A stretch of DNA of 64,000 nucleotides. It comes from an uncultured Sphaerobacteraceae bacterium (GTDB lineage: Bacteria; Chloroflexota; Chloroflexia; Thermomicrobiales; UBA6265). Under the pieces are notes generated by a model, which was given only the letters and a program-made list of their open reading frames with translations, did no database searches and was not told where the DNA came from. Shown in pieces: positions 1 to 64,000 of the stretch (within the stretch, counting starts at the first letter, position 1; each line of letters begins with the position of its first letter). Both the position numbers and the translations under genes were made by a program. The stretch is from positions 8,973-72,972 of the forward strand of contig CAZGML010000005.1 of NCBI GenBank assembly GCA_964526965.1. The letters are read 5' to 3'.

Positions 1-664
1 CGCCCATCGGCAGCAGGTAGGGAATCGGCGGGAGCCGCAGCCGGCCCACCATCCACGATTCCGTCAGTAAATCGCGCTTCTCATCCAGATACGCCGCCAG
101 GAAGATCACCAGCGTGATCTTGGATATCTCCGATGGCTGCACCTGAATCGGCCCCAGCTGAATCCACAGGCGCGCTCCTCCAACCTCGGTACCAATAAAG
201 AACGTCGCCGCCTGCAACGCCAGCGTGCCGATCAACCAAAGGTACTTGTACCTGGGTAGCCACTCCATTACGCGTAGCGGGCCGCTCAGCATCACCACCA
301 GCCACATACCTGCCAGGCCAATAGCGAGATAGAGCAGGTGCCGGCTGGAGAGCGGGAAACCAATCGCCCCGGTAGCGAGCAAATCCGGCGTCAGTCGCTG
401 AATCATCAGCATGCCGAGCATCGCCAGCGTGGCCGTAATCGGGAAGAGCACCTGGTCGCCCCGAAAGCGGCGCAGGCTGAAGGTGATGTTCACCAGCACC
501 ATCGCCACTGCCGCAGCAATGCCCACGGATACATCCCGCCAGGTCCACTCAACCGTGCCCTTGTCCACCAAAAAAATGGTCAGCGATCCAACCAGCGTGA
601 TCGCAGCGGTTATCAGCAGCAGATTGAACTCGGTAAGGCGTAATTCCGGACGATAGCGACGCAT
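1..664 (-). CDS. SEDS-family cell-wall protein (FtsW/RodA/SpoVE). About 221 N-terminal codons are present and the gene runs off the window start.
   Basis: Manual minus-strand translation from the ATG at 664-662 gives MRRYRPELRLTEFNLLLITAAITLVGSL...GARLWIQLGPIQVQPSEISKITLVIFLAAYLDEKR. It has no stops down to position 1. It is missing from the ORF track because the window edge truncates it. Multiple TM segments and the QPSE..K motif fit the family. Confidence 0.75.
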   Translation of the reverse strand, partial: MRRYRPELRLTEFNLLLITAAITLVGSLTIFLVDKGTVEWTWRDVSVGIAAAVAMVLVNITFSLRRFRGDQVLFPITATLAMLGMLMIQRLTPDLLATGAIGFPLSSRHLLYLAIGLAGMWLVVMLSGPLRVMEWLPRYKYLWLIGTLALQAATFFIGTEVGGARLWIQLGPIQVQPSEISKITLVIFLAAYLDEKRDLLTESWMVGRLRLPPIPYLLPMG

Positions 665-667
665 GTG

Positions 668-1507
668 CTAGCTGAGCTTTCCGGGCGTGCGCGTAATCAG
701 CTCGACCCGGTTGGCAAGCTCCGGCGTCATCACGGCCTCAGCAGTGCCGGCGGCGCAATCGCACTGCGGGTGTGTCTCGCTGGCAAGACCACGCACCACG
801 TTCCGGGACGTCTCGGCGTTCTCCGCCAGTACGCGCTGGATCATCTCCAGGGAGACATCCTCTTCTGATTCGTGCCAGACATCGAAATCCGTCACCATTG
901 CGAGCGATCCGTAGCAAAGCCCGGCCTCGCGTGCCAGCCGTGCCTCTGGCATCGCCGTCATGCCGATGATGTCGGCACCCCACTGTCGATACAGGTGGCT
1001 CTCGGCCCGCGTGCTGAACTGTGGTCCTTCAATAGTAATGTAGGTGCCACCGTCTGAAACCAGCTCCTGCGATTCGCGGGCATGCTTCACAATCCCGCTC
1101 CGCAGGTGCGGGCAGTACGGATCCGCCAGGCCCACGCTGGCAACCACACCGCCATCGAAAAAGGTGCGTGGCCGCATGCCAACGGTGCGATCGATTATCT
1201 GGTCGGGCACCACAGCAGAGCGGGGTGGCAGGTCGAAATTCAGGCTTCCCACGGCATTCACTGCCAATACGCGGGTCACACCCATCAGCTTCATGGCGGC
1301 GATATTGGCCCGATAGGGCACCTCGGACGGATTGAATTGATGATCAACGCCATGTCGCGCCAGAAAGGCGACGTCAACCCCGTCTCCAAGCTTGCCGGTA
1401 AGAATCGGGGAGCTCGGCATGCCCCACGGAGTCTCGACCTCCTGCTGCTGCACGTCTACCAAATCGGGCAGATCATACAGCCCGGTACCGCCAATTACTC
1501 CCAACAT
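668..1507 (-). CDS. mtnP: S-methyl-5'-thioadenosine phosphorylase (purine nucleoside phosphorylase family)
   Basis: ORF 668..1537 contains GVIGGTGLYDLPDL and ARHGVDHQFNPSEVPYRANIAAMKLMGV. The ATG at 1507 follows an AGGAG and is preferred over the upstream GTG at 1537. Confidence 0.85.
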   Translation of the reverse strand: MLGVIGGTGLYDLPDLVDVQQQEVETPWGMPSSPILTGKLGDGVDVAFLARHGVDHQFNPSEVPYRANIAAMKLMGVTRVLAVNAVGSLNFDLPPRSAVVPDQIIDRTVGMRPRTFFDGGVVASVGLADPYCPHLRSGIVKHARESQELVSDGGTYITIEGPQFSTRAESHLYRQWGADIIGMTAMPEARLAREAGLCYGSLAMVTDFDVWHESEEDVSLEMIQRVLAENAETSRNVVRGLASETHPQCDCAAGTAEAVMTPELANRVELITRTPGKLS

Positions 1508-1669
1508 GCCGTGTTTGCTCCTGCCTTCATACTGCACGCCTGTCCGCGCATTCGTACATGGTAACGTGTAGCATACCCTGCATGTTTTCAGTCGAATCCA
1601 TGCTGATCACGCAGGCGAAACCGACACCGGTTGGGTGACTGGTTAATTGCTGATTCAGTGCAGCAACCG

Positions 1670-1678
1670 TGGTATACT
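1670..1678 (+). promoter_or_regulatory. Candidate extended -10 promoter (TGgTATACT) for rpsO
   Basis: TGGTATACT lies about 85 nt upstream of the rpsO ATG. I saw no convincing -35. Confidence 0.35.
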
Positions 1679-1763
1679 CATCGGGTAAGCCCCTCGCCAC
1701 GGGCGTTTTTACGTGTCCTGAAATCTTGACCAGTCAATAATTCGACTAAGGAGATACCGCCGA

Positions 1764-2033
1764 ATGGCGATGCCAGTAGAACAGAAGAAAGATATCATCG
1801 AGAGTGCGAAGGTACATGAGAACGATACTGGTTCCCCAGAGGTCCAGATCGCGATCCTGACCGAGCGCATCCTCGAACTCACCGACCACCTTCGCACCCA
1901 CAAGCAGGATAATCACTCCCGCCGTGGCCTGCTGAAGCTGGTTGGCAAGCGCCGCAAGATGCTGGCGTACCTGCAGAAGACCGATATCGAACGATACCGC
2001 GAAACAGTCGCCCGCCACGGCCTGCGCAAGTAG
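1764..2033 (+). CDS. rpsO: 30S ribosomal protein S15
   Basis: The 89-aa product contains [48 protein letters not shown]. An AAGGAG RBS lies upstream. Confidence 0.97.
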
Positions 2034-2112
2034 GCTCGATGGGATTGACCTGCACACGCGAACACATTGCGTACGACCGATTTAATGAGTCGGAATCGCT
2101 CGCATGAACGAG

Positions 2113-2149
2113 AGCCCGGGGCGCATGTCCTGGGCTTTTGTGTGCTTTG
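2113..2149 (+). terminator. Rho-independent terminator after rpsO
   Basis: The stem AGCCCGG...CCTGGGCT has one bulge and is followed by TTTTGTGTGCTTT. Confidence 0.55.
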
Positions 2150-2222
2150 AAAGGAGGCAAACAGACTAACGTGAGCGCCGGCGGGGCCGGGAGGTATTGG
2201 AGCGAGTCGATCATCCACGTAT

Positions 2223-2277
2223 CGTAGTGGCGATGCTTCGTCATCGCCCAGGGCGGACACAGAGGTCCGCCACTACG
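2223..2277 (+). repeat. Structured palindromic module, copy 1 (outer stem plus two hairpins)
   Basis: CGTAGT-GGCGATG-cttcgt-CATCGCC-cag-GGCGGAC-acagag-GTCCGCC-ACTACG. Confidence 0.85.
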
Positions 2278-2329
2278 AATGCAAACGGTTTGGCAGCACC
2301 TGTGAAGGCCGCATCGATCATCGATGTAT

Positions 2330-2384
2330 CGTAGAGGCGATGCTACGTCATCGCCCAGGGCGGACACAGAGGTCCGCCACTACG
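2330..2384 (+). repeat. Structured palindromic module, copy 2
   Basis: CGTAGA-GGCGATG-ctacgt-CATCGCC-cag-GGCGGAC-acagag-GTCCGCC-ACTACG. Confidence 0.85.
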
Positions 2385-2509
2385 AATGCAAATGGTGTGG
2401 CAGCACCTGTGAAGGTCGCATCGCTCCAGTTCCTCTGGTCTCCAGCAGGCAAAAACAAACATCAACGCTCCGCGCGGAAAGGCCGCGTGGTTTATTCATG
2501 GAGACGTGA

Positions 2510-4798
2510 ATGTCACTACCCCAAGACGTAGAACAGCAAATCAAAGTGGTCAGCACCGAAATCGCTGGTCGCACACTTACCCTGGAAACCGGCCGTATTG
2601 CCGGACTCTCCGATGGTGCCGTCACCGTTCGCTACGGCGATACTATGGTGCTCACCTCGGCAATTGGCGAGCGCGAAGCCAAGGAAGATATGGGCTTCTT
2701 CCCGCTTACCGTCGATTATGAGGAAAGAATGTACTCCGCCGGTAAAATCCCTGGCGGTTTCCCCAAGCGAGAAGGCCGACCCACCGAGGCCGCCGTTCTT
2801 GCTGCACGCCTGACCGACCGCCCCATTCGCCCACTGTTCCCACGTGGATACAAGGCCGAAGTGCAGGTGATCACCACCGTGCTCAGCGCCGACCAGGAGA
2901 ACGATGCCGACATCCTCTCCATTATCGGTGCATCCGCCGGCCTCACCATCGGCCCAGTGCCCTTTGAGGGTCCCGTTGGTGCCGTCCGCATCGGCATGAA
3001 AGATGGCGAGTTCATCATCAACCCCACCTTCGACGAGCGCGATGAAGGCGACCTCGACATGGTGGTGGCCGGTACCGACGACGCCATCATGATGGTTGAG
3101 GGCGAGGCCAAGGAAATCGAAGAAGAGAAGATGGTGCAGGGCATCGAGAAGGCGCATGAAGTCATCCGCCAGATCGTTGCGCTGCAGCACGAGCTCCGCT
3201 CAATGGCTGGCATGGAGAAGTGGCCGTTCGAGAGCCCCGCACGCAACGAAGAACTCTTCGCCGCGGTTGAGGGTGTTATCGGCGATCGCCTCCGCGAAGC
3301 CGTTCGCAACGCAGATAAGGTCGTGCGACTCGAAGCCACCAGCGAACTCCAGGCCGAGGCTCTGGCCCAACTCACCGAAGGCGACGAGGCCCAGTTCACC
3401 GCCGCCGAGGTTAATGAGACCTACGAGGCACTGCTGAAGGACGAAGTTCGCCGCGGAATCCTGGAGGAGGGCATCCGACCGGATGGCCGCTCGCCCGAGG
3501 AAATCCGCCCAATCTGGACCCAGGTCGGCTACCTGCCACGCACCCACGGCTCCGCGCTCTTTACACGCGGCCAGACCCAGGCGCTCACAGTTGCAGCGCT
3601 CGGAAGCATGGCCGAAGAACAGCGGCTGGATTCTATCTCCCCGGCTACCAGCAAGCGCTATATCCATCACTACAACTTCCCGCCCTACAGCGTGGGTGAA
3701 GTCCGCCGTATGCGAGGCGCAAGCCGCCGCGATATCGGCCACGGAGCCCTCGCCGAGCGCGCGTTGATCAACGTGATCCCGCCGGAAGATGAGTTCCCGT
3801 ACACCATTCGCGTCGTGTCGGACATCATGAGCTCCAACGGCTCGTCCTCCATGGCGTCTGTGTGTGGATCCACCATGGCGCTTATGGATGCTGGTATACC
3901 GATCTCCAAGCCGGTTGCCGGTGTGGCCATGGGCCTCATTACCGATGGCAGCGGTGATAACTACACCGTGCTCTCGGATATCCAGGGCATGGAAGACGCC
4001 CTCGGCGATATGGACTTCAAGGTCGCCGGTACGCCCGATGGCGTCACCGCGATCCAGATGGACATCAAGGTCAAGGGCATTTCCTTCGATATCATGCGCC
4101 AGGCACTCAGCCAGGCACTTGTCGGTCGCAAGCACATCCTCGACAAGATGGCCGAAACCATCTCAGAGCCGCGCGCAGAACTGAACAAGTACGCACCGCA
4201 GGTCGTTTCCATCAAGATCGACCAGGCCAAGATCGGCAAGGTCATCGGACCGGGTGGCGCCATGATCCGCGAGATTCAGGAAGAGACCGATTCCAAGATC
4301 AACATCGAGGACGATGGCACCATCTCGATTGCTTCCAGCGATAGCGAAGGCATCGCAAAGGCCAAGGCCAAGATCCAGGAGCTGACGGAAGATATTCCGG
4401 AAGTGAAGGTCGAGCGTGGCGAGATCTACAACGGCAAGGTCGTGAGCATCATGCCGTACGGTGCGTTCGTTGAAATCGCACCAGGCCGGGATGGCCTCGT
4501 GCACATCTCCGAGCTGAGCGAAGATCCAACCATCCGCACCGAGCGCGTGGAAGATGTTGTCAACATGGGTGAGGAAATCACCGTCATGGTGATCGACGTC
4601 GCCCCGAACGGCAAGGTCAGCCTCAGCCGACGTGCTGCACTCACCGGCGAACTGCCAGAGCCCAAGCCACAGCGCCCACGTGGCGGTGGCGGCGGTGGGT
4701 TCCGTGGCGACCGTGGTGGTCGTCGTGACGACCGAGGCCCGCGCGATCGAGGACCACGTGACCGTGGCCCCCGGGATCGCGGCCCACGCGACAACTAA
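2510..4798 (+). CDS. pnp: Polyribonucleotide nucleotidyltransferase (PNPase) with an Arg/Gly-rich C-terminal tail
   Basis: The 762-aa product has FPLTVDYEERMYSAGKIPGGFPKREGRP, a KH motif GKVIGPGGAMIREIQEETD and an S1 motif GKVVSIMPYGAFVEIAPGRDGLVHISEL. The tail reads GGGGGGFRGDRGGRRDDRGPRDRGPRDRGPRDRGPRDN. Confidence 0.97.
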   Translation: MSLPQDVEQQIKVVSTEIAGRTLTLETGRIAGLSDGAVTVRYGDTMVLTSAIGEREAKEDMGFFPLTVDYEERMYSAGKIPGGFPKREGRPTEAAVLAARLTDRPIRPLFPRGYKAEVQVITTVLSADQENDADILSIIGASAGLTIGPVPFEGPVGAVRIGMKDGEFIINPTFDERDEGDLDMVVAGTDDAIMMVEGEAKEIEEEKMVQGIEKAHEVIRQIVALQHELRSMAGMEKWPFESPARNEELFAAVEGVIGDRLREAVRNADKVVRLEATSELQAEALAQLTEGDEAQFTAAEVNETYEALLKDEVRRGILEEGIRPDGRSPEEIRPIWTQVGYLPRTHGSALFTRGQTQALTVAALGSMAEEQRLDSISPATSKRYIHHYNFPPYSVGEVRRMRGASRRDIGHGALAERALINVIPPEDEFPYTIRVVSDIMSSNGSSSMASVCGSTMALMDAGIPISKPVAGVAMGLITDGSGDNYTVLSDIQGMEDALGDMDFKVAGTPDGVTAIQMDIKVKGISFDIMRQALSQALVGRKHILDKMAETISEPRAELNKYAPQVVSIKIDQAKIGKVIGPGGAMIREIQEETDSKINIEDDGTISIASSDSEGIAKAKAKIQELTEDIPEVKVERGEIYNGKVVSIMPYGAFVEIAPGRDGLVHISELSEDPTIRTERVEDVVNMGEEITVMVIDVAPNGKVSLSRRAALTGELPEPKPQRPRGGGGGGFRGDRGGRRDDRGPRDRGPRDRGPRDRGPRDN

Positions 4799-4820
4799 GC
4801 CTGTTTGGTGACGGACGTAG

Positions 4821-4848
4821 GCCCGGGGTTTATCCCCGGGCTTCTCCG
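4821..4848 (+). terminator. Rho-independent terminator after pnp
   Basis: GCCCGGGG-tttat-CCCCGGGC is followed by TTCTCCGT. Confidence 0.6.
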
Positions 4849-4867
4849 TATGTATGGGGTACTGTGA

Positions 4868-5146
4868 ATGACAAATCGGGATCAGATCTTCGCTGACATC
4901 TCCACCGAACGCGACGCACAAGACGCGAAGTTCGGTAACCAGGTCCACTCCATGCCGGTCTGGAGCGCCGTCCTCACAGAGGAGTGCGGTGAGGTGGCCG
5001 AGGCCGCCCTAAGGGTTGTGTTCCACGGCGAACATGACCATCTCGCCCACCTGCGTGAGGAACTGGTTCAGGTCGCTGCCGTGGCCGTGCACATCATCGA
5101 GAAGATCGATAGCGATAACTGGACCCGCGGTGAGGGTTCCCGGTAG
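4868..5146 (+). CDS. Small MazG-like / DUF550-like putative nucleotide pyrophosphohydrolase-fold protein
   Basis: The 92-aa product carries ERDAQDAKFG and W..VLTEECGEVAEA, patterns I associate with MazG-type all-alpha NTP-PPase domains. Confidence 0.45.
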   Translation: MTNRDQIFADISTERDAQDAKFGNQVHSMPVWSAVLTEECGEVAEAALRVVFHGEHDHLAHLREELVQVAAVAVHIIEKIDSDNWTRGEGSR

Positions 5147-5160
5147 TATCGACCTTCGCA

Positions 5161-5219
5161 CGTAGTGGCGATGCTGTGTCATCGCCTGGCCGGGGCGCAC
5201 ACATAGGTGCGCCACTACG
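5161..5219. repeat. Structured palindromic module, copy 3, between convergent genes
   Basis: CGTAGT-GGCGATG-ctgtgt-CATCGCC-tggccgg-GGCGCAC-acatag-GTGCGCC-ACTACG. It overlaps the stop codon (5215-5217) of the minus-strand gene. Confidence 0.85.
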
Positions 5220-5739
5220 GCAACGGAGTCGCGTTATCCTCCGCCCGCTGGGTGGCTTCCAGGGTTTCAGCTGCCTGTGTGGCGATACCCTCAAACCACT
5301 CGGTACCCGATTCCGTACCGAGTACCCAAAACATGAACACACAGCAGGCTATCACCACCAGCGCGATCAAACCCAGCAGAACCCACAGCCATGTGCGACG
5401 CGGACGTCCCCGCGGCGGGCCGAGATCAGACATCGCCCATTCGTCCTGGCTGCTGCTGCGGAGCCGTTCGCGTTCGATCTCCCAATCCGGCTTGCGGTCA
5501 GCAAAACCACCGTCACCGGTATAGGGCTCATTGCCGGGTGGCGGAGGAGGGGCAGCCGATTCCTCGCGCGTTTCCTCGCCGCCAGTGGAGTAGCCGCCCC
5601 AGTCCCGATCCGAATCCAGCGGACTCTTTCCTCGGGGAGCGCTCGTACTTGATGCCCCGGAATCATCAACCGGGGCACCACAGTTAGGGCAGAAATTTGC
5701 GTCGGGGGCGAGCTCGTGCCCGCAATTAGAACAATACAT
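5215..5739 (-). CDS. Zinc-ribbon membrane protein (N-terminal CxxC..CxxC, disordered linker, one TM)
   Basis: The product begins MYCSNCGHELAPDANFCPNCGAPV. It also has a Pro/Gly-rich linker and the TM segment TWLWVLLGLIALVVIACCVFMFWVL. Confidence 0.6.
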   Translation of the reverse strand: MYCSNCGHELAPDANFCPNCGAPVDDSGASSTSAPRGKSPLDSDRDWGGYSTGGEETREESAAPPPPPGNEPYTGDGGFADRKPDWEIERERLRSSSQDEWAMSDLGPPRGRPRRTWLWVLLGLIALVVIACCVFMFWVLGTESGTEWFEGIATQAAETLEATQRAEDNATPLP

Positions 5740-5745
5740 TCTCTA

Positions 5746-6732
5746 TCAGTCGTTAAGCCGTGGATCGAGAGCGTCGCGCAGTCCGTTACCCAGCAGGTTG
5801 ATGCAGAGTGCGGTCAGCGTGATGGCCATACCGGGAATGAACGTAAACGTCCAGCTGCGGCGGAATACTTCCTGGGCATCGTCCAGCATGTTGCCCCAGC
5901 TTGGAGTTGGCATCTGCACACCGAAGCCGAGGTAGCTCAGTGCTGCCTCATACAGGATCAGGTTTGGCAGTGAGAGCGATGCATACACGATAACGAGCGA
6001 AACAACGTTCGGGAAGATGTGCCGCACGATAATCGCGCTGTTACTGGCACCGGTTACTCGTGCTGCATCCACATAGTCGCGCTGTTTCAGCGATAGCACC
6101 TCACCACGGATGAGACGGCTGACACTTGTCCAGCCCAGGATCGCGATAATGAACGAGAGTCCAATCGGACCCGGCGAAAGCCATACCGAGAAGAGCAGCA
6201 GCAGCGTAATGCTGGGGATACTCATGAGGGTGTCCACGAAGCGCATCAGCAGGTTGTCGACGAATCCGCCGAAGAAGCCCGCCGCTGCACCAATCGACAT
6301 ACCGATGAGCAGCGAGAAAATGAGCGCCAGTGAGGCCACCATGAGCGAGATTCGGCCGCCATAGGCAAGACGAATCAGAATATCGCGCCCGGCACCATCC
6401 GTACCCAGCCAGTGCCGTACACTCTCACCCGAAATCGGGTCGGTATACGTCGAGCCCGGGGGCAGCAGGGCTGCACGCAGGTTGGTGCTCTGGTAGTTGA
6501 GCCCGGTCATCCGTTCCAGCAGCGGTGCACCCAGCGCGAAAAGCACGATAAGACCGAGAATAATCAACGAAACAACCGCAACGCGATCTTTTTTGAGTCG
6601 GCGCCAGGACCGCTTGTAAAAGCCCGGGGTTTCCTTCAGCGCATCGCGATCAGCGGCACCAAGGCTTGTATACGCCCGTTTCTGGGGTGTTGTGCCGGTC
6701 GACTGATCGGTTTTGGTAGCAGAGTTTGCCAC
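5746..6732 (-). CDS. ABC transporter permease, peptide/nickel type (DppC/OppC-like)
   Basis: The 328-aa product has multiple TM segments and DYVDAARVTGASNSAIIVRHIFPN. Confidence 0.88.
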   Translation of the reverse strand: MANSATKTDQSTGTTPQKRAYTSLGAADRDALKETPGFYKRSWRRLKKDRVAVVSLIILGLIVLFALGAPLLERMTGLNYQSTNLRAALLPPGSTYTDPISGESVRHWLGTDGAGRDILIRLAYGGRISLMVASLALIFSLLIGMSIGAAAGFFGGFVDNLLMRFVDTLMSIPSITLLLLFSVWLSPGPIGLSFIIAILGWTSVSRLIRGEVLSLKQRDYVDAARVTGASNSAIIVRHIFPNVVSLVIVYASLSLPNLILYEAALSYLGFGVQMPTPSWGNMLDDAQEVFRRSWTFTFIPGMAITLTALCINLLGNGLRDALDPRLND

Positions 6733-6756
6733 GATGGGATTCCTTTCTCTCGCCGG

Positions 6757-7737
6757 CTAGTCGAGTCGAACGCGTGGGTCAAGCACGCCGTAGAGGATGT
6801 CTGCCAGCAGGTTCCCGAAGACAGTGAGCACAGCGTAGAACATTACACACGCCATAGCCACTGAATAGTCGCTTTGGCTCAGGCTATTAACCGTTACCTG
6901 ACCCATTCCGCGGTACCCAAACACGTTTTCAACAATGAGGGATCCGCCGAAGATATCCGGCACACTCAGGCCAATCAGCGTCACCAGCGGGAGCATGGCG
7001 TTCTTCAACGCATGCGTCATCACCACGGAGCGATACTTCATGCCCTTTGAGGAAGCTGTGCGGATGTAATCCTGGTTAATGGTCTCCAGCATCTGGGCGC
7101 GCACGTAGCGGGTCCAGGCGGCCATACTGCCTACCGTAAGCGCCGCCACCGGCATGATCAGATATTGTATACGATCCAGAACCCAATCGATACCCGTGTG
7201 GTCAGCACGCAAGTCATACGTACCGGCCACTGGCAAACTTGGCAGACCCCAATTCTGGAACTGAACACCGAAGATGATGATCATCATCATTCCGAGCCAC
7301 AGCACCGGCGTGGAGTAGAAGAGTGTTGCCAGAATGGTGGTAATGCGGTCGAAGAAGGAGTTGCGTCGGATAGCGCCCAGGATACCGATCGGAATGGCAA
7401 ACGCAGCAGCCAAAAGAATGGAAGGAATACTTAAGGCAAGAGTATTTGGAATTGCGGAGCCGATAACGCGGGTAACTGGCTGGGCATTGAGGAAGCTAAA
7501 TCCGAGGTCGCCTTGCAGGGCGTTACCGAGCCAGCGGAAATACCGTACATACCATGGGTCATTAAGACCGAGATTTTCACGAATACGCTCAATATCTGCC
7601 GGTGTAATGCTTGGGTTGAACTCAATTTGCGATGTGGGGCTGCCCGGAACCATATTCATCAGGGCGAACACAAGGAAAGAAATCCCTAGCAAAAGAGGCA
7701 CAAGACCCAATAGCCGGCGAACAATATACCGCGTCAT
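6757..7737 (-). CDS. ABC transporter permease, peptide/nickel type (DppB/OppB-like)
   Basis: The 326-aa product begins MTRYIVRRLLGLVPLLLGISFLVFALM and contains DYIRTASSKGMKYRSVVMTHALKNAMLP. Confidence 0.88.
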   Translation of the reverse strand: MTRYIVRRLLGLVPLLLGISFLVFALMNMVPGSPTSQIEFNPSITPADIERIRENLGLNDPWYVRYFRWLGNALQGDLGFSFLNAQPVTRVIGSAIPNTLALSIPSILLAAAFAIPIGILGAIRRNSFFDRITTILATLFYSTPVLWLGMMMIIIFGVQFQNWGLPSLPVAGTYDLRADHTGIDWVLDRIQYLIMPVAALTVGSMAAWTRYVRAQMLETINQDYIRTASSKGMKYRSVVMTHALKNAMLPLVTLIGLSVPDIFGGSLIVENVFGYRGMGQVTVNSLSQSDYSVAMACVMFYAVLTVFGNLLADILYGVLDPRVRLD

Positions 7738-7821
7738 ATTACGAATCCTCTAATCCCTGTATAGATTATGAAGCTTCACTGGAGCCAGGCAGGGATACGA
7801 CGAGAGTTGGATTTCGGCGGG

Positions 7822-7851
7822 ATTTGGGGGCAGCACGTGCTGCCCCCAAAT
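7822..7851 (-). promoter_or_regulatory. Perfect 30-bp palindrome (intercistronic stem-loop) between the binding-protein and permease genes
   Basis: ATTTGGGGGCAGCAC/GTGCTGCCCCCAAAT forms 15+15 nt perfect arms with no U-tract on either strand. Confidence 0.7.
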
Positions 7852-7854
7852 CTC

Positions 7855-7884
7855 ACACAATCAAATCGAAGAGATTTGTTGTGT
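7855..7884 (-). promoter_or_regulatory. Second intercistronic hairpin directly after the binding-protein stop codon
   Basis: ACACAATCAAATC-gaaga-GATTTGTTGTGT, with one bulged base. Confidence 0.5.
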
Positions 7885-7888
7885 TTGG

Positions 7889-9682
7889 TTATGCATCAAC
7901 CCAGGCGCGGTTCAGCCACCAGAAGGCGCTGTAGCCGTTCGGGAAGAAGTTGTGAACTCGTGGGCTTGCACCCATGATGTTCTGGCGGAATACGTTGATT
8001 CCGATGGCAGCGTCGTCATTGACGATATTCGACATTTCCTGAAGAATCTCAATGCGAGCTTCCTGGTCAACTTCGGTCTTGGATGGCTCAATGAGCGCAT
8101 CGTAGTCCGGGTTGCTGTAGCGCATGCTGTTGAAGCCGTTCGGCGGAGTGGATTCGGTGGCGAACATGGCGTCCTGGCCACCATCGATGCTCCACTGGAA
8201 GCCCTGAACACACACGCCGTAGTTACCGGCATCGGTGTCATCAAGCAGGGTCTGGAACGGCACGGCCGAGGTGATCGCCTCGATACCAACTTCGCTCCAT
8301 GCGTCCTGCATGTACGGGATCTGCACCGGGTACGTGGTTGTACCTTCGGAGTACATCACGTCCATGGTCAGCTTCTGGCCATCCTTCTCGCGGATACCAT
8401 CGCCATCTTCGTCGACCCAGCCAGCTTCCTCGAGGAGGGACATGGCCATTTCCGGATCGTAGTTGTAGATGGTGTTGACGCTGCTCGGATCGTACGCAAT
8501 CGAGAGAACCGGCTGCGTACCATCGGCCTGGATGGCGTAACCGAAGTACACCATGTCGGCGAGCAGGGTGCGGTCGAGTGCGTAAAGCATGGCCTGGCGC
8601 ACGCGAACATCTGTGTAGAGTTCGGTCTTGGTCTCGTCCTGGTTGCAGTGGTAGTAGTTCATGCTCGTGGTGTCATATGCCACGATCTGCAGTTCAGGGT
8701 TGGACTCGGCAATTACGTCGGCGCTGTCGAAGCCGATACCACCGATGTCGGATCCACCAGACTGCAGGGATGCAATCACGGTGTTGCCGTCGGCAACAAC
8801 CTGGTAGATGAAGCGATCGATGTTCGGCACCTGGTCCGGCTGCCAGTAATCTTCGTTCTTCACGAGGGAAACGGTCTCGCCGAGGTTCCACTCTTCGAAC
8901 TTGAATGGGCCGGTGCCCACAACGCGGGACGGATCGGTTCCGGTGGAACCACCATCGCTCGGCCAGTCAGCCGGGTCAACATCAGCCCAGATGTGTGCCG
9001 GCAGAATGCCGAACTGACCAAGGGCCTCAGTCAGGAAGATACCGGACGGAGCCTTGGCGTAGAACTTGACGGTGTAGTCGTCAACGGCTTCGTAGCTGTC
9101 GAGAACGCTCTCAACGGTGACCTTGCGGACACTCTGGCTGTTCTCGGCGAGGGCACCGTCGAATGTGGCGATCACGTCTTCAGAGGTGAAGGGCTCGCCG
9201 TCGTGCCAAACGATGTTTTCGTTCAGGTAGATGGTGTACTCAAGGCCATCGGCGCTGATTTCCCAGCCATCGGCGAGGCCGGTGGGGATATCAGTGCCGT
9301 CAACAACCGAGCCACCAATGAGGGTCTCGAAAACCTGGTTCCAGATGTAGCTGGAGTAGACGTCCGTCGAGAGCACCGGGTTAAGCGTACCGATGTCGGT
9401 GCTTTCCTGGTAAATGATCTCGCCGCCCATGTTTTCGGGCTCTTCGAAATCAAATGCTTCTTCGATGGTGGCCATGGCCTCTTCGCGGGTCATGGTGTTG
9501 GTAATAACTTCGCCACCGCCAGATGGGCTTGCCTCTGGCGTCTGCGCGGCTGCCGAGCGTGCCAGCATACCTGCTGCACCGGCGCTTACGCCAAGAGCAG
9601 TTGCGCGGCGCATAAAGCCTCGGCGACTTACTTTGCCTTCGCGGAGCTGATCCACAAGGGCATTGATCTCCAACTTGTTCAT
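7889..9682 (-). CDS. ABC transporter substrate-binding protein, family 5 (peptide/nickel), with a Tat-type signal
   Basis: The 597-aa product has the twin-arginine motif SRRGFMRRATALGVSAGAAGMLARSAAA. Its size and composition are typical of OppA/DppA-like proteins. Confidence 0.85.
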   Translation of the reverse strand: MNKLEINALVDQLREGKVSRRGFMRRATALGVSAGAAGMLARSAAAQTPEASPSGGGEVITNTMTREEAMATIEEAFDFEEPENMGGEIIYQESTDIGTLNPVLSTDVYSSYIWNQVFETLIGGSVVDGTDIPTGLADGWEISADGLEYTIYLNENIVWHDGEPFTSEDVIATFDGALAENSQSVRKVTVESVLDSYEAVDDYTVKFYAKAPSGIFLTEALGQFGILPAHIWADVDPADWPSDGGSTGTDPSRVVGTGPFKFEEWNLGETVSLVKNEDYWQPDQVPNIDRFIYQVVADGNTVIASLQSGGSDIGGIGFDSADVIAESNPELQIVAYDTTSMNYYHCNQDETKTELYTDVRVRQAMLYALDRTLLADMVYFGYAIQADGTQPVLSIAYDPSSVNTIYNYDPEMAMSLLEEAGWVDEDGDGIREKDGQKLTMDVMYSEGTTTYPVQIPYMQDAWSEVGIEAITSAVPFQTLLDDTDAGNYGVCVQGFQWSIDGGQDAMFATESTPPNGFNSMRYSNPDYDALIEPSKTEVDQEARIEILQEMSNIVNDDAAIGINVFRQNIMGASPRVHNFFPNGYSAFWWLNRAWVDA

Positions 9683-10083
9683 GCTTTAGACCCCCTAGTC
9701 TAAATACTCGCTGAAGCGCCAACTCTGACGCTCCATCGGCTCAGGATGGCAACGTGTATCCTGAACACACCGTAACGCTACGCGCAGGTATACACCTATT
9801 GTGATACTCAGCCGCATGGAAATTCAACGTGAGAACGCTGGGAATGTGGAGTTCCAGGTACGAACACGGTCTGCGACGTGGTGCTCATTCGCCACCTTTG
9901 CAGCCGCTGTTCCACATTGAACCGGCAATTCTTGCGCGTGAACCCTGCTCGCTTATCAACTCAAGGCGATATCTACGAGTCCAATAATAAGCGCAAAACC
10001 CCCGCGGGGCAAATGGAGTTGAATTTTGTGTTCAACCAGATACCTGGTCCAAACCCCGATCCGCGCATCGTTGACGGGTTTCC

Positions 10084-10112
10084 TTGACACCCTTCGCATT
10101 ACCACGTACTAT
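10084..10112 (+). promoter_or_regulatory. Sigma-70-type promoter for tRNA-Glu
   Basis: TTGACA (10084-10089), a 17-nt spacer and TACTAT (10107-10112). The tRNA starts 13 nt downstream. Confidence 0.7.
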
Positions 10113-10124
10113 TCATCCCGCTGC

Positions 10125-10201
10125 GCCCCGTTAGTCTAGTGGCCCAGGACGTCACCCTTTCAAGGTGAAGACCACCGGTTCGAATCCGGTACGGGGTACC
10201 A
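10125..10201 (+). tRNA. tRNA-Glu (anticodon UUC), CCA encoded
   Basis: Manual cloverleaf: acceptor GCCCCGT/ACGGGGT, anticodon stem TCACC/GGTGA, loop CTTTCAA, T arm ACCGG-TTCGAAT-CCGGT. Confidence 0.9.
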
Positions 10202-10234
10202 GAGGCCAGAGCATTGCTCTGGCCTCTTCTCGTT
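10201..10234 (+). terminator. Rho-independent terminator after tRNA-Glu
   Basis: AGAGGCCAGAG-cattg-CTCTGGCCTCT is followed by TCTCGTT. Confidence 0.65.
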
Positions 10235-10265
10235 AACTCGCACGTTCATTGAGGAGGACCGATTC

Positions 10266-10745
10266 GTGCCGACTGCGGAGCAGATCATCTCAACCCTGAA
10301 CCTGCAACCCTTGGAAGGCGAGGGCGGGTTCTTCCGCCGATCGTGGACGCTTCCGTCAGAATCTGGTCCACCGCTTGCTACAGCTATCTATTACCTGATG
10401 ACCCCGGAATCGTTCAGCGCACTCCATCGGCTCTATGCAGACGAACTCTTCCACTTCTATATGGGAGACCCCTGCGAGCAAATCGTCATTGACGAACACG
10501 GAACCCTCACAACAACGACCCTCGGCAGCGACATTCTCGCTGGCCAGCAGGTGCAAACCTCTGTGCCGAAAGGCCATTGGCAGGGAGCCCGCTTGTTGGA
10601 AGGTGGCGAGTGGGCGTTGCTCGGCACGACCATGACCCCCGGCTTTTACGAAGATGGGTTCGAACTGGCCACGCAGGATGACCTAAACGCCCTGCCGCCC
10701 GAAGTCGCCACCATAGCTACCAGCTATTTGGCCAACGGGGCATAA
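10266..10745 (+). CDS. Cupin-fold protein, DUF985-like
   Basis: The 159-aa product starts at a GTG behind GAGGAGG and contains LEGEGGFFRRSW and HRLYADELFHFYMGDP. Confidence 0.6.
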   Translation: MPTAEQIISTLNLQPLEGEGGFFRRSWTLPSESGPPLATAIYYLMTPESFSALHRLYADELFHFYMGDPCEQIVIDEHGTLTTTTLGSDILAGQQVQTSVPKGHWQGARLLEGGEWALLGTTMTPGFYEDGFELATQDDLNALPPEVATIATSYLANGA

Positions 10746-10802
10746 TAGGAACAATTCGTCACGACGTGGCTCGTTTTGTGTGTATCAGGTGAGGAGCGAA
10801 CT

Positions 10803-11783
10803 TTGGATATTATTCTTCCGGTTGCAGGATTGGGCAGTCGATTACGGCCACATACCTGGAGCAAGCCGAAGCCGCTGGTGACCGTTGCCGGCAAGGCCAT
10901 GATGGCGCATGTGCTCGATCGCGTGATGCCGCTTAAGCCCGGCAAGATCGTGTTCATCACCGGCTACCTCGGTGACCAGATTGAGGCGTGGGCACGCGAA
11001 AACTATCCTGATACGGAACTGGTTTTCGTTGAGCAGCCCGAAATGCTCGGCCAAAGCGATGCGCTCTACCGCACGCGTGAGCATGTGGATGGCGACGCGC
11101 TGATGATCTTCCCGGATGCGCTTTTCGAAGCCAGCTTCAACAAAATCGCCGATTCCACAGCCGATGGCATCGCCTACACCTATTATGTAGAAGACCCAAG
11201 TGCCTACGGTGTGGCCCTGCTCGATGATGACGGGTTCATCACCCGGTTGATCGAGAAGCCGCAGGAGCCTGTGTCCCACGAGGCGCTCACTGGCATCTAC
11301 TACTTCCGCGAATGGCAGAAGTTGATGCAGGCCATCGAAAAGCAGTTCGAGCAGGAGATCATGCTCAAGGGCGAGTACTTCATTGCCGATGCAATTCAGA
11401 TCATGATCGACGAAGGCGCGAAGTTCGAAATCGAGCAGATCAAGGTCTGGGAAGATTGCGGCAACGCCGAAGCACTCCTGAATGCCAATCGCTACCTGCT
11501 CGGGTCCGAGCCGCCCAGCCCGGCCCAGCGCACCGGCAGCCTCATCGTTCCACCCAGCTACGTGCACCGCGATGCCGTGCTGGAAGACGCTGTTGTCGGC
11601 CCGTACGCCAGCATCGGCTCGGGTACCGTGGTGCGCAACAGCGTGATTCGCGATTCGATCGTTGAAGATGACTCAGAAGTGGTAGACGCAATCCTGCAGC
11701 AGTCCGTTGTAGGTAGCAAGGTCACCATCCATGGCAGCGCTCGCAGCATTAGCGTGGGCGAAAACGGCAAGGTATACCTGTGA
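10803..11783 (+). CDS. Sugar-phosphate nucleotidyltransferase with a C-terminal left-handed beta-helix region
   Basis: The product contains LDIILPVAGLGSRLRPHTWSKPKPLV, an NTP-transferase G-loop. The C-terminus has hexapeptide-like repeats. The likely start is the TTG at 10803 after GAGGAG; the ORF track starts at 10776. Confidence 0.75.
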   Translation: MDIILPVAGLGSRLRPHTWSKPKPLVTVAGKAMMAHVLDRVMPLKPGKIVFITGYLGDQIEAWARENYPDTELVFVEQPEMLGQSDALYRTREHVDGDALMIFPDALFEASFNKIADSTADGIAYTYYVEDPSAYGVALLDDDGFITRLIEKPQEPVSHEALTGIYYFREWQKLMQAIEKQFEQEIMLKGEYFIADAIQIMIDEGAKFEIEQIKVWEDCGNAEALLNANRYLLGSEPPSPAQRTGSLIVPPSYVHRDAVLEDAVVGPYASIGSGTVVRNSVIRDSIVEDDSEVVDAILQQSVVGSKVTIHGSARSISVGENGKVYL

Positions 11784-12757
11784 CCGACGATAACGAGAAG
11801 GCCCCACACAGCATTAGTGTGAACGCCATTACGCATACGCCAGACCGCGTTTGGTACCAGCTATCCGTAGACGTGGACAACGAGGCCGTTGAAGCCGTGA
11901 CCGAGCTCTTTGGTCGCTATGGATTCAACAACGGTGTCGCTATCGACGAGCCCTACGTGCAGGACCAGGATGGCGATAACCTCGGCATCGATCTGGAAAA
12001 GCCGTTCACCATCCATACTTACATCCCCGATGAGGATTTCGATCCGGCGATCATCGAGGAGTTGCGTCAGGCCCTGTATTACCTTGGTCAGTTGCGTGGA
12101 ATCAGCGATGTTCGCGTGACCAATCTGCAGGAGCAGGATTGGGCCAACGCCTGGAAGGAACACTTCCAGGTGCATCGCATCGGCGAGCGCGTGGTGATTC
12201 GTCCGCCCTGGCGCGAGTTCGAGCCCGAAGGTGACGACATCGAAGTAATCCTCGACCCTGGTATGGCGTTCGGAACCGGTCTTCACCCCAGCACGCGTCT
12301 GAGCATGCTTGGTACAGAAGAGGTGGTGAAACCCGGCGATACCGTGCTCGATGTTGGTACCGGTAGCGGCATCCTCGCCTTCGCCGCTGCCAAACTCGGC
12401 GCAGAGAAGGTGGATACCGTCGACGTCGAGACAGTCGCGGTAAAAGCCACCGCCGAAAATGCCGAGCTCAACGATTTGTCAGACAAAATCACGGTTGAAC
12501 TTGGTAGCGTGGGGGAGGGCCAGCCGTTCTGGGGCGAGCAGTACGATGTCGTGCTTGCGAACATCATCTCCCGCATTCTCATCGAACTCTGCGAGCCAAT
12601 CGTGGCGCACGCCAAACCCGGCGGAAAGATCGTGCTCGCCGGCATCATCGAATCTCGCGAACAGGATGTGATCGACGCGTTCGAACAAGCCGGTGCCCGG
12701 GTAACCAACCGTCGCTTCGCGGAGGATTGGGTCAGCCTCGTTCTCACCAGGGATTAA
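11780..12757 (+). CDS. prmA: Ribosomal protein L11 methyltransferase
   Basis: The product contains GMAFGTGLHPSTRLSM and VLDVGTGSGILAFAAAKLGA. The GTGA start overlaps the upstream stop. Confidence 0.88.
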   Translation: MTDDNEKAPHSISVNAITHTPDRVWYQLSVDVDNEAVEAVTELFGRYGFNNGVAIDEPYVQDQDGDNLGIDLEKPFTIHTYIPDEDFDPAIIEELRQALYYLGQLRGISDVRVTNLQEQDWANAWKEHFQVHRIGERVVIRPPWREFEPEGDDIEVILDPGMAFGTGLHPSTRLSMLGTEEVVKPGDTVLDVGTGSGILAFAAAKLGAEKVDTVDVETVAVKATAENAELNDLSDKITVELGSVGEGQPFWGEQYDVVLANIISRILIELCEPIVAHAKPGGKIVLAGIIESREQDVIDAFEQAGARVTNRRFAEDWVSLVLTRD

Positions 12758-12800
12758 CCCGGCGGCACTTGAGATGCGAACAACCGGATAAAGATGTACT

Positions 12801-12831
12801 GGAGCCTGTGGCAACACCTTCCACAGGCTCC
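12801..12831 (+). terminator. Stem-loop after prmA (possible terminator)
   Basis: GGAGCCTGTGG-caacacctt-CCACAGGCTCC is followed by AATATTTG, a weak U-tract. Confidence 0.5.
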
Positions 12832-12938
12832 AATATTTGACCAGCGATATCCATGAATTGTTGGTGCAGACCTCATTGATCGAATCAAACACCTGGCCGA
12901 AAATGGATACAAAAGACGAAGCACCAAAGGAGAACCCC

Positions 12939-14099
12939 ATGCGCTCACCACATCATTTGCACACTCGCGCTGTTCACGCCGGCAGGGACGATTTGACGGA
13001 TTTGGGCGTGCATGCTGTACCCATCGATCTCTCCACCACGTATCCCAATCGCGATATGCACGCCGAAGCAGAGCGGCTCGATCTCCTCACCACCGGTGCC
13101 AGGGACGACGGCCAGCCGGTGTATGCCCGGGTCGATAACCCAACCGTGCACCGCTTCGAGGAAGCACTTGCTTCCATGGAATCCCAGGAAGCTGCAGTCG
13201 CCTTTGCATCCGGCATGGCTGCGCTCACTGCCTGCCTGTTGGCGACCGTTGCCGCTGAAAAACCACATATCGTCGCCGTCCGCCCGCTCTACGGCACGTC
13301 TGATTTCCTGCTCGAATCGGGAATGCTTGGCGTCACAACCACTTTTGTAAATGCCGAAGAAGCCGGGGCAGCTATCCGACCGGATACCGGCCTGGTGATC
13401 GTGGAATCGCCGGCAAACCCCACGTTGGACGAAGTTGACATTCGCAAACTCGTAAACGATTGTGGCGATGTGCCAGTGTTGGTGGACAATACATTTGCGA
13501 CACCGGTTTTGCAGCGCCCGGCCGAACTGGGTGCGTCTATCGTGTTGCATAGCGCCACCAAGTTTCTGGGCGGCCATGGTGATGTGCTGGCTGGCGTTAT
13601 CGCCTGTAGCGAGGAATACGCTCGCGAGATCCGCAATATTCGTTACGCAACCGGCGGTACGTTGCACCCGCTTTCCGGCTACCTGCTCTTGCGTGGACTT
13701 TCGACACTCCCAATCCGAATGCAGGCAGCATCCGAGAACGCACGCATCCTGGCGCATCGGCTGGCAAGCCACCCGGCCATCACCTCGGTCTACTATCCAG
13801 GTCTCAACGCAAGCAGACCGTCTAACCAAATGGAGAGCGGCGGAGCGATGTTGTCGTTCGAAGTAGCAGGCGATCCGGCAGATGTCATTGGCGGCGTCAA
13901 GCTCATCACCCCGGCCGTTAGCCTTGGCAGTGTAGATACGCTCATCCAAAACCCGGCTGCTATCAGTCACCGCATTATGGATCCCGACATTCGCCAGGGA
14001 ATCGGGATTGGAGACAAGCTACTCCGTATGTCCGTGGGCATCGAACATGTCGACGACCTGTGGAATGACCTCTCGCAGACACTCGCGGGAATGGCGTAA
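12939..14099 (+). CDS. PLP-dependent Cys/Met-metabolism enzyme (cystathionine gamma-synthase/beta-lyase/methionine gamma-lyase family)
   Basis: The product contains HSATKFLGGHGDVLAGV, with the PLP lysine in its usual context, and VESPANPTL. The ATG at 12939 follows AAGGAG. Confidence 0.85.
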   Translation: MRSPHHLHTRAVHAGRDDLTDLGVHAVPIDLSTTYPNRDMHAEAERLDLLTTGARDDGQPVYARVDNPTVHRFEEALASMESQEAAVAFASGMAALTACLLATVAAEKPHIVAVRPLYGTSDFLLESGMLGVTTTFVNAEEAGAAIRPDTGLVIVESPANPTLDEVDIRKLVNDCGDVPVLVDNTFATPVLQRPAELGASIVLHSATKFLGGHGDVLAGVIACSEEYAREIRNIRYATGGTLHPLSGYLLLRGLSTLPIRMQAASENARILAHRLASHPAITSVYYPGLNASRPSNQMESGGAMLSFEVAGDPADVIGGVKLITPAVSLGSVDTLIQNPAAISHRIMDPDIRQGIGIGDKLLRMSVGIEHVDDLWNDLSQTLAGMA

Positions 14100-14117
14100 A
14101 CCGGATTAAGACAATGA

Positions 14118-14148
14118 GGCGGACGTCTCTCGAAGGGAAACGTCCGCC
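14118..14148. terminator. Bidirectional stem-loop between convergent genes
   Basis: GGCGGACGT-13 nt-ACGTCCGCC forms a 9-bp perfect stem. Confidence 0.55.
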
Positions 14149-14172
14149 GGTCTTCATTGCGCAAGTTTTAGC

Positions 14173-15081
14173 CTAGAACATCCAGTACCAGACACCGGCA
14201 GCAACCAGCGCTGTAATCACCACCAGGATGATCACCGGCACCAGGATGCTGGTGCCATGCTCTGCACGATGCTCGGCCAGCTCGCGGATGATCTCCTCCC
14301 TCTGCGTGGTGGCGGCACTGCTACCAACGGCGAGCACAATGGCACTCACGTTGTCTGTAGTCTTGCGCTGGGTGGCGAGGTCGGTGAGGGCAACCGCCGA
14401 GCTTTGGGCATCTTCGCCGCTCATCAGTTGCAGGTAGTCCTCCTGCTGCAGCACATCGTAGAAGCCATCGCTGCAGAGCAGCAGGCGGTCCTCTGGTAGC
14501 AGCACAAGCTCATAAATCGCCGGCAGCCGCTTCTCCAGCTTCTCCGCAGTTCCCAGTGCGGCTGTGAGCTGGTTACGGGCCGGACTCTTGCGGCTTTCAC
14601 CATCATCGATCTCGCCAGCCGCTACCTGCTCGGCAACCACGCTGTGATCCTGCGTAATCTGGGTTAGCTGGTTGGCCCGCATGAGATAGGCGCGCGAATC
14701 TCCGACATTGGCGATCGTCACGTACTTGCCGCGAACCACTGCGCTCACCAGCGTTGTGCCAGGGCGCGAATCCGGTGTGGTGCCAGCGTTGTATATCGCC
14801 TCGTTGGCACGTCGGTAGGCCTGTTTCAGGGCCAGGGCAGCGTCCGGCTGGGGAGTATCGGCGAAGGTCTCCTTCAACGTCTCTATCGCCAGCGAACTGG
14901 CCATATCGCCATCGGCGTGACCTCCCATGCCGTCGGCCACTGCCAACACCCAGCCGCCATCTGGCAGGTCGGCTGTTGGGGCCGTTTCCTCCACCAAAAT
15001 CGCGTCTTCGTTGTTTGGTCGTCCACCGGTCTGGCTGACTCCACCAACCTGCAACTGAAGTTCGGGTGCCTGTGTAATCAC
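14173..15081 (-). CDS. PP2C-family Ser/Thr protein phosphatase with a C-terminal TM anchor
   Basis: The product contains RPNNEDAILV and LAVADGMGGHADGDMAS. The C-terminus reads ILVPVIILVVITALVAAGVWYWMF. Confidence 0.85.
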   Translation of the reverse strand: MITQAPELQLQVGGVSQTGGRPNNEDAILVEETAPTADLPDGGWVLAVADGMGGHADGDMASSLAIETLKETFADTPQPDAALALKQAYRRANEAIYNAGTTPDSRPGTTLVSAVVRGKYVTIANVGDSRAYLMRANQLTQITQDHSVVAEQVAAGEIDDGESRKSPARNQLTAALGTAEKLEKRLPAIYELVLLPEDRLLLCSDGFYDVLQQEDYLQLMSGEDAQSSAVALTDLATQRKTTDNVSAIVLAVGSSAATTQREEIIRELAEHRAEHGTSILVPVIILVVITALVAAGVWYWMF

Positions 15082-15205
15082 GTAGTGCCTCCGCAGAAAT
15101 TCGTTTCCATTCCGGTAGCGCTTACTGCGCGTACAGGCAGATGATACCGTACACTCGAAGCGACGACCGAATGCGATTTAGTCACACGTCACGAGGTGTT
15201 ATTGC

Positions 15206-15874
15206 ATGGCACAACCATTGATCATCGGACCTTCTGTTCTCTCCGCCGATTTCCTTAGCCTGGGTAATCAACTCAAGGAACTGGAAGAGGGAGGGGCCGA
15301 TTACATTCATTTCGATGTAATGGATGGTGTTTTTGTGCCAAATATCAGCATTGGGTTGCCAGTGCTGAAAGCAACAGCTGCTGGCACATCGCTGCCAGTC
15401 GATGTGCACCTGATGATCGTTGAACCAGACAGGTGGGTCGACCATTTCGCCGACGCCGGAGCCGATGCCATCACCTTTCATGCGGAGGCGACTCCGCACG
15501 TGCATCGTGTGGTGCAGGCGATCAAATCGCGCGGGAAGCAGGCCGGGGTCAGCATCAACCCATCAACATCACTCACAGCCGTTGAGGAGATCCTGCCCGA
15601 GGTCGACCAGATCCTCGTGATGAGTGTGAACCCCGGGTTCGGTGGCCAGAGCTTTATCGAGCCATCCATTCGCAAGATCGAGCGCCTGCGCCGCATGATC
15701 GACGAGGTGAATCCCACCTGTCGCTTGCAGGTAGATGGTGGCATTAACGAAGACAATATCGGCCGGGTTGTCACCGCGGGTGCAGATAGCATTGTTGCTG
15801 GTAGTGCCACATTTGCCGAAGGCCGCAGCATAGCCGATAACATTGCCGCGCTGAAACGACAGGCCGGGCGCTAG
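15206..15874 (+). CDS. rpe: Ribulose-phosphate 3-epimerase
   Basis: The product contains IHFDVMDGVFVPNIS and VMSVNPGFGGQSFI. Confidence 0.93.
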   Translation: MAQPLIIGPSVLSADFLSLGNQLKELEEGGADYIHFDVMDGVFVPNISIGLPVLKATAAGTSLPVDVHLMIVEPDRWVDHFADAGADAITFHAEATPHVHRVVQAIKSRGKQAGVSINPSTSLTAVEEILPEVDQILVMSVNPGFGGQSFIEPSIRKIERLRRMIDEVNPTCRLQVDGGINEDNIGRVVTAGADSIVAGSATFAEGRSIADNIAALKRQAGR

Positions 15875-15944
15875 GCTCCATACGAACTCCGTAAGCGTAT
15901 CGAGTACGATTTGATCTGATGGTCCGATTTCGCATGGAGCAAGC

Positions 15945-16667
15945 ATGCTGAAGAAGCTACTGCGGTTTCTTACCACGTCTCGCAACAATCACCTTGATCC
16001 CAACCGGATTGCACCCTCCAGGAGCCTCGTGGGGCTACTCTGGAGCGTCGCCGCCATTGGCGCGTTTTCTATTCTGTTCACCAGGGTTCGCAAGAACCGC
16101 ACGCAGGATGTTGATGTAAAGATCACCCACACCGTGCAGGTGGAGGGCAAGCGTCACCGGTGGTTCGATCGCCTCATGCACATCGTTAGCTGGCCTGGAT
16201 TTCCTCCGCAAAGCCGAATCATTCCGCCTGGTTTGGCGGTCCTTCTGTGGTTTCGCGGGTTTCGCCTTGAAGCTGTCTTTCAACTTTTGGCATGGGGAAC
16301 CGGCGGGGTCAGTTCGGTCTTCAAACGGATCATGAGGCGAGAGCGGCCTGGTCCGCAGCATCCACACCTTACCGTGGTCCCGGCGAATATCGGTGGAACC
16401 AGCTTCCCCAGTGGACACGTCATAATCTACACAGGCGTATACGGGTTCCTGGCCTATCTTTGCACGTTATGGATTGAAACAAAGAGCGTTCGGCGCGTGG
16501 TTGTGGGCGCGCTTACCGGGCTCGTGGCGCTTGTCGGTACCAGTCGGGTCTACCTTGGTCACCACTGGGCTTCCGACACCATGGCCAGTTATTTGCTCGG
16601 TACCACCTACCTGGTGGGCCTCACGTCGTTGTACCGACGCGTGAAGCGATGGAGTCTGCGCAAGTGA
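15945..16667 (+). CDS. PAP2-family membrane phosphatase
   Basis: The three PAP2 motifs are present: KRIMRRERPG, SFPSGHV and SRVYLGHHWASD. Confidence 0.82.
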   Translation: MLKKLLRFLTTSRNNHLDPNRIAPSRSLVGLLWSVAAIGAFSILFTRVRKNRTQDVDVKITHTVQVEGKRHRWFDRLMHIVSWPGFPPQSRIIPPGLAVLLWFRGFRLEAVFQLLAWGTGGVSSVFKRIMRRERPGPQHPHLTVVPANIGGTSFPSGHVIIYTGVYGFLAYLCTLWIETKSVRRVVVGALTGLVALVGTSRVYLGHHWASDTMASYLLGTTYLVGLTSLYRRVKRWSLRK

Positions 16668-16720
16668 CACAGATCAGACACAAACAGTTGGTAGCATTTG
16701 ATCGATTTGGAGGTCCTTGC

Positions 16721-17428
16721 ATGCGCACATATCTGATGAGATTCCTGGTGACCGCGTTGATCATCTCGTTGGTTTCAGCACCACACGCGATGGCCGAAGA
16801 CGAACCGCCCATCGATGATCTGCTCGCCGACACGGCAGAGCGGCTCGAGGAAACCGAGACGATGGACTTCGTGCTGGAACTTGAGGGGACGATCTTTGTA
16901 GACGGCGCCGAAACGATCGAGTTATCCAGCGCCGAAGGTGTAATGCAGCGCCCCAACCGTGTGGATGTCACCTTCACCGCCGTGGTATTGGACAGGCAGC
17001 AAATCAGCATTCGCATGATCAATATCGGGGACGATTCCTGGATCACCGATATCGTCACTGGCCAGTGGGTTCCCAGCCCGCCCGAGTTCGGCTACAACCC
17101 CTCGGTGTTGTACGACGACGAACATGGCTTCGGCCCGGTGATGAGCCGCATGAACGACCCTGAGATCGTTGGTAGCGATGAGATCAACGACCGTGATGCC
17201 TGGCATATCTCTGCGACTGCCGATGGCGAAATCATCCAAAAAATGACCAGTAACACCATGCAGGGCAGTGAGCTCAGTCTCGATGTTTGGGTCGACAAGG
17301 AAACCAACGACATCCTTCAAATCGATATCAGCGAACCTACAGATGAGGGAATCGAAGACCCGGCCACCATGACGCTCAAACTCTCTAATCACGACAAAGA
17401 TGTGACTATTGAGCAGCCAACCGACTAG
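16721..17428 (+). CDS. Secreted LppX/LprAFG-family (LprG-like) lipid-binding-fold protein without a lipobox
   Basis: The ATG at 16721 follows GGAGG. The signal peptide is MRTYLMRFLVTALIISLVSAPHAMA with no Cys. DFVLELEGTI and VWVDKETNDILQIDISEP...MTLKLSNHDKDVTIEQP resemble my recollection of mycobacterial LprG. Confidence 0.55.
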   Translation: MRTYLMRFLVTALIISLVSAPHAMAEDEPPIDDLLADTAERLEETETMDFVLELEGTIFVDGAETIELSSAEGVMQRPNRVDVTFTAVVLDRQQISIRMINIGDDSWITDIVTGQWVPSPPEFGYNPSVLYDDEHGFGPVMSRMNDPEIVGSDEINDRDAWHISATADGEIIQKMTSNTMQGSELSLDVWVDKETNDILQIDISEPTDEGIEDPATMTLKLSNHDKDVTIEQPTD

Positions 17429-18989
17429 TCCGCCGCCCTCTGCAATGCAAACGTTTCGCCGGATGCTCAAGGTTCCGGCGATTGTTGCTGCGCTCGTCTG
17501 TAACTTCATCAGTGCCGTTGATCTAACGGTTATTGCCAGCATTATGCCTGGCATGATCGGTGATCTAGGCGTGAATACTGCCGATTTCGACCGATATATC
17601 TGGATCGTCAACGCGTACCTGATCTCGTACGTCGTCGCGATCCCCATCGTCGGCCGCCTCAGCGATCACATTGGTCGCCAGTTTGCGTTTATAGGCTGCC
17701 TGGTTATCTTCGCGATCGGCTCGGTGATCATGGCCCAGGCCGATTCGATGACCATCGCCGTGATTGGACGCGTGATTCAAGGGATTGGTGGCGGTGGCCT
17801 GTTGCCGGTCACCATCGCGCTGGTGGGGGATGTTCTGCCTCGAAACATGCGCCTTGCCGGCGTGGGGCTCGTTAGCGCGGTGGAGACGCTTGGCTGGGTG
17901 TTTGGGCCAACGTGGGGTGCGGCCATCGTCGCTATTGTCCCGGAGCAGTACGACCCCTGGCGCTGGGTTTTTTGGACCAATGTGCCGGTTGCCCTCATTG
18001 CCCTCGCTGCGATCTGGCGAGGATTCCCGCGCGGCACGGACACTCGCCAACGCGGACTCAGCAATCTCGACATCCTCGGAACGTTGCTGCTGGCTGTCGT
18101 GTTGGTCGCCACCAATCTCAGCCTCAGCTCTGGCGGCGATTATGGAGCCGGTGCCAATACCGGCCTGCGTGCGTTCGGTGGCACACCAAACCCGCTGGCT
18201 GAACATATCCCACTCTTGCTCACAATCGCTGTTGTAGCTTTTGTCGCATTAGTAATGTGGGAGCGGCGTGCAGCCCATCCGATTTTCCCACCAGAGCTGT
18301 TTCGCCAGGGGTTCTTCGTTGCCTCAATGGTTGCCAACTTCCTAATCGGTGCTGCGCTGATGGTGGGTATGGTGAACATACCGGTCATTGTCTCGTTGGC
18401 GAGCGAAGGTTCCGCCAGTCGCGATTCCGCATTGCTCCTCATCCCGCTCACCCTCGCGATTGCAGTTTTCGCCCTTGCCAGCGGCACGATCAGCAATCGT
18501 ATTGGTCAACAGCACATGACCCGGCTTGGTGTGCTCCTCGGTGCTGTCGGGTTCGCGCTGGTCTATTTCATGATCGATATGAGCAACCTCTGGCAAATGG
18601 CACCCGGGCTCGCCATCGCCGGCGCGGGTATCGGCCTGCTCATGGCGCCGCTCAGCGCATCAGCCCTCGATGCATCGGACAAGACGAATCGTGGTGCAGC
18701 CACCAGTACGGCCCTGCTGTGCCGGTTGCTCGGCATGACCATCGGCATGAGCCTGGTCACCACTGCCGGCATCTATCGTCTGCAGCAGTTGACGGGTGAG
18801 CTTGATCCGGTGGTACAGAGGGAAGGGGAGAGCACTGCCCTGTATTTCGCACGGCAACAGGAGTTCGTGAACGAGGTGCTCTCACCGCTGGGCGTGCAGG
18901 TAATGCAGGAGACCTTTCTCGCCGCGGCGATCATTGTGGCGCTGGCCATGATCCCGGTGTTAAAAATGAGGCACGACTCCCAGACCTAG
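17409..18989 (+). CDS. MFS transporter, DHA2/EmrB-like (about 14 TM)
   Basis: The 526-aa product contains GRLSDHIGRQFAF and many TM segments. It overlaps the upstream gene by 20 nt. Confidence 0.82.
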   Translation: MSSQPTSPPPSAMQTFRRMLKVPAIVAALVCNFISAVDLTVIASIMPGMIGDLGVNTADFDRYIWIVNAYLISYVVAIPIVGRLSDHIGRQFAFIGCLVIFAIGSVIMAQADSMTIAVIGRVIQGIGGGGLLPVTIALVGDVLPRNMRLAGVGLVSAVETLGWVFGPTWGAAIVAIVPEQYDPWRWVFWTNVPVALIALAAIWRGFPRGTDTRQRGLSNLDILGTLLLAVVLVATNLSLSSGGDYGAGANTGLRAFGGTPNPLAEHIPLLLTIAVVAFVALVMWERRAAHPIFPPELFRQGFFVASMVANFLIGAALMVGMVNIPVIVSLASEGSASRDSALLLIPLTLAIAVFALASGTISNRIGQQHMTRLGVLLGAVGFALVYFMIDMSNLWQMAPGLAIAGAGIGLLMAPLSASALDASDKTNRGAATSTALLCRLLGMTIGMSLVTTAGIYRLQQLTGELDPVVQREGESTALYFARQQEFVNEVLSPLGVQVMQETFLAAAIIVALAMIPVLKMRHDSQT

Positions 18990-19016
18990 ACCCGCCCGTG
19001 GTGGCACAATAGAGCC

Positions 19017-19820
19017 ATGGAACGAGAAGCGCCGCATCCCATCCGTACGTTTTGGCTGTGGCCCGCAATTATCATCGGCGGGTTGCTGGTGCTGGCTTTG
19101 GTGCCGGGCGGTTTTGCCGAAAAATCCAAGCTGATGTTGCATGGTCTGTGCGCACAAACACCGGATCATACCTACAGCATTGGGGGACAGCCATTGCCGT
19201 TCGATGCCCGGATGACAGGCATCTACACGGGCGTGCTCGGCACCGCGGGATACCTGGCCGTGCGAGGTCGACTCCTGGCCCAGCAACTCCCTGGCAAGGG
19301 AATTCTTGCCGCACTGGCATTTTTCGTCGTGATCATGGGGCTGGATGGATTCAACTCTCTGTTCACCGATATCGGTGTCTGGCATCCGTGGGAGACGACC
19401 AACACAACCCGCGTCATCACCGGCTACCTCTCCGGGGTAACCCTCACCATTGCATTGATCTGGTTGGTCTCTGGCACCGTCTTCCAGGTGTCCGATCGGC
19501 GACCGGTGATGGATAGTTGGCGGGACGTCGTGTATTCCGTCGCTCCGCTCGGACTCGTGTTTGTCATCCTGTGGACAGCACCTGCGTGGCTGTACGTGCC
19601 ATTCTCCTCGCTGCTGGTAATAAGCGCCTGGCTCGTACTTGGCACGCTGGCACTCGTGACGGTACTCCTGATCAGCCGATTCGATGAGCGAATCGTCAAG
19701 CGCGCGCAGTTGCATATCCCTGGTGCAGTGGGACTCCTGCTCGGCCTGGCAGCGATGCTCATGCTCGCCATGGGACGTCAGTGGCTGGAGAGCACGCTGG
19801 GTATTCCTTCCACACTTTGA
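19017..19820 (+). CDS. DUF2085-like integral membrane protein
   Basis: The 267-aa polytopic product contains HGLCAQTPDHTY. Confidence 0.5.
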   Translation: MEREAPHPIRTFWLWPAIIIGGLLVLALVPGGFAEKSKLMLHGLCAQTPDHTYSIGGQPLPFDARMTGIYTGVLGTAGYLAVRGRLLAQQLPGKGILAALAFFVVIMGLDGFNSLFTDIGVWHPWETTNTTRVITGYLSGVTLTIALIWLVSGTVFQVSDRRPVMDSWRDVVYSVAPLGLVFVILWTAPAWLYVPFSSLLVISAWLVLGTLALVTVLLISRFDERIVKRAQLHIPGAVGLLLGLAAMLMLAMGRQWLESTLGIPSTL

Positions 19821-19940
19821 GACCGTACTCTTTGGTACACTCAAACAAGCGCGCGTTTCAACGTGTAATGGTTGAATGTTGCCCGTTCCAACTACTGACA
19901 TAATCTGCTGGAGCGGTATTGAAGGAACCCTTAATCTCAC

Positions 19941-20747
19941 ATGCGTATTGTTCGTCACTCCCAACACATCAAACAACAGAAGCGAAAAAGCAAGTGGTTA
20001 GCGGCTATCGGGTTTTTGGTGCTCACAAGCGCCATGTTCCTGGCTACCCTGCCTAATGCACTGCTGTTCGCTTACATCGCCATGATTGGCGGCTTCGTTA
20101 TGTTTAATATCGGTATGCAGGGTATCGGCCGCTGGACCCGTAATCCGCGTAACGATCAGGTCCTGGATATCCGCATGAAGGCCCTGTCCGACCAGACCAC
20201 ACTGGTGCATTACGCAAGCATTACGGATCAGAAGGGTCGACCCAAGGTAGTGGACCACATGTTGGTCTACGCTGGCGGCTTGCTGGTTCTGAACGCCAAG
20301 GAAGTTGATGGCAAGATCCAGCAGAAGAAGTCGACCTGGCGCAAGCAGGGCGGATTCATCCGCAAGATGTTCAGCTTTAGCGGGCCGCAACTTGGTAACC
20401 CGAGCTTCGAGAACGACCGCCTCGTTCCCGCTGTGGAGCAATGGCTCGCTGACAATCAGCTTGAAATCGATGTGATTGCCGCTACTGTGTTCCTGCACCC
20501 ACGTACAGAACTGGAGATCGAAGAGCCGGATTACCCAGTGCTGCACGCTGAAGAATTGCCCGACTTCGTTCGCGAACTCGAACCAGACGAGGACTTCACG
20601 CAGGACGAGAAGTTCCGCATTGTGGAGCTGCTCTCCCAGGGTGAAGGCGTTGAGACCCCGGAGCAGGAGCGCTCCAGTCGCCGACCGCGTCCGGTCCGTC
20701 GCCGGGCTGCACCGAAGGTCACGCAGTCAAAGCGTAAGTCTGCATGA
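19941..20747 (+). CDS. NERD-domain-like membrane protein
   Basis: There are two N-terminal TM segments, then VVDHMLVYAGGLLVLNAKEVDGKIQQKKSTW. This resembles the NERD core (DH..V...G..V.E.K...G.I....W). Confidence 0.5.
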   Translation: MRIVRHSQHIKQQKRKSKWLAAIGFLVLTSAMFLATLPNALLFAYIAMIGGFVMFNIGMQGIGRWTRNPRNDQVLDIRMKALSDQTTLVHYASITDQKGRPKVVDHMLVYAGGLLVLNAKEVDGKIQQKKSTWRKQGGFIRKMFSFSGPQLGNPSFENDRLVPAVEQWLADNQLEIDVIAATVFLHPRTELEIEEPDYPVLHAEELPDFVRELEPDEDFTQDEKFRIVELLSQGEGVETPEQERSSRRPRPVRRRAAPKVTQSKRKSA

Positions 20748-21754
20748 TGGATGGAGTTGCTGACGACAACATTTCGGTCTGGCCCATATGGGGCCACGAC
20801 CATGCCGTGAAGGAACTGCACGCGGCCTCGGTAAAGGGGCCGCGTCACGCGTACATCCTTAGCGGATTTGATCATCTTGGCAAAAGCACCATCGCCCGGA
20901 TATTCGCCCAATCGCTGCTGTGTGAGCAGCCTCCAGCCCCTGGCGTTCCCTGCCTGGAGTGCCGGGCCTGCAAACGCGTTGCACGAGATGCTCATCCGGA
21001 TTGCACGACCTTCGACCTCGAACGCCAGGCAAAAATGGCGGAGAAGTCGACCACATCTCGCAATCTCACGCTCAACATCCAGACTGTCCGCGAGATCACA
21101 AGCAGCATCTCGATGCGGCCTTTGGAATCCCGCAATCGAATCATCATCGTTGACGACGTTGAATCCATGCAGGAAACGGCACAGGAAGCATTTCTCAAAA
21201 CACTTGAGGAGCCGCCAGCGTATGCGGTGATCCTGTTGCTCACCACGGATGCTGAGCTGCTGCTGGAAACCATCCGCAGCCGCGCCATGACGGTTCACCT
21301 GCAAAACGTACCGGCGGAGCGGATACAGCAAGGGCTGCTGACTCAAGGCGTGGATCGCGAGAAAGCCGAACAGATTGCCGAAGTGAGCGATGGTCGCCCA
21401 GGGTGGGCTATCCGCGCCGCGAAGGATGACAAGCTGCTCACTGAACGGTTGGAGCAACAGGCTGCGGCGGAGAACTGGATTCAGTCCGAGCGCTACCATC
21501 AACTCGCTGAAGCAACCCGCCTTGGAGACGCCTTCGCCAAGGACCGCATGGCCGTATACGCACGACTCACCGCCGTACAGCGGCAGTGGCGCCAGCGTGT
21601 AATGGACGACATTACTGCATCCCCGGCCAAAATCACTGATAATGTAAATGCACTGAAAAGTATCGAAATGTGCTTCCGGGATTTGGATGCCAACGTACGT
21701 CCAAAACTGGCACTACAAACGATGGTGTTGCAATGGCCGATAACCAACCAATAA
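20744..21754 (+). CDS. holB: DNA polymerase III delta-prime subunit
   Basis: The product contains HAYILSGFDHLGKSTIARIFAQSLLCEQ and the zinc module CLECRACKRVARDAHPD. The ATGA start overlaps the upstream stop. Confidence 0.88.
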   Translation: MMDGVADDNISVWPIWGHDHAVKELHAASVKGPRHAYILSGFDHLGKSTIARIFAQSLLCEQPPAPGVPCLECRACKRVARDAHPDCTTFDLERQAKMAEKSTTSRNLTLNIQTVREITSSISMRPLESRNRIIIVDDVESMQETAQEAFLKTLEEPPAYAVILLLTTDAELLLETIRSRAMTVHLQNVPAERIQQGLLTQGVDREKAEQIAEVSDGRPGWAIRAAKDDKLLTERLEQQAAAENWIQSERYHQLAEATRLGDAFAKDRMAVYARLTAVQRQWRQRVMDDITASPAKITDNVNALKSIEMCFRDLDANVRPKLALQTMVLQWPITNQ

Positions 21755-22824
21755 ATCCGAGCAATCAGCCCTGGACACACGGCGTGGACGAGGCTCGTGC
21801 ATTCGCCCGGCAGCGATTCAAGGAGCGCCTGGAAAACGGCGAGAAGGTCGGCGATTGCAGTTGCAATACCGAACATGAGGCGGTTAACGCACTCGGCGGG
21901 GATTCGGCACAGGTTGTTGGTGTCCGGTTTCGTGATTCCAGCCGCGTCTATTTCTACAGCGTAGAAGACAGCGATATAGCGGATGGCGAATGGGTAGTTG
22001 TGAAATCATCCCGCGGCGTTGAGGCGGCCAGGGTCGTTATTGCCCCTCGCCAGATGTTGCTTAACCAGCTGGACGGTGACCTGAGTCCGATTGAGCGACG
22101 CATGTCTCCGGACGATGTTGAGGCGATGCAAGCCCTGCGCGACAAGAGCGCAGAGGTGGTTAAAACGGCCGGCAAGATAGCTCGTGAAAACAACATCAAG
22201 CTCAAAATCGTTGCATCTGAGTTCAACGTCGATGGCAGTCGGCTCAAGGTTAGCTATTCCACATCCGAGAACAACCAGCTCGGCGCGCAGGAGATCAAGG
22301 GGTTGCTGGAGGCCGAATTCGGCGTCGTGGTCGAGATGGCAGAAGTCGGCTCGCGAGACGAGGCCCGTCTTCTCGGTGGACTTGGCAAATGCGGCCGTAC
22401 GCTTTGTTGTTCATCGTGGTTGCCATTCTACCCGGACGTAAACATGGGTATGGCCAAGAACCAGGATCTCAGCCTGAACCCGAGCAAGGTGACAGGGCTG
22501 TGCGGGCGCCTGCTTTGTTGCCTAAGCTACGAGAACGAGCAATATCGCCAGGCCAAGCGAATCCTCCCCCGATTGGGCAACACTGTCAGTACAGAGGAAG
22601 GTACTGGCACAGTGGTTTCCCTGCAGGTGCTGAAGGAACTCGTCACCGTAAAATTCGACGACACCTCCGAGGTGAAGACGATTCCCGCATCCGCAGTTTT
22701 GGGAGAACCAAGAGGGCGCCGTGGAGATGGACCTTCCGGTTCGGGTGATAGTGCACCGCAAGGCGATCACCGACGACGTCGGCGCAGTCGTCGATCCAGG
22801 TCCCACCAGAAAACCGACAACTAA
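21733..22824 (+). CDS. PSP1-domain protein (RicT/YaaT-like) with an Arg-rich C-terminal tail
   Basis: The product contains CGRTLCCSSWL and GLCGRLLCCLSYE. The tail reads GDHRRRRRSRRSRSHQKTDN. The ATG at 21733 overlaps the end of holB. Confidence 0.85.
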   Translation: MADNQPINPSNQPWTHGVDEARAFARQRFKERLENGEKVGDCSCNTEHEAVNALGGDSAQVVGVRFRDSSRVYFYSVEDSDIADGEWVVVKSSRGVEAARVVIAPRQMLLNQLDGDLSPIERRMSPDDVEAMQALRDKSAEVVKTAGKIARENNIKLKIVASEFNVDGSRLKVSYSTSENNQLGAQEIKGLLEAEFGVVVEMAEVGSRDEARLLGGLGKCGRTLCCSSWLPFYPDVNMGMAKNQDLSLNPSKVTGLCGRLLCCLSYENEQYRQAKRILPRLGNTVSTEEGTGTVVSLQVLKELVTVKFDDTSEVKTIPASAVLGEPRGRRGDGPSGSGDSAPQGDHRRRRRSRRSRSHQKTDN

Positions 22825-22850
22825 TCTTTCTAATTTCAGGAGTACTCAAT

Positions 22851-23150
22851 ATGCCGCTCTATCTCGTTGTGCACACGCCGAAAGAGGATATCGACGATGA
22901 AACGGTCTTCCCGCCCACCCAGTTAGCTGAACTCGCACGTGATCACGCAGGTGAAGATGCCCGCACCCGCTGGATAAAGACACTTTCGCCAGATCTGCAC
23001 GATGAGCGTCATTTCTCCATGTGGGACGCCAAAACTGCCGATGATATTCTTGAGGTCATGGAGCGCTATCACTTCATGAGTGAAATGGATCATCACCCTA
23101 TTGCAGTGCAGGAATGGGATCCGGCGACGGTGCTGGCAGCCGACGAGTAG
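22851..23150 (+). CDS. Small conserved-looking hypothetical protein (possibly DUF4242-like)
   Basis: The 99-aa product begins MPLYLVVHTPKED. Its RBS context is good, but I have no firm family assignment. Confidence 0.35.
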   Translation: MPLYLVVHTPKEDIDDETVFPPTQLAELARDHAGEDARTRWIKTLSPDLHDERHFSMWDAKTADDILEVMERYHFMSEMDHHPIAVQEWDPATVLAADE

Positions 23151-23159
23151 GACGGCGCG

Positions 23160-24902
23160 ATGCTGCTCGAACTATCGATTTCCAACCTGGCCATTATCGA
23201 CCACACCAGTATTCGCTTTCAGGATGGCCTGAACGCGATTACTGGTGAAACTGGCGCTGGTAAATCGATATTGCTGGATGCTCTGGGAGCGGTGTTAGGT
23301 GTTCGGGTCAGCAGCGAACTCGTGCGTATCGGTGCGAAATCGGCACTGGTAGAAGGGCAGTTCGACCTACCTGTTGAACGAACGGATGACATCCTCTCCA
23401 TGCTTTCGGAGCTGGGAGTTGAGCACGATCCCTCTGAGGCGCTGATCCTGAGTCGCGAGATTTCTGCCAGTGGCCGCTCCACCGCACGTATCAATGGACG
23501 GATGGTTCCGGCCAGTCAACTCAGCGCTATCGGGTCGCTGCTTGTGGACATCCATGGTCAAAGCGACCACCTGCGAATCCTTGATCCGGATGAACAACGT
23601 CGAATTCTCGATCGGTATGGCGGGCTTGAATCCTTGCGTCAACGTGCTGGCGAAGCGATCGCAGAATGGCGATCTGCCCGCCGTGCGCTCGAGGAATTAA
23701 ACACCGGCTCGCGGGAACGTGAGCAGCGCCGTGATTTGCTTTCGTTTCAGGTAAACGAAATCGATGAGGTCTCTCCCCAGCCGGGAGAGGACGAATCGCT
23801 TCGTCGTGAGCGGGATGTCCTGCAGAATGCCGACGAGCTCCGTATCAGTGCACTGAAAGCAGTTGAAGCGCTTACCGGCGAGGCGGAAGAGGTCAACGCA
23901 GTCGGACTGCTTCGGGAGATGGAGCGAAGTGTTCTGGAAGTAGGGGAGCTGGATTCGGGCGCAAAATCGCTCGGCGAGCGAGCGACAGAAATACTCGTGC
24001 TGGCTGAAGACCTTGCCCGCGACGTTCGCGACTATGCCGAGGAAATTGAAGGCGACCCGGAGCGACTGCAAGCCGTGGATGATCGGCTCAACAGCTTGCT
24101 TGTGCTGAAGCGAAAGTACGGTGCCACCCTCGAAGAAGTGCTGGAGTACCGAAATCAGGCCGCCACGGAGCTGGACGAGCTATCTGCGGACAAATATGAT
24201 CCCGCGGCACTCAACGAGCGCCTGGAGAAAGCCCAATCTGCTGCGATTAATACTGCTGTGCAGTTATCTGAAGCGCGAGCCAGGGCGGCAACAGAACTCG
24301 CCTCAGCAACCATGCAGAGCATCGCCGATTTGCAGATGGGAAACGCCGATGTCGAAATTCGGGTCGAACAGACCGATGACGAAAACGGCCTGCCGATCGA
24401 TGACGATCGCAGCGTGCGGGTCGACAGTACCGGTATAGACACCGTTACATTCCTCATCGCGCCGAATATGGGTGAGACTCGGAAGCCGATTGGCCGCATC
24501 GCCTCCGGTGGTGAAACCGCGCGAATCATGCTCGCGGTGAAATCCATCCTGAGCGATGTGGACGAAACACCCACACTCGTTTTTGATGAGATCGATGTCG
24601 GTGTGGGCGGTCGATCGGGCCAAATGGTGGGCGAGAAATTGTGGAGTCTTACCGACCGGCACCAGGTCATCGTTATCAGCCACCTCGCGCAAATCGCTGC
24701 ATTTGCTGACAAACACTTCCGCATCACCAAGCACGAGCAGGACGGCCGGATCGTATCCGATGTCGAGGAACTTGACCGGTTGACGCGCGAGGAAGAGCTT
24801 GCTGCGATGCTTGATGGCATTCCTGCGACGCCCGAATCCCTTGCCAATGCCCGGGCCATGCTTCAGAGGGTCCACGATTACCGGGCGAGCCGCCAGCGCT
24901 AG
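23160..24902 (+). CDS. recN: DNA repair protein RecN
   Basis: The product contains ITGETGAGKSILLDALG (Walker A), a long coiled-coil region and ASGGETARIMLAVK (signature). Confidence 0.93.
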   Translation: MLLELSISNLAIIDHTSIRFQDGLNAITGETGAGKSILLDALGAVLGVRVSSELVRIGAKSALVEGQFDLPVERTDDILSMLSELGVEHDPSEALILSREISASGRSTARINGRMVPASQLSAIGSLLVDIHGQSDHLRILDPDEQRRILDRYGGLESLRQRAGEAIAEWRSARRALEELNTGSREREQRRDLLSFQVNEIDEVSPQPGEDESLRRERDVLQNADELRISALKAVEALTGEAEEVNAVGLLREMERSVLEVGELDSGAKSLGERATEILVLAEDLARDVRDYAEEIEGDPERLQAVDDRLNSLLVLKRKYGATLEEVLEYRNQAATELDELSADKYDPAALNERLEKAQSAAINTAVQLSEARARAATELASATMQSIADLQMGNADVEIRVEQTDDENGLPIDDDRSVRVDSTGIDTVTFLIAPNMGETRKPIGRIASGGETARIMLAVKSILSDVDETPTLVFDEIDVGVGGRSGQMVGEKLWSLTDRHQVIVISHLAQIAAFADKHFRITKHEQDGRIVSDVEELDRLTREEELAAMLDGIPATPESLANARAMLQRVHDYRASRQR

Positions 24903-24967
24903 CGCGCTATACTTGGTCGTACGTTCAAATCGGGTCGGTTAAGACCCGGACACTAACAGGAGTACCC

Positions 24968-25270
24968 ATGCAGCCGAACATGAAGATGATCCAGCAGATG
25001 CAGAATCGCATGATGAAGATTCAGGAAGAGCTGGAAGAAACCGTTGTCGATGGCACCGCCGGCGGTGGTGTTGTTACCGTGCAGGTGACCGGGCAGCGTG
25101 AGATGAAGTCGATCAAAATCGATCCGTCTGCGGTAGATCCCGAAGACGTCGAGATGCTGGAAGACCTCGTGCTTGCCGCAGTGACTGATGCCATGGACAA
25201 GGCATCGAAGCTCAACGAGGAGAAGATGGGCGCACTCACAGGCGGAATGAAGATTCCTGGCCTGATGTAG
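24968..25270 (+). CDS. ybaB: Nucleoid-associated protein YbaB/EbfC family
   Basis: The 100-aa product contains [58 protein letters not shown]. Confidence 0.9.
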
Positions 25271-25289
25271 TCCCTGGAGGGCACAGCAA

Positions 25290-25520
25290 ATGGTTCTCAA
25301 AGAGCCCGTGCCTTTCTTCATTGGCGATGTTGTCCGTTTGCGTAAACCGCATCCCTGCGGTGGATACGAGTGGACAGTCGTGCGCCTTGGAGCTGATATC
25401 GGACTCGTCTGTCGCACCTGCGGCAGGCGAGTTCTCCTCCCCAGGCGAGAGCTGGAGCGTCGCCTGAAAGCGTTTGTGGAACGCGGACCGGAATACACTG
25501 AACCCGGCGAAGATTCGTGA
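25290..25520 (+). CDS. DUF951-family small protein
   Basis: The product contains [34 protein letters not shown]. Confidence 0.75.
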
Positions 25521-26902
25521 GCAGCACACAACACGCTGGTGGCATACGGGATGTACTACGGAACGGCGCTTTCGTGCGCCTCTGGAGCATTCAGGCCGTT
25601 ACGCAGGTTCTGCAGAACATGGTCAACTTCGCGCTACTTCTCCGTGTGCGCGAAGTCGTTGAAATCCATGACCTGGCCAATGCCAACACCGCAATCAGCC
25701 TGGTGATTCTGGCCTTCTCCCTGCCGGCGGTTCTCTTTGGTCCCCTGGCCGGTGTTATAGCCGACCGCTCGAACAAGCGCATTCTCATGGCGGTGCTAAA
25801 CGTCGGCCGCGCCGTGGCCGTGGTTCTTTTCCTTGCCATCCAGCCGGGCTGGCACGTCGAAACGATCCTGGCCGCGTTCTATATCGTGACGTTCCTGTTC
25901 GGCATCGCCGGTCAGTTCTTCGCCCCGGTGCTTGGGGCAACGATTCCAATCGTGGCTCGGCGAGAAGAACTGATGAGCGCCAATGCGCTCTTCAACCTGA
26001 CAAACACGGCGGCACAGCTAATCGGCTTCGCTGCTGCCGGACCGCTCGTTGCACGAATCCTGGGCGTCGATCGTCTTTTCGCTGTGGCAGTCGTTGCATA
26101 CCTGCTGGCCGCCGGGCTGGTCTTTACCCTGCCCCGCACGCCGAAGCCAACCTATGCCGAAGAGGATCTTGCGATTCATCCGATGCAGCGTCTTTGGTCG
26201 GATATGAAAGATGGGCTGGTCTATATCCTGCAGGACCCGGCGTTAATGAAGTCGATTGGCTACCTCACGCTCGCATCCACGACGTTCCTCACCATCGCGA
26301 CGCTTGGGCCGGATTTCGTTACCAGCGTCATTGGTCTTGCCACTGAGGATATCGGCCTGGTGGTTGCTCCTGCAGGGGCAGGAATCCTGATTGGCGTCCT
26401 GACTGTCCCGAGGGTGGTACGGCGCATCGGAAGACGCTGGCTTATCAGCATCGCCATGGTGTTGGCGGGAATCATGATGGCGTTCATGGCTATCACCCGA
26501 AATGTTATGGACTGGATTGTTCCCGGCGATTCGGAGGTAGGCACCGTGGCAGCATTGGTGGGCGCGTTTGCCGCTGTGCTTGGTATCTGTAATGCATATA
26601 TCCTGGTGCCCTCGCAGACTATGCTGCAGGAGCGTAGCCACGAAGCGATTCGCGCCCGCGTTTACGCCACGTTTTTCACCATCAGTAACGGTGTGGCGTT
26701 TATCCCGATTTTCTTCGCTGCGGCCGCTGCTGACCTTTTTGGTGTGGTGAATGTGCTGCTCGTTATGGCAGCGATTGTGGGCGGCTTGGGGCTCTTCCAG
26801 ATCTTGCATGCGCGCCAGTCGCGGATCGCCAGATGGCAGCGCACGCGTGCCAGGCACCGGCTTGGTCCGGATGCATTACCCAAGCCTAAAGACCGGACGT
26901 AA
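25517..26902 (+). CDS. MFS transporter (EntS/MFS_3-like)
   Basis: The 461-aa product has about 12 TM segments and [16 protein letters not shown]. The GTGA start overlaps the DUF951 stop. Confidence 0.8.
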
Positions 26903-26911
26903 TCCGTGGAG

Positions 26912-27850
26912 TTACACTGCTTGCGTACCCAGCAATTGGTTCAATAGCGCCATGCGAACATAAACGCCGTTCTTTGCCTGACGGAAGTAAGCTGCGCGAG
27001 GGTCATCGTCCACCTCGACGGATATCTCATCCACACGCGGGAGCGGGTGCATCACAATGGCGTGGTCGCCGAGCTTCTTCATCTGATCCGGTGTGATGAT
27101 GTACGTGCCCTTCACCTCCAGGTATTCTGATTCGCTAGCGAATCGTTCCTTCTGGATTCGCGTTTGGTAGACAACGTCTGCGGTGGACATCGCTTCTTCC
27201 AGATCCGGCTGTTCCTCCCAGGTTGCGCCGGCCGCATCGAGCGCATCCTTGATGTCGTCGCGCATCTGGACCTGCGGAGGCGAAACGAACATGATGTGGC
27301 AGTTATGGGTTTGGCGCAGAAGCAGGCTGAGTGACCGCGCCGTGCGGCCGAATTTGAGATCGCCAACCATGGCGATGCGGAGATCGTCGATGCGTCCGAT
27401 TTCGTGGTGGATGGTGTAGAGGTCGAGTAGTGCCTGCGTTGGGTGCTCACCGGGACCGTCGCCGGCATTGAGGATGGGAATCTCGGCAACGGCGATAGCG
27501 CGTGCAAGAGCTCCTTCCTCGTGGTGACGCATGGCAACCGCATCAGCGTAGCCAGAGATCATGCGGATCGTGTCTTCCACGGTTTCGCCCTTCATGGCAG
27601 AGCTGAATTCGCGTGCATTCTCGGTGCTGATCACGTTGCCACCGAGTCGCATCATCGCGCTCTCGAAGCTCAGCCTCGTGCGGGTGCTGGGTTCGTAGAA
27701 GATCGATGCCAGTATCTTTCCGCGCAGCGGTTCAGCATCGGCCGGAAGTTCGCGCATCGCGTCGGCGTCGGCAAACAGCGCCTCGATCCACGCTCGATCA
27801 AACTGTTCCACCGCCACAATATGTCGCATCGCAATCACCCCTCCGGGCAC
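26912..27850 (-). CDS. pyrB: Aspartate carbamoyltransferase catalytic subunit
   Basis: The product contains FYEPSTRTRLSFESA, HPTQALLD and HPLPRVDEI. Confidence 0.95.
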   Translation of the reverse strand: MPGGVIAMRHIVAVEQFDRAWIEALFADADAMRELPADAEPLRGKILASIFYEPSTRTRLSFESAMMRLGGNVISTENAREFSSAMKGETVEDTIRMISGYADAVAMRHHEEGALARAIAVAEIPILNAGDGPGEHPTQALLDLYTIHHEIGRIDDLRIAMVGDLKFGRTARSLSLLLRQTHNCHIMFVSPPQVQMRDDIKDALDAAGATWEEQPDLEEAMSTADVVYQTRIQKERFASESEYLEVKGTYIITPDQMKKLGDHAIVMHPLPRVDEISVEVDDDPRAAYFRQAKNGVYVRMALLNQLLGTQAV

Positions 27851-27955
27851 AACTCGAGTATTCCGGGACGATTATACGTGCAACCGGAGATCATCAGGAG
27901 GGGTATTCAACAACTGGTAATGTGGATTGGGCGACACGCGCGCGATGGTACTCGA

Positions 27956-29278
27956 TCAGCGTGTCTCGATATCTTTCAGGATTCGTTTGGAAACGTCCTC
28001 GCCCAGGCGCACGGCGTAGTTCGTACCGCGATCTTCCGGGTATATCTGTGTTGTATTAGCCAACCAGAGATTATCCAGCGGCGTTTTCAGGTCCGGAATC
28101 TTTTCGGAATAGTTGAGCGGCGGAATCGGCTGGGCTGCTCGCTCCCGGAACATCCAGCGATTCTTGATCCAGCTCTCTTCGAAGTCCGGATTCAGCTTGC
28201 GCAGGTGTGGCAGGTACTCGGCGAAAATCTGATCGTCGCTGAGGTCGAAGTAGGGGTGATCCTGCTCGACATACTTGCTGAGATAGACCAGGTGGCTGCC
28301 CTGGTATTTATCGGGGCCAACGAAGTTGGTGTGCTCTACAACGGCAGTAAATGGCATATCATCATCGGCAATATTGAGCCAATACGTATCGGTCACCTGA
28401 TGATCCAACTCGAGGAGCGTAACGATGGCGCCTTCGTACTCAAGTGCATTAAGACGGGACGTGTACTCTGCCGGAAGATTCGGAACCAGCTTCTGGAATA
28501 CGGTGCTCGGTGTCGTCGCAAGCACAACGTCCTTCTCGTCTGTCCCGGACGACGTCTGTACGTGCCAGGCTCCGGAATCCGTCTGCTCCAGGTTCTCAAT
28601 GCCGGTGCCTTCAACCAGGGTCACACCGGCATCGCGGCATGCTTCAACAAGAGCGGCGGAGAAGGTCTTGAAACTGTCCTTGAAGTAGCCGAGCTTTTCC
28701 TGCTCAACCGGGTTTTCGCGGCTGGTGGTGCGCAGATAGATTTTGCCCCAGAACCACACCATGCTCACGCGGTCGTAGTAGCGACCAAACTTCGCCTTTA
28801 GCTGGGCTCCGAACGTTTTCTTGTAGGCGTTTTCGCCGATCGCACGTGTGAGCCAGTCGTGAGCAGTGATGTTCTCGTACTTCTTCCAGTCCTTTTGTCG
28901 TTGCAACCAAAGCGTGACAAGGCCCACGCGTATGCGATCCCAAATAGGGATGATATTGAGCCTCAGCAGGTCAAATGCGCCGTTAAGTGGCAGGATCCGT
29001 CCGTCCGCGAAGTAGGCGACATCGCTGGGCAGCCACATCAATTCGCCTTCAAGCCCGAGTTCTTTGGAAAGGTTCTGGATGTGCACATCGCTCTGGAAGA
29101 GGTGATGGTAGAAGATCTCGATGTGGGTGCCGTTCAGTGGCATGGTGGCGGCCTGGCCGCCGAGTTTTCCTCGCTCCCAAACAGTTACGTTATGACCGGC
29201 CTGAGCCAACCGAAGTGCTGCTGTGAGGCCAGTGTAACCGCCACCGATAATACCGATATTCTTTGGCGCCGCTGCCAT
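27956..29278 (-). CDS. FAD/NAD(P)-binding oxidoreductase (amine oxidase / phytoene desaturase superfamily)
   Basis: The product contains the dinucleotide-binding motif NIGIIGGGYTGLTAALRLAQAGHNVTVWERGKLGGQA. The ATG at 29278 is preferred over the ORF-track start at 29305. Confidence 0.75.
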   Translation of the reverse strand: MAAAPKNIGIIGGGYTGLTAALRLAQAGHNVTVWERGKLGGQAATMPLNGTHIEIFYHHLFQSDVHIQNLSKELGLEGELMWLPSDVAYFADGRILPLNGAFDLLRLNIIPIWDRIRVGLVTLWLQRQKDWKKYENITAHDWLTRAIGENAYKKTFGAQLKAKFGRYYDRVSMVWFWGKIYLRTTSRENPVEQEKLGYFKDSFKTFSAALVEACRDAGVTLVEGTGIENLEQTDSGAWHVQTSSGTDEKDVVLATTPSTVFQKLVPNLPAEYTSRLNALEYEGAIVTLLELDHQVTDTYWLNIADDDMPFTAVVEHTNFVGPDKYQGSHLVYLSKYVEQDHPYFDLSDDQIFAEYLPHLRKLNPDFEESWIKNRWMFRERAAQPIPPLNYSEKIPDLKTPLDNLWLANTTQIYPEDRGTNYAVRLGEDVSKRILKDIETR

Positions 29279-29299
29279 AAATGTGTCCACCTTGATACG

Positions 29300-29337
29300 T
29301 TGCAAAACAGAACCGGGGGCCGATTTCGACTCCCGGT
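29300..29337 (-). terminator. Rho-independent terminator after hppA
   Basis: On the minus strand, ACCGGG-14 nt-CCCGGT is followed by TCTGTTTTGC. Confidence 0.55.
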
Positions 29338-29369
29338 AACTGTAGTATGTTTTTCGCGAATATGCCCTG

Positions 29370-31565
29370 CTAAATGAAGATTGGCGCCAGCACCAGGGTG
29401 ATGGTAGCCAGCAACTTCACAAGCACGTGGAGGCTCGGGCCGGCGGTATCTTTCCATGGATCACCAACGGTGTCGCCCACTACAGCGGCCGCGTGGGCCT
29501 CTGATCCCTTGCCCAAGACGTTGCCATCGGCGTCGCGGAGCTCGCCAGCTTCAATCGCTTTCTTGGCGTTATCCCACGCGCCACCACCGTTGTTCATCAC
29601 CAGCGCCATCAACACGCCAGCGATGGTACCGACCATCAGCATGCCTGCCGCGGCTTCCCAGCCGAGCAGTACGCCGACGATCACTGGAACAACGACGGCC
29701 AGCCCGCCCGGAAGGATCATCTCCCGCAGTGCAGAACGCACAGAAATATCCACACATGCGCGATAATCGGGTTGGCTAGTACCTTCCATAATGCCTGGAT
29801 CGGCGCGGAACTGGCGGCGAACTTCTTCAATCATGTCCGTTGCTGCGCGCCCGACCGCGCTCATCGCAAACGCCGAGAAGACGAAGACCAGCGCGGCACC
29901 GAAAAGCGCGCCGATGAAGACCTTCGGTTCAGCGAGGTTCACGATCCGTGCAGTCGCGGCCTCGATATTTGCTCCGGAGGCTGCGCCGAACCGGGCCACT
30001 TCATCGATGAATGCGGAAAAGAGAAGGAACGCAGCGAGCGCCGCTGTACCGACGGCGTATCCCTTGGTGAGTGCCTTCGTGGTATTGCCAACTGCATCGA
30101 GCGTGTCTGTAACGTCACGGATCTCATCCGGTGCGCCGCTCATCTCCACAATGCCGCCGGCGTTATCCGTGATGGGGCCAAATGTGTCCATCGCCAGGAT
30201 GTACGCAGCAGTCATCAACATTCCCATTGTGGCGACGGCCGTGCCGAAGATGCCTGCCGAGACCTCGATATGGGCAATGGAGGTGTCGAACCCTTCCACA
30301 TTGGATCCGAGCGTGTAAGAGCTGAAGAGGGCGATGCCGATAACGATAGCGGGGATTCCGGTGGTTTCGAATCCCACCGAAATGCCGCTGATGATGTTGG
30401 TGGCCGGTCCGGTTTTACTGGCTTCAGCAATTCCCTTCACCGGCTTGTAATCGCTTTCGGTGTAGTACTGCGTGATGTAGAGAAACGCGACGGACGTTGC
30501 CAGGCCGATGAGTCCGCAGAGTGCAAATTCCCATCGTCCGTATGGCAGCAGCATACAGACTATGACCAACATCACAGCGGAAATACCGCCCGTAATGTAG
30601 AACCCCTTGTTAAGCTCCACCATTGGTGTATCGGTCATCTGCGGTGGCTTTACGCTGAAAACACCGATGATTGATGCAATCAACCCGAAGGCGGCCAGCA
30701 TTAACGGGAAGAATATCCAGATGATGTTTTGATTATCGTCGGCGCCTCCTGCGGCGTGGAACAACGCTACACCCAGGATCATTGCACCGATCATCTCTGC
30801 TGCCGAGCTTTCGAAGATGTCTGCGCCGCGGCCTGCGCAGTCACCCACGTTGTCGCCAACCAGGTCAGCGATCACCGCCGGGTTGCGCGGGTCGTCTTCC
30901 GGGATGCCGGCCTCGACCTTGCCGACAAGATCGGCACCGACATCTGCGGCCTTGGTGTAAATGCCGCCGCCGAGCTGCGCGAACAGCGCGACAAAGCTGG
31001 CACCGAACCCGAATCCAACGATCCAGAACGGCGTCTCTGCGACTTTCGTCCAGCCTTCCTGGGTAGGTTCGGCGAATTGATAAACAATGCCATAGACCCC
31101 GAGGAGACCCAGTAGTCCGAGCGCAATGACGAGGAAGCCGGAGACGGCTCCGCCGCGTAGCGCCAGCGTCATCGCCGGGCCAGTACCTTTGACCGCTCCG
31201 GCCGCAACGCGGACGTTGCTCTTCACGGCCACCCACATCGCGATGATTCCGGAGACAGCGGATAAAACAGCACCGGCGAGGAATGCCAGGGCCGTGACGA
31301 TGCCGCGGGCCAGTGCGTGTTCGTGTTCAAACAAATAGACCAGACCGCCGATAATAGCGGCAACGACTATTGCCAGTGCAAAGATCGTTTGATACTGGCG
31401 CGTGAGGTACGCAACCGCACCTTCGTAAATTCGATCCGAGATGTCTCGCATCTCTGGAGATCCCTGGTCTGCCGCAAGTACCTCTTTGGCCATGTACCAG
31501 GCAAAGCCAATGCCAATAAGCCCAAAGACCACTACCGGAAGCAGGTAGAGAACCATATAGTTCAC
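29370..31565 (-). CDS. hppA: Membrane-bound ion-translocating pyrophosphatase
   Basis: The 731-aa polytopic product contains GDNVGDCAGRGADIFES and VGDTVGDPWKDTAGPSLHVL. Confidence 0.95.
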   Translation of the reverse strand: MNYMVLYLLPVVVFGLIGIGFAWYMAKEVLAADQGSPEMRDISDRIYEGAVAYLTRQYQTIFALAIVVAAIIGGLVYLFEHEHALARGIVTALAFLAGAVLSAVSGIIAMWVAVKSNVRVAAGAVKGTGPAMTLALRGGAVSGFLVIALGLLGLLGVYGIVYQFAEPTQEGWTKVAETPFWIVGFGFGASFVALFAQLGGGIYTKAADVGADLVGKVEAGIPEDDPRNPAVIADLVGDNVGDCAGRGADIFESSAAEMIGAMILGVALFHAAGGADDNQNIIWIFFPLMLAAFGLIASIIGVFSVKPPQMTDTPMVELNKGFYITGGISAVMLVIVCMLLPYGRWEFALCGLIGLATSVAFLYITQYYTESDYKPVKGIAEASKTGPATNIISGISVGFETTGIPAIVIGIALFSSYTLGSNVEGFDTSIAHIEVSAGIFGTAVATMGMLMTAAYILAMDTFGPITDNAGGIVEMSGAPDEIRDVTDTLDAVGNTTKALTKGYAVGTAALAAFLLFSAFIDEVARFGAASGANIEAATARIVNLAEPKVFIGALFGAALVFVFSAFAMSAVGRAATDMIEEVRRQFRADPGIMEGTSQPDYRACVDISVRSALREMILPGGLAVVVPVIVGVLLGWEAAAGMLMVGTIAGVLMALVMNNGGGAWDNAKKAIEAGELRDADGNVLGKGSEAHAAAVVGDTVGDPWKDTAGPSLHVLVKLLATITLVLAPIFI

Positions 31566-31633
31566 GAAATCCCTCCCCTGTGAGAGCTGAATCGCCAGAT
31601 TTTTGACACGCGACCATACGCGTGCCCTAAGAG

Positions 31634-31659
31634 ATGTGATATGGCTGTTACTATCACAT
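31634..31659. promoter_or_regulatory. Inverted repeat upstream of hppA (candidate operator or hairpin)
   Basis: ATGTGATA-10 nt-TATCACAT lies 69-94 nt upstream of the hppA start. Confidence 0.3.
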
Positions 31660-31692
31660 AGTTTTCGTTAATGAAACAGGGGTATCGCAGTT

Positions 31693-32292
31693 CTAAGTTT
31701 TGGCGCGATAAAGTCCACGTTCGAGAATGTAATTCTCGACGTTTTCTGGCACGAGGTACGTGATGGATTTTCGTTGGCGCCGACGCTCTCGAATCTCGCT
31801 TGAGGAAAGCTCGATGAGCGGCGAATCGAACTCGTGTATGCGTTCGGCAAGGCCAGGCAATGCATTGCGAATGCGGTTGTCGATGGTCGAGCCTGGGCGC
31901 TCAGCTACGCCAAGGGTCGCATGTTTCAGGATCGTCTCGGGCTCGTGCCAGTTCGCAAAGGTCGTCAGTGAATCCGCACCGACGAGGAAGACCAGCTCGG
32001 TATCTGGCATGGACTCAGCCAGCGATGCGAGTAGCTCGGACGTGTAGGATGGGCCGTCTCCGCGCAGGTCGAGACCGCTGAATGCGAACCTGCTGTCGAG
32101 GTGAACCGCCCGCCGCACCATTTCAGCTCGATGCTCCACCGGAGTGATTTCGTGGTGCTTGTGTGGAGGTGTCTGTGCCGGCATGAACCACACTTCGTCC
32201 AGATCGATCGCATCAGTCGCGTAGCTGGCCATCACGAGGTGGCCGATGTGGATAGGGTCAAATGTCCCGCCGAGAATGCCTAGCCGCCTCAT
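31693..32292 (-). CDS. nadD: Nicotinate-nucleotide adenylyltransferase
   Basis: The product contains GILGGTFDPIHIGHL. It overlaps the end of the upstream gene by 4 nt. Confidence 0.9.
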   Translation of the reverse strand: MRRLGILGGTFDPIHIGHLVMASYATDAIDLDEVWFMPAQTPPHKHHEITPVEHRAEMVRRAVHLDSRFAFSGLDLRGDGPSYTSELLASLAESMPDTELVFLVGADSLTTFANWHEPETILKHATLGVAERPGSTIDNRIRNALPGLAERIHEFDSPLIELSSSEIRERRRQRKSITYLVPENVENYILERGLYRAKT

Positions 32293-33134
32293 ACATCCTC
32301 CACCCGAACGATGGTGGCGTCCGGCAGTGCTGCGACGATCGCTTCGCCGATCTCGTGCTCATTGATCATTTGTTTGGCATTCACTGAAAATCTCACTTCC
32401 CATTCGGAGTTCGATTCCGCGTGTTGTACGAGAATCGGCGGTTCAAGGGGAGGGCGTACGCTCTCGATACCCTCGACCACCTTTTCCAGTGTCGACATGA
32501 GCTCTGTTGCGGGTAACGGCGACGTGATGCGATAGCGCACCACCCGCATGTTAAAGCGGGTGTGGTTCTGCAAAACTTCAGTGAACATGAGCTGGTTGGG
32601 CACCATCAGCAACGCGCCGTCATCCGTGCGCAACATGGTTGTGCGGATGTCGATACCCTGAACAGTGCCAACGTGGGTCCGAATCATCACCCGGTCGCCG
32701 ATGGCAAAGGGGCGTTCGGCCAACATGAAGAGGCCGGATATCAGGTTGCGCATGACATCCTGCAATGCCAGGCCAATTGCGACTGTGAAAGCAGAAGCCA
32801 GCGTGAGAAGTCCGGTAGAACTCACGCCCATAAATGAAAGCACACCAATAACCGCAAGCGCATAGGCGGCAATCGAGACGATTCGATAGGCGATCAGTGA
32901 GCCTTGCTTCCCGAATCGGGCCATAATCCGGCTTTCTCGCAGGCGATTGTTGAGCAACCACACCACTATCCAGGCAGCCGCCAAATAGAGTGCGGCCACA
33001 ACTGCGATTTCGCCGATATAGATCACGAAATCTAGAGCGCGTTCTCCGAATTTTCTCGCTGCGTCATCGAACAAATTCCGCCTCCCCGAAAATTGCTCGT
33101 ACGTGCATATGTTCGTACGCGCTTTACAAGACAA
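32289..33134 (-). CDS. Small-conductance mechanosensitive channel (MscS family)
   Basis: N-terminal TM segments are followed by PFAIGDRVMIRTHVGTVQGIDIRTTMLRTDDGALLMVPN. The start codon is uncertain. Confidence 0.8.
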   Translation of the reverse strand: MSCKARTNICTYEQFSGRRNLFDDAARKFGERALDFVIYIGEIAVVAALYLAAAWIVVWLLNNRLRESRIMARFGKQGSLIAYRIVSIAAYALAVIGVLSFMGVSSTGLLTLASAFTVAIGLALQDVMRNLISGLFMLAERPFAIGDRVMIRTHVGTVQGIDIRTTMLRTDDGALLMVPNQLMFTEVLQNHTRFNMRVVRYRITSPLPATELMSTLEKVVEGIESVRPPLEPPILVQHAESNSEWEVRFSVNAKQMINEHEIGEAIVAALPDATIVRVEDV

Positions 33135-33339
33135 AGTCGAACGATATTTTCTCGTGTTCGACGGCTAATTTCGTTGAAAATCCCAGCAACCACGCTGGAA
33201 CTTCTGATTCAACGCCCCTACACTGATCGACAGAAAGGCAGGGGATCCCGCGTGCGAGCATGCACGAATTCGATTCCTCTGCCCGCAAGTATCGCACGCA
33301 GTTCCGGCGGACAGGTATTCGCGGTCCCGTAAACCGTGA

Positions 33340-34677
33340 GTGTCCCGTCCCGCTGCCGTCAGGAGCCTGTCTTTCGTGTCGCACCGATCAAACCGTGAGA
33401 ATCAGTATGATCCCGTCATGCCCGATCTTCCGGGTGACTCCTATGGTCGGGATGCAGATCTCTATCCACCAATTCCCGATTATCCGGCATACGATTATTG
33501 GGACGAAAGCAACTTCCAGGGCGATTTCGATTCCGAACGATACGCGCCGGACCTAGTAATCCATGATCGGTTTTCCGAGCTTCCCGAAGCGCCGGGTCGA
33601 CAGGAAGATCATGTCTCCGAACCGGGGCCACAGCCACGCCGAAAGCCATATAGGGAACGCAGACGCGAGGCACAGATGGCTGCTGCTGGCGACATCATCT
33701 ACGACGACATTCAGCCTGACACTTACCAGCGTCCTGGTCGTCGTCACCGTCGCGAAACTGATGAGGTAACAGACACCACGCTTCGCACCGCTTCTGTGCC
33801 AGCAGATGTTGTGACCGGAACTCGCAGTATCCCCCGATCCCGCTCGCGCCGGGCGCGTAATAGCCGGAGCGGGAGTTCTTCGTGGGGCTGGTCTCGCATT
33901 GTATTTCCATCATTCCGACAGATCCTGGAGCAAGCGCTTCCGACGCTAGTTATGGCGTTGTCACTGCTGCTTGGCCTTATCGTTATCCAGCGGTTGCCAT
34001 CCCTTGAAGGACTATGGGCACCAATTGTGTTGACGCCGTCGGTGGTGCTCTTCCTTCTCGCCGACAAACAGGTGCACCCGATGTGGCGACGCAGCGCCAT
34101 AATGAACCTGGGCATTGTCGGCGTGTTCTATCCACTGCTGATCGTGCGCCAGAGCTATGTGCGCGTACCGTATGTGGAGTGGGGGAATGGCACCCTGCAG
34201 ATGCCACTGGCAGCGACGGCGACGATCGTGATTCTGCTCGCGTTGATCGCGCTGGGCGCAGCCTGGATGAGCCAGGAAGACCCTGAATATGCCGGTGTGC
34301 TCTTCCTGCCGGCTGCAATGCTGGTGCCGTTTTACGCTGGTGCTACAGAGATCATGAGCCTTTCCACTTCGCTCATTATCGCGATTGGTGTCTTTCTCGC
34401 TGCCAGCCTGCTCACCGTTGTTGCAAGCATGTTGCCGGGCGCCTACCCGATGCTGGTCGCGCCGGTAGCGTTGGCGATTCAATTCTTTATCCTGCCACTT
34501 GCCGATAGCGTACCGATATTCCCGCTTGGTGCGGGAACTGCATCCAAGCTCTTGTTCTTCGTGGTGCTCGCTGCCACAGTGGGGCTTACCGTCGGCATGC
34601 CGAGTCTTGCTGGCTGGGTGCGCCAGGTGCGAGACCTGGTAAACAGCCAGTCCGTGGAGCCATCCCGAACGCACTAA
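33340..34677 (+). CDS. Hypothetical polytopic membrane protein with a roughly 190-aa Arg/Asp/Pro-rich disordered N-terminus
   Basis: The 445-aa ORF contains RRKPYRERRREAQ, RPGRRHRRETDE and SRSRRARNSRSG, followed by about 7 predicted TM segments. I see no recognisable family motif, and the start is uncertain. Confidence 0.5.
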   Translation: MSRPAAVRSLSFVSHRSNRENQYDPVMPDLPGDSYGRDADLYPPIPDYPAYDYWDESNFQGDFDSERYAPDLVIHDRFSELPEAPGRQEDHVSEPGPQPRRKPYRERRREAQMAAAGDIIYDDIQPDTYQRPGRRHRRETDEVTDTTLRTASVPADVVTGTRSIPRSRSRRARNSRSGSSSWGWSRIVFPSFRQILEQALPTLVMALSLLLGLIVIQRLPSLEGLWAPIVLTPSVVLFLLADKQVHPMWRRSAIMNLGIVGVFYPLLIVRQSYVRVPYVEWGNGTLQMPLAATATIVILLALIALGAAWMSQEDPEYAGVLFLPAAMLVPFYAGATEIMSLSTSLIIAIGVFLAASLLTVVASMLPGAYPMLVAPVALAIQFFILPLADSVPIFPLGAGTASKLLFFVVLAATVGLTVGMPSLAGWVRQVRDLVNSQSVEPSRTH

Positions 34678-34705
34678 ACCCGATAACCACCGAGGAGAGA
34701 GAAAA

Positions 34706-34737
34706 ACCCCCCTGGCGCTGAAAACGCGCCAAGGGGT
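34706..34737. terminator. Bidirectional stem-loop between convergent genes
   Basis: AACCCC(CC)TGGCGC-tgaaaac-GCGCCAAGGGGTT has an internal mismatch. Confidence 0.5.
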
Positions 34738-34764
34738 TCTTGTCATTATTCGCTTTCTCCTGGT

Positions 34765-37260
34765 CTATTCGGCTGGCTCGACCTGCTCACCATCTTCCGG
34801 GAGTTCGGCCAGCTTCGCTTCGGCGGCGGGATCACGCGGTGCCTCAGCAGTGACGGAACGAATGGTTTGATCATCGTCCAGCCTCTGCAGTTTCACGCCC
34901 TGGGTGGTGCGGCCAATTCGCCGAACATCGCTTGCCTGCAGCTTAATGACGACTCCCGCGGAGTTCATCATCACGATGGTGTACTCCTCGGTTACCATCG
35001 CTGCGCCGGCGATCTTGCCCGTGCGTTCGGTAATGCGCATCGCCTGGATGCCCTTACCACCGCGGCCCTGAACGCGATACTCCTCAATAGGCGTTCGCTT
35101 GCCGAGACCGTGCTCGGTTACCACGAGCAGCTCGTAGTCTTCCTTCACGGGATCGAATCCGATCACGTAATCATCTTCATCCATTCGGATTCCGATAACG
35201 CCGGCGGCCGGTCGACCCATCGGGCGGACATCTGTTTCCTTGAACCGAATGGCCATACCCTTGTGGGTGACGAGAATTACGTCGCCATTACCTTCGGTTT
35301 CGCGTACCCAGGCGAGTTCATCCTCTGCGTCCAGGGTGATTGCGATCAGGCCATTAGATCGTACGGACTTGAACTGTTCGAGACTGACGCGTTTCACGAT
35401 TCCCTTACGGGTTACGAAAAAGAGATACCAGCTTGGATCGAAGTCCCGAATCGTCAGCATCGTGGCAACCGATTCGCCCGGCTCCATGTTTACGACGTTT
35501 TGGATCGGTAATCCCTTCGACTGGCGAGTGGCGTCAGGTAGCTCGTGCACCTTCGTTTGGTACACGCGTCCACGATCCGTGAACACCAGCAGCGAATCCA
35601 TTGTGTTGGCGCTGATGATGATGTTCATCTTGTCTTGTTCGCGGGTTGTGGCACCGATAACACCGCGACCGCCTCGACCTTGCTGGCGGTAGGTGTCACT
35701 CGGTACGCGTTTGATGTATCCACGCTCCGTTATGGTGACGAGTACATCGACTTCCGGAATCAGGTCTTCAACGCTGAGAGAGTCGGAGACATCCTGGATG
35801 CGGCTACGGCGAGCGTCGCCGTACTTTTCCTTGATCTCGGTCATGTCGTCCTTGATCAGGCCAAGAATGCGCTCAGGATGCGCCAGGAGCCCTTCGAGAT
35901 ACTCGATGGTTGCCATGACTTCCTTGTACTCGTTCTCGATCTTCTCGCGCTCGAGAGCGGCAAGGCGGGCGAGTCGCATGTCGAGAATCGCCTGTGCCTG
36001 AATCTCGCTCAGGCTGAACCCCTTCATGAGGTTGTTGCGCGCTGTCTCGGTGTCTGGCGAGTTGCGAATGGTGTTGATGACCTCGTCGATGTTATCGAGG
36101 GCGATCTTAAGCCCCTCGAGGACGTGCGCGCGCTTTTGTGCTCGGTCCAGTTCGAACTTGGTGCGGCGGGTGATAACCACCTTACGATGGTCGATAAACT
36201 CCGTAAGTGCCCGCTTAAGGGTCAGTACGCGTGGCTGTGAACCATTCTCCACCAGCGCAAGCATGTTCACGCCGAAGCTCTGCTGCAATTGCGTGTGCTT
36301 GAACAGGTTGTTCAGTACCTTAATCGGCTGGGCGTCGCGCTTGAGTTCAACCACCATGCGCAGGCCGCTGCGGTCACTTTCATCACGCAGGCCACTAATG
36401 CCGCCCAACTTGCCCTCACGCACCAGGTCTGCGATGCGCTCGAGCAGCGTCGACTTGTTGACCTGGTATGGAAGTTCAGTCACGACGATTTGGAATCGAC
36501 CAGCGCGCTCCTGTTCTTCGGTGAATGCCTTGGCCCGCATAACTACACGACCACGACCCGTGGCGTATGCAGCGTGGATTCCTTCTCGGCCGAGAATCGT
36601 TCCACCGGTCGGGAAGTCTGGCCCAGGCACCACTTCGAGCAACTCGTCCAGGGTGGCGTCGGGATTGTCGATCACAAGGGACACCGCGTCACAAATCTCG
36701 TTGAGGTTGTGAGGCGGGATGTTTGTAGCCATACCGACGGCGATACCGGCGCTTCCGTTGATAAGCAGCTGGGGCACGCGCGCTGGCAGCACCTCCGGTT
36801 GCGTCATCGTGTTGTCGTAGTTCGGAATCATGTTGACGGTATCTTTATCGATATCCACCATCATTTCTTCCGCGATTGCCGTCAGTTTCGCCTCGGTGTA
36901 GCGCATGGCTGCCGCGCGGTCGCCATCAATCGATCCGAAGTTTCCCTGTCCGTCGACCAATGGGTAGCGCAGCGAGAAATCCTGCGCCATACGCACGAGC
37001 GTGTCGTACGCGGCCTGGTCGCCGTGAGGGTGATAACTCTTAATCACCTCACCGACGATACCGGCGCTCTTTCGATAACGGGTATTCGCCCGCAGGCCCA
37101 TTTCATTCATCGCGTAAAGAACACGACGGTGAACGGGCTTGAGGCCATCACGCGCGTCAGGCAAAGCGCGCTGGATGATGACGCTCATGGCGTAATCAAG
37201 ATATGATTGCCGCATCTCTTCTTCGATGCTGGCTATCCGAACATTTCCAATTGAATCCAT
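34765..37260 (-). CDS. gyrA: DNA gyrase subunit A
   Basis: The product contains DGLKPVHRRVLYAM and HPHGDQAAYDTLVRMAQDFSLRYPL. The ATG at 37260 follows GGGAG; the ORF track starts at the GTG at 37275. Confidence 0.96.
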   Translation of the reverse strand: MDSIGNVRIASIEEEMRQSYLDYAMSVIIQRALPDARDGLKPVHRRVLYAMNEMGLRANTRYRKSAGIVGEVIKSYHPHGDQAAYDTLVRMAQDFSLRYPLVDGQGNFGSIDGDRAAAMRYTEAKLTAIAEEMMVDIDKDTVNMIPNYDNTMTQPEVLPARVPQLLINGSAGIAVGMATNIPPHNLNEICDAVSLVIDNPDATLDELLEVVPGPDFPTGGTILGREGIHAAYATGRGRVVMRAKAFTEEQERAGRFQIVVTELPYQVNKSTLLERIADLVREGKLGGISGLRDESDRSGLRMVVELKRDAQPIKVLNNLFKHTQLQQSFGVNMLALVENGSQPRVLTLKRALTEFIDHRKVVITRRTKFELDRAQKRAHVLEGLKIALDNIDEVINTIRNSPDTETARNNLMKGFSLSEIQAQAILDMRLARLAALEREKIENEYKEVMATIEYLEGLLAHPERILGLIKDDMTEIKEKYGDARRSRIQDVSDSLSVEDLIPEVDVLVTITERGYIKRVPSDTYRQQGRGGRGVIGATTREQDKMNIIISANTMDSLLVFTDRGRVYQTKVHELPDATRQSKGLPIQNVVNMEPGESVATMLTIRDFDPSWYLFFVTRKGIVKRVSLEQFKSVRSNGLIAITLDAEDELAWVRETEGNGDVILVTHKGMAIRFKETDVRPMGRPAAGVIGIRMDEDDYVIGFDPVKEDYELLVVTEHGLGKRTPIEEYRVQGRGGKGIQAMRITERTGKIAGAAMVTEEYTIVMMNSAGVVIKLQASDVRRIGRTTQGVKLQRLDDDQTIRSVTAEAPRDPAAEAKLAELPEDGEQVEPAE

Positions 37261-37316
37261 ATACAGGGCTCCCACAAAGCTAACAGGAATCGTGAGCCTA
37301 ACAACTAAGAATACCG

Positions 37317-37344
37317 CAATTTCATTGATTTATCAATGAAATTG
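37317..37344. promoter_or_regulatory. Perfect 13+13 bp AT-rich palindrome upstream of gyrA (candidate operator)
   Basis: CAATTTCATTGAT-tt-ATCAATGAAATTG lies 57-84 nt upstream of the gyrA ATG. Confidence 0.45.
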
Positions 37345-37463
37345 GGTTCGGAGCGGTTAGGGGAAATAGCGTTGAGGGACGTACTTAATTAACAAGGTGA
37401 GGGCGCCTCCCTTGGGAATCGCCCCCACCACCGTTCCTGTTGAATTTTGCCACGCCAGCCGTG

Positions 37464-38468
37464 TTACTGCTGCTGTGTTCCGCACTGGGGACAGAACTTT
37501 GCGTTTGCCGGAATCTGCGCACCGCATTCGGTGCAGAACTTGGTGTCTCCAGCCGCACCACCGGCATTGCCCTGTTGTTGCTGTGGCTGTTGCTGGTTCT
37601 GTTGGTTGCCACCACCGCTAAAGGCGTCGCGGAAGGCGCCAGACATCGCACCAGCCATTCCAAGACCGGCTCCCATGCCCATACCCATACCGGCACCTTC
37701 GCCGGCTGTACCGGGATTATTGGCGGCATCGGCGATGCCTTGTGCGGTCTTGAACTTGAGGTATTCGTCCATATTGCCGATTGCGCCCATACCGGACCGC
37801 TGGTCGATCATCGCCTGGACTTCTTCAGGCGGGGTGATTGCCTGGATTTGGAAGCTCGTAAGCTCGAAGCCGTAGCGGGCGAAATCATCCGCTAACTCAG
37901 CCCTGGTGGCATCGCTCATTTCACGTGTCATGCGTGCGAGGTCGAGCAATGAAGTTTGAACATCCGCGAGAATGTCAGTGAAATCCTGAATGATGACACT
38001 GCGCAGGAAATCCTCAATCTGGCTGGTGGTATAGCTGCCACGGGCGCCGACGATCTGATTCACGAGCAACTGCGGATCCTTCACTCGCATTGAGTAGGTT
38101 CCAAACGCGCGAAGTCGCACCATGCCCAGGTCCGTATCCCGGAACGTGATTGGCTGCGTTGAGCCCCATTTCATGTTGGTGAACTCGCGCATGTTGATGA
38201 AATAGACCTCGGCCGTAAACGGTGAATCTCCACCGAAGGCCGCACCGATCAACCCACCCAGCAAGGGGATATTGTTCGTGCTGAGTGTGTGGCGGCCTGG
38301 ACCGAACATGTCCAGCGCCTTGCCATCTCGCATGAACACCGCGCGCTGGCTTTCCCGCACGACGAGTTGGGAGCCGAGGCGAAACTCGCCAGCGCCGTGT
38401 TCCGGCACGCGGCGGACGATATCGTTTGATCCCTCATCGGTATATTGAACCAGATCAAGAATGGCCAT
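37464..38468 (-). CDS. SPFH/band-7-like protein with a Gln-rich linker and C-terminal zinc ribbon (YdjI/COG4260-like)
   Basis: The 334-aa product contains GSQLVVRESQRAVFMRDGKALDMFGPGRHTLSTNNIPLLG. The C-terminus reads QQNQQQPQQQQGNAGGAAGDTKFCTECGAQIPANAKFCPQCG. Confidence 0.7.
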   Translation of the reverse strand: MAILDLVQYTDEGSNDIVRRVPEHGAGEFRLGSQLVVRESQRAVFMRDGKALDMFGPGRHTLSTNNIPLLGGLIGAAFGGDSPFTAEVYFINMREFTNMKWGSTQPITFRDTDLGMVRLRAFGTYSMRVKDPQLLVNQIVGARGSYTTSQIEDFLRSVIIQDFTDILADVQTSLLDLARMTREMSDATRAELADDFARYGFELTSFQIQAITPPEEVQAMIDQRSGMGAIGNMDEYLKFKTAQGIADAANNPGTAGEGAGMGMGMGAGLGMAGAMSGAFRDAFSGGGNQQNQQQPQQQQGNAGGAAGDTKFCTECGAQIPANAKFCPQCGTQQQ

Positions 38469-38512
38469 TATTGCCCCTTCTGCTCTCGGCTCCCTGGGAG
38501 AGCCACACCAAT

Positions 38513-39277
38513 CTATGAGTTCTGATCGTCGGTAACGATCTCACCTTGATGAACCTGACTCTCAGCGGATGAGCCGAGATCAGTCGTAGTGGCATCCTCT
38601 CCAGATTCGAGATAGCCGCTGTGGCCGCTCTTGAGCGCCTCAAGTTCCTTCTCGATATCGATGTCGTAATCGAGCTCGCGGAACTGTTCATCGTAGGAGT
38701 CTGACTGCATTTCGCCGATCGCAAGGGCTTCAGCCTCGGTCGCGCGGATACGGCGCTCCATGCGTTCCAGTTCATCGCTGGCATCCAGGGGCGTTAGCGA
38801 GACGTTGCTCGCCATCTGCGAAACCTGCTTGGTGGCCTGCGCACGCTTCTGGCGGGCAATCATGGAATCACGCTGGCTCAGTGTTTGCTGGTACTTGCTC
38901 TCCAGCTGGCGAAGTTGGTCCTTCAGGCGAGAGACAGTCTGAACCTGGATTTCATGCTGCTTGGCGTAAACAGCTGCATTTTCGTCCTGGTCGCGTTTGC
39001 GGCGCAGTGCCTCGCGTGCGAGGTCATCCTTGCCGGCGTCTACAGCGCGTTTGGCCTTGGCAGCCCACTCGGTGGCAAGCTGTTTGGTCTCGTCGAGGTC
39101 GGCTTCCAACTCTTTCTCTTGCGCAATCATTGATGCGACTTGAGAACGAGCGGTGCGAATGTTGGAATCCATATCCCGAAGGATCTGGTCGATCATCTTT
39201 TCAGGATCTTCTGCGCGATCCAGTACATCGTTGATATTGGCTCGAATCAGTCGGGACATGCGATCTAAAATACCCAT
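38513..39277 (-). CDS. pspA: PspA/IM30-family phage-shock protein A
   Basis: The product begins MGILDRMSRLIRANINDVLDRAEDPEKMIDQILRDM and has a long coiled-coil. Confidence 0.9.
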   Translation of the reverse strand: MGILDRMSRLIRANINDVLDRAEDPEKMIDQILRDMDSNIRTARSQVASMIAQEKELEADLDETKQLATEWAAKAKRAVDAGKDDLAREALRRKRDQDENAAVYAKQHEIQVQTVSRLKDQLRQLESKYQQTLSQRDSMIARQKRAQATKQVSQMASNVSLTPLDASDELERMERRIRATEAEALAIGEMQSDSYDEQFRELDYDIDIEKELEALKSGHSGYLESGEDATTTDLGSSAESQVHQGEIVTDDQNS

Positions 39278-39304
39278 TATGTTTCCTCCGATTGTGACAT
39301 CACG

Positions 39305-40258
39305 TCAGGCGACGCCGTAAACTTCGATATCCTTGTCCACAAGCGTGGTACCTGAGAACTGCTTAATGGTATCGCCGAAAGCCAGGGTAAGCTCCACCCG
39401 GTTATCCCCCAAATCTCGGTACGCATAGCGGGCAGGAACGCCATCTTCCTGACCCTGGCTGGTATCGATACTCGCAGTGCCATGCACCATGGTCTGGAAA
39501 CCACCGTCGCTTGAGGACTGCTCGGTGAGGTGCGCAGAATTCATGCCGGTAACAGAAGAGCCCAACAACCAGGTGGCGCCTTCCTGTTCTGCGGTCACGC
39601 GGGCAAGCAGCAGGTTTCCGTCATCAGTCTTCAGCGAGATAATGCCGTTGGCGATGTAGTTGTCTCCCAACACGCTTAGCGCATCGCCTTTTTTGAGTTG
39701 CAACAAGGGAGATGGTTCGACCGGTTCCGGCAAAGCCAGCAACTGCAAAGCCTGTTCATCTGCGGTTGGTTCACCGTTTTGCACAACCGTCCCGCGGCTA
39801 TCGAAGAGCGTGGACAGCCTGTTGATTTCATCCAGCATCCGGGTACGAGCATCATTGTCTGGCGGCGTGGAGGACGTGAGCTTCTTCACTTCTGCTGCAA
39901 GGGCGTCGACTTCGCGGAGCAGGGCAGAGTCGAACAGTCGGAGTTGCTCAAGCGCGGATTCGTCGATGCTGTTGTCCGTGAAGATGCCGCCGTAGCCGTA
40001 AGATGCAGTTCGAACCCGATCGGCCAACAGTCGGATCTGACCAATGGCCGGCTCGATTGCAGCAAGGGATTCGAAATCCCGCGCCTTGCTCAACTCCGCG
40101 TTGTAACGCGTGAGCGTATCCACCTGCGATACCAGCGCGTTAGCTACAGATTCGCGCACTTGCTTGTCGGCATCGCGCCGGGTCTCCTTGTCCTTATATC
40201 CCTTGTATCCGGGGATTTTATTGAGGCCACTTTGAATGAAGTTTTCAACGCTGGACAT
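39305..40258 (-). CDS. Psp-associated protein: helical N-domain plus a DUF4178-like beta-rich C-domain (YdjH-like)
   Basis: The 317-aa product has a C-terminal half reading LKKGDALSVLGDNYIANGIISLKTDDGNLLLARV...YAYRDLGDNRVELTLAFGD, which resembles DUF4178 as I recall it. Confidence 0.5.
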   Translation of the reverse strand: MSSVENFIQSGLNKIPGYKGYKDKETRRDADKQVRESVANALVSQVDTLTRYNAELSKARDFESLAAIEPAIGQIRLLADRVRTASYGYGGIFTDNSIDESALEQLRLFDSALLREVDALAAEVKKLTSSTPPDNDARTRMLDEINRLSTLFDSRGTVVQNGEPTADEQALQLLALPEPVEPSPLLQLKKGDALSVLGDNYIANGIISLKTDDGNLLLARVTAEQEGATWLLGSSVTGMNSAHLTEQSSSDGGFQTMVHGTASIDTSQGQEDGVPARYAYRDLGDNRVELTLAFGDTIKQFSGTTLVDKDIEVYGVA

Positions 40259-40290
40259 GGCGATAACGTCCTTTCCGAATGAGACGGTTC

Positions 40291-40812
40291 TTACAAGAAG
40301 ATTTCAGATCCACAGTAGGGGCACTTGATGACCCCTTTACCAGCGAGTTCAAGTTGCCCGCCGCAGTTTGGGCAGTTCGATTGTGCCTGTAGTGCCGTTG
40401 CATCTACGGAGTAGAGTACGCCGCGGTCCCAATCCACATAGCCGGAGAAGAGCCCTCGTCCGACCAGGTCATAAATGTCGTTACGGACCTTGTCCGTCGT
40501 GGCGTTAAGCTCGAGCACGAGGTCAGAAATCGCAACCTGGCCACGTGTTTTGACCATATCGAGGAGCTTGCGCTGTTCGCGCACATGGGCAAGGTTTCGT
40601 TCTTCCTCACTGCCTTTCCTGTACAGAAAAACTCCTGCGCCCAGAAGGGGGAGAATGAGTACGCCCCCGAAGAGGGCAGCACCGAAGGCGGCACCGGAAG
40701 CGTTGATTGTTCCTTCCTGGTTTCCGAAGAAGAGCCACAGTCCCAGCGCAATAGCGAGGACAACTCCAGCCACCGTGAGTATGAGCCCAACGGTTTTGCC
40801 ACGAGAGTGCAC
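40291..40812 (-). CDS. Two-TM protein with a cytoplasmic helical/wHTH-like domain and C-terminal zinc ribbon (YdjG-like role)
   Basis: The 173-aa product has TM segments VGLILTVAGVVLAIALGLWLFF and AALFGGVLILPLLGAGVFLY. The C-terminus reads CPNCGGQLELAGKGVIKCPYCGSEIF. Confidence 0.5.
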   Translation of the reverse strand: MHSRGKTVGLILTVAGVVLAIALGLWLFFGNQEGTINASGAAFGAALFGGVLILPLLGAGVFLYRKGSEEERNLAHVREQRKLLDMVKTRGQVAISDLVLELNATTDKVRNDIYDLVGRGLFSGYVDWDRGVLYSVDATALQAQSNCPNCGGQLELAGKGVIKCPYCGSEIFL

Positions 40813-40840
40813 ACCTTGCTCCTTTGCCCCGATTGCGGGG

Positions 40841-41956
40841 TCACTTCAAGAGGTAATCTTCCAGAATTATACGCGTTTTATGTGCGGTTTGTTCCCAGGT
40901 GAATTTTTCGGCGTGCGCCTGTCCCTGTCTGATTAGCTGATCCCGCGTATCCGACTTGGTGATGAGCAACGTAATCGCATCTGCCAGCGCGGCTTGGTCG
41001 TCGTGCATGAACTGGATGGTGGCATCTCCTCCGATCTCATCCAGGGAACTGCCGTGAGCAGCAACCACGGGCGTTCCGCTGGCCATGGCTTCCAGTACCG
41101 GCATGCCAAAGCCCTCGAATTTCGATGGCTGAGCAAACACGGTTGCATTTCGATACAGTGCAGGTAAATCGGCGGATGGCACGTAATCCAGAATCTTGAG
41201 GTGGTCGCCGAGCCCGGCCTGGTTGAGTTGCCCGATCACGTCGTCATACATCCACCCCTTGCGACCGGCTACGACCAGATCGATATCGTGTTCTTGCAGC
41301 ACATCACTTACCGCCTTCGCTAGCACGCTAAGGTTTTTGCGCGGTTGAATGGTTCCTACCGCCAAAACATATGGACGGCGCAGGTCGTACTGGTGCCGAA
41401 GCTCACCATCGGTCTCATCTTTTCGTGCGGTCATGGCTGGGTTGATTCCATGGTGCACGACGCCGATCTTCTGCTCAGGGGTGTTGTAGAAGTTCACGAG
41501 GTCATCCGCCGTTTGCCTGCTGGGAACGATGATGTGGCGCGCGGTTTTGGCGCTCCAACGTGTTGTCAGGTCCAGCATGCGGCGCTGGCCGGGCGGATGC
41601 GCTTCTGGCCAGTGGAGATAGCCAAGATCATGAATGGTGACGACCGTAGGCGGATGATAGAGAGGCACCACATGTGCCGGCACAAAAAGTCCGGTAACAC
41701 GATTAGCCATTAACTCCCGCGAGAGTCGCCAGTGTGTCCAGAGTCGGCGGCCTGGAATGTCTCGAATTTCAACGCTGCTGGATTCATCTACCCCAAGGTC
41801 GCCGGCATTGCCGTTGACATACAGACGCCAGCCGTAGTCGACGGGTTGGCTCACCAGGGCACGGATGAGCTCTGCTGAGTAGTTCTCCGTGCCCGTGCGA
41901 ATCCGGCCCACCGCGCGGCTGGCGTCGAGGCCGATTATTTGATCTGGCCCAGGCAC
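40841..41956 (-). CDS. GT-B fold glycosyltransferase (family 4-like)
   Basis: The 371-aa product contains PSKFEGFGMPVLEAMASGTPVVA. Confidence 0.82.
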   Translation of the reverse strand: MPGPDQIIGLDASRAVGRIRTGTENYSAELIRALVSQPVDYGWRLYVNGNAGDLGVDESSSVEIRDIPGRRLWTHWRLSRELMANRVTGLFVPAHVVPLYHPPTVVTIHDLGYLHWPEAHPPGQRRMLDLTTRWSAKTARHIIVPSRQTADDLVNFYNTPEQKIGVVHHGINPAMTARKDETDGELRHQYDLRRPYVLAVGTIQPRKNLSVLAKAVSDVLQEHDIDLVVAGRKGWMYDDVIGQLNQAGLGDHLKILDYVPSADLPALYRNATVFAQPSKFEGFGMPVLEAMASGTPVVAAHGSSLDEIGGDATIQFMHDDQAALADAITLLITKSDTRDQLIRQGQAHAEKFTWEQTAHKTRIILEDYLLK

Positions 41957-41959
41957 GAA

Positions 41960-42415
41960 TTAATCGGCCATTGGGCTGGGAACGAGAGCGAACATCAGCT
42001 CGCCCCTGCATGCAAGTTCGCCATCGACGGTTGCAGTGGCCGTGCAGGTGCCAACTCCACGGCGAAACTGACCAAGCTCCACAGTCATCAGAAGCTGGTC
42101 GCCTGGCTTCACCTGGCGCTTGAAGCGGACTTTGTCGATGCCGGCGAACATGGCGAGTTTGTCCTTGTATTCGTCAAGAACCATCAACGCAACGCCGCCG
42201 GTCTGCGCCATTGCTTCAACAATCAGCACTCCTGGCATGACAGGGTATTCGGGGAAATGTCCCTGGAAGAAGGGCTCGTTCGCCGTCACGTTCTTCACCC
42301 CCACTGACTTTTCGCCCGGTTCCAGTTCGATAATCCGGTCCACCAGCAGGAACGGATAGCGGTGGGGGAGCAGTTCGCGAATGGCGAGACTGTCCATTGG
42401 CAGGGTGATTTCCAT
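41960..42415 (-). CDS. fabZ: 3-hydroxyacyl-ACP dehydratase
   Basis: The product contains [13 protein letters not shown] and [16 protein letters not shown]. Confidence 0.94.
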
Positions 42416-42494
42416 AGTTGATTTTTCCTCTCAGAACTGCGGGTACCATAGGTAAATGTACGAGCAGTCTACGGAGTATCACTGGAGCCCGTCA

Positions 42495-43508
42495 ATGAAG
42501 CGCACGACAGGAAAGCTGGCCGTTATAGGTTCTGGGGCGTGGGGAACCACCCTCGCGCTCGTGGCGAACAGGGCTGGCACCGATACCACCCTTGTGGTTC
42601 GAAATGATGAGGTTTTCGCTTCGATGCGCGACGCTCGAGTGCACCCGCACTCGTTGCCAGGCATCGAAATACCGCGAGAGATCACCCTTTCACAGGATGT
42701 AACGAGCGCGATAGATGGGGCGGATGCGGTACTTTTCGTGGTGCCCACACAAAAACTGCGTGGAGCCATTGAGCCGATCGCGACCCGGCTCCGGGGCAAG
42801 ATCGTGAACACTGCCTCGAAGGGGATCGAGATCGGGACGTCGATGTTGCCGAGCCAGATTCTTGAAGATGTCATAGGCACCTTTGCTGATACACCGATTG
42901 CCGTGCTTTCCGGTCCGAACCTGGCCGGGGAGATCGCTGTCGGCAAGCCCGGCACTACGGTCATTGCCAGCGAAAATCTGGATGTAGCAGATGCCATGCA
43001 ATCGATGATGATGGGGGAGATGTTCCGCGTCTACACGGCTTCGGATGTGATCGGTGTGCAGTTTGGCGGGGCGCTGAAGAATATCATCGCGATTGGCGCC
43101 GGTATCGGCGACGGACTTGACGCTGGGGACAACGCCAAGGCTGCGTTTATGACGCGCGGGATCGCTGAAATCACCCGACTCGGCACGCATTTCGGTGCCG
43201 ATGCCCTCACGTTCGCCGGCCTCAGCGGGATTGGTGACCTTATTTGCACCTGCTCCAGCACCCTTTCGCGTAACCATCGGGTGGGTGCCGGGATTGCTGC
43301 CGGTAAATCGCTGGACGAAATTATTTCATCAATGTCCGAGGTTGCCGAGGGTGTGGATACCACGCGGGCAACGGTCGAGATGGCACGACATCACGGCATC
43401 GAGATGCCGATTGCCACCGAGATGAGCAAGGTACTGTTTGAAGGAAAGTCGCCGATGGAAGCGGTTCGCGAGCTTATGGTCCGCGAACCGCGGCGGGAGA
43501 AGGTCTAG
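42495..43508 (+). CDS. gpsA: NAD(P)H-dependent glycerol-3-phosphate dehydrogenase
   Basis: The product contains KLAVIGSGAWGTTLA and GALKNIIAIGAGI. The ATG at 42495 follows GGAG. Confidence 0.92.
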   Translation: MKRTTGKLAVIGSGAWGTTLALVANRAGTDTTLVVRNDEVFASMRDARVHPHSLPGIEIPREITLSQDVTSAIDGADAVLFVVPTQKLRGAIEPIATRLRGKIVNTASKGIEIGTSMLPSQILEDVIGTFADTPIAVLSGPNLAGEIAVGKPGTTVIASENLDVADAMQSMMMGEMFRVYTASDVIGVQFGGALKNIIAIGAGIGDGLDAGDNAKAAFMTRGIAEITRLGTHFGADALTFAGLSGIGDLICTCSSTLSRNHRVGAGIAAGKSLDEIISSMSEVAEGVDTTRATVEMARHHGIEMPIATEMSKVLFEGKSPMEAVRELMVREPRREKV

Positions 43509-44776
43509 CGTGAAATCAACTGTTCGCGCGCTGGTCCAACTCCGACATACTTAACCGGTGCCCCGATCTGTTCCTGGATCACGCTGATGTACTGAAGCGC
43601 TTGGGATGGAAGTTGGTCGAATGCGCGCATACTGGTAGTGTCTTCTTGCCAACCTTCAATCTCTTGCCAGGATGGCGTGACACCGGCCAGGTTGTCTAGC
43701 TGGGCAGGAACGTGTGTGAGTTGACGTCCATCGACATCATAATCGGTGCAGACCTTTACGGATTCAAACGTATCAAGAACATCGACCAGGGTAAGCGCGA
43801 CTTCGGTAACGCCATTGAGGCGTCCGGTTTGGCGAGCAGCCACGCCATCAAACCAACCGGTGCGACGTGGTCGGCCGGTGGTGGTACCGAACTCGTTGCC
43901 TCGTTGGCGGATTTCCTCGCCAACATCGTCTGTCAGTTCCGTCGGCATGGGGCCGGCCCCCACCCGGGTGCTGTACGCCTTGTACACACCGAGCACTCGC
44001 TCCACCTGCGTGGGAGCGATGCCAGCACCCTGGCAGGCACCAGCAGCCGTGGGCGATGAGCTTGTGACATACGGGTAGGTTCCGTAATCAATATCGAGCA
44101 TTGATCCCTGGGCGCACTCCACGAGCACGTTCTCACCTTTTTGCAGCGCGTCCTGCACCAACACTTCGGTCGGTGTTATCTGCGACCGGAGGTGCTCCGA
44201 CCATTCCAGCAGGTTCTGGTAGAGGCTATCGAACTCGATTTCCTCAGCGCCGAAGACATTTGAGAAGATCGCATTTTTGCTATCGACTTCGATAGCCAGC
44301 TTGCGACGGAGTATCTCTGGATCCAGCAAGTCGCATACACGAATGCCGTGCCGACTGACCTTGTCCGCATAGGCCGGTCCATTGCCACGCAGGGTGGTGC
44401 CGATCTCGTCGCTCTGGCGACGTTGCTCTTCCAGTTGATCGAGTTTGGCGTGATAGGGGAGTACCAAATGTGCGCGATCTGAAATTTGCAGGCGGCTCGT
44501 ATCAATGCCGCGAGCGTTGAGGTCTCGCAACTCGGTGGACAGCGTCTCCAGGTCGATCACGACTCCCGCGCCGATTACGCAAGTGACATCTTCATTGAGA
44601 ATGCCCGACGGAATGAGATGGAGCTGAAATGTGCCCTCATCAGTCTTTACAGTATGACCAGCATTGCTGCCGCCATTTGCGCGTACAACCATACTCGCTT
44701 GCGAAGCGAGGGCATCCGTAAGTTTGCCCTTGCCTTCATCGCCCCACTGTCCACCCATAATGACTGTTGCTGGCAT
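43505..44776 (-). CDS. purA: Adenylosuccinate synthetase
   Basis: The product contains GGQWGDEGKGK and GSNAGHTV. Confidence 0.96.
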   Translation of the reverse strand: MPATVIMGGQWGDEGKGKLTDALASQASMVVRANGGSNAGHTVKTDEGTFQLHLIPSGILNEDVTCVIGAGVVIDLETLSTELRDLNARGIDTSRLQISDRAHLVLPYHAKLDQLEEQRRQSDEIGTTLRGNGPAYADKVSRHGIRVCDLLDPEILRRKLAIEVDSKNAIFSNVFGAEEIEFDSLYQNLLEWSEHLRSQITPTEVLVQDALQKGENVLVECAQGSMLDIDYGTYPYVTSSSPTAAGACQGAGIAPTQVERVLGVYKAYSTRVGAGPMPTELTDDVGEEIRQRGNEFGTTTGRPRRTGWFDGVAARQTGRLNGVTEVALTLVDVLDTFESVKVCTDYDVDGRQLTHVPAQLDNLAGVTPSWQEIEGWQEDTTSMRAFDQLPSQALQYISVIQEQIGAPVKYVGVGPAREQLISR

Positions 44777-44836
44777 TTCAGCCTCTCTGTACCGCAGTTC
44801 AAATGCACAATTGCAATTCCGAAATGATTGCCAGCG

Positions 44837-45925
44837 CTATTGTCGCATGTCGCGAAGTTCCGCGAAGCGTCGCTTCTCTTCTTCAGACAAACCGGTTGGC
44901 AATGTGACCTGGATGGTCACAAGCATATCGCCCGCTGTTGACTTGCCCTGCGCCGGCATTCCCTTACCACGCAGGCGGAAGACATCACCGTTTTGGGTGC
45001 CTTCAGGAATGCGCAACGCAACGCGTCCGCTCAGGGTAGGTACGATCGTCTCGCCACCGAGCAGGGCGGTGAAGAGCGGAACCTCGACCTTCGTGCGAAT
45101 GTTGCGACCGTCCATTTCGAATCGGGGATCAGGGATCACATTGATGAGCAGGTACACGTCCCCGTTCGGTCCACCGTTTACACCGGGTCCACCCTGACCG
45201 GAGATCCGTACGCGTGATCCTGTTTTGACCCCGCGTGGAATCCGTACTTCCAGGGTTTTTGTATGGCTCACCTGGCCGGTTCCATTACACGTCGGGCACG
45301 GGGCACCTCGTGCCATTCCGGTACCGTTACACGTTCCGCAGATTTCCGGTGAATTGACGGTCATGCGGCGATTGGTGCCCTCGAAGGCTTCCTGGATCGT
45401 GATGTCGGTGTGGACTTCCAGATCCTCACCGCGAGCCGGGCGACTCGTGCGTGTGGATGCACGGCCGCCTCGACCATCGTTGCCGAAGAGCAGGTTGAAG
45501 AAATCGGAGAATCGACCGCCTTCTTCGCGGAATCCGCCGCTTTCTGTCCACTCCCAGCTACCAGAAGGTGCGCCGCCACCCGTAAACCATCGTTCGAAGT
45601 CTTCATCGGATGAGGTTGCGTTGGTGCGATAGGTGGTACGGCCAGTGCCCCGGTTGAACGACATGTCGTCCGGATCAACTCCGGCATCGCGGTATCGTTG
45701 CCAGTCCTCTCCGAAACGGTCATACATTTTGCGCTTTTCAGCATCGGCGAGAACTTCGTACGCTTCGTTAACTTCCTTGAATTTGTCCTCGGCTGCGGGA
45801 TCATTGGGATTGGCGTCTGGATGGAACTCGCGAGCCTTGGTTCGGAAAGCAGATTTGATTTCAGTTTCAGATGCAGTGCGAGGAATTCCCAGCACCGCGT
45901 AATAGTCTTTGAATGCTACTGGCAT
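44837..45925 (-). CDS. DnaJ-class co-chaperone with a J domain, G-rich linker and only two CxxCxGxG motifs
   Basis: The product contains [31 protein letters not shown]. The Zn region is [24 protein letters not shown], and C-terminal substrate-binding domains are present. Confidence 0.85.
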
Positions 45926-45983
45926 GGTTTCTCCTCAGAACAGGTATCAATAACACTATTCTACGAGGTTGAGTCGTCTTGTG

Positions 45984-46643
45984 TCAACTATCTTCACTTG
46001 GCTGGCTTTGCGCTGCTTCGATCACTGGTTTGAAGGGGCTGATCAGGCGTGAGTCGCCCGTTTGAATGCGTCGATAGCCGCGATTTAGCCACCAGAATCC
46101 GACCGGAGCGACAACAAGCACACCCCACGGCAGGAAGACAGCGATGATGGCAAGGGCCGCTGCGAGAGCATCTTCCATCAGGCTCACAATCGGATTGCCG
46201 AGGCCGCGGGTAGATTCCGTGATTCCAGGCCGGGTGGACGCTTTCATCCAGTGCACGGCGCCACCGATTACCAGGCCAAATATCAGCGCCCATACGATAT
46301 GGATATGATCGTTTTGATGGGCTACCGCCATAAATACCAGCGCCGCCGCTCCGGGTCTCAGTGCGGTGTGGATGAAATCGCTGATGTGGTCGATTCTGGC
46401 AATTTTGTCCGGCACCAGCTCCAGCGGCAAGGCCAGCAGGATCACCAGTAGCCCGAGGTTGGTGGATAGCCAGTCGTAAGGGGTTGGCAAGTTGACGAAG
46501 CCGGTGGTTCGGTCAGCGAGCGCCAGCACCAAAATCGGAAAGTAGGCGTTGAGCCCTGCGCTTGCGGCGAGTCCAGCTCCGGTGAGAAACAGCGTAAACA
46601 TCGGTGGGATGTGCTCCAGGTGAGTAAACGTGGAAAACCACAA
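45984..46643 (-). CDS. DUF4126-like integral membrane protein
   Basis: The 219-aa product starts at a TTG and contains GAGLAASAGLNAYFPILVLALADR. Confidence 0.55.
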   Translation of the reverse strand: MWFSTFTHLEHIPPMFTLFLTGAGLAASAGLNAYFPILVLALADRTTGFVNLPTPYDWLSTNLGLLVILLALPLELVPDKIARIDHISDFIHTALRPGAAALVFMAVAHQNDHIHIVWALIFGLVIGGAVHWMKASTRPGITESTRGLGNPIVSLMEDALAAALAIIAVFLPWGVLVVAPVGFWWLNRGYRRIQTGDSRLISPFKPVIEAAQSQPSEDS

Positions 46644-46644
46644 A

Positions 46645-46680
46645 ATGCGGCAGTGCTCGATTATACGAAAACTGCCGCAT
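46645..46680 (-). terminator. Stem-loop after lexA
   Basis: ATGCGGCAG-18 nt-CTGCCGCAT forms a 9-bp perfect stem and abuts the start of the next gene. Confidence 0.4.
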
Positions 46681-46705
46681 CCTCGCTCTGTGAGGAGAAG
46701 ATCAA

Positions 46706-47353
46706 CTAGTCAATCTGGCGAACAACGCTTACCAGCTTGCCCTGTACACGCACGTTATCGGCTGATGTGTAAATAGGATCCATGGTGACGTTGGCGGGCT
46801 GCAGGCGTACCTGGTCGCCCTCGAGATAGAACTTCTTGAGTGTGGTTTCGCGCTCGGATTCGAGCCAAACTGCCACAGTTTCGCCATTCTCACAGGTGTT
46901 TTGCGCTCGCAGTACAACGATGTCACCATCGTTAATGAGCGCATCAATCATCGAAAGACCCTTGACTCGCAGTGCGAACAGGCCTTCACCGTCGCCCGGG
47001 GCAATACTTGGGCTGACATCGACGGTTCCCAAAATGTCTTCTTCGGAGAATGCTTCTGGTACTTCAATCGGCGAACCGGCCGCGATTTGTCCCACAATAT
47101 TTACCGGTACGGTGGTATTGTTGCGCTGCGGCACGCGGCCAACGAGCTCGATGCCGCGGGAGATGTTGCGGTTGCGGCGGATGAGATCTCGCTCTTCCAG
47201 CACTTTCAGGTTGTAATCCACAACGCTGGTTGACGAGATGTTGAGTTCGTTCTTGATATCCCGGATTGTGGGTGGGTAATCATTCTGGTCAAGAAACGCC
47301 GCGATATAATCGAGAACAGCTTGTTGGCGTTCGGAGAGTTTCTTCATGATCAT
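46706..47353 (-). CDS. lexA: LexA repressor
   Basis: The product contains MIMKKLSERQQAVLDYIAAFLDQNDYPPTIRDIKNEL (wHTH) and the S24 peptidase motif VKGLSMIDALINDGDIVVLR. The upstream 50 codons of the ORF track are treated as non-coding. Confidence 0.93.
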   Translation of the reverse strand: MIMKKLSERQQAVLDYIAAFLDQNDYPPTIRDIKNELNISSTSVVDYNLKVLEERDLIRRNRNISRGIELVGRVPQRNNTTVPVNIVGQIAAGSPIEVPEAFSEEDILGTVDVSPSIAPGDGEGLFALRVKGLSMIDALINDGDIVVLRAQNTCENGETVAVWLESERETTLKKFYLEGDQVRLQPANVTMDPIYTSADNVRVQGKLVSVVRQID

Positions 47354-47406
47354 GGGCCTCACTTCGCTGAGCCAGGCGAGTTGGCTCGTGACATATCGAC
47401 ACGTTG

Positions 47407-47436
47407 AGTATAGTTTCGAACACTTGTTCGTGTCAA
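47407..47436 (-). promoter_or_regulatory. lexA promoter: TTGACA, 18-nt spacer, TATACT
   Basis: On the minus strand, TTGACA is at 47436-47431 and TATACT at 47412-47407. Confidence 0.7.
47417..47430. promoter_or_regulatory. SOS (Cheo-type) box CGAACACTTGTTCG
   Basis: This is a perfect GAAC-N4-GTTC palindrome inside the lexA promoter spacer. It lies in the 152-bp region shared with divergent mutS2. Confidence 0.8.
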
Positions 47437-47505
47437 CCCAAATCAGATCATCTGTTCGATGTTTAGGATATGCCCGCGCCTTCGGCCGGGATAAAGAGCA
47501 CATTT

Positions 47506-49926
47506 ATGATTTCTGAGCATACATTGAGAAAACTCGAATACGGGGAAATATTGGACAGGCTGGCACGCGAATGCCAATACTCCATCGCCTCCGAACGAGC
47601 CCGCGAACTGCGGCCCACCAGCAACCCGCAGAAAGTGGAATCCCTGCTGGCAACCACAAAGGAAGCCACTGAACTGCTGGTCCAGTTCCCCACGTTCACA
47701 GTTGGCGGTGCGCGTGATATTCGCGGTCTGATTGAGAAGTCCGGCAAGGGCAGTCGCTTGCAGCCGGGCGAGTTGATGCAGCTAATGGACACGCTGCGGG
47801 CCTCGAGAGACTTGCGCAATCACTTCCGCAAGTTGCCGGATTCCGCCGAGCGCTATCCGCAGTTGCAGGAGTTCGTTGATTCCATCGATAATTTCAGTTC
47901 TCTCGAAGCTGACCTCAATCGCACAATCGGGCCGCGCGGCGACGTGTTGGATGGAGCCAGCCCGCAACTAAGCCGAATTCGGCAAGAAGTACGTGTCGCA
48001 CACAGCAGGTTGCGTGATCGCTTGCAGAACTTCATCTCCGGGAGTCGTGCAAGTAGCGCATTGCAAGAGAACATCATCACCATGCGCGAAGGAAGGTATG
48101 TTGTCCCGGTTCGCGCTGAAGCACGTGGACTGATTAAGGGTATCGTGCACGACACCTCTTCCAGCGGGCACACTCTGTTCATCGAGCCGTTCGATGTTGT
48201 TGAGCTCAACAACCGTTGGCGTGAACAGCAACTGGAAGAGCAGCGGGAGGTTGATCGCATTCTCGATGTGATCACAGGCGTCGTTGGTGACCACGCCGAC
48301 GGCCTGGCCCGTATGATCGAGGCGATTGCAGACGTTGATTTGGCGATCGCCAAGGCCCGGCTTGCGGAAAATATGGAAGCAACCATGCCCCGGGTACATC
48401 GGGGGACCGGCGGACAAAAGGTGCGGAGTGAGGAATCCCGCCACTCCACCCATTACGTGAGGCTCGACCAGGCGCGGCATCCGCTGCTCGATAGCGAAAC
48501 TGTCGTCCCGATCGATTTGGAGATCGGAGACAAGTTCCGGGTGCTGCTCATCACTGGTCCGAACACCGGTGGTAAAACCGTAGCCCTCAAGACCGTCGGG
48601 TTGCTGTCGCTCATGGCGCAAACTGGGTTCTTTATCCCCGCGAACGACACCTCTGTTATCAGCGTGTTTCCTGATGTTTTCGTCGATATCGGCGACGAGC
48701 AAAGCATTGAGCAGAGTCTCAGTACCTTTAGCTCGCACATTACGAACATCATTGGCATGCTGGAGAAGGTCCACAGCGATAGCCTGGTGCTGTTGGACGA
48801 GGTTGGTGCAGGTACGGATCCCGAAGAGGGGTCTGCACTGGCCCGGGCGATTATCAATGAACTGCTGCAGCGCCGGGCCATGGTGATTGCGACCACACAC
48901 TATTCCGAAGTGAAGGCGTTTGCGTATGCCACGCCCGGTGTGGAGAACGCCAGTGTGGAGTTCGATGTTGCTTCACTTAAGCCTACCTACCGTCTCATGA
49001 TCGGTGTGCCGGGCAAATCCAACGCGCTTTCAATTGCATCGCGGTTAGGTGTGCCTCAACGCGTGATCGATCAGGCGGAATCGCTGCTTGATCCGGATGA
49101 TGAGGATGCCCAGCAACTTATCGACGATATCCGTACGCGACGAGATGACATCACTGCCGAACTTGAGAAGGCGAAGCAGGCGGACGAAGACGCTCGTGAA
49201 CTCCGACGGCGGGCATCGCGGGTTCTGCGCGAGGCGGAGAACATCAAGCGGGAAGCGCGTGCCGAAGCTTTGGCGGAAATCGAGCAAGAGCTTTCGGAGG
49301 CGAGAGAAGCGGCACGGGAGATTGATCGGGTTCGTCGCAGTGGTATAGGAGAGGTACCCGATCGTTCAGAAACTGCGCGCCGTATCAAGGCCGCCGAAGA
49401 GCAGGTGAGGGAAGTCGCGCGGAAGAAGCAGCCCTCGACCCCGCAGTTACAGGTCGACAAGACACCTATCAAACCGGGCGATCGTGTGCGGATTCTCGCG
49501 TTCGATGAGCTGGGAGATGTGGTGAGCGTCCACGGCAATGAAGTCGAAGTGATGATGGGCAGTATGAAAGTAAGACAGCCCATTTCGGCGCTGGAGCGAG
49601 TTGGGAAAGGCAAGGAGAAGCGGCGGGAGCAATCGGCCGCATCCGTTGCACGCGAGCGTCAGGCAGCCACTGGCAGCATGCCGGTGGAGCTCGATATTCG
49701 CGGCAAACGGGTCGATGAGGTTCCGCCAATCGTCGATAGCTACGTCAACGATGCCTACCTGCTGGGAATGCCGTACGTGCGTGTGATTCACGGCAAGGGA
49801 ACAGGCGCACTCCGCACCGTTGTGCGCGACCTGCTTAAAAACAGCCCGGCCGTTTCCGCCCTGGCAACGGCCGGGCCAAATGAAGGTGGCGATGGCGCGA
49901 CTGTCGTGCACCTGCGCCAGACTTAA
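47506..49926 (+). CDS. mutS2: Endonuclease MutS2 (MutS domain plus C-terminal Smr)
   Basis: The product contains ITGPNTGGKTV (Walker A). The Smr region is LDIRGKRVDEV...VIHGKGTGALR. The ATG at 47506 is preferred; the ORF track starts at 47470. Confidence 0.92.
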   Translation: MISEHTLRKLEYGEILDRLARECQYSIASERARELRPTSNPQKVESLLATTKEATELLVQFPTFTVGGARDIRGLIEKSGKGSRLQPGELMQLMDTLRASRDLRNHFRKLPDSAERYPQLQEFVDSIDNFSSLEADLNRTIGPRGDVLDGASPQLSRIRQEVRVAHSRLRDRLQNFISGSRASSALQENIITMREGRYVVPVRAEARGLIKGIVHDTSSSGHTLFIEPFDVVELNNRWREQQLEEQREVDRILDVITGVVGDHADGLARMIEAIADVDLAIAKARLAENMEATMPRVHRGTGGQKVRSEESRHSTHYVRLDQARHPLLDSETVVPIDLEIGDKFRVLLITGPNTGGKTVALKTVGLLSLMAQTGFFIPANDTSVISVFPDVFVDIGDEQSIEQSLSTFSSHITNIIGMLEKVHSDSLVLLDEVGAGTDPEEGSALARAIINELLQRRAMVIATTHYSEVKAFAYATPGVENASVEFDVASLKPTYRLMIGVPGKSNALSIASRLGVPQRVIDQAESLLDPDDEDAQQLIDDIRTRRDDITAELEKAKQADEDARELRRRASRVLREAENIKREARAEALAEIEQELSEAREAAREIDRVRRSGIGEVPDRSETARRIKAAEEQVREVARKKQPSTPQLQVDKTPIKPGDRVRILAFDELGDVVSVHGNEVEVMMGSMKVRQPISALERVGKGKEKRREQSAASVARERQAATGSMPVELDIRGKRVDEVPPIVDSYVNDAYLLGMPYVRVIHGKGTGALRTVVRDLLKNSPAVSALATAGPNEGGDGATVVHLRQT

Positions 49927-50882
49927 TCCTGGGCAATCTCACGGCGGAGGAGATCGTACAACACGATCGAGCCCGCCGTTGCGGCGTTAAGTGAATCAAC
50001 AGCGCCGCGCATGGGCAGGCTGATGATCACCTGACAACGCTTGCGCACGATCGGCGTGAGGCCGCTTCCCTCGGCACCGAGCACCAATCCGACAGGTGTT
50101 GGAATATCGGTTGTGAAGATATTTGTGTCGGATTCATCTTCATCCAGCCCAACAATCCACCGGCCGGATTCCTCGATCTTGTCCAATGCCCGTGCGAGGT
50201 TTGGCGTGAGCGCCACACGCAGATGCTCTACCGCACCAGCCGACGAGTTCACCACCGCCGGGGTCACACTGACCGATCGATCCTGCGGAATCACGATCCC
50301 GGCAATACCACTGGCGTCTGCCGCCCTCAGCAGGGTGCCGAAGTTCTGCGGATCGTTCAGGTGATCCATGATCAGGATCGTGCCTTCAGCCTCGATGACA
50401 TCCTCGAGATCGACATACTGGTAATCGCCGGTTTCCAGCGCGACCCCCTGGTGATTGCCGCCTTTGGTGAGGTCGTCCAGCAGCATGCGTGGGACGCGGT
50501 CGAGCAGCACCTCCTGTTGTTGAGCCAGGTCAATGGTCTCTTGAATACGATCATCCTCACGCACGCCTTCGGCAATGAAGAGCCGGCTGTGGTTCCGCTT
50601 TCGCGCCCGGAGGGCTTCGCGCACGGCGTTGCGACCGTACAGGAGATCACCTTTTATTTGGATCCCCGGTGTGCGTTGTCGGGCAGGACGGCGCTCCCTG
50701 GGGCCGCTATCCGCAGCCGGTTTACGACCTCGCGGTCCGCCGCGACGATCGTCCTCAAATCGATTCCTGTTGCCGCGTTGTTGCCGCGGGCCGCCCTGCG
50801 GCCGGCCGCCTCGTTGCGATGTGGGATTGTTACGACGACTTCCAGGTCGTCCCCTGTCGGGTGTCTTCAATAGTGACTCCAA
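49923..50882 (-). CDS. rlmB: SpoU/TrmH-family 23S rRNA 2'-O-methyltransferase (RlmB-like) with a roughly 70-aa Arg/Gly-rich N-terminal extension
   Basis: The core contains LYGRNAVREAL, IVIPQDRSV and LVLGAEGSGL. The N-terminus reads RGRPGSRRNNPTSQRGGRPQGGPRQQRGNRNRFEDDRRGGPRGRK. Confidence 0.82.
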   Translation of the reverse strand: MESLLKTPDRGRPGSRRNNPTSQRGGRPQGGPRQQRGNRNRFEDDRRGGPRGRKPAADSGPRERRPARQRTPGIQIKGDLLYGRNAVREALRARKRNHSRLFIAEGVREDDRIQETIDLAQQQEVLLDRVPRMLLDDLTKGGNHQGVALETGDYQYVDLEDVIEAEGTILIMDHLNDPQNFGTLLRAADASGIAGIVIPQDRSVSVTPAVVNSSAGAVEHLRVALTPNLARALDKIEESGRWIVGLDEDESDTNIFTTDIPTPVGLVLGAEGSGLTPIVRKRCQVIISLPMRGAVDSLNAATAGSIVLYDLLRREIAQD

Positions 50883-52230
50883 GTTCGCTCAGTTGATCCC
50901 GTACCTTGTCGGCAAGTTCAAACTGGCGAGCTGCGCGCAGGTCGTTGCGCACGGCAACGAGCAAGTCGATGAATGGTGCTGCGTCTTGCAGCGAGGTTGG
51001 TTGTTCGTAAGTGAGGTCCAGCCCGAGAATCTCCGCGAGTTTCTTCAGGTTCACGCGAGCATCTTCCACCGATGTCGAAACGGCGTCCGCAGAGCGGGCA
51101 CGGTTGATTGCACGGGCGAGATCGTACATGGCTGCTACGGCAACTGGCGTATCGAAGTCGTTTCGCATGGCCTGGTGGAACCGGTTTTCCACGTCGGTGA
51201 CCAACGAATCGAGCTCGGCATCGCGCGCGTCGCTAGCTGGCGAATCCAGTTCCCGAGCAGCAGCCCGCAAGCGATCGAGGCCGTTTTGGGCGGCTTCGAG
51301 TCCTTCTTCGGTCCAGGTTAGTGGCATGCGGTAGTGCGACCCCAGTACCTGCAGGCGGAACGCCATGGCCCTGCCTTGCTCAACGATGTCTCGCAGTCGC
51401 ACGACGTTGCCAATGGATTTGGACATTTTGTCGCTGCCAAGTTGCAGCAGGCCATTGTGCATCCAGTAGCGTGCGAATCGATTGTCGAAATAGGATTCGG
51501 ACTGTGCGATTTCGTTCTCGTGATGCGGAAAGATCAGGTCGGCACCACCACCGTGGATATCGATCTGGTCACCAAGGTGATGAGCGCACATCGCCGAGCA
51601 CTCAATGTGCCAACCTGGGCGGCCATCGCTCCAGGGGCTCGACCACGTTGGCTCTCCCGGCTTGGCTGCCTTCCAGAGCGCAAAGTCGAGCGGATCGTCC
51701 TTATGCTCGCCGGCGGCGATACGCGCACCAACGAGGAGCTCTTCGATTTCCCGGTTGCTCAACTTGCCATATTCATCGAAGCTGCGCACGCGGAAGTAAA
51801 CATCACCATTAGCCTGGTAGGCGTGACCTTTTTCGATCAACCCCTCGATCATCTTGATGATCTGCGGCATATCCTCTGTGGCACGAGGGCTGATCGTCGC
51901 CTTCATCACATTGAAAGCAGCCATTTCTTCCTGCCAGGTGTCGATGAGTCCCTGTGTGAGCTCATTCTCCTCGATTCCGAGTTCGGCGGCCCGGGCGATG
52001 ATTTTGTCATCGATGTCTGTGAAGTTCTGGGCGTAGGTAACCTCGTAGCCACTGTATTCGAGATAGCGACGGATGGCATCGAAGGCGATACTGCTCATGC
52101 CATGTCCGATGTGTGCATGGTCGTAAACAGTCACACCGCAGACATACATACGAACCTTGCCCGGTTCGATTGTTTCAAACGGTTCAGTTTTGCGCGTGAG
52201 GGTGTTGTAGATGGAGATTGGTTGCTGCAT
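50830..52230 (-). CDS. cysS: Cysteinyl-tRNA synthetase
   Basis: The HIGH motif is HIGHGMS and the KMSKS motif is DKMSKSIGN. Confidence 0.96.
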   Translation of the reverse strand: MQQPISIYNTLTRKTEPFETIEPGKVRMYVCGVTVYDHAHIGHGMSSIAFDAIRRYLEYSGYEVTYAQNFTDIDDKIIARAAELGIEENELTQGLIDTWQEEMAAFNVMKATISPRATEDMPQIIKMIEGLIEKGHAYQANGDVYFRVRSFDEYGKLSNREIEELLVGARIAAGEHKDDPLDFALWKAAKPGEPTWSSPWSDGRPGWHIECSAMCAHHLGDQIDIHGGGADLIFPHHENEIAQSESYFDNRFARYWMHNGLLQLGSDKMSKSIGNVVRLRDIVEQGRAMAFRLQVLGSHYRMPLTWTEEGLEAAQNGLDRLRAAARELDSPASDARDAELDSLVTDVENRFHQAMRNDFDTPVAVAAMYDLARAINRARSADAVSTSVEDARVNLKKLAEILGLDLTYEQPTSLQDAAPFIDLLVAVRNDLRAARQFELADKVRDQLSELGVTIEDTRQGTTWKSS

Positions 52231-52386
52231 CTTTATGCTCCTGGTCTGTGCTTGAAATGATAGGTCAAGGGCACAAGGGGCCGGCCGACTTACGCGGCAG
52301 ACCCCTCAGTACAGACGCAGCAGAAGGCGCACACATTGTATGTAACCGTGTTGGGTGTTCGGTTGTATGTGTGCGTACGCATGATG

Positions 52387-52719
52387 TTAATCGGCCGATG
52401 CTGGAGCAGGCGCTGCGTTGGTCTGCGCAGGCTCGCTTTCGGATTTCTTCGTCGTCTCTGTTTCGGCGGGGCTATCGCTGGCTCCATTGCTGGAGGCAGT
52501 TGCCTTGTCCGGATCCTGAACGCCACCAACGGGATCGCTGGTTGGGCGGGAATCGGTGACGTACCAGCCACTTCCCTTGAATACGATGGGCGAGGCATGA
52601 ATAACCCGGCGCACGGGCTTGCCGCAGACATCGCAGTCAGTCAACGCGTCGTCAGAAAAGCTCTGGCGCGCTTCAAAGACGTGATCGCACTCGATACCAC
52701 GATACTGATAAACGGGCAT
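52387..52719 (-). CDS. FmdB-family zinc-ribbon protein with a low-complexity tail
   Basis: The product begins MPVYQYRGIECDHVFEARQSFSDDALTDCDVCGKPVRRV. Confidence 0.8.
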   Translation of the reverse strand: MPVYQYRGIECDHVFEARQSFSDDALTDCDVCGKPVRRVIHASPIVFKGSGWYVTDSRPTSDPVGGVQDPDKATASSNGASDSPAETETTKKSESEPAQTNAAPAPASAD

Positions 52720-52800
52720 TTTACCCACCACTCCTGTTTAGTGAACTGAAATACACGTGGCCCGCGGAATGCGGGCGACATATAGTTTACCAACTCTTGG

Positions 52801-55557
52801 CTATTCCGGCTCGTACGGGCTCATATCCTCCCAGTTCAGGCCGGTTCGCATCTCTACGATGATGGGCACAACGAGTTTGAACGCGTTCTCCATGGTGGAT
52901 TGCAGGAGCCTCGCGATGTCACTCAACCGCGATTCATTAACCTCAAGAACGAGTTCGTCGTGTACCTGCAGCAGCATGTTCGCTGGCAGCTTCTGATCGG
53001 CAAGTTTCTTCTGGAGATCGATCATAGCGAGTTTGATGATATCCGCCTGGGTGCCCTGAATCGGCATGTTCATCGCCATGCGAACTGCACCCTGCCGGCG
53101 CATGCGATTGCTGCTGTTGAGGTCCGGCAGATATCGACGTCTTCCAGCGAGCGTCTGCACGTACCCATGATCTTTTCCGAACTGGATCTGGTCATCGAAG
53201 AACTTGCGCACGCCCGGGAGTCGCTCCCAGTAGCGATCGATGAAGGCCTGTGCCTCCGCGCGCGGCAAGCCGGTATCACGGCTCAGTCCGTACGCCTGCA
53301 TACCGTAGAGGATGCCGAAGTTCACGGTTTTGGCGATACTTCGCTGTTCCCTGTCGACATCCGCGATATCAACATCGTGGATAAGCGCGGCTGTGGCGCG
53401 GTGAATATCCTCACCCTGGTTGAACGAATCCAGCAGTGCCGGGTCGCCACTCATGTGGGCAAGGATTCGCAGTTCCATCTGTGAGTAGTCGGCACCAAGC
53501 AAAATGGCGTTATCCACCAGTTTGTATTCGTCGCGACGGTCCGCCACGAAGGCTCGTCGGATTCGACGCCCCATCTCCGTACGGACCGGGATGTTCTGCA
53601 GGTTCGGGTTCGTACTGGCGAGCCGACCTGTCGCCGCTACGGTCTGGTTGAACGTAGTGTGAACGCGACCATCTTCTTCATTGACGTACGTAGGTAGCGC
53701 ATCTGCATAGGTTGACTTGAGCTTGGAAAGCGAGCGGTGTTCCAGGATCAGCTCGACGATTTCATGCTCGTTCCGAATACCTTCCAACACTTCGGAATCG
53801 ACCGAATAGCCGGTCTTGGTCTTGCGGCCGGGCGTGAGTTTGAACTCGTCGAAGAGGAGGGTAGACATCTGTTTGTTGCTGGCGATGCTTACCGGCCTGC
53901 CGGCAAGTTCATCTGCCTTTTCATCGATCTCCAGGATTCGCTTGCCCATCTCCCCGGCAAAATTGGTCAGTTCATCCGGGTCGATTGCGATGCCACAGCG
54001 TTCCATGTGCATGAGTACGTTCACGAGCGGCAACTCGATCGACTCGTTAAGCTCCATTTGCGACCGGTCTTCGAGCTCTTTGCGAAGCTGGTCGACCAGC
54101 GCGAAGGTGCACTCGACATCGGCCATTGCGTACGGGGCAGCGAGCTCGATGGAAACGGTATCCATCGTCTTCTGATTCCGGCCCGTGCCAATCAGTTCAG
54201 AGATTTCCGATTGCTGGATACCCAGTCGGTTGAACGAGAGATCCTTGAGGCGCATTGAGTTCTCGCCCAACAGGTACGCCGCGATCATCGTATCGAAGCT
54301 GATTGGCTGGTCGCTATATCCGTGGCGAATGAGTACCTGGAGATCGTACTTGCCGTGGTGCGTATAGACCTTCACATCATCGCTGGCAATGACGGGATCG
54401 AGCGCTTCCCGCACGGTATCGGCACTGAGCTGCTCACCTTCGTTATGGCCGACGGGAACGTAGAAGCTCTCGTGGTCGCTCACCGCGAGAGCGATACCAA
54501 CAAGCACCGCTGTCATCGGGTCTGTTGAAGTGGTCTCCACGTCCAGCGCTACTTCGCCAACTTCCTTGATCCGGGAGAGCATTGTCTCTAGATCGTCCTC
54601 GGTGGTGACGATTTTCTGGATGCTCTCCGGCTTTGCTTCTACCGTTTCATCGAACTTCTCGGCGGGAATGCGAGTTGATTCCGGTAATTTGTTCAGCAAT
54701 CCGCGGAACTCAAGTGTCTGGAAGAGCTCGATAACAGCATCGCGATCGTAATCACCAAGGTGTGCCGATTCGAGATCGAACTTGAGATTCATATCGGTCA
54801 CGATGGTGGCGAGGTGCTTGCTTTCCAGCGCCTGCTCCAGGTTGCCGTTAAGGGCATTGCGGGCGCGGGTTGGGGTTAGGTCTTCCTGGTTTTTGAAGAT
54901 CTCCTCAACACTGCCGAACTCCGCTATGAGCTTCTTGGCTGTTTTGTCACCGATCCCCGGAACACCGGGAATGTTGTCCGACGTATCGCCCACAAGCGCC
55001 TTGTAATCGGGTACGTATTCGGGTCCGAAGCCAAATCTCTCTACAACTTCATCCGGCCCGTACTCGCGGATATCACCGAAGCGACGCGCCCCTGGCAGCA
55101 CGATCGTTACTTTCGGCGCCGCGAGTTGCAGCAGGTCGGAATCACCGGTGATAACGATCACCTCGTGTCCGTCTTCGGCAAGCTCCTTGCTCAACGTGCC
55201 AATAATGTCGTCGGCCTCGTAGTTTTCCTGCATCTCAATCGGAATGCCGAGTGCATCGATCAGCTCGCGTACGCGGTCGAGTTGCTCACGCAGGTCCTCT
55301 GGCATCTCCTCGCGGGTGCCCTTGTATTCCGGGTAGAGGTCGTGGCGGAAAGTCTTTCCGGTTTCCATTGCAATAGCCACGTGCGTTGGCTTTCGCTGTT
55401 CCAACACATCCAGCAGCATGCTGGCGAACCCGTACACCGCGTTGGTTTGCTCTCCGGAGGAGGTGCTCAACGTTGGGGGAATTGCAAAATATGCGCGAAA
55501 AATAAGGCCGAATCCATCGACCAAAACAATAGAGCCGGGTGTTTTAGTTGAGGTCAT
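52801..55557 (-). CDS. polA: DNA polymerase I
   Basis: The 918-aa product contains [12 protein letters not shown] and QVHDELVLE. The 5' nuclease N-terminus reads [14 protein letters not shown]. Confidence 0.97.
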
Positions 55558-55691
55558 GCATCACTCCGGAGGGAATTCAGAACACGTGTACCAATATCGC
55601 TAGTATAGAACCATCGTCAGGGATACGGCGTATCTCGTTATACTGGACGCATACGTACCAGCCCGCGCCACATTGGAGCCCAGTTCACAAC

Positions 55692-56666
55692 ATGGATTCA
55701 TCTTTCATTCGATCATTGGTAGAAACCACTGCAGATAACGTGGAGCGCGTGATCATTGGCAAGCGCCGCGAAGTCGAACTGGTAATGACAGCGCTGCTTT
55801 GCAAGGGGCATGTGCTGATTGAGGACGTTCCCGGCGTCGGCAAAACGGTGCTCACCAAGGCGATTGCGCGAAGTATCGGGAGCTCTTTCAAACGCATTCA
55901 ATTCACGCCGGATTTGCTGCCGAGCGACGTTACTGGTGTGAACATCTTCAACCAGCAACGAAGCGAGTTTGAGTTCCGCCCTGGTCCCATTGTGAGTCAA
56001 ATGGTGCTTGCCGATGAAATCAACCGCGCCACGCCGAAAACGCAGTCGGCATTGCTTGAGGCGATGGAGGAGGGGCAGGTGACCATCGATGGTGCCACCC
56101 ACCTGCTGCCGCAACCGTTCGTCGTACTCGCTACCGAGAATCCGATCGATTACGAGGGCACTTTCCCTCTACCTGAGGCCCAGCTCGACCGTTTCCTGAT
56201 TCGGGTTGCGCTTGGCTACCCTGGCCGACAGGGCGAGCTCGAGATGCTGGATCGCCAGCACCAGCGACACCCGCTGGAGAATGTGCGCCAGGTGATTTCG
56301 GTCGATGATCTTCGAGCCGCCCAGGAGGCGGTGAAAAGCGTTCACGTTGCCCAATCGGTGCGTGAGTACATCGTCACGTTGGTAGAAGCAACCCGTAACC
56401 ACGACGATGTTTTCCTTGGAGCTAGCCCGCGTGGTTCGCTCGCGCTGTTCAATACGGCTCGCGCCTGGGCAGCGATACGCGGTCGCGATTTCGTGCTACC
56501 AGACGATGTGAAGTTCCTCGCGGAGCCAACGCTTTCGCACCGCATCATCGTCGGACCAGCTGCTCGCATGCAGGGCTACGATAGCCGCAACGTCGTCAAT
56601 GATTTACTTCGCAATATCCCGGTTCCCCAGCAAACACAGGAAATGCGCTCCCCGGCGCCGGTGTAG
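55692..56666 (+). CDS. MoxR-family AAA+ ATPase
   Basis: The product contains [13 protein letters not shown] (Walker A), [21 protein letters not shown] and [20 protein letters not shown]. The start is the ATG at 55692. Confidence 0.9.
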
Positions 56667-56668
56667 CC

Positions 56669-57907
56669 ATGGGTTGGTCGCGACTTCTTCTTCTCATCGC
56701 AGTTCTCCTGTTCGCATCAATCACCTGGGATCTCGCGGTACTCGACCGGGTGATCGCGGCGATGGTGGTTGTGCTCATGCTCGCCTGGCTATGGAATCGA
56801 CTGAGTCTGAGCGGAATCGGATTCGAGCGCCATTTGCAGAACGATCGGGTCAACGTGGGTGAACGGGTGGTGGAAGAAATCACGCTCACCAACCATTCGC
56901 GCATCCCCAAGTTATGGATAGAAGTTGTTGACGGAAGCAGTCTGCCTGGTCATATGGCTGGCAGGGTGGTTTCGCTGAGTGGAAAGAGTTCCGTCACGTG
57001 GCAGGTTGAGACGATTGCTGTGAGACGAGGCAGGTACAAGCTGGGACCGATCCGCATCGCGGCCGGGGATCCGATTGGATTGTTCAACTCGCAAGAACTC
57101 CTGCCCGTATCGCACAACTTGATGGTCTATCCGGCCCACGTAGACGTCAGCGGTATTCAGTTGCCAACGGCGCGACTGGACGGCGGATTCGTCGCCCCGA
57201 GGATGTCGATGCCGAGTTCGGCCACGTTCAACACCATTCGCGAATATCGTCCGGGAGACCCAATGAACCGGATTGCGTGGCGTGCGACGGCTCATCGTGG
57301 CTCGATGATGGTGAAAGAGTTTGATCCTGACCCAACCGCTGACATCTGGATACTGCTGGATTTGAACGACGATGGTCAGTTCGATTTACACCATCGCGAG
57401 AAGATCCCCGGTGCGTACCGACACCTGAACACCACAGTGGAATATATCGTTTCGATTGGCGCATCGCTGGCAACAGAACAACTAAAACTGGGCAAGAAAG
57501 TGGGCCTTATCCTGAATCGGCGAAACCCCATTCGACTGGAGCCGGATAACTCTGAGCGACAGTGGTTCCGCATCTCAGAGACTCTCGCTGTGGTGACCAG
57601 CTCGGGCTCGCGTTCGATTACGGAGTCCATTACGGCGGACCATCAACGGTTCACCCGCAACAGCGGATTGGTGGTTGTAACGGCCGACCCTCGCTCCGAT
57701 TGGGTTGCTGCTGGTGCATCGCTGGTGGAGCGGCTCGTACCTGTCACCGCAGTTGTGGTGGATGCCGGCGGAGAAGGGCAGGATGATATCGGTCCGCTCC
57801 TGCATCGCCTTGCCTCTGCCCGAGTACACGCTCACCGATACCCCACGCACACGGCCCCGACTCATACAACTCCGGATGTACCATTGATTCATGAACATGT
57901 CAGCTGA
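56669..57907 (+). CDS. DUF58-domain protein (MoxR partner, vWA-like)
   Basis: Two N-terminal TM segments are followed by IREYRPGDPMNRIAWRATAHRGSMMVKEF. Confidence 0.82.
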   Translation: MGWSRLLLLIAVLLFASITWDLAVLDRVIAAMVVVLMLAWLWNRLSLSGIGFERHLQNDRVNVGERVVEEITLTNHSRIPKLWIEVVDGSSLPGHMAGRVVSLSGKSSVTWQVETIAVRRGRYKLGPIRIAAGDPIGLFNSQELLPVSHNLMVYPAHVDVSGIQLPTARLDGGFVAPRMSMPSSATFNTIREYRPGDPMNRIAWRATAHRGSMMVKEFDPDPTADIWILLDLNDDGQFDLHHREKIPGAYRHLNTTVEYIVSIGASLATEQLKLGKKVGLILNRRNPIRLEPDNSERQWFRISETLAVVTSSGSRSITESITADHQRFTRNSGLVVVTADPRSDWVAAGASLVERLVPVTAVVVDAGGEGQDDIGPLLHRLASARVHAHRYPTHTAPTHTTPDVPLIHEHVS

Positions 57908-60509
57908 CCGTACGCTCGGAACAACCGATACGAAGATGCTCGATCCCGATCGCCTGCTGGGCTGGTTGGTTTTCGCGCTGATGGTGTTTCTGGTTACGCT
58001 GTCCGGATTCGCGGTCTCACAGGGCTGGGATGGTCACAATGTCTGGCGGTTCACGCTCGTTGCTTTTGTGGCCGGAGTTGTTTCAGGGCTGCTGGCGAAG
58101 AGCAGGGTGCTGGATGGCTTTGCGATCGTGATATCTATCGCCACAGGTGTAGCGTTTGTCTGGACGATCATCGCAGCATTCGGTGGCCACCTTGAGGGAA
58201 GCTTCTGGGAGCAACTGCGCGGCTATCCCGAGCCCGTTATTGAAGCTCTGTTTCGGGACCAGATTACCGGTGCGAATCGCGAACTAACGGCAGATACCCT
58301 TCTTTCCCTCACAATCTGGATGAGCGCCTGGATCGGGATGTGGTTGCTGGTGCGCGTTGGTTTCGTTGCCATGGCTCTGTTAGCACCGGCGATTCTTATC
58401 CTCGCCAACCAGCACTTCGCCAGCGGTGTCGACGGCTGGATCATTATCGCAATGATCGGGCTAAGTCTTCTGGTCGCCGTTCTACAACGATACGCGTCGA
58501 AACGACGTGTGTGGAACTATCATCGAGTGCCGGTTTCCGATTCCATGGCGGGGAGGGCGTTGCTGACCGGTTTGGCAATCGCTGTCGTTGTTTCTTCTAC
58601 CATTATGGTGTCGCCAGAAGCGTGGTCTCAAACCGTGCTGCAGCCGATGATTGAACGTACCGTCAACCGGCTGGAGTCAGCCCGAACCGATGCACAGTTT
58701 TGGTTCGACGACCTTGTTGGCACCAACTCAGCTGACCCAGCCGGGGGAAGCTACTCCGACTTCTCGGATGGATTCGAGATCGGCGGACCGCTCACTCTGA
58801 CCGATGAGCCGCAGGTGCTGGTCCAGACCGATGTAAACTCCGCTCCGTATCTGAAAGCCCGTTCATACGATGAATATACTGGCCGGGGCTGGACCTCAAA
58901 TTCTGGTGCAACTGATGAAACCCCGGAAACAATGGTTCAAGCGCAGGAGCTCCGCTACAACCCCGGGTGGGAGGTCGCGCTCTCGAATGATGCCCGTAGC
59001 GAACGTGAATCCGTGACCCTCAACGTCTCTCCGCTTACGCCGGACGTCGACACTGTGCTATCTGTGGATTCGTTTCTGTCGGCAGATATGCAGACGGTAG
59101 TGCGCATGGGCTGGACGTCTGTCACAGAAATGCCGTTGACCTTAAGCGTTGAAACACTGAACCAGCTACCGCCAGACGTTCAACGGCTTGGCAGCTTGCT
59201 GTTGCAATCCGAACTCACGGGAGGCGCGACGCCGTGGGGGCCGGCCGCCACCAGTGGCACGATGCAGGCAGCGATTGACCAGGAAGTCGATGATCTCGCC
59301 CGGCGTGGAATGCAAGTGCAATGGACGGCAAGCAGCGAGGGAATCGTGGATACACTCTACGTCACAGGCCAGTTGCCGGTATTCGATGACGTGGAAGCGG
59401 TGTTCCGTCACCAGCAGGCTGAATTGATGAATTCGGATTATCGGACCACCAGCCTTACCAGCACCGCGTCGCCGGATCAGCTTGCAGCCGCCGGCACCGA
59501 TTATCCGGGCTGGGTAATCGAGCGCTATTTGAATAAGGGTGAGACTGCCACTGACCGGACAATGCAATTGGCGGAGGACATCGTTGGCGACGAGACGAAC
59601 CCGTATCAGCAATCCGTTCTGCTAGAGCAGTGGTTACGTGAGAATATCGGCTACGATGAATCGGTCGATGCGCCCCCGGGCGATCAGGACCTCGTCGACT
59701 ACGTCCTCTTTGATCATACCTACGGCTATTGCGAGCACTATGCGGCAGCCATGACAGTGATGTTGCGTTCGCTCGGCGTGCCCTCCCGGGTTGCTGTCGG
59801 CTATGCGCCGGGTGAGTGGGACGAAGCTTCCGCCGCCTATCTTTATCGGCACAACAACGCCCATGCGTGGGTGGAGGTTTATTTCCCCGGTTACGGATGG
59901 GTACCATTTGAGCCAACTGCGAATCGTCCACTGGGTGAGTTTGACGTTGAGCCCGGTGACTCCGATCTCGACCTAAACCAGCAAAGCTTGGAAGAAGCTC
60001 AGCCCACGGAACCACCGATTCCAACGGCGGACGTCGCAACTCCGGACCTTTCCACGGACACGTCTCAGGCAACACCCGAACCGACAGAGGAGAATGAACT
60101 CTCGCAACCTCCGGTAGTGCTCGAAGCCGATCAATCGAGCGGTCCTCCGCGATGGCTGTTGGTTTCTGGTGCCGTGGCCATGGTGACGGCTGTGCTCGCT
60201 GGCGGCATCTGGATGATGTGGAGCTGGTCGCTGCGTAACCTTGCACCGGCTGCCGGCTTCATGCGAAGGATTCAACGAGTCGGCTCCTGGCTTGGAATAC
60301 GCTCGAATTCAACTACAACGCCGCGGGAATATGCGCGCAATTTCGAAAATACTGCGAGCGGCATTTCGGTACCGGTGAAGCGCATCACGCGTGCGTACGA
60401 GATTGAGACGTTTGGTCCTCGTGATGCCCGTGATCAGGTGATAGCTGAGGCGAGAAGCGCCTGGAACGAAATTAAGCGGAATTGGTTCAGGCTTCTGCGC
60501 CGAAGGTAG
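57891..60509 (+). CDS. Transglutaminase-like membrane protein (TgpA-like)
   Basis: The N-terminus is polytopic. The catalytic core is GYCEHYAAAMTVMLRSLGVPSRVAVGY and HAWVEVYFPGYGWVPFEPT, followed by a C-terminal TM. Confidence 0.85.
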   Translation: MNMSADRTLGTTDTKMLDPDRLLGWLVFALMVFLVTLSGFAVSQGWDGHNVWRFTLVAFVAGVVSGLLAKSRVLDGFAIVISIATGVAFVWTIIAAFGGHLEGSFWEQLRGYPEPVIEALFRDQITGANRELTADTLLSLTIWMSAWIGMWLLVRVGFVAMALLAPAILILANQHFASGVDGWIIIAMIGLSLLVAVLQRYASKRRVWNYHRVPVSDSMAGRALLTGLAIAVVVSSTIMVSPEAWSQTVLQPMIERTVNRLESARTDAQFWFDDLVGTNSADPAGGSYSDFSDGFEIGGPLTLTDEPQVLVQTDVNSAPYLKARSYDEYTGRGWTSNSGATDETPETMVQAQELRYNPGWEVALSNDARSERESVTLNVSPLTPDVDTVLSVDSFLSADMQTVVRMGWTSVTEMPLTLSVETLNQLPPDVQRLGSLLLQSELTGGATPWGPAATSGTMQAAIDQEVDDLARRGMQVQWTASSEGIVDTLYVTGQLPVFDDVEAVFRHQQAELMNSDYRTTSLTSTASPDQLAAAGTDYPGWVIERYLNKGETATDRTMQLAEDIVGDETNPYQQSVLLEQWLRENIGYDESVDAPPGDQDLVDYVLFDHTYGYCEHYAAAMTVMLRSLGVPSRVAVGYAPGEWDEASAAYLYRHNNAHAWVEVYFPGYGWVPFEPTANRPLGEFDVEPGDSDLDLNQQSLEEAQPTEPPIPTADVATPDLSTDTSQATPEPTEENELSQPPVVLEADQSSGPPRWLLVSGAVAMVTAVLAGGIWMMWSWSLRNLAPAAGFMRRIQRVGSWLGIRSNSTTTPREYARNFENTASGISVPVKRITRAYEIETFGPRDARDQVIAEARSAWNEIKRNWFRLLRRR

Positions 60510-60517
60510 GGAGAAAT

Positions 60518-61420
60518 ATGGGTGGGTTGCTTGTTGTTGGCGCGATAAATACCGACCTGATCGCTTTCGTTGAGCGTGCTCCGCTCGCGGGTGAGACTGT
60601 GGCCGGAGGACACTTTGAACAGCACGGCGGCGGAAAAGCCGCCAACCAGGCCGTGGCTGCCGCTCGATCCGGTGCAGATGTTGCGCTGTTGAGTGCGGTT
60701 GGTGAGGACGATTTCGGACGTACCCGGCTGCAGGAACTTCAGGCTGAAGGCATTGATACCGGGAGCATCGCGACTATTCCTAAGGTTGCATCGGGCGTAG
60801 CAGTAATCATCGTTGAACCAACGGGTGAAAATCGCATTTGTGATTTGCCAGGTGCGCGGGAGCAAATGACGCCGGAACAATGCCTCAAGGCCTATGAGCT
60901 GGCCAAACCGGATGCGATTCTATCTGCGAATGAACTTTCGTTCCTTTGTCATCAGGCGTTGTTTCAGCGTGCACGGCAAGACAATGTGCCCGTCTGGTTC
61001 AATGTGGCGCCTTTCTCCGATGCTGCTCGCGAACTCGTTCCCCTGGTGGATACGTTGATCGTAAATCGTGGCGAGGCAGAAGATGTTCTGAATGTGCGTG
61101 GCCAGGATCAGTCGATTGATCAACTGGCTGAGGGCCTGCGCGCCCTCGGAGTGAATCGCGTCGTCATCACGCTTGGTGCAGATGGAGTGCGCGGATTCGA
61201 CGCGAACAATGATTACACCATCCAGGCAGAGCCCGTCACGGCTGTCGATTCGACCGGTGCCGGCGATACGTTCAGCGGCGCGTGGACAGCAGAGATGATG
61301 CGAGGGGCATCTTTCGACACCGCCATGCAGTACGCCAACCGGGCAGCGGCGATTTCGGTGACCAGGCGAGGAGCGCAGAGTTCGATTCCCCGCCGGGATG
61401 AGATCGAGGCCAAAAGCTGA
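60518..61420 (+). CDS. rbsK: Ribokinase / PfkB-family sugar kinase
   Basis: The product contains GGKAANQAVAAARSG and DSTGAGDTFSGA. Confidence 0.82.
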   Translation: MGGLLVVGAINTDLIAFVERAPLAGETVAGGHFEQHGGGKAANQAVAAARSGADVALLSAVGEDDFGRTRLQELQAEGIDTGSIATIPKVASGVAVIIVEPTGENRICDLPGAREQMTPEQCLKAYELAKPDAILSANELSFLCHQALFQRARQDNVPVWFNVAPFSDAARELVPLVDTLIVNRGEAEDVLNVRGQDQSIDQLAEGLRALGVNRVVITLGADGVRGFDANNDYTIQAEPVTAVDSTGAGDTFSGAWTAEMMRGASFDTAMQYANRAAAISVTRRGAQSSIPRRDEIEAKS

Positions 61421-61429
61421 AAAGCACGA

Positions 61430-61454
61430 AACCCCGGGCTGAAAGCCCGGGGTT
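61430..61454. terminator. Bidirectional rho-independent terminator
   Basis: AACCCCGGGC-tgaaa-GCCCGGGGTT has T-rich tracts on both strands. Confidence 0.7.
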
Positions 61455-61460
61455 AATGTT

Positions 61461-61552
61461 TGGCGGAGGGGGAGGGATTCGAACCCTCGAAGGGTTTTAC
61501 CCCTTACACGATTTCCAATCGTGCGCACTAGGCCAGACTATGCGACCCCTCC
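61461..61552 (-). tRNA. tRNA-Ser (anticodon GGA), long variable arm, CCA encoded
   Basis: Manual fold: acceptor GGAGGGG/CCCCTCC, anticodon arm CACGA-TTGGAAA-TCGTG, T arm GAGGG-TTCGAAT-CCCTC. Confidence 0.9.
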
Positions 61553-61585
61553 ATGCGCCAATGAATGATACCGCAATAATCGCGG

Positions 61586-61672
61586 CGGAGAGGGCGGGAT
61601 TCGAACCCGCGGCGGCTTTCACACCGCACTGCTTTTCGAGAGCAGCACCATAAACCACTCGGACACCTCTCC
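61586..61672 (-). tRNA. tRNA-Ser (anticodon CGA), long variable arm, CCA not encoded
   Basis: Manual fold: acceptor GGAGAGG/CCTCTCC, anticodon arm CTGCT-CTCGAAA-AGCAG, T arm GCGGG-TTCGAAT-CCCGC. Confidence 0.88.
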
Positions 61673-61730
61673 GCGCGAGATTGTACCAGTTTGGCAGGGC
61701 GTTGTCACAAAAAGCCTCCTGTTGTATGCG

Positions 61731-62345
61731 CTATTGCGGCCGGGCAGTGTACCGATTGATACCGACTTTTGTGTTCTCCAGCGAGTCGCCGAGGTCCGCC
61801 AGGATTGGCAGGCGCGCCATCGTATCTGCACCGGGCGGCAACATGATTTCCGCCTGGCGTTGCGCCATTGCTCTGGCGAGTTGCTCAACAATGCGTACTG
61901 CCCGCTCATGGCCGGTGGCGAGGTAGGGATCAATCACGATCAGGTGCACCAATGTGGTATCCACGGAGAGTAGAACCGCTCCTCGGGCGGGATCCTGTGA
62001 TTGGTTCGCTGTCACCCAGATGGTGGCGAGTTCGCCAATCAGGTCATCACGCTCACTGAGATTTCCGAACCGGTCTACTGGAGCGTCTGTCAGGCGGATA
62101 AGCGCCCGCGCATCCCCACGCACTTCTCCCAATAAAGCCACTATGACGTCGTATCGAGACTGCGCCAGAAGTTCGTGATCGAAGACGATCGCCCAGCAAT
62201 GGAGCATCACACGTTCCCCGCTGGATATCAGGTCGCCGTGTATTTCCCGATATTCTGCACGAGACGCACCCTGCGCAGGATCGAATGCAATTTGCGATGA
62301 CTGACGGAGCAAATGAGAAAGCGACATAATGAGCGCTCCTTTCAA
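61731..62345 (-). CDS. Hypothetical protein with no recognisable motif
   Basis: The 204-aa ORF lies 42 nt downstream of the LD-carboxypeptidase gene on the same strand. The start could be the ATG at 62327 (MSLSHLL). Confidence 0.45.
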   Translation of the reverse strand: MKGALIMSLSHLLRQSSQIAFDPAQGASRAEYREIHGDLISSGERVMLHCWAIVFDHELLAQSRYDVIVALLGEVRGDARALIRLTDAPVDRFGNLSERDDLIGELATIWVTANQSQDPARGAVLLSVDTTLVHLIVIDPYLATGHERAVRIVEQLARAMAQRQAEIMLPPGADTMARLPILADLGDSLENTKVGINRYTARPQ

Positions 62346-62387
62346 GGGAGCCTCAGTATACCGGAGCGACTACCGGTATTTCTCGTG

Positions 62388-63422
62388 TCAGGTGGTGGTT
62401 GCTACATAAGGCTCGTCAATCGTCACCGTTGTATTTGGTCCATCAATGGTTGCTTGCACACCTAGCGGCATGGTGATCATTGGGGTGGTGTGCCCGAAAT
62501 CCATGTTGGCAACCACGGGGAAGGAGTAGGGAGCAGTCCGTTCCGTGAGGTACTGCAGGAATCGTCCGTGTTGCACCCTGTCGAAACCGTACGGACGAGC
62601 CACAAGCAGCCCCGCGATTTCATCGAGGACACCCATGCGGGCATAGTCCCCGAACATGATGTCGAACTCTTCCGGGCTGGAACATTCTTCACTTGTTTCG
62701 ATGCACAGAATGGCACCGGAGAAATCTGGCCACCATTTGGTGCCACGCAGATGCTGGAATACCTCAAGGCATCCGCCAATCGTTTTGCCGGTCGCACTAC
62801 TGCTCCGAATCCATTTCCAGCCCGAATTCGGGTGCCTGGTTCGTGATCGTTGGGTGTCTTCACCGGACTCCCAGTCCAGGAACTCATCGGTCCACCAGGT
62901 TGGGCTTTTAATTGGGCCGAGCGGCTCGGTTGAGGTCATGAGGTGCAATGCCGTCTGTAGCGCCTCTGTGGGCATTTCAGGGTGCTCTGCCCAGTCCGTG
63001 AGGAGTCCTGGGCCGTACAACGTCGCGAGGTGACACTCTACCCTGAAGGCGGTATGCAGGATCGTGTTATCCGAGAACCCCATGAAGATCTTCGGATTCG
63101 CCCGGACGAGATCGAAATCGATATGAGGCAGGAGATCAGCGGCGTGTGTACCGCCAATGGTCGCGATCACCATCTTTACACCTGGATCGGCAAACGCTGC
63201 GTGGAGATCATGGATGCGTTCATCGACCGTGCCAGAGACATGACCCCGGTTGCCGAATGCATGGTCACCAATTTCAACTCGAAAGCCAAGCGATTCCAAC
63301 ATCGCCACACCACGCAGGGCTCGCGGTACAAACGTCTCGCCGCCGAACCAACTCGGGCTAATCACCCGAATCGTGTCGCCTCGTTGAAGTGGGGCTGGAT
63401 GCAGGATGTGAGACTGAACCAT
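62388..63422 (-). CDS. S66-family LD-carboxypeptidase (LdcA/MccF-like)
   Basis: The product contains GDTIRVISPSW and the nucleophile context FMGFSDNTILH. The start is the ATG at 63422 after GGGAGG. The upstream part of the ORF-track entry is read-through of a tRNA gene. Confidence 0.8.
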   Translation of the reverse strand: MVQSHILHPAPLQRGDTIRVISPSWFGGETFVPRALRGVAMLESLGFRVEIGDHAFGNRGHVSGTVDERIHDLHAAFADPGVKMVIATIGGTHAADLLPHIDFDLVRANPKIFMGFSDNTILHTAFRVECHLATLYGPGLLTDWAEHPEMPTEALQTALHLMTSTEPLGPIKSPTWWTDEFLDWESGEDTQRSRTRHPNSGWKWIRSSSATGKTIGGCLEVFQHLRGTKWWPDFSGAILCIETSEECSSPEEFDIMFGDYARMGVLDEIAGLLVARPYGFDRVQHGRFLQYLTERTAPYSFPVVANMDFGHTTPMITMPLGVQATIDGPNTTVTIDEPYVATTT

Positions 63423-63489
63423 CTGATTCGACCTCCCGTTGGACAATTCCCATCTCGAATTGGGCGCGTGGGTAAGGAATGGCTGCTTA

Positions 63490-63520
63490 ATCACAAAAAC
63501 CGCCCTGATTGGGGCGGTTT
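63490..63520 (-). terminator. Rho-independent terminator after tRNA-Arg
   Basis: On the minus strand, AAACCGCCC-caatca-GGGCGGTTT is followed by TTGTGATT. Confidence 0.65.
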
Positions 63521-63529
63521 TCGTTCGTG

Positions 63530-63605
63530 TGGTGTGCCCGGCAGGAATCGAACCTGCGACCTTCTGGTCCGCAACCAGACGCTCTATCCCCTGAGCTACG
63601 GGCAC
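63530..63605 (-). tRNA. tRNA-Arg (anticodon GCG), CCA encoded
   Basis: Manual fold: acceptor GTGCCCG/CGGGCAC, D arm GCTC-AGGGGATA-GAGC, anticodon arm TCTGG-TTGCGGA-CCAGA, T arm GCAGG-TTCGATT-CCTGC. Confidence 0.88.
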
Positions 63606-63681
63606 ATGAGGGTGCGAGCCACAGTATAGTCCGCATTCATAAGGAGTTGCAAACTCCTGGACACTTGTGGCCCGGCAACTG

Positions 63682-63774
63682 TGGCGGAGAGGGAGGGATT
63701 CGAACCCTCGATACAGCTTAACACTGCATACTCGCTTAGCAGGCGAGCGCCTTCAACCGCTCGGCCACCTCCCC
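63682..63774 (-). tRNA. tRNA-Ser (anticodon GCU), long variable arm, CCA encoded, G3:U70 in the acceptor stem
   Basis: Manual fold: acceptor GGGGAGG/CCTCTCC, anticodon arm CTCGC-CTGCTAA-GCGAG, T arm GAGGG-TTCGAAT-CCCTC. Confidence 0.88.
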
Positions 63775-63880
63775 AGTTGCCGGTGTAGTTTAGCAGATCA
63801 ATCCACCAGCGTCGACGTTGTCTTCGCACACTTCGCTTACGCATATACGACGCCGCATCTCAGTCTGGAATGACTTGGGA

Positions 63881-64000
63881 CTACTTGCTTCGTCGCCTCA
63901 CAAGCCATCCAGAAATCAATCCAAACTGCGCGAGAGCGTCCAGAAGATACACTCGAGAAATTCGTCCGCGGGATACGTAGATGATGTCGACGGCAGCCAG
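63881..64000 (-). CDS. 3' end of an unidentified gene that enters from beyond the window end
   Basis: Manual minus-strand translation gives ...LAAVDIIYVSRGRISRVYLLDALAQFGLISGWLVRRRSK*. Only 39 codons are visible. Confidence 0.3.
   Translation of the reverse strand: MAAVDIIYVSRGRISRVYLLDALAQFGLISGWLVRRRSK

Follow-up and report, generated by a model that had tools for sequence, protein, structure and literature searches.

A duplicated palindromic module in the rpsO-pnp spacer of an uncultured Thermomicrobiales bacterium, probably a GTAG-tagged REP doublet at the apex of a conserved hairpin in the pnp leader

REP elements, pnp leaders and the duplicated module

A long duplex in the pnp leader is cut by RNase III in E. 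coli and Streptomyces, and REP (repetitive extragenic palindrome) hairpins hinder 3′–5′ exonucleases such as PNPase. RNase III-initiated autoregulation of PNPase and the rpsO-pnp leader hairpin are reportedly the subject of studies by Robert-Le Meur and Portier in 1992, Jarrige and colleagues in 2001 and Gatewood and colleagues in 2011. The GTAG-tagged REPs constitute a superfamily of 24 families, of which GTAG-23 is that of Thermomicrobium roseum and Roseiflexus castenholzii (PMC3733652). REPs of this type occur in Chloroflexi, including T. roseum, where the elements are located within small palindromes (PMC3733652). HH dimers are the commonest arrangement among GTAG REPs, with dimers of unlike units referred to as heterodimers (Di Nocera, De Gregorio & Rocco 2013, PMC3733652), and tandem reiteration of dimers together with flanking DNA has been described for the superfamily (PMC3733652). 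REPINs are thought to be mobilised by a single-copy RAYT whose gene carries flanking REPs of the same kind (PMC3116915, PMC2817692); two inverted REPs invariably flank RAYT genes (PMC2817692).

The DNA analysed here, a 64-kb stretch from an uncultured Thermomicrobiales bacterium that is referred to as the window, holds a 476 nt spacer (2034–2509) between rpsO and pnp. Two tandem units lie within this spacer, each with a palindromic module, and a third module lies beyond pnp. The features are as follows.

1764–2033, + strand: rpsO (ribosomal protein S15, 89 aa), from the ORF list
2113–2149, + strand: rpsO terminator-like hairpin, AGCCCGGGG...CCTGGGCTTTT, read from the sequence
2207–2313, + strand: tandem unit 1, 107 bp, composed of local flank, putative REP doublet and local flank (TRF, BLAST, alignment)
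2223–2277, + strand: putative REP doublet 1, an HH heterodimer (covariance model, architecture scan, fold)
2314–2420, + strand: tandem unit 2, 107 bp (TRF, sequence, alignment)
2330–2384, + strand: putative REP doublet 2 (covariance model, fold)
2510–4798, + strand: pnp (PNPase, 762 aa), from the ORF list
5161–5219, + strand: putative REP doublet 3 (76.6 bits with covariance model R1)

PF00312 (Ribosomal_S15) is present in the orthologous rpsO genes of relatives, and the PNPase homologs, which contain RNase_PH, PNPase, KH and S1 domains, are named polyribonucleotide nucleotidyltransferase and come from Thermomicrobiales, which places the organism in that group of the phylum Chloroflexota. The terminator-like hairpin motif downstream of rpsO is kept in every orthologous spacer compared, and the window copy at 2113–2149 was missed by a simple terminator scan. 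A simple sigma-70/terminator scan of 1650–5300, which is a weak guide for Chloroflexota, found no sigma-70 promoter in the spacer.

Tandem Repeats Finder, applied to 2207–2423, returned a period of 107 with 2.0 copies, 93 % matches, 0 indels and a score of 385, and the two units are identical at 100/107 positions by BLAST. The seven differences are located at unit positions 10, 12, 22, 32, 80, 84 and 101 of the alignment; they affect the flanks, loop A and the innermost position of the outer stem, with none in a hairpin stem. The arrangement proposed in an earlier sequence-only reading of this DNA, two head-to-tail 107-bp units in a 476-bp spacer with 7 differences that spare the hairpin stems, is thereby reproduced in each of these respects. 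A TCG trinucleotide is common to the unit junctions (2207–2209, 2314–2316 and 2421–2423). The segment between the two doublets is 52 nt of duplicated local flank.

Each half of a doublet is 25 nt long: the GTAG tag is followed by one base, and a 7-bp GC-rich stem without mismatches closes a 6-nt loop. In doublet 1, half A is on the + strand (2224–2248, GTAG-T-GGCGATG-CTTCGT-CATCGCC) and half B is on the − strand (2252–2276, GTAG-T-GGCGGAC-CTCTGT-GTCCGCC); the longer forms are CGTAG-T-GGCGATG-CTTCGT-CATCGCC-C (half A, +) and CGTAG-T-GGCGGAC-CTCTGT-GTCCGCC-C (half B, −). Doublet 2 has A as the spacer base after GTAG and CTACGT as loop A, and is otherwise identical to doublet 1. In all three window copies each half is headed by GTAG, half A on the + strand and half B on the − strand, the halves being inverted with both tags outermost; GTAG is also found in the copies from other phyla. 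Since the two units abut tail to tail, the outer stem is formed by the GTAG tags facing each other and the CGCCC-A-GGGCG palindrome by the abutting unit tails.

The minimum free energy (MFE) fold of each unit is the 55-nt three-way junction that had been predicted from the letters, with an outer stem (CGUAG/CUACG) and two hairpins, A (GGCGAUG-N6-CAUCGCC) and B (GGCGGAC-ACAGAG-GUCCGCC). Folding energies of −42.7 kcal/mol (unit 1) and −44.4 kcal/mol (unit 2) correspond to z-scores of −2.7 and −2.8, respectively, relative to shuffled sequences. For unit 1, the centroid fold is an alternative single long hairpin. Ten outer base pairs of the doublet (CGTAGTGGCG/CGCCACTACG) are able to pair across the halves, and the three innermost stem bases differ, being ATG/CAT in half A versus GAC/GTC in half B.

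Covariance model R1, for which the three window copies were combined with three from other phyla, gave 80.8 bits for doublet 1 on the + strand and 56.4 on the − strand, and 78.3 and 53.4 bits, respectively, for doublet 2. Because the reverse strands of the three modules still score 51–56 bits, against 77–81 bits forward, the module is a quasi-palindrome of two homologous inverted units. With filters off, R1 returned only these three sites in the 64-kb window and no weaker copies. The 43-nt core has 2 matches against 0.00 expected, and the pattern ‘GTAG, two perfect hairpins, CTAC’ occurs three times in the window against 0 occurrences in 200 first-order Markov simulations; occurrence of the module is well above chance. 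In an Rfam 15 scan of the window no family except tRNA passes the gathering threshold, with nothing credible at E<=10 in 2040–2520, in agreement with the initial view that the structure belongs to no named RNA family.

The three copies occupy two intergenic sites in the window, both near pnp. The third copy, alluded to in the sequence-only reading, was located at 5161–5219 on the + strand, between a conserved 92-aa ORF (4868–5146, +) and a convergent zinc-ribbon gene (5215–5739, −). Its junction is 7 nt, 4 nt longer than in doublets 1 and 2, and its hairpin B is GGCGCAC/GTGCGCC, a compensatory G-C to C-G change. The flanks of doublet 3 are unrelated to units 1 and 2, and the inter-doublet segment is absent there. 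No counterpart of doublet 3 was found in the corresponding spacers of relatives, which contain terminator-like hairpins or other repeat families.

The conserved pnp leader and its variable apex

Eleven orthologous rpsO-pnp spacers were compared, that of the window and those in the pnp regions of ten relatives with 82–89 % PNPase identity and approximately 20 % nucleotide divergence. One locus of the first half-A scan described below (L029) is a relative's rpsO-pnp spacer. The leader features are, in window coordinates:

2178–2210, + strand: 5′ arm of the conserved leader stem, CCGGCGGGGCCGGGAGGTATTGGAGCGA plus a GTCGA extension (whole-leader folds, alifold)
2416–2449, + strand: 3′ arm of the conserved leader stem, TCGCA-TCGCTCCAGTTCCTCTGGTCTCCAGCAGG (folds, alifold)
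2470–2490, + strand: second conserved leader hairpin, CCGCGCGGAAAGGCCGCGTGG (fold, alifold)
2500–2505, + strand: pnp Shine-Dalgarno sequence (SD), GGAGAC (sequence)

The whole 366-nt leader folds with a z-score of −7.2. Alifold gives a 15-bp invariant leader stem whose arms are nearly identical in all eleven spacers; GGAGGYATTGGAGCGA is paired with TCGCTCCAGTTCCTC, and the sole variation is in L094, where a CG to TA change is compensated. The 5-bp extension of this stem covaries among spacers, and all 11 leaders contain a long duplex of 20 bp or more. The long stem that encloses the modules, itself a conserved element, was absent from the earlier description of the locus. Within the 3′ arm, GGTCTCC (2437–2443) could instead pair with the SD; alifold predicts this pairing, the last pair of which shows an A-U to U-A change. 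The second leader hairpin shows compensatory changes in four pairs by alifold and is centred on GGAAAGG, which is GGAATGG in L093; the hairpin is weakly recognisable in L094. The SD is kept as GGAGAC in nine of the eleven spacers and is GGAGAA in L093 and L094. The conserved element of the pnp leader is the flanking stem, not the doublet.

The sole variable part among the eleven leaders is the apex of the long stem. In seven leaders (L054, L057, L059, L091, L092, L093 and L094) the apex is 18–31 nt long and has no module. The apex of L052 holds one decayed module (27 bits), in which the GTAG tags and the stem complementarity have been lost. In L055/L056 a solo half A is accompanied by one module (1.5 modules), with a hairpin B of GGAGGAC/GTCCTCC that shows compensatory changes. 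The apex of L060 holds a different GTAG-headed hairpin, and that of the window holds two modules. Only a minority of the related Thermomicrobiales lineages carry the doublet at this apex. The junctions of L052 and L055 are alike (ATCG), a hint of common descent. The neighbour-joining tree built on three concatenated genes is too star-like to separate one gain followed by losses from repeated gains.

Family-1 doublets are confined to the pnp leader in approximately 185 kb of the relatives' pnp-centred DNA. At least two further families of GTAG...CTAC hairpin doublets are found in the relatives' neighbouring spacers, one with stems GGGGAG/GGGCAG and one with stems ACCCGGAC.... Intergenic DNA in this Thermomicrobiales group is thus generally characterised by REP-type doublets. 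A relative's genome contains two half-A copies only by exact-pattern scan, and the genome of a relative has a solo half A on a different contig (L015). The A-B family looks low-copy and notably pnp-associated in this lineage.

The sequence-only reading had raised the possibility of a pnp-specific processing or autoregulation structure. Under such a reading, the modules would extend the pnp autoregulatory leader in an adaptive and lineage-specific way, as an added RNase III/PNPase target that was duplicated for stronger control. The modules are located exactly at the apex of a conserved stem, a candidate RNase III hairpin; a module is found at this site in three lineages, with a different GTAG hairpin in a fourth; the stems in the window and L055 are held by compensatory changes next to apex sequence that has diverged; and doublet 3 is also near pnp. 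However, doublet 3 is downstream of a different gene, the same module is found in unrelated contexts in other phyla, and the L052 copy has decayed. The seven leaders without a module include L091, L092 and L054, despite 87–89 % PNPase identity. The sequence-only reading had named beforehand, as evidence against a pnp-specific regulator, that close relatives would lack the structure in their pnp leaders, and for the module such absence is what was found. The claim of a pnp-specific structure is thus not upheld, and an adaptive leader extension is considered decidedly unlikely.

A related scenario is that the leader apex repeatedly receives or retains REP doublets, given a GTAG element in 4 of the 11 lineages, and that these have been co-opted to tune PNPase autoregulation; the conservation of A and B could also mark an undescribed, horizontally spreading RAYT/REP pair. 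This combination is regarded as very unlikely. If it were true, the number of modules (0, 1, 1.5 or 2) could set the efficiency with which PNPase degrades its own RNase III-cut message.

Occurrence in other phyla and the transposase link

An exact-pattern scan for half A, with one genome per species, returned 51 loci. About half of these were dropped as chance matches in coding regions of Proteobacteria and Actinobacteria, the Bosea loci being an example. The remaining loci are clear homologs of the form CGTAGGGGCGATGC..G.CATCGCCC and are distributed over Oscillospiraceae, Faecousia, Ignavibacteria, Zixibacteria, Anaerolineae, other Chloroflexota and Ardenticatenales. Half A is multi-copy within a single genome in Oscillospiraceae, with copies on six contigs of one genome (RGIG9086), and is found on four contigs of one Faecousia genome. 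Full, near-identical A-B doublets are present in L017, L038 and L046 (Ignavibacteria and Zixibacteria), where the neighbouring genes are amidase, GGDEF, UbiA and citrate-synthase genes. A scan of metagenomes added 30 loci with a GC content of 0.43–0.74, including full doublets in contigs L062, L068, L082 and L089 (GC 0.47–0.64). In viral contigs half A gave 0 matches, so no phage connection was seen.

In a comparison of 11 distinct doublets, pairing is kept in 91 % of cells and compensatory change is evident in four pairs, three of them in hairpin B; these counts are modestly informative, as hairpin A is invariant in the comparison because the search pattern fixed it, with hairpin B left free. 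The junction between halves ranges from 3 to approximately 35 nt among copies and is variable in sequence. Half A comes first on the sense strand at 4/4 independent sites flanked by co-directional genes, and a few G-U pairs are present on the sense strand of the doublets. Both the half-A-first orientation and the G-U pairs would also fit a role at the RNA level. A pnp- or RNA-level role for the module is kept alive because the A-B family is mostly in or near the pnp leader and because half A is first in these four contexts, yet it is judged unlikely.

In one Oscillospiraceae locus (L044), whose genome also carries multiple half-A copies, there is a Y1-transposase-like ORF (259–939, − strand). 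With its REP-encoded insert removed, the ORF reaches 75.9 bits with the NCBIfam model for REP-associated tyrosine transposase (NF047646, cutoff 80); Pfam Y1_Tnp, with a cutoff of 23, gives 28.5 bits and an IS200 model gives 25.3 bits. REPs of the sequence GTAG-C-GGCGGAC-GTCCCT-GTCCGCC bracket this ORF with their tags outward, and match half B in stem, loop length and spacer. Four REP copies are in frame in the 5′ part of the ORF, and three are located downstream in tandem units of approximately 120 bp. This is the canonical REPtron layout, and it is similar to that of the single-copy RAYTs thought to mobilise REPINs. Motif regex and tblastn with the L044 protein, applied to the window and all fetched loci but the last four, revealed no RAYT gene in the window or at any Thermomicrobiales locus; the sole match was L044 itself. 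The putative RAYT link rests on a Firmicute genome and on a gene that scores just under the NCBIfam equivalog cutoff. The second proposal of the sequence-only reading, membership of a REP/BIME-like repeat family, is supported by the inverted GTAG hairpins, the second site in the window, the occurrence in other phyla and the RAYT-flanking REP with the same stem.

The module could alternatively be a non-autonomous IS200/IS605-type or other IS-end element (MITE/PATE) that depends on a classical transposase instead of a RAYT. In Oscillospiraceae and Faecousia half A is found within longer conserved flanks, often at contig ends, and sometimes as two inverted copies approximately 100 bp apart, which is MITE-like; IS200/IS605 Y1 transposases likewise recognise subterminal hairpins. 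However, no transposase or TnpB is found nearby, and the three window copies have no terminal inverted repeats past the REP units and no target-site duplication. Additionally, the sole transposase found beside such REPs, that of L044, fits the RAYT model far better than the IS200 model. An origin of this type is therefore deemed very improbable. Still more improbable is a structured ncRNA, a cis-acting three-way junction conserved across phyla that binds a protein or ligand, which would agree with the strong cross-phylum sequence conservation (loops included), the order of the halves in the four informative contexts and the few G-U pairs, but transposase recognition predicts loop conservation equally, both strands of the quasi-palindrome fold alike, the neighbouring genes have nothing in common, presence varies at orthologous sites, solo halves and junctions of 3–35 nt are tolerated, and Rfam gives no match.

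Probable origin of the modules and comparison with known systems

The module is probably an inverted doublet of GTAG-tagged REP units, an HH heterodimer, located at the tip of the pnp leader hairpin, and not a conserved pnp regulator; this reading is held with good, though not full, confidence. The doublet would have reached the leader apex by insertion, and the loop of the leader palindrome may have been favoured as the insertion site. By analogy with REP/RAYT systems, the mobiliser was probably a Y1 HUH transposase (RAYT/TnpAREP) that reads the GTAG tag and the hairpin on single-stranded DNA. A 107-bp segment, consisting of the doublet and its local flanks, would then have been duplicated in tandem in the lineage of the window, probably via slippage or unequal exchange at the 3-nt TCG microhomology (2207, 2314 and 2421).

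Given their location between the rpsO terminator and the pnp SD, the modules are probably transcribed within the pnp 5′ UTR. In the pnp RNA they would merely extend the end of the leader hairpin and add branches to it. Because RNase III cuts the pnp leader duplex and REP hairpins impede PNPase, autoregulation could conceivably be affected in a quantitative way; any such effect would be secondary.

The conspicuous repeat would, under the REP reading, be a selfish or domesticated palindrome of the REP type and no new riboregulator. The actual conserved cis-element of pnp in these uncultured Thermomicrobiales would be the long invariant stem, the second hairpin and the possible anti-SD pairing. 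The locus adds a case in which REP doublets appear to have landed in a functional RNA hairpin, at its loop, and to have been amplified with flanking DNA. The presence/absence series among relatives could act as a natural experiment on the apex structure tolerated by pnp autoregulation. Conservation of the REP halves across phyla is a modest lead on RAYT recognition specificity and horizontal spread.

The pnp leader hairpin of E. coli and Streptomyces occupies the same position, between the rpsO terminator and the pnp SD. This likeness belongs to the flanking stem (2178–2210 with 2416–2449), not to the modules, and there is no sequence similarity between the leader in the window and that of E. 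coli.

The module resembles a REPIN or a BIME-1. As in E. coli BIMEs (bacterial interspersed mosaic elements), which are composed of Y and Z REPs, two REP types are found in alternating orientation and in tandem within an operon intergenic region. However, the module copies lack family-wide linker motifs and vary in junction length and sequence; no conserved BIME-type linker motifs were found among junctions of 3 to approximately 35 nt, and the inter-doublet segment is missing from doublet 3. As in REPINs (Bertels & Rainey 2011, PMC3116915; Nunvar et al. 2010, PMC2817692), two inverted REPs are separated by a short spacer. One long hairpin can form in the centroid fold of unit 1, but the halves differ at the three innermost stem bases and the MFE fold is the three-way junction; the spacer is 3–7 nt.

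The traits of GTAG-tagged REPs found in the module are a short GC-rich stem-loop, a terminal unpaired GTAG and inverted, tandemly reiterated dimers. The module is placed by description at the level of this superfamily, with no single family such as GTAG-23 assigned. It differs from the superfamily in its apparently low copy number and in half stems and loops that are kept across at least 4–5 phyla. The two are alike in having a GTAG tag beside a GC-rich stem (6–13 bp in the superfamily) with a short loop, in the inverted HH heterodimers with tags outside, in clusters that arise from tandem dimers plus flanking DNA, and in location between co-directional or convergent genes. Likewise, the T. 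roseum elements are located inside palindromes, as the module is inside the apex of the leader hairpin.

The pnp leader scaffold

A structural scaffold in the pnp leader is kept across 11 Thermomicrobiales relatives, with the following elements in the window:

2178–2210 paired with 2416–2449: long leader stem, almost invariant
2470–2490: second leader hairpin, covarying
2437–2443 with 2500–2505: GGTCTCC element against the pnp Shine–Dalgarno (SD) sequence GGAGAC, an alternative pairing

The GGTCTCC element has two alternative partners, the 5′ arm of the long stem or the SD GGAGAC, and the last anti-SD pair shows an A-U to U-A change among the relatives. No match for the scaffold was found in Rfam. 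The scaffold looks like a genuine cis-regulatory element, possibly one acting as a switch.

The 3′ end of pnp and other features of the window

A 30 bp tandem repeat at the 3′ end of pnp (4729–4792) encodes the C-terminal tail of PNPase, ...GGGGGGFRGDRGGRRDDRGPRDRGPRDRGPRDRGPRDN, which is arginine/glycine-rich and lies past the S1 domain. Further features are:

4817–4841: terminator-like hairpin after pnp, GTAGGCCCGGGGTTTATCCCCGGGC, followed by TTCTCC
4868–5146, plus strand: 92 aa ORF immediately 3′ of pnp
61464–63774, minus strand, and 10125–10198, plus strand: five tRNA genes

Counterparts of the ORF (67–94 aa) occupy the same position in nearly all relatives examined; Pfam and NCBIfam gave no match for it. 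The terminator-like hairpin, like the REP units, starts with GTAG, which is probably a coincidence. Four of the five tRNA genes form a minus-strand cluster close to the window end.

Additional hairpin doublets in relatives

At least two more families of GTAG...CTAC hairpin doublets are present in the pnp-flanking spacers of relatives, one with GGGGAG/GGGCAG stems and the other with ACCCGGAC... stems. These further doublets are located as follows:

L055: 21262–21316
L056: 4955–5007
L060: 6856–6912 and 9735–9795
L054: 12276–12416 and 12670–12819

In L055 and L052, the spacer 3′ of the small post-pnp ORF is enlarged to 0.5–1 kb and holds assorted repeats.

REP hairpins and a RAYT-like gene in Oscillospiraceae

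One Oscillospiraceae locus, L044, carries a gene resembling those for REP-associated tyrosine transposases (RAYTs):

L044 259–939, minus strand: RAYT-like gene

Four tandem REP copies lie in frame within its 5′ coding part, encoding VAADVPVRPP repeats. Downstream of the gene (flanks 1–260) there are three units, each made up of a REP with its flank and measuring ~120 bp. Half-A hairpins of one Oscillospiraceae genome are arranged in inverted pairs, with a distance of ~100 bp between the two copies and with flanks that are conserved (L027 1226–1383); loci L008, L009, L022 and L044 share this arrangement. Such pairs are frequently found at contig ends. The inverted half-A pair has the appearance of a MITE-like or BIME-like composite.

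Follow-up and report, generated by a model that had tools for sequence, protein, structure and literature searches.

What kind of element lies between two convergent genes at positions 5161–5219 of the 64-kb stretch of DNA analysed here (the window), and on what level are its stems preserved? The original prediction had described the site as a further occurrence of a palindromic module from the pnp leader, in which a paired base exchange in one hairpin reflected compensatory evolution under selection for the fold. Using either half of the module as pattern and allowing three mismatches, we found three copies in total in the 64-kb window (2223–2277, 2330–2384 and 5161–5219), so that the sequence between the convergent genes is indeed the third copy. 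Dinucleotide-preserving shuffles (n = 100) yielded no match to the half-patterns, and a chance match as the origin of the module was thus ruled out. The two sister copies, to which no strand was assigned, reside in the leader between rpsO (1764–2033) and pnp (2510–4798); the first (2223–2277) combines units with the stems GGCGATG and GGCGGAC, and the second (2330–2384) lies inside a 107-bp tandem duplication (2207–2423). Genes for opp permeases are also present in the window, and the nearest named relatives of the PNPase are encoded in Thermomicrobiales MAGs. The same element is carried by short Logan contigs of the source species.

The third copy reads CGTAGT GGCGATG-ctgtgt-CATCGCC tggccgg GGCGCAC-acatag-GTGCGCC ACTACG, and each half of the module represents a 25-nt unit in which GTAG and one further base are followed by a 7-bp stem without mismatches that encloses a 6-nt loop. 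The left unit (5162–5186, plus strand) consists of GTAG (5162–5165), T (5166), GGCGATG (5167–5173), CTGTGT (5174–5179) and CATCGCC (5180–5186). The right unit (5194–5218) has to be read on the minus strand as GTAG-T-GGCGCAC-CTATGT-GTGCGCC, its tag being the reverse complement of 5215–5218. Between the two lies the spacer TGGCCGG (5187–5193), which comprises 7 nt as compared to 3 nt (CAG) in the leader copies. The predicted identity of outer stem and hairpin A with the leader copies applied fully to the hairpin A stem, but the outer stem of copy 2 (CGTAGA) deviates by one mismatch. In terms of units, this ‘outer stem’ CGTAGT/ACTACG corresponds to the two GTAG tags, each with one base per side, pairing with each other. 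GTAG was located one base ahead of the stem in all six units of this type in the window and was one of the 4-mers with the highest enrichment ahead of perfect hairpins in the 64 kb. The loops, each read on its own strand (CTTCGT, CTACGT, CTGTGT, CTCTGT and CTATGT), followed the pattern CTnnGT in six of six window units. Contrary to the notion that loop A differs freely, the loops are constrained. Differences between left and right units were confined to the inner 3 bp of the stem (ATG/CAT, GAC/GTC, CAC/GTG) and to the two central loop bases. A covariance model (R1) recognized both halves of copy 3, scoring 38.5 bits for the left unit (E = 2.4e-6) and 42.1 bits for the right unit (E = 4e-7); two weak matches of a covariance model at 38586 and 53612, both inside coding sequence, were judged to be chance.

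As DNA, the REP-type units of the window were predicted to fold with –7.1 to –8.5 kcal/mol (z = –4 to –5), the left unit of copy 3 accounting for –7.1 kcal/mol and z = –5.0. The inner 3 bp are not the same in the two arms, so that one long hairpin faces competition from two separate ones. Predicted RNA folds of copy 3 reached –38.3 and –34.9 kcal/mol for the two strands. On the minus strand the RNA took a Y shape, which was also preferred by both DNA strands, so that the two-hairpin fold put forward originally holds in these cases; for plus-strand RNA, the MFE structure was instead an extended rod. Taking pattern search, covariance model and folds together, we assign 5161–5219, without strand, very probably to an HH heterodimer, that is, two GTAG-tagged REP units with their tags pointing outward, similar to REPINs and BIMEs. 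The HH arrangement is shared by all three copies of the window, and the comparison with REP elements that had been drawn from the sequence at the outset proved apt, the element being a REP dimer by this assignment.

GTAG REPs have been described in Chloroflexi including Thermomicrobium roseum, where they are clustered at few loci, and a family termed GTAG-23 occurs in T. roseum and Roseiflexus castenholzii (Di Nocera, De Gregorio & Rocco 2013, PMC3733652). The same study reports HH dimers and heterodimers, as well as sub-families in which stem residues are exchanged for other complementary ones. Where REPs occur between convergent genes, the majority are <20 bp away from each of the two ORF ends, and the TAG stop is often supplied by a GTAG terminus (PMC3733652). 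Like the GTAG REPs of PMC3733652, the window element has a stem within 6–9 bp that is flanked on one side by an unpaired GTAG tag; HH dimers with tags outside, heterodimers and complementary-stem sub-families are likewise common to both. Further common traits are that the 3′ ends of convergent ORFs lie <20 bp away and that the tag lends its TAG as a stop codon, that copies are clustered, and that dimers are reiterated in tandem with their flanking DNA. The window element differs from these REPs (PMC3733652) in the 6-nt loop CTnnGT, as opposed to 2–3 nt in many families, and in the host, an uncultured species. All features noted from the sequence at the outset have been described for GTAG REPs (PMC3733652), including the spacer of variable length, the complementary variants of the stem, the overlap with a stop codon, the location between convergent genes and the tandem reiteration; we therefore consider the element to be of a known kind, found in an uncultured host. 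T. roseum belongs to the order Thermomicrobiales, as does the window host; the likeness to GTAG-23 concerns host order and description, and a mere hint in the same direction comes from a RAYT on metagenome contig L111 (see below), whose closest published counterpart is rca_2775 of R. castenholzii.

E. coli BIMEs (Y and Z REPs) likewise combine two REP types in inverted orientation with a GTAG tag. E. coli REPs are, however, imperfect palindromes with a bulge, whereas the stems found here are perfect over 7 bp and thus ‘group 3’-like; BIMEs also differ in that the window spacer amounts to only 3–7 nt and is devoid of IHF or L motifs, and in that the cognate enzyme is known in E. coli while the REPs of the window are not accompanied by a RAYT within 64 kb. 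In the REPINs of Pseudomonas fluorescens SBW25 (Bertels & Rainey 2011, PMC3116915; PMC3337134), two inverted REPs also form the copied unit, which is non-autonomous and RAYT-associated, and singletons are read as remnants. The SBW25 REPINs have near-identical arms and a longer spacer and form one long hairpin, unlike the window dimer, whose arms are dissimilar over the inner 3 bp and in which rod and Y shape compete. The REPs of Stenotrophomonas maltophilia (SMAG; group 3 REPtron Sm) are perfect palindromes with a short loop as well, and their requirements, namely an obligatory GTAG, a specific loop base and a stem that has to pair but is flexible in sequence (PMC8266576), match the conservation pattern of the window. 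The differences are an 8-bp stem and a 3-nt loop, as compared to 7 bp and 6 nt here, and a host from another phylum.

To look beyond the window, we scanned metagenomes with the pattern GTAGTGGCGNNNCTNNGTNNNCGCC, which prescribes tag, loop ends and outer 4 bp and leaves the inner three stem pairs free. At least 120 loci of the REP family were obtained. Among the 123 matches listed, the inner three pairs were fully Watson–Crick in 62, compared to 1 in 64 expected by chance, and the complementary inner triplets fell into 12 types, of which CAC/GTG was the commonest among the matches listed. Flanking sequences of the metagenome matches ranged from AT-rich through GC-rich. An inverted partner ending in CTAC was present within 130 nt of 17 of the 62 well-formed metagenome units among the matches listed, and single REP halves also occurred alone as singletons. 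Judged by sequence, the family consensus is GTAG-T-GGCG-nnn-CTnnGT-n′n′n′-CGCC, and the family is widespread. One REP design, GTAG-T-GGCG..CTnnGT..CGCC, hence recurs across many unrelated metagenomic backgrounds. A scan of a genome collection for CGTAGTGGCG-N28-58-CGCCACTACG returned mostly other GTAG-tagged doublets from many phyla, and a literature search for the literal strings GTAGTGGCG and CGCCACTAC retrieved primer lists only.

Over a larger set of copies, covariation was strong. In a formal count over 72 distinct sequences, 87.5% of cells were paired as compared to 77.4% in shuffles, and the covariation score of 0.256 (0.096 in shuffles) was reached by none of 500 shuffles; slid controls scored 0.03–0.10. 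In a lineage set of 13 units, drawn both from the window and from related species and skewed towards pairing because its units were chosen as hairpins, 97.8% of cells were paired, both-sided changes occurred in six of seven pairs, and no single-sided (G–U) state was observed. The sequences thus support the view that stem pairing rather than stem sequence is conserved, both across the family and within the lineage. The paired G-to-C and C-to-G change in hairpin B that keeps the pairing is plainly seen in the sequence of copy 3; its reading as compensatory evolution at this locus had to be abandoned. The right unit of copy 3, the 25-mer GTAGTGGCGCACCTATGTGTGCGCC, had exact matches in the unrelated metagenome contigs L081 and L181, where the GGCGCAC/GTGCGCC unit occurs letter for letter, and a local compensatory double mutation was therefore rejected. 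The left unit also recurs identically, in the pnp leader of the related species L075. As the right unit recurs in identical form and CAC/GTG is the commonest type listed, copy 3 is a heterodimer that joins two sequence types already in existence. The ‘compensatory change’ is thus ordinary variation between sub-families of a mobile palindrome and not the mark of a new structured RNA.

TnpA-REP/RAYT binds the folded single-stranded REP, and perfect-palindrome REPs need GTAG for cleavage (PMC8266576); in these REPs one base of the loop is specific as well, and the stem is flexible in sequence, but cleavage suffers when it contains mismatches (PMC8266576). The E. coli TnpA-REP (RAYT, YafM) is likewise a Y1 HuH enzyme acting on a folded single strand (PMC8266576, PMC3479197). 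Within the 64-kb window, no RAYT was detected, neither by phmmer with YafM and IS608 sequences nor with 14 published RAYT/TIRYT query sequences taken from the supplement of PMC3733652. A 435-aa ORF, the sole match in the window to a HuH..Y..NP regular expression, was not taken as a transposase. Three observations run against a reading as REP: only six units of the type are present in the window, accompanied by one GTAG hairpin of another type and all within 3 kb of pnp; there is no RAYT within the 64-kb window; and the heterodimer has a very short spacer, unlike a classical REPIN.

In the metagenomes, ORFs adjoining scan matches were found to match Pfam PF01797 (Y1_Tnp) on contigs L111 (2668–3181, minus strand) and L108 (3768–4319, plus strand). 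The L108 ORF matched a Pseudomonas RAYT (1e-24), and the L111 ORF was closest, among the published RAYTs compared, to rca_2775 (7e-15); a truncated copy of the L108-type RAYT was present on L079. Two inverted REPs stand on either side of the L111 RAYT gene, GGCCGAC-acatag-GTCGGCC-A-CTAC and GGCGGAC-acatag-GTACCGCC-T-CTAC on the left, and GTAG-T-GGCGGAC-ctgcgt-GTCCGCC and GTAG-T-GGCCGAC-ctgcgt-GTCGGCC on the right. These flanks have the stem GGCGGAC/GTCCGCC in common with hairpin B of the window and the loop ACATAG with copy 3. The L108 RAYT gene is flanked by REPs in the same manner, inverted on both sides. These REPs are hence associated with RAYT genes at the level of the family. According to the mechanism known from the literature, the units would be non-autonomous and would be copied by a RAYT (TnpA-REP), an IS200-like HuH Y1 transposase that would recognize the folded single-stranded DNA hairpin plus the GTAG tag. 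Recognition of hairpin and tag would explain why GTAG and loop ends are fixed and why any change on one side of the stem is matched on the other. The RAYT link, the lack of G–U pairs in the lineage set, the invariance of GTAG and the conservation of the loop ends all fit recognition of a folded single-stranded DNA hairpin (PMC8266576). Of the claim that selection acts on the fold and not on the primary sequence, the covariation of pairing thus stands, but an RNA fold is not required, and most simply the constraint is that of a DNA hairpin recognized by a transposase.

Mobility was also apparent from the orthologous sites. We compared the syntenic loci of seven related species, whose PNPase is 84–89% identical. 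Their pnp leader contains a conserved long hairpin, GGAGGYATTGGAGCGA...TCGCTCCAGTTCCTCTGG, with a predicted stability of –46 to –48 kcal/mol. The apical loop of this hairpin carries no insertion in L074, L077, L198, L199 and L200. In the window it contains two dimers in tandem, as a 107-bp duplication; L072 has a single decayed dimer there, with a GTTG head and a mismatched stem, and L075/L076 have a trimer that includes a GGAGGAC/GTCCTCC variant. In the predicted fold of the window leader, the conserved stem still closes around the insertions. The gap that corresponds to copy 3 was different in each of the relatives compared. A classical terminator of A-tract, hairpin and T-tract occurs alone in L077, L075, L198 and L199, whereas L200 has such a terminator together with a related HH dimer, the GTAG tag of which provides the TAG stop of the other convergent gene, a 92-aa reading frame. 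A different, GTAA/GTAG-tagged doublet occupies the gap in L074, and in L072 a third GTAG type forms a cluster of 500 bp, while in the window the REP dimer is the sole structure in 68 bp. REP units thus come and go at orthologous sites.

These data bear on the idea that the module is a dedicated, non-mobile structured RNA under selection at the RNA level, such as a module by which PNPase or RNase III would recognize the pnp leader and a second transcript. Two copies within the conserved leader hairpin, covarying stems and stable predicted RNA folds would agree with such a role. The leaders of L074, L077, L198, L199 and L200 (five of eight related species), however, do without the module even though their leader hairpin is conserved, the same units turn up in many unrelated contexts and also beside RAYT genes, the element is symmetric on both strands, and G–U pairs are absent from the lineage set. 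Rfam 15 gave no covariance-model match at the gathering threshold for the 64-kb window, and nothing relevant for 2000–5300 with a permissive E of up to 10. With the empty orthologous sites, a dedicated regulatory RNA is largely refuted, and we consider it very improbable. The 10-bp termini of the element, CGTAGTGGCG and CGCCACTACG, are perfect inverted repeats, and together with the shortness of the element and its insertion polymorphism they could suggest a MITE moved by a DDE transposase. The termini, however, include the REP tag GTAG, each half forms a hairpin by itself and is also encountered as a singleton, and the associated gene encodes a Y1 HuH transposase. Target-site duplications were inconsistent (GCA/GCA at copy 3, TAT/AAT at copies 1–2, AAT/GAA in L075), and the GCA flanks of copy 3 were treated as chance since they are absent at the other copies. 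Lacking a consistent duplication, the DDE-type MITE is the least credible of the readings weighed here, with hardly any probability left to it. The most satisfactory explanation overall, and a likely one, is a GTAG-REP heterodimer mobilized by a RAYT, with a possible role at mRNA 3′ ends.

Both ORFs that had been predicted to flank copy 3 are real genes, conserved in syntenic relatives. The 92-aa ORF (4868–5146, plus strand) is without Pfam match but 74–83% identical in the syntenic relatives, and converges on the element with its stop 14 nt upstream. From the other side, a gene for a Zn-ribbon membrane protein of 174 aa (5215–5739, minus strand), with orthologues in five relatives, runs towards it, the gap between the two convergent genes amounting to 68 bp. 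The overlap with a minus-strand stop codon was confirmed in that the TAG stop of the Zn-ribbon gene (5215–5217, CTA on the plus strand) is located inside the element and coincides with the last three bases of the right unit's tag, while the first G of the tag is the last base of the final proline codon, CCG. The protein ends in ..ATPxP at the same residue in five of five orthologues, followed by CCG-TAG in L072 and otherwise CCG-TAA. In the window, CCG-TAG-T-GGCG can accordingly be read as C-GTAG-T-stem: the dimer directly abuts the last Zn-ribbon codon, so that the tag equals the native Pro-stop sequence and the protein remains unaltered. The hairpin starts 1 nt past the stop codon and, given this proximity, might slow translation termination of the Zn-ribbon mRNA, which is speculative.

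What the dimer does for its host is a separate matter. A search of 4700–5400 for terminator-like sites on both strands was negative, with no U-tract, and a plain intrinsic terminator was rejected for want of a U-tract behind the hairpin. The dimer sits where relatives have a classical bidirectional intrinsic terminator, and the transcripts of both convergent genes would end in, or pass through, a very stable structure. In E. coli, BIMEs have roles as mRNA 3′ stabilizers and attenuators; the REPs of this organism reportedly stabilize upstream mRNA and are said, in more than one account, to act as 3′-end barriers or attenuators, and REPs close to stop codons have reportedly been connected with trans-translation. 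By analogy, the dimer could act as a barrier to 3′–5′ exonucleases or as a weak attenuator. The loss of the ancestral intrinsic terminator at this site makes a 3′-end role plausible, and we tentatively give it slightly less than an even chance. REP insertions may, on the other hand, be neutral passengers. If so, the same REP dimer would have no host role and the 3′ ends of the genes would be set by Rho or by read-through decay. The missing U-tract on either strand points that way, as do the fast turnover of the site among relatives, which have other REP types or none, and the decay of the L072 leader copy with its GTTG head and stem mismatches. Less in keeping with mere passage are the absence of the intrinsic terminator of five relatives, which leaves the dimer as the only structure in the 68-bp gap, the very stable folds predicted for both transcripts, and the reported capacity of E. 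coli REPs to stabilize upstream mRNA. A neutral passenger therefore appears a serious possibility, somewhat less probable than not. A more far-reaching proposal would be that in this lineage REP dimers have replaced the ancestral terminator as the sole 3′ structure of both mRNAs, that Zn-ribbon termination is coupled to the REP structure because the stop codon lies at the hairpin foot, and that REPs are grouped around pnp, in its leader loop, at its 3′ end and in the next gap, in a non-random manner because PNPase is the exonuclease obstructed by REP hairpins. Taken jointly, these assumptions are unlikely to hold.

Beyond the single locus, the element adds REP/RAYT-type repeats for an uncultured Thermomicrobiales lineage and provides a natural comparison set, in which sister species fill the same gap with a terminator, this dimer or REP dimers of other kinds, and the loop of the pnp leader hairpin either carries REP insertions or lacks them. 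With mapped transcript ends, this set could test whether REP dimers stand in for terminators. A single hairpin of the other GTAG-tagged type, GTAG GCCCGGGG tttat CCCCGGGC, was located at 4817–4841 on the plus strand, 19 nt past the pnp stop, and its orthologues in L200, L072 and L077 carry the heads GTTG, GTAC and GTAG, respectively.

The rpsO-pnp leader folds into a long hairpin, GGAGGYATTGGAGCGA...TCGCTCCAGTTCCTCTGG, with a free energy of about -46 to -48 kcal/mol, which is kept in eight related species. The region lies at window 2170-2470 and, in relatives syntenic around pnp, at L074 9729-10000, L077 334-608, L198 3017-3298, L199 1078-1359 and L200 99-375. This conserved hairpin is presumably the pnp autoregulatory stem. 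Wherever the leader carries REP dimers (window, L072, L075), all of them are located in the apical loop of this hairpin, and the stem remains unbroken. The two leader dimers of the window form a 107-bp tandem duplication (window 2207-2423, 93% matches) that takes in approximately 50 bp of non-REP flank. This is the arrangement known from clustered REPs, whose dimers are described as reiterated in tandem along with flanking DNA.

At the other end of pnp, 19 nt past its stop codon, a single GTAG-tagged hairpin of another type was observed (window 4817-4841, GCCCGGGG-tttat-CCCCGGGC). Its orthologues carry the heads GTTG (L200), GTAC (L072) and GTAG (L077), and the element may either belong to a second REP family or be the 3' hairpin of pnp. 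Within the coding sequence of pnp itself, at its 3' end, there is a 30-nt tandem repeat of 2.1 copies with 79% matches (window 4729-4792).

Further REP types were found in the gaps of related species. Doublets of a second family, which begin with GTAG or degenerate forms of this tag and have stems ACCCGGAC/GTCCGGGT with longer internal hairpins, occur in the pnp-downstream gaps at L074 12284-12410 and 12690-12798, L198 5588-5745, L199 3643-3779 and L076 4810-4920. The corresponding gap of L075 is not comparable, as a run of N (scaffold gap, 12285-12383) lies immediately 3' of pnp. In L072, a 500-bp gap (7975-8492) that is a terminator site in other species is occupied by GTAGGGGTGGAC-type units and a long hairpin with a GTAG head, GTAGCACCGGAATGCCGAAGGCGG...CTTATTCCGGTG, which is present three times. 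Additional dimers of inverted units with outward GTAG tags were detected at L075 21262-21316 and L076 ~4960-5020, with stems GGGGCAG/CTGCCCC and GGGGGAG/CTCCCCC and loops of 5 nt. Since these stems differ, several REP sub-families coexist in one relative.

Copy 3, the dimer between the convergent 92-aa ORF and the Zn-ribbon gene, is bordered by the trinucleotide GCA on either side (window 5158-5160 and 5220-5222). The other copies lack such flanks, and the GCA repeat is therefore probably due to chance and not a target-site duplication. The Zn-ribbon gene was called short in two relatives (L198 6016-6630, 122 aa; L199 4050-4655, 70 aa). In both, however, the N-terminal Zn-ribbon region is still encoded in the DNA, which suggests frameshifts or assembly errors.

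Among the metagenome loci, the minus strand of L166 (~7540-7660) harbours REP-like units, GTAGTGGCGGACCTCAGTCTCCGCC, in a head-to-tail tandem array with spacers of 12-13 nt, a period of ~37-38 nt and one mismatch in the stem of every unit. A conserved stretch of ~80 nt, CTGTTTGATGGC-GTAGTGGCGGCTCTCTGTCCCCGCC-TTCGAAGGAGAGATTTCCATCGAATTCTGCAAGCAAC, recurs across ten loci (L092, L093, L097, L104, L119, L121, L173, L174, L190 and L195), whose sequences diverge downstream of it. The stretch resembles the terminus of a larger mobile element that includes a poorly paired REP-like motif. Finally, a REP heterodimer with shared flanks was seen in many almost identical copies in the single metagenome SDBT01... 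(L100, L110, L115, L127, L129, L149, L152, L158, L164, L189 and L197). Each copy consists of a GGCGCAC unit, a 25-nt spacer and a GACAGAC-acatag-GTCTGTC unit. Either the dimer is high-copy and embedded in a repeat of greater length, or a single locus was assembled many times.

Follow-up and report, generated by a model that had tools for sequence, protein, structure and literature searches.

We know of no clear account, outside E. coli and Bacillus, of what directs PspA/IM30/Vipp1 polymers to specific sites on the membrane, and to our knowledge YdjI is the only link between an SPFH protein and PspA shown by experiment. Stomatin/flotillin-NfeD (YqiJ/YuaF) pairs combine an SPFH scaffold with a dedicated small partner in one operon, sometimes together with PspA. 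The coupling of PspA to an SPFH protein has been demonstrated experimentally in Bacillus (Scholz et al. 2021, PMC8581546), and experiments on the pspA-ydjG-ydjH-ydjI operon of B. subtilis showed that the soluble YdjI and PspA depend on membrane partners (PMC8581546). According to Ravi et al. (2024, PMC11237479), YdjH is a membrane-associated protein with a TPM_phosphatase domain and a low-complexity tail, and YdjG carries two zinc ribbons at its N-terminus along with a YpeB/NTF2-like domain and a TM segment. The same work covers the stomatin/flotillin-NfeD gene pairs and the CesT/Tir-PspA polyamine-type operons, the latter carrying spermine-synthase-like, DUF350 and DUF4178 genes. Band_7_1 (PF13421) proteins with C-terminal SHOCT domains appear in the passages on this family in Eberhardt et al. 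(2013, PMC3581485).

Gene order and probable transcription unit

The window, by which we mean the whole 64,000-nucleotide stretch of DNA that was analyzed (from an uncultured Sphaerobacteraceae bacterium, one of the Thermomicrobiales), carries on its minus strand four open reading frames, each preceded by a Shine-Dalgarno-like purine run: g1 (40291-40812; 173 aa), a predicted membrane anchor; g2 (39305-40258; 317 aa); the gene for PspA/IM30 (38513-39277; 254 aa); and the SPFH gene (37464-38468; 334 aa). The earlier note had placed all of them correctly as four co-directional genes with gaps of 27-44 nt. The gaps are 32, 27 and 44 nt, pspA directly following g2 (27 nt) and adjoining the SPFH gene (44 nt). 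Upstream of g1, across a gap of 28 nt, lies the gene for a GT4 glycosyltransferase (40841-41956, minus strand; Glycos_transf_1, E=9.5e-32), and the co-directional string starts with fabZ (41960-42415, minus strand; NF000582 FabZ, 198 bits, cut-off 113). A sigma-70-like hexamer pair upstream of fabZ (42466-42495, minus strand) has 9/12 matches, a score no better than shuffle expectation. About 28 nt past the SPFH stop is a terminator-like hairpin (37391-37435, minus strand; RNA fold of -29.3 kcal/mol, z=-4.6 against shuffles), followed by UUAAUU. Of 17 related loci that were checked, 11 (L006, L007, L008, L015, L021 and L044 among them) have GC-rich hairpins at this position, most with a T run after them. 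A terminator was found only after the SPFH gene, and this hairpin is likely the 3' end of the operon, which is probably co-transcribed with fabZ and the glycosyltransferase gene. The string from fabZ through the glycosyltransferase and the module to gyrA, as it had first been drawn, thus keeps its upstream part but loses gyrA, a separate transcription unit outside the module that is cut off by the hairpin.

In related loci fabZ lies upstream of g1 almost throughout the Thermomicrobiales, to which this linkage is confined, and the glycosyltransferase gene stands between fabZ and g1 in approximately two-thirds, being absent from the remaining third. The fabZ linkage is lineage synteny, and the glycosyltransferase, although probably co-transcribed with g1 here, is an optional neighbor.

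The earlier note had also proposed looking for linkage to pspA in related genomes. The linkage is conserved, the order g1-g2-pspA-SPFH recurring in all 56 species-level Thermomicrobiales/Chloroflexia genomes that were retrieved with enough sequence, and of the 46 loci that extend over both g2 and SPFH, 44 have pspA between the two. Identity across the 56 genomes is 46-91% for g1, 27-80% for g2, 52-87% for PspA and 54-88% for SPFH. An order that is kept while the identity of g2 drops to 27% exceeds by far what chance would give. The flanking genes lexA, DUF4126, dnaJ, purA, gpsA, fabZ and gyrA are syntenic across the Thermomicrobiales as well, as would be expected if the cluster were a mere run of unrelated housekeeping genes preserved within one bacterial order. 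We regard this as extremely improbable, considering that the pair formed by the g2 N-domain and SPFH, often with g1, is found in other Chloroflexota classes with wholly different flanks, that the intergenic gaps within the module are short with the terminator at its end, and that PspA and SPFH are coupled in Bacillus. The cluster is a conserved membrane module of PspA and SPFH.

PspA, SPFH and the membrane protein g1

The PspA protein matches nearly the whole of PF04012 (E=7.5e-51, 173.3 bits against 33.9; residues 2-217, profile positions 1-216 of 220) and TIGR02977 with 131 bits, under the equivalog cut-off; its last 37 aa or so form an acidic tail. In the SPFH protein, a Band_7_1 domain (PF13421; 37785-38390, minus strand, residues 27-228; E=1.1e-66, 225 bits against a cut-off of 24) is joined by a low-complexity Gly/Met/Gln-rich linker (about residues 250-305) to a single C4 zinc ribbon (37473-37544, minus strand, residues 309-332) that matches Zn_Ribbon_1 (PF13240; E=3.5e-9, 36.6 bits against a cut-off of 25). 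A scan of this protein for a hydrophobic or TM segment found none. [quoted passage not shown] SHOCT-tailed Band_7_1 proteins, as described in the passages cited above, likewise end in a small head borne on a flexible linker, the head in the window being a single zinc ribbon.

TM helices are confined to g1 among the four proteins (hydrophobic-segment scan), and g2, PspA and SPFH therefore need an anchor. The two hydrophobic segments of g1 (about residues 4-32 and 38-60) are predicted to form an N-in/C-in hairpin. In the AlphaFold2 model, which is of moderate confidence (pLDDT 70), the second runs on as a long cytoplasmic helix into a winged helix (about residues 78-136), and a C4 zinc ribbon (CPNC...CPYC, residues 147-167; C147, C150, C164 and C167) closes the chain. 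The architecture is that given in the earlier note, which had likewise recognized PspA/IM30 and an SPFH/band-7-like protein with a Gln-rich linker and a zinc ribbon. Wing and ribbon are strongly conserved among g1 homologues (n=1400). A Foldseek search of the PDB with the g1 model returned PCI-type winged helices (CSN2, Rpn, DDRGK1) with probability 1.0 and E of about 5e-3, at 27% identity, rmsd of 3.0 A and TMq of 0.33-0.38. Pfam DDRGK matched g1 below its cut-off (E=8e-4, 19.5 bits against 27.8), PCI matched the family consensus with E=0.011, and the zinc-ribbon matches were weak, all below cut-off.

A winged helix beside a ribbon could also mark g1 as a membrane-tethered transcription regulator or sensor of envelope stress that acts on this operon or on genes elsewhere, with g2, SPFH and PspA acting downstream or as modulators. 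Membrane-proximal signaling proteins of PSP-related systems often contain zinc ribbons and HTH domains (PMC11237479), HTH_17 occurs among the SPFH tails of related loci, and HTH_DeoR matches g1 weakly (E=0.0021). Every HTH match is below its cut-off, however; the best structural matches are PCI and DDRGK winged helices, a type that mediates protein assembly and not DNA binding, the sequence of the domain is net acidic, and a search upstream of the cluster for an operator-like repeat found none. We consider a regulatory g1 unlikely.

The window resembles the B. subtilis system in that PspA and a Band-7/zinc ribbon protein are encoded in one operon, here side by side. The earlier note had gone further and had read the cluster as the same Bacillus module with its genes shuffled, in which case g1 and g2 would be homologues of YdjG and YdjH. 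A soluble SPFH protein and PspA in need of membrane partners fit the Bacillus logic, and that logic, in which membrane partners recruit SPFH and SPFH recruits PspA, is likewise to be expected here; g1 and YdjG are, moreover, both membrane proteins with a zinc ribbon. This is the only trait that they share. Compared with the published description of YdjG, the layout of g1 is reversed (two TM helices, then the PCI-like winged helix, then one ribbon instead of two), with no NTF2-like domain. As for YdjH, g2 is a soluble protein that combines DUF4178 with a helical domain outside Pfam; neither a TPM domain nor any other Pfam family matched it at E≤1, and a scan for TM segments found none. In g1, TPM was not among the best 25 of 40 matches, every match being below cut-off. 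Both g1 and the N-domain of g2 also accompany SPFH in loci without PspA. The gene for PspA comes first in the B. subtilis operon and third in the window, and the Bacillus operon is under sigma-W. The phylum of the window is the Chloroflexota. On domain content, homology of the accessory proteins to YdjG and YdjH is already contradicted, and we hold this reading to be very unlikely; of the comparison with Bacillus, two of the four parts (PspA and the YdjI-type SPFH) stand and the other two do not. The stomatin/flotillin-NfeD pairs differ in another respect. There the SPFH protein is itself membrane-anchored and its partner is an NfeD-type TM protein, whereas the SPFH of the window is soluble and is partnered by two proteins, the TM anchor and a soluble adaptor with four helices.

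The two domains of g2

The AlphaFold2 model of g2 (pLDDT 86.5) shows four long helices and, after them, a beta domain of 11 strands, in agreement with the helical N-domain and beta-rich C-domain that had been attributed to this 317-aa protein. The helices of the N-domain (39764-40246, minus strand; residues about 5-165) span residues 24-58, 62-84, 100-127 and 135-161, and its signature reads PGYxGYxDKExRRDxDK ... SYGYGGIF ... LxQLRxFD. A Pfam search with the N-domain gave no match, the domain having no Pfam model. NCBIfam NF047596 (LIMLP_15305) matched residues 8-144 of g2 (E=2.9e-9); the 37.1 bits lie far under the equivalog cut-off of 210, and g2 is therefore a relative of this family and not a member. 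The N-domain is matched by 1298 representative proteins, most of them standalone proteins of approximately 170-190 aa that consist of the N-domain only.

The genomic company of these proteins is informative. In 60 of 61 metagenomic loci a Band_7_1 gene lies 10-233 nt downstream of the standalone N-domain gene, and Anaerolineae contigs with Pfam annotation confirm the pairing, in surroundings unrelated to the flanks of the window. PspA was sought in 83 N-domain loci and found in none. A full-length g1 homologue (41-52% identity) precedes the N-domain/SPFH pair in 21 of 58 loci; in 30 of the 58 there is no anchor gene upstream. The SPFH tail varies with the neighbor, being a zinc ribbon in 10 of 12 loci linked to g1 and HTH_17 in all six loci linked to a YccF-like gene in which the SPFH gene is complete; SHOCT-tailed versions also adjoin N-domain genes. 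One N-domain protein (P0377) itself bears an SPFH-type ribbon and linker. Since g1 and the N-domain of g2 accompany SPFH where PspA is absent, they belong to a distinct SPFH module. The N-domain is a near-obligate neighbor of Band_7_1 SPFH genes, a relationship that is new here (the passages on PF13421/'Band' in PMC3581485 do not mention an upstream N-domain partner), and we propose it as an SPFH-partner domain. The three-gene module of anchor, adaptor and SPFH is widespread in the Chloroflexota, more so than the form that contains PspA.

The C-domain (39308-39703, minus strand; residues about 186-317) is all-beta in the AlphaFold2 model. Neither full-length g2 nor 33 close homologues matched DUF4178 (PF13785) in Pfam at E≤10, and the cropped domain matched nothing at E≤1. 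Among 47 orthologous C-domains, however, 14 matched DUF4178, the sole family to recur; two positional orthologues, L038 with 61.1 bits and L045 with 41.9, did so over the whole profile and above the cut-off of 25. The C-domain consensus matched it with E=0.0015, and hhalign aligned the clade of the window with that of L038 over 127 columns (97.3%, E=2.3e-11). The DUF4178 likeness assigned in the earlier note thus holds transitively, though not by a Pfam match of the window protein itself, and the sequence comparisons identify the domain as a divergent DUF4178. Its described context is the CesT/Tir-PspA operons and not YdjH. There, too, this beta-rich cytoplasmic domain is encoded beside a PspA homologue, but as a standalone protein, whereas in the window it is fused to the helical SPFH-partner domain. 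None of CesT/Tir (DUF2170), spermine-synthase-like or DUF350 genes is found among the six genes of the window string.

Of 46 Thermomicrobiales loci, 44 have a DUF4178-bearing adaptor with pspA next to it; the loci with the N-domain only lack both. We propose that the C-domain is a PspA-linked module. In L045 the DUF4178-bearing adaptor and SPFH are present with no pspA between them, and DUF4178 therefore does not strictly require an adjacent PspA; its co-occurrence with PspA may go back to no more than one or two events in the evolution of a single order. Such an exception would fit a DUF4178 with a role of its own, for instance in small-molecule or polyamine sensing, with pspA as a mere neighbor that g2 does not bridge to anything. 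DUF4178 lies elsewhere beside spermine-synthase-like and DUF350 genes, and Foldseek found in the C-domain a weak likeness to small-ligand-binding meander barrels (E 0.03-0.2, with poor TM-scores). Against this, there are no polyamine genes in or beside the cluster, pspA comes directly after g2 in all but two of the 46 loci, and PspA is the element common to both operon classes that bear DUF4178 (PMC11237479). We therefore judge an independent role to be improbable, and g2 is probably a two-domain adaptor that joins PspA to the SPFH module.

Proposed delivery of PspA

Our preferred explanation, which we consider reasonably probable, is that g1-g2-pspA-SPFH is a membrane-maintenance operon of the cytoplasmic face in which g1 tethers SPFH and g2 bridges it to PspA. 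The analysis establishes the domain identities, the gene order with its conservation, and the linkages of the N-domain to SPFH and of DUF4178 to PspA; we infer the contacts that follow, and a role in the stress response. The core comprises a small protein of the membrane, g1 in the window, together with a soluble N-domain protein of four helices and a soluble Band_7_1 SPFH. Beneath the membrane g1 would display its PCI-like winged helix and zinc ribbon, and the flexible linker of SPFH bears a small head that can be exchanged (zinc ribbon, HTH_17 or SHOCT). The adaptor of the Thermomicrobiales has DUF4178 in addition, and pspA lies between the adaptor and SPFH genes; on our reading, the anchor-adaptor-SPFH module recruited PspA by way of the fusion. 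The SPFH oligomer would be tethered to the membrane by g1, probably through its ribbon-bearing tail; the N-domain of g2 would bind the SPFH/anchor complex and its DUF4178 domain would bind PspA. The ESCRT-III-like PspA polymer would thus be brought to SPFH-marked membrane sites, the job that YdjI, YdjG and YdjH do in B. subtilis. A more specific version, which we offer tentatively and at somewhat less than even expectation, is that the four-helix PGYxGY/YGYGG domain is a dedicated Band_7_1 partner not described before, that DUF4178 is PspA-binding, that g2 is the 'Rosetta stone' for the handover from SPFH to PspA, and that the tails are address labels matched to anchors (g1 or YccF-like).

The pairing of PspA with SPFH is thus present in the Chloroflexota too, with unrelated accessory proteins, and DUF4178 acquires a second, independent PspA context. 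The locus yields hypotheses, namely that the N-domain binds Band_7_1, that DUF4178 binds PspA, and that particular SPFH tail heads go with particular anchors. It also provides a first functional context for the N-domain family, which comprises more than 1,000 representative proteins and has no Pfam model. If the proposal is true, the g2 fusion would show an SPFH platform physically handing over to an ESCRT-III-like PspA polymer.

The four genes and the limits of their operon

Four minus-strand genes (g1 to g4) occupy window positions 37464-40812, separated by gaps of 32, 27 and 44 nt, exactly where the earlier note had placed them and within its range of 27-44 nt. A purine-rich ribosome-binding stretch precedes all four starts. 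Profile searches confirmed its canonical PspA/IM30 in g3 (38513-39277, minus strand, 254 aa; PspA_IM30, E=7.5e-51), and its SPFH protein in g4 (37464-38468, minus strand, 334 aa), in which the SPFH domain (Band_7_1, E=1.1e-66) is followed by a Gly/Met/Gln-rich linker and a C-terminal ribbon (Zn_Ribbon_1, E=3.5e-9). Transmembrane segments occur in g1 only (40291-40812, minus strand, 173 aa), whose two hydrophobic helices and CPNC...CPYC ribbon agree with the two-TM, C-terminal-ribbon architecture first described. The remaining gene is g2 (39305-40258, minus strand, 317 aa).

Upstream of g1 lie a GT4 glycosyltransferase gene (28 nt gap) and then fabZ (3 nt gap), while gyrA is found about 190 nt downstream of g4. 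Just past the SPFH stop codon stands a strong hairpin (-29.3 kcal/mol, z=-4.6) with a U-rich stretch behind it, and 11 of the 17 relatives checked show GC-rich hairpins there as well, mostly with a T run after them. The operon therefore ends at the SPFH gene and gyrA is separate, so that its earlier inclusion in the co-directional unit had to be given up. At the other end, the 3 and 28 nt gaps and the lack of a terminator between the genes make it plausible, as judged from the DNA, that fabZ, the glycosyltransferase and the four genes are co-transcribed in this genome. A defence-system reading was dropped, as the PADLOC profiles gave zero matches.

Several features of the surroundings were recorded. 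Upstream of gyrA (start 37275), positions 37317-37344 (minus strand) form a perfect AT-rich palindrome with 13-bp arms, CAATTTCATTGAT-AA-ATCAATGAAATTG, which overlaps a sigma-70-like hexamer pair (TTGATA-17-TATTCT). This palindrome may serve as an operator or as a promoter element that responds to supercoiling; its sequence is not conserved in the related loci checked. Downstream of gyrA, an MscS-type mechanosensitive channel (32289-33134, minus strand; PF00924, E=8e-21) diverges from the gene of a 445-aa multi-TM protein (33340-34677, plus strand), whose long N-terminus is disordered and rich in Arg and Pro, and for which Pfam gave no match.

Domain makeup of g1 and g2

Pfam returned nothing above cut-off for g1. 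The AlphaFold2 model is a membrane helical hairpin, of which the second helix runs into the cytoplasm and is followed by a winged helix and the zinc ribbon. Positive charges at both ends of the hairpin predict an N-in/C-in topology. In a Foldseek comparison with the PDB, nearly all matches were winged helices of the PCI type (CSN2, Rpn subunits of the proteasome lid, and DDRGK1), at 27% identity, an rmsd of about 3 Å, probability 1.0 and E of about 5e-3 for a model of pLDDT 70; weak Pfam matches to DDRGK and PCI agree with this fold. Winged helices of the PCI kind serve in protein assembly, and the one in g1 is net acidic. On both counts we read the modelled protein as a probable membrane anchor and docking platform, and consider a role as a DNA-binding regulator unlikely. 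Two library proteins that appear to fuse g1 to g2 (P0312 and P0326) are, from their sequences, frameshifted read-through of adjacent genes; the frameshifts mark them as gene-calling or assembly artefacts, and they were not counted as Rosetta-stone evidence.

The AlphaFold2 model of g2 (pLDDT 86.5) comprises four long helices (N-domain) and then an all-beta domain of about 11 strands (C-domain). Nothing in Pfam matched g2. Foldseek against the PDB gave no significant match for the protein (best E=0.03, with a poor TM-score) and no significantly similar solved structure for the C-domain, and g2 was therefore left without a fold family. Full-length g2 and 33 homologues did not match DUF4178 in Pfam; the link emerged only once the C-domains of distant orthologues were cropped. 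Among 47 such domains from positional orthologues, 14 matched DUF4178, with other families recurring in two at most. Two full-length orthologues, L038 and L045, scored 61.1 and 41.9 bits (cut-off 25) over the whole DUF4178 profile, the consensus of all C-domains gave E=0.0015, and hhalign aligned the clade of the window protein with that of L038 at 97.3% probability (E=2.3e-11, 127 columns). By transitive evidence only, the C-domain is thus DUF4178-like: the earlier assignment stands through these orthologues and the profile alignment, but not through any direct match of the window sequence or its close relatives.

When 1.84 billion representative proteins were searched by profile, 1298 relatives of the N-domain emerged. 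Full-length counterparts of g2 number no more than about 70; the majority, standalone proteins 170-190 aa long, align solely to g2 residues ~5-160. Shared motifs are PGYxGYxxKExRRxxDK, SYGYxGxF and LDxLYxFD. The consensus and diverse members matched no Pfam model (scattered coiled-coil noise only), and the relation to NCBIfam LIMLP_15305, which the literature search found solely as a locus tag, in a table of sRNAs, is sub-threshold. One relative (P0377) carries an N-terminal ribbon and a PQ-rich linker of the SPFH-tail type. In a subfamily of 370-435 aa (P0357, P0367, P0321, P0315 and P0381), the N-domain is extended by Gly/Pro/Gln/Ser-rich low-complexity tails of 200-260 aa with no detectable domain, which recall the low-complexity tails of YdjH, encoded in the Bacillus subtilis pspA operon, and the SPFH linkers.

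Conservation within and beyond Thermomicrobiales

The homologues of g1 and g2 belong to MAGs of Thermomicrobiales/Chloroflexota, which places the window in Thermomicrobiales, with an uncultured Sphaerobacteraceae genome as its closest relative. When the g2 alignment was run against a set with a single genome for each species, 56 loci were retrieved, all from Thermomicrobiales/Chloroflexia, and the order g1-g2-pspA-SPFH is kept in every sufficiently long locus. Identities among relatives range over 46-91% (g1), 27-80% (g2), 52-87% (PspA) and 54-88% (SPFH), g2 being the fastest-evolving of the four. The operon is real and conserved, and the linkage to pspA extends to related genomes: of the 46 loci with both g2 and SPFH, 44 have pspA between the two. 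The exceptions, from two Thermomicrobiales genomes, keep g1-g2-SPFH with no pspA between the last two (L045:1846-4885 and L051:5424-7700). The L045 adaptor retains DUF4178 despite the absent adjacent pspA, so the coupling of the two is not absolute; that of L051 is short (243 aa) and devoid of DUF4178. Upstream of the cluster, fabZ is present almost everywhere and the glycosyltransferase in only about two-thirds of loci; gyrA is usually downstream, in some loci after insertions. In L001, an IS605-family OrfB/TnpB (Cas12f1-like) element (11781-13733) sits behind SPFH, where most relatives have gyrA.

Outside this order, five Anaerolineae MAG contigs carry a standalone N-domain gene with a Band_7_1 SPFH gene immediately behind it. 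In three of them a YccF-like 4TM gene comes before the N-domain gene; PspA is absent from all five. Metagenomic loci (n=80) were collected with an eight-sequence N-domain subset (A4), which biases the sample to members containing YGYAG[LFW]FD; the broader alignment (A3) offered no stretch conserved enough for such a scan. Downstream sequence was sufficient in 61 of these loci, and 60 of them have a Band_7_1 gene on the same strand, within 10-233 nt of the N-domain gene; the PspA profile found nothing in 83 loci. This non-Pfam family thus appears to partner Band_7_1 SPFH proteins almost obligately, a pairing of which the literature searched gave no mention. Of the 58 loci with enough sequence upstream of the N-domain gene, 21 encode there a g1 homologue of full length (41-52% identity), 7 a YccF-like protein and 30 unrelated proteins. 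The basis of the coupling to lipid or glycan synthesis proposed earlier is order-level synteny with fabZ plus an optional glycosyltransferase, and relatives of the module elsewhere lie among unrelated neighbours.

The SPFH proteins of the N-domain loci (L064-L143) all have a low-complexity linker and an exchangeable C-terminal head: a double or single zinc ribbon, HTH_17 (excisionase-type) or SHOCT (for example L065:5565-6570, L061:6559-7605 and L080:5586-6610). SHOCT with PF13421 is already mentioned by Eberhardt et al. 2013 (PMC3581485). The head tracks the upstream anchor, g1 occurring with ribbons in 10/12 loci and the YccF-like protein with HTH_17 in all six that have a complete SPFH gene, counts that are not phylogenetically independent. 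In one metagenomic lineage, the g1 homologue and the N-domain gene are separated by the gene of a small protein (L080:4602-4991, L084:3278-3823, L085:2426-2839, L087:1308-1814 and L104:3180-3551), a putative nucleotidyltransferase (MNT/Pol-beta type) by its motif GSVSRGDFNLGSDLDILIISEG.

Relation to known PspA systems and a proposed coupling

The earlier note had equated the locus with the Bacillus pspA-ydjG-ydjH-ydjI operon. Two of the four components are indeed common to both, PspA and the YdjI-type SPFH protein with its ribbon. However, YdjG combines a pair of N-terminal ribbons with an NTF2-like domain and a TM segment, and YdjH is a TPM-domain protein (Ravi et al. 2024, PMC11237479); neither architecture is present here, and these published descriptions set g1 and g2 apart. 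In B. subtilis, the recruitment of PspA is the role of YdjI with YdjG and YdjH (Scholz et al. 2021, PMC8581546). DUF4178 is also found in PspA operons of the CesT/Tir-PspA polyamine type (Ravi et al. 2024, PMC11237479), from which the present locus differs in that CesT/Tir, spermine-synthase-like and DUF350 genes are all absent.

Three parts make up the conserved core: a membrane anchor, an adaptor with the N-domain and a soluble Band_7_1 SPFH protein. DUF4178 at the C-terminus of the adaptor and pspA immediately after it are linked peculiarities of Thermomicrobiales, and we tentatively favour a gain of PspA there over its loss elsewhere, given the accompanying domain fusion. The most economical reading is a four-step scheme, its protein contacts inferred from gene linkage and domain fusion. 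The complex would be anchored by g1, on which the SPFH protein would oligomerise, possibly docked via its ribbon tail; the N-domain of g2 would bind this SPFH/anchor complex, and its DUF4178 domain would bind PspA. An ESCRT-III-like PspA polymer would in this way be recruited to SPFH-marked membrane. The locus is a variant, so far undescribed, of the known PspA-SPFH theme, and its N-domain-DUF4178 fusion offers a testable hypothesis for the coupling of SPFH to PspA.
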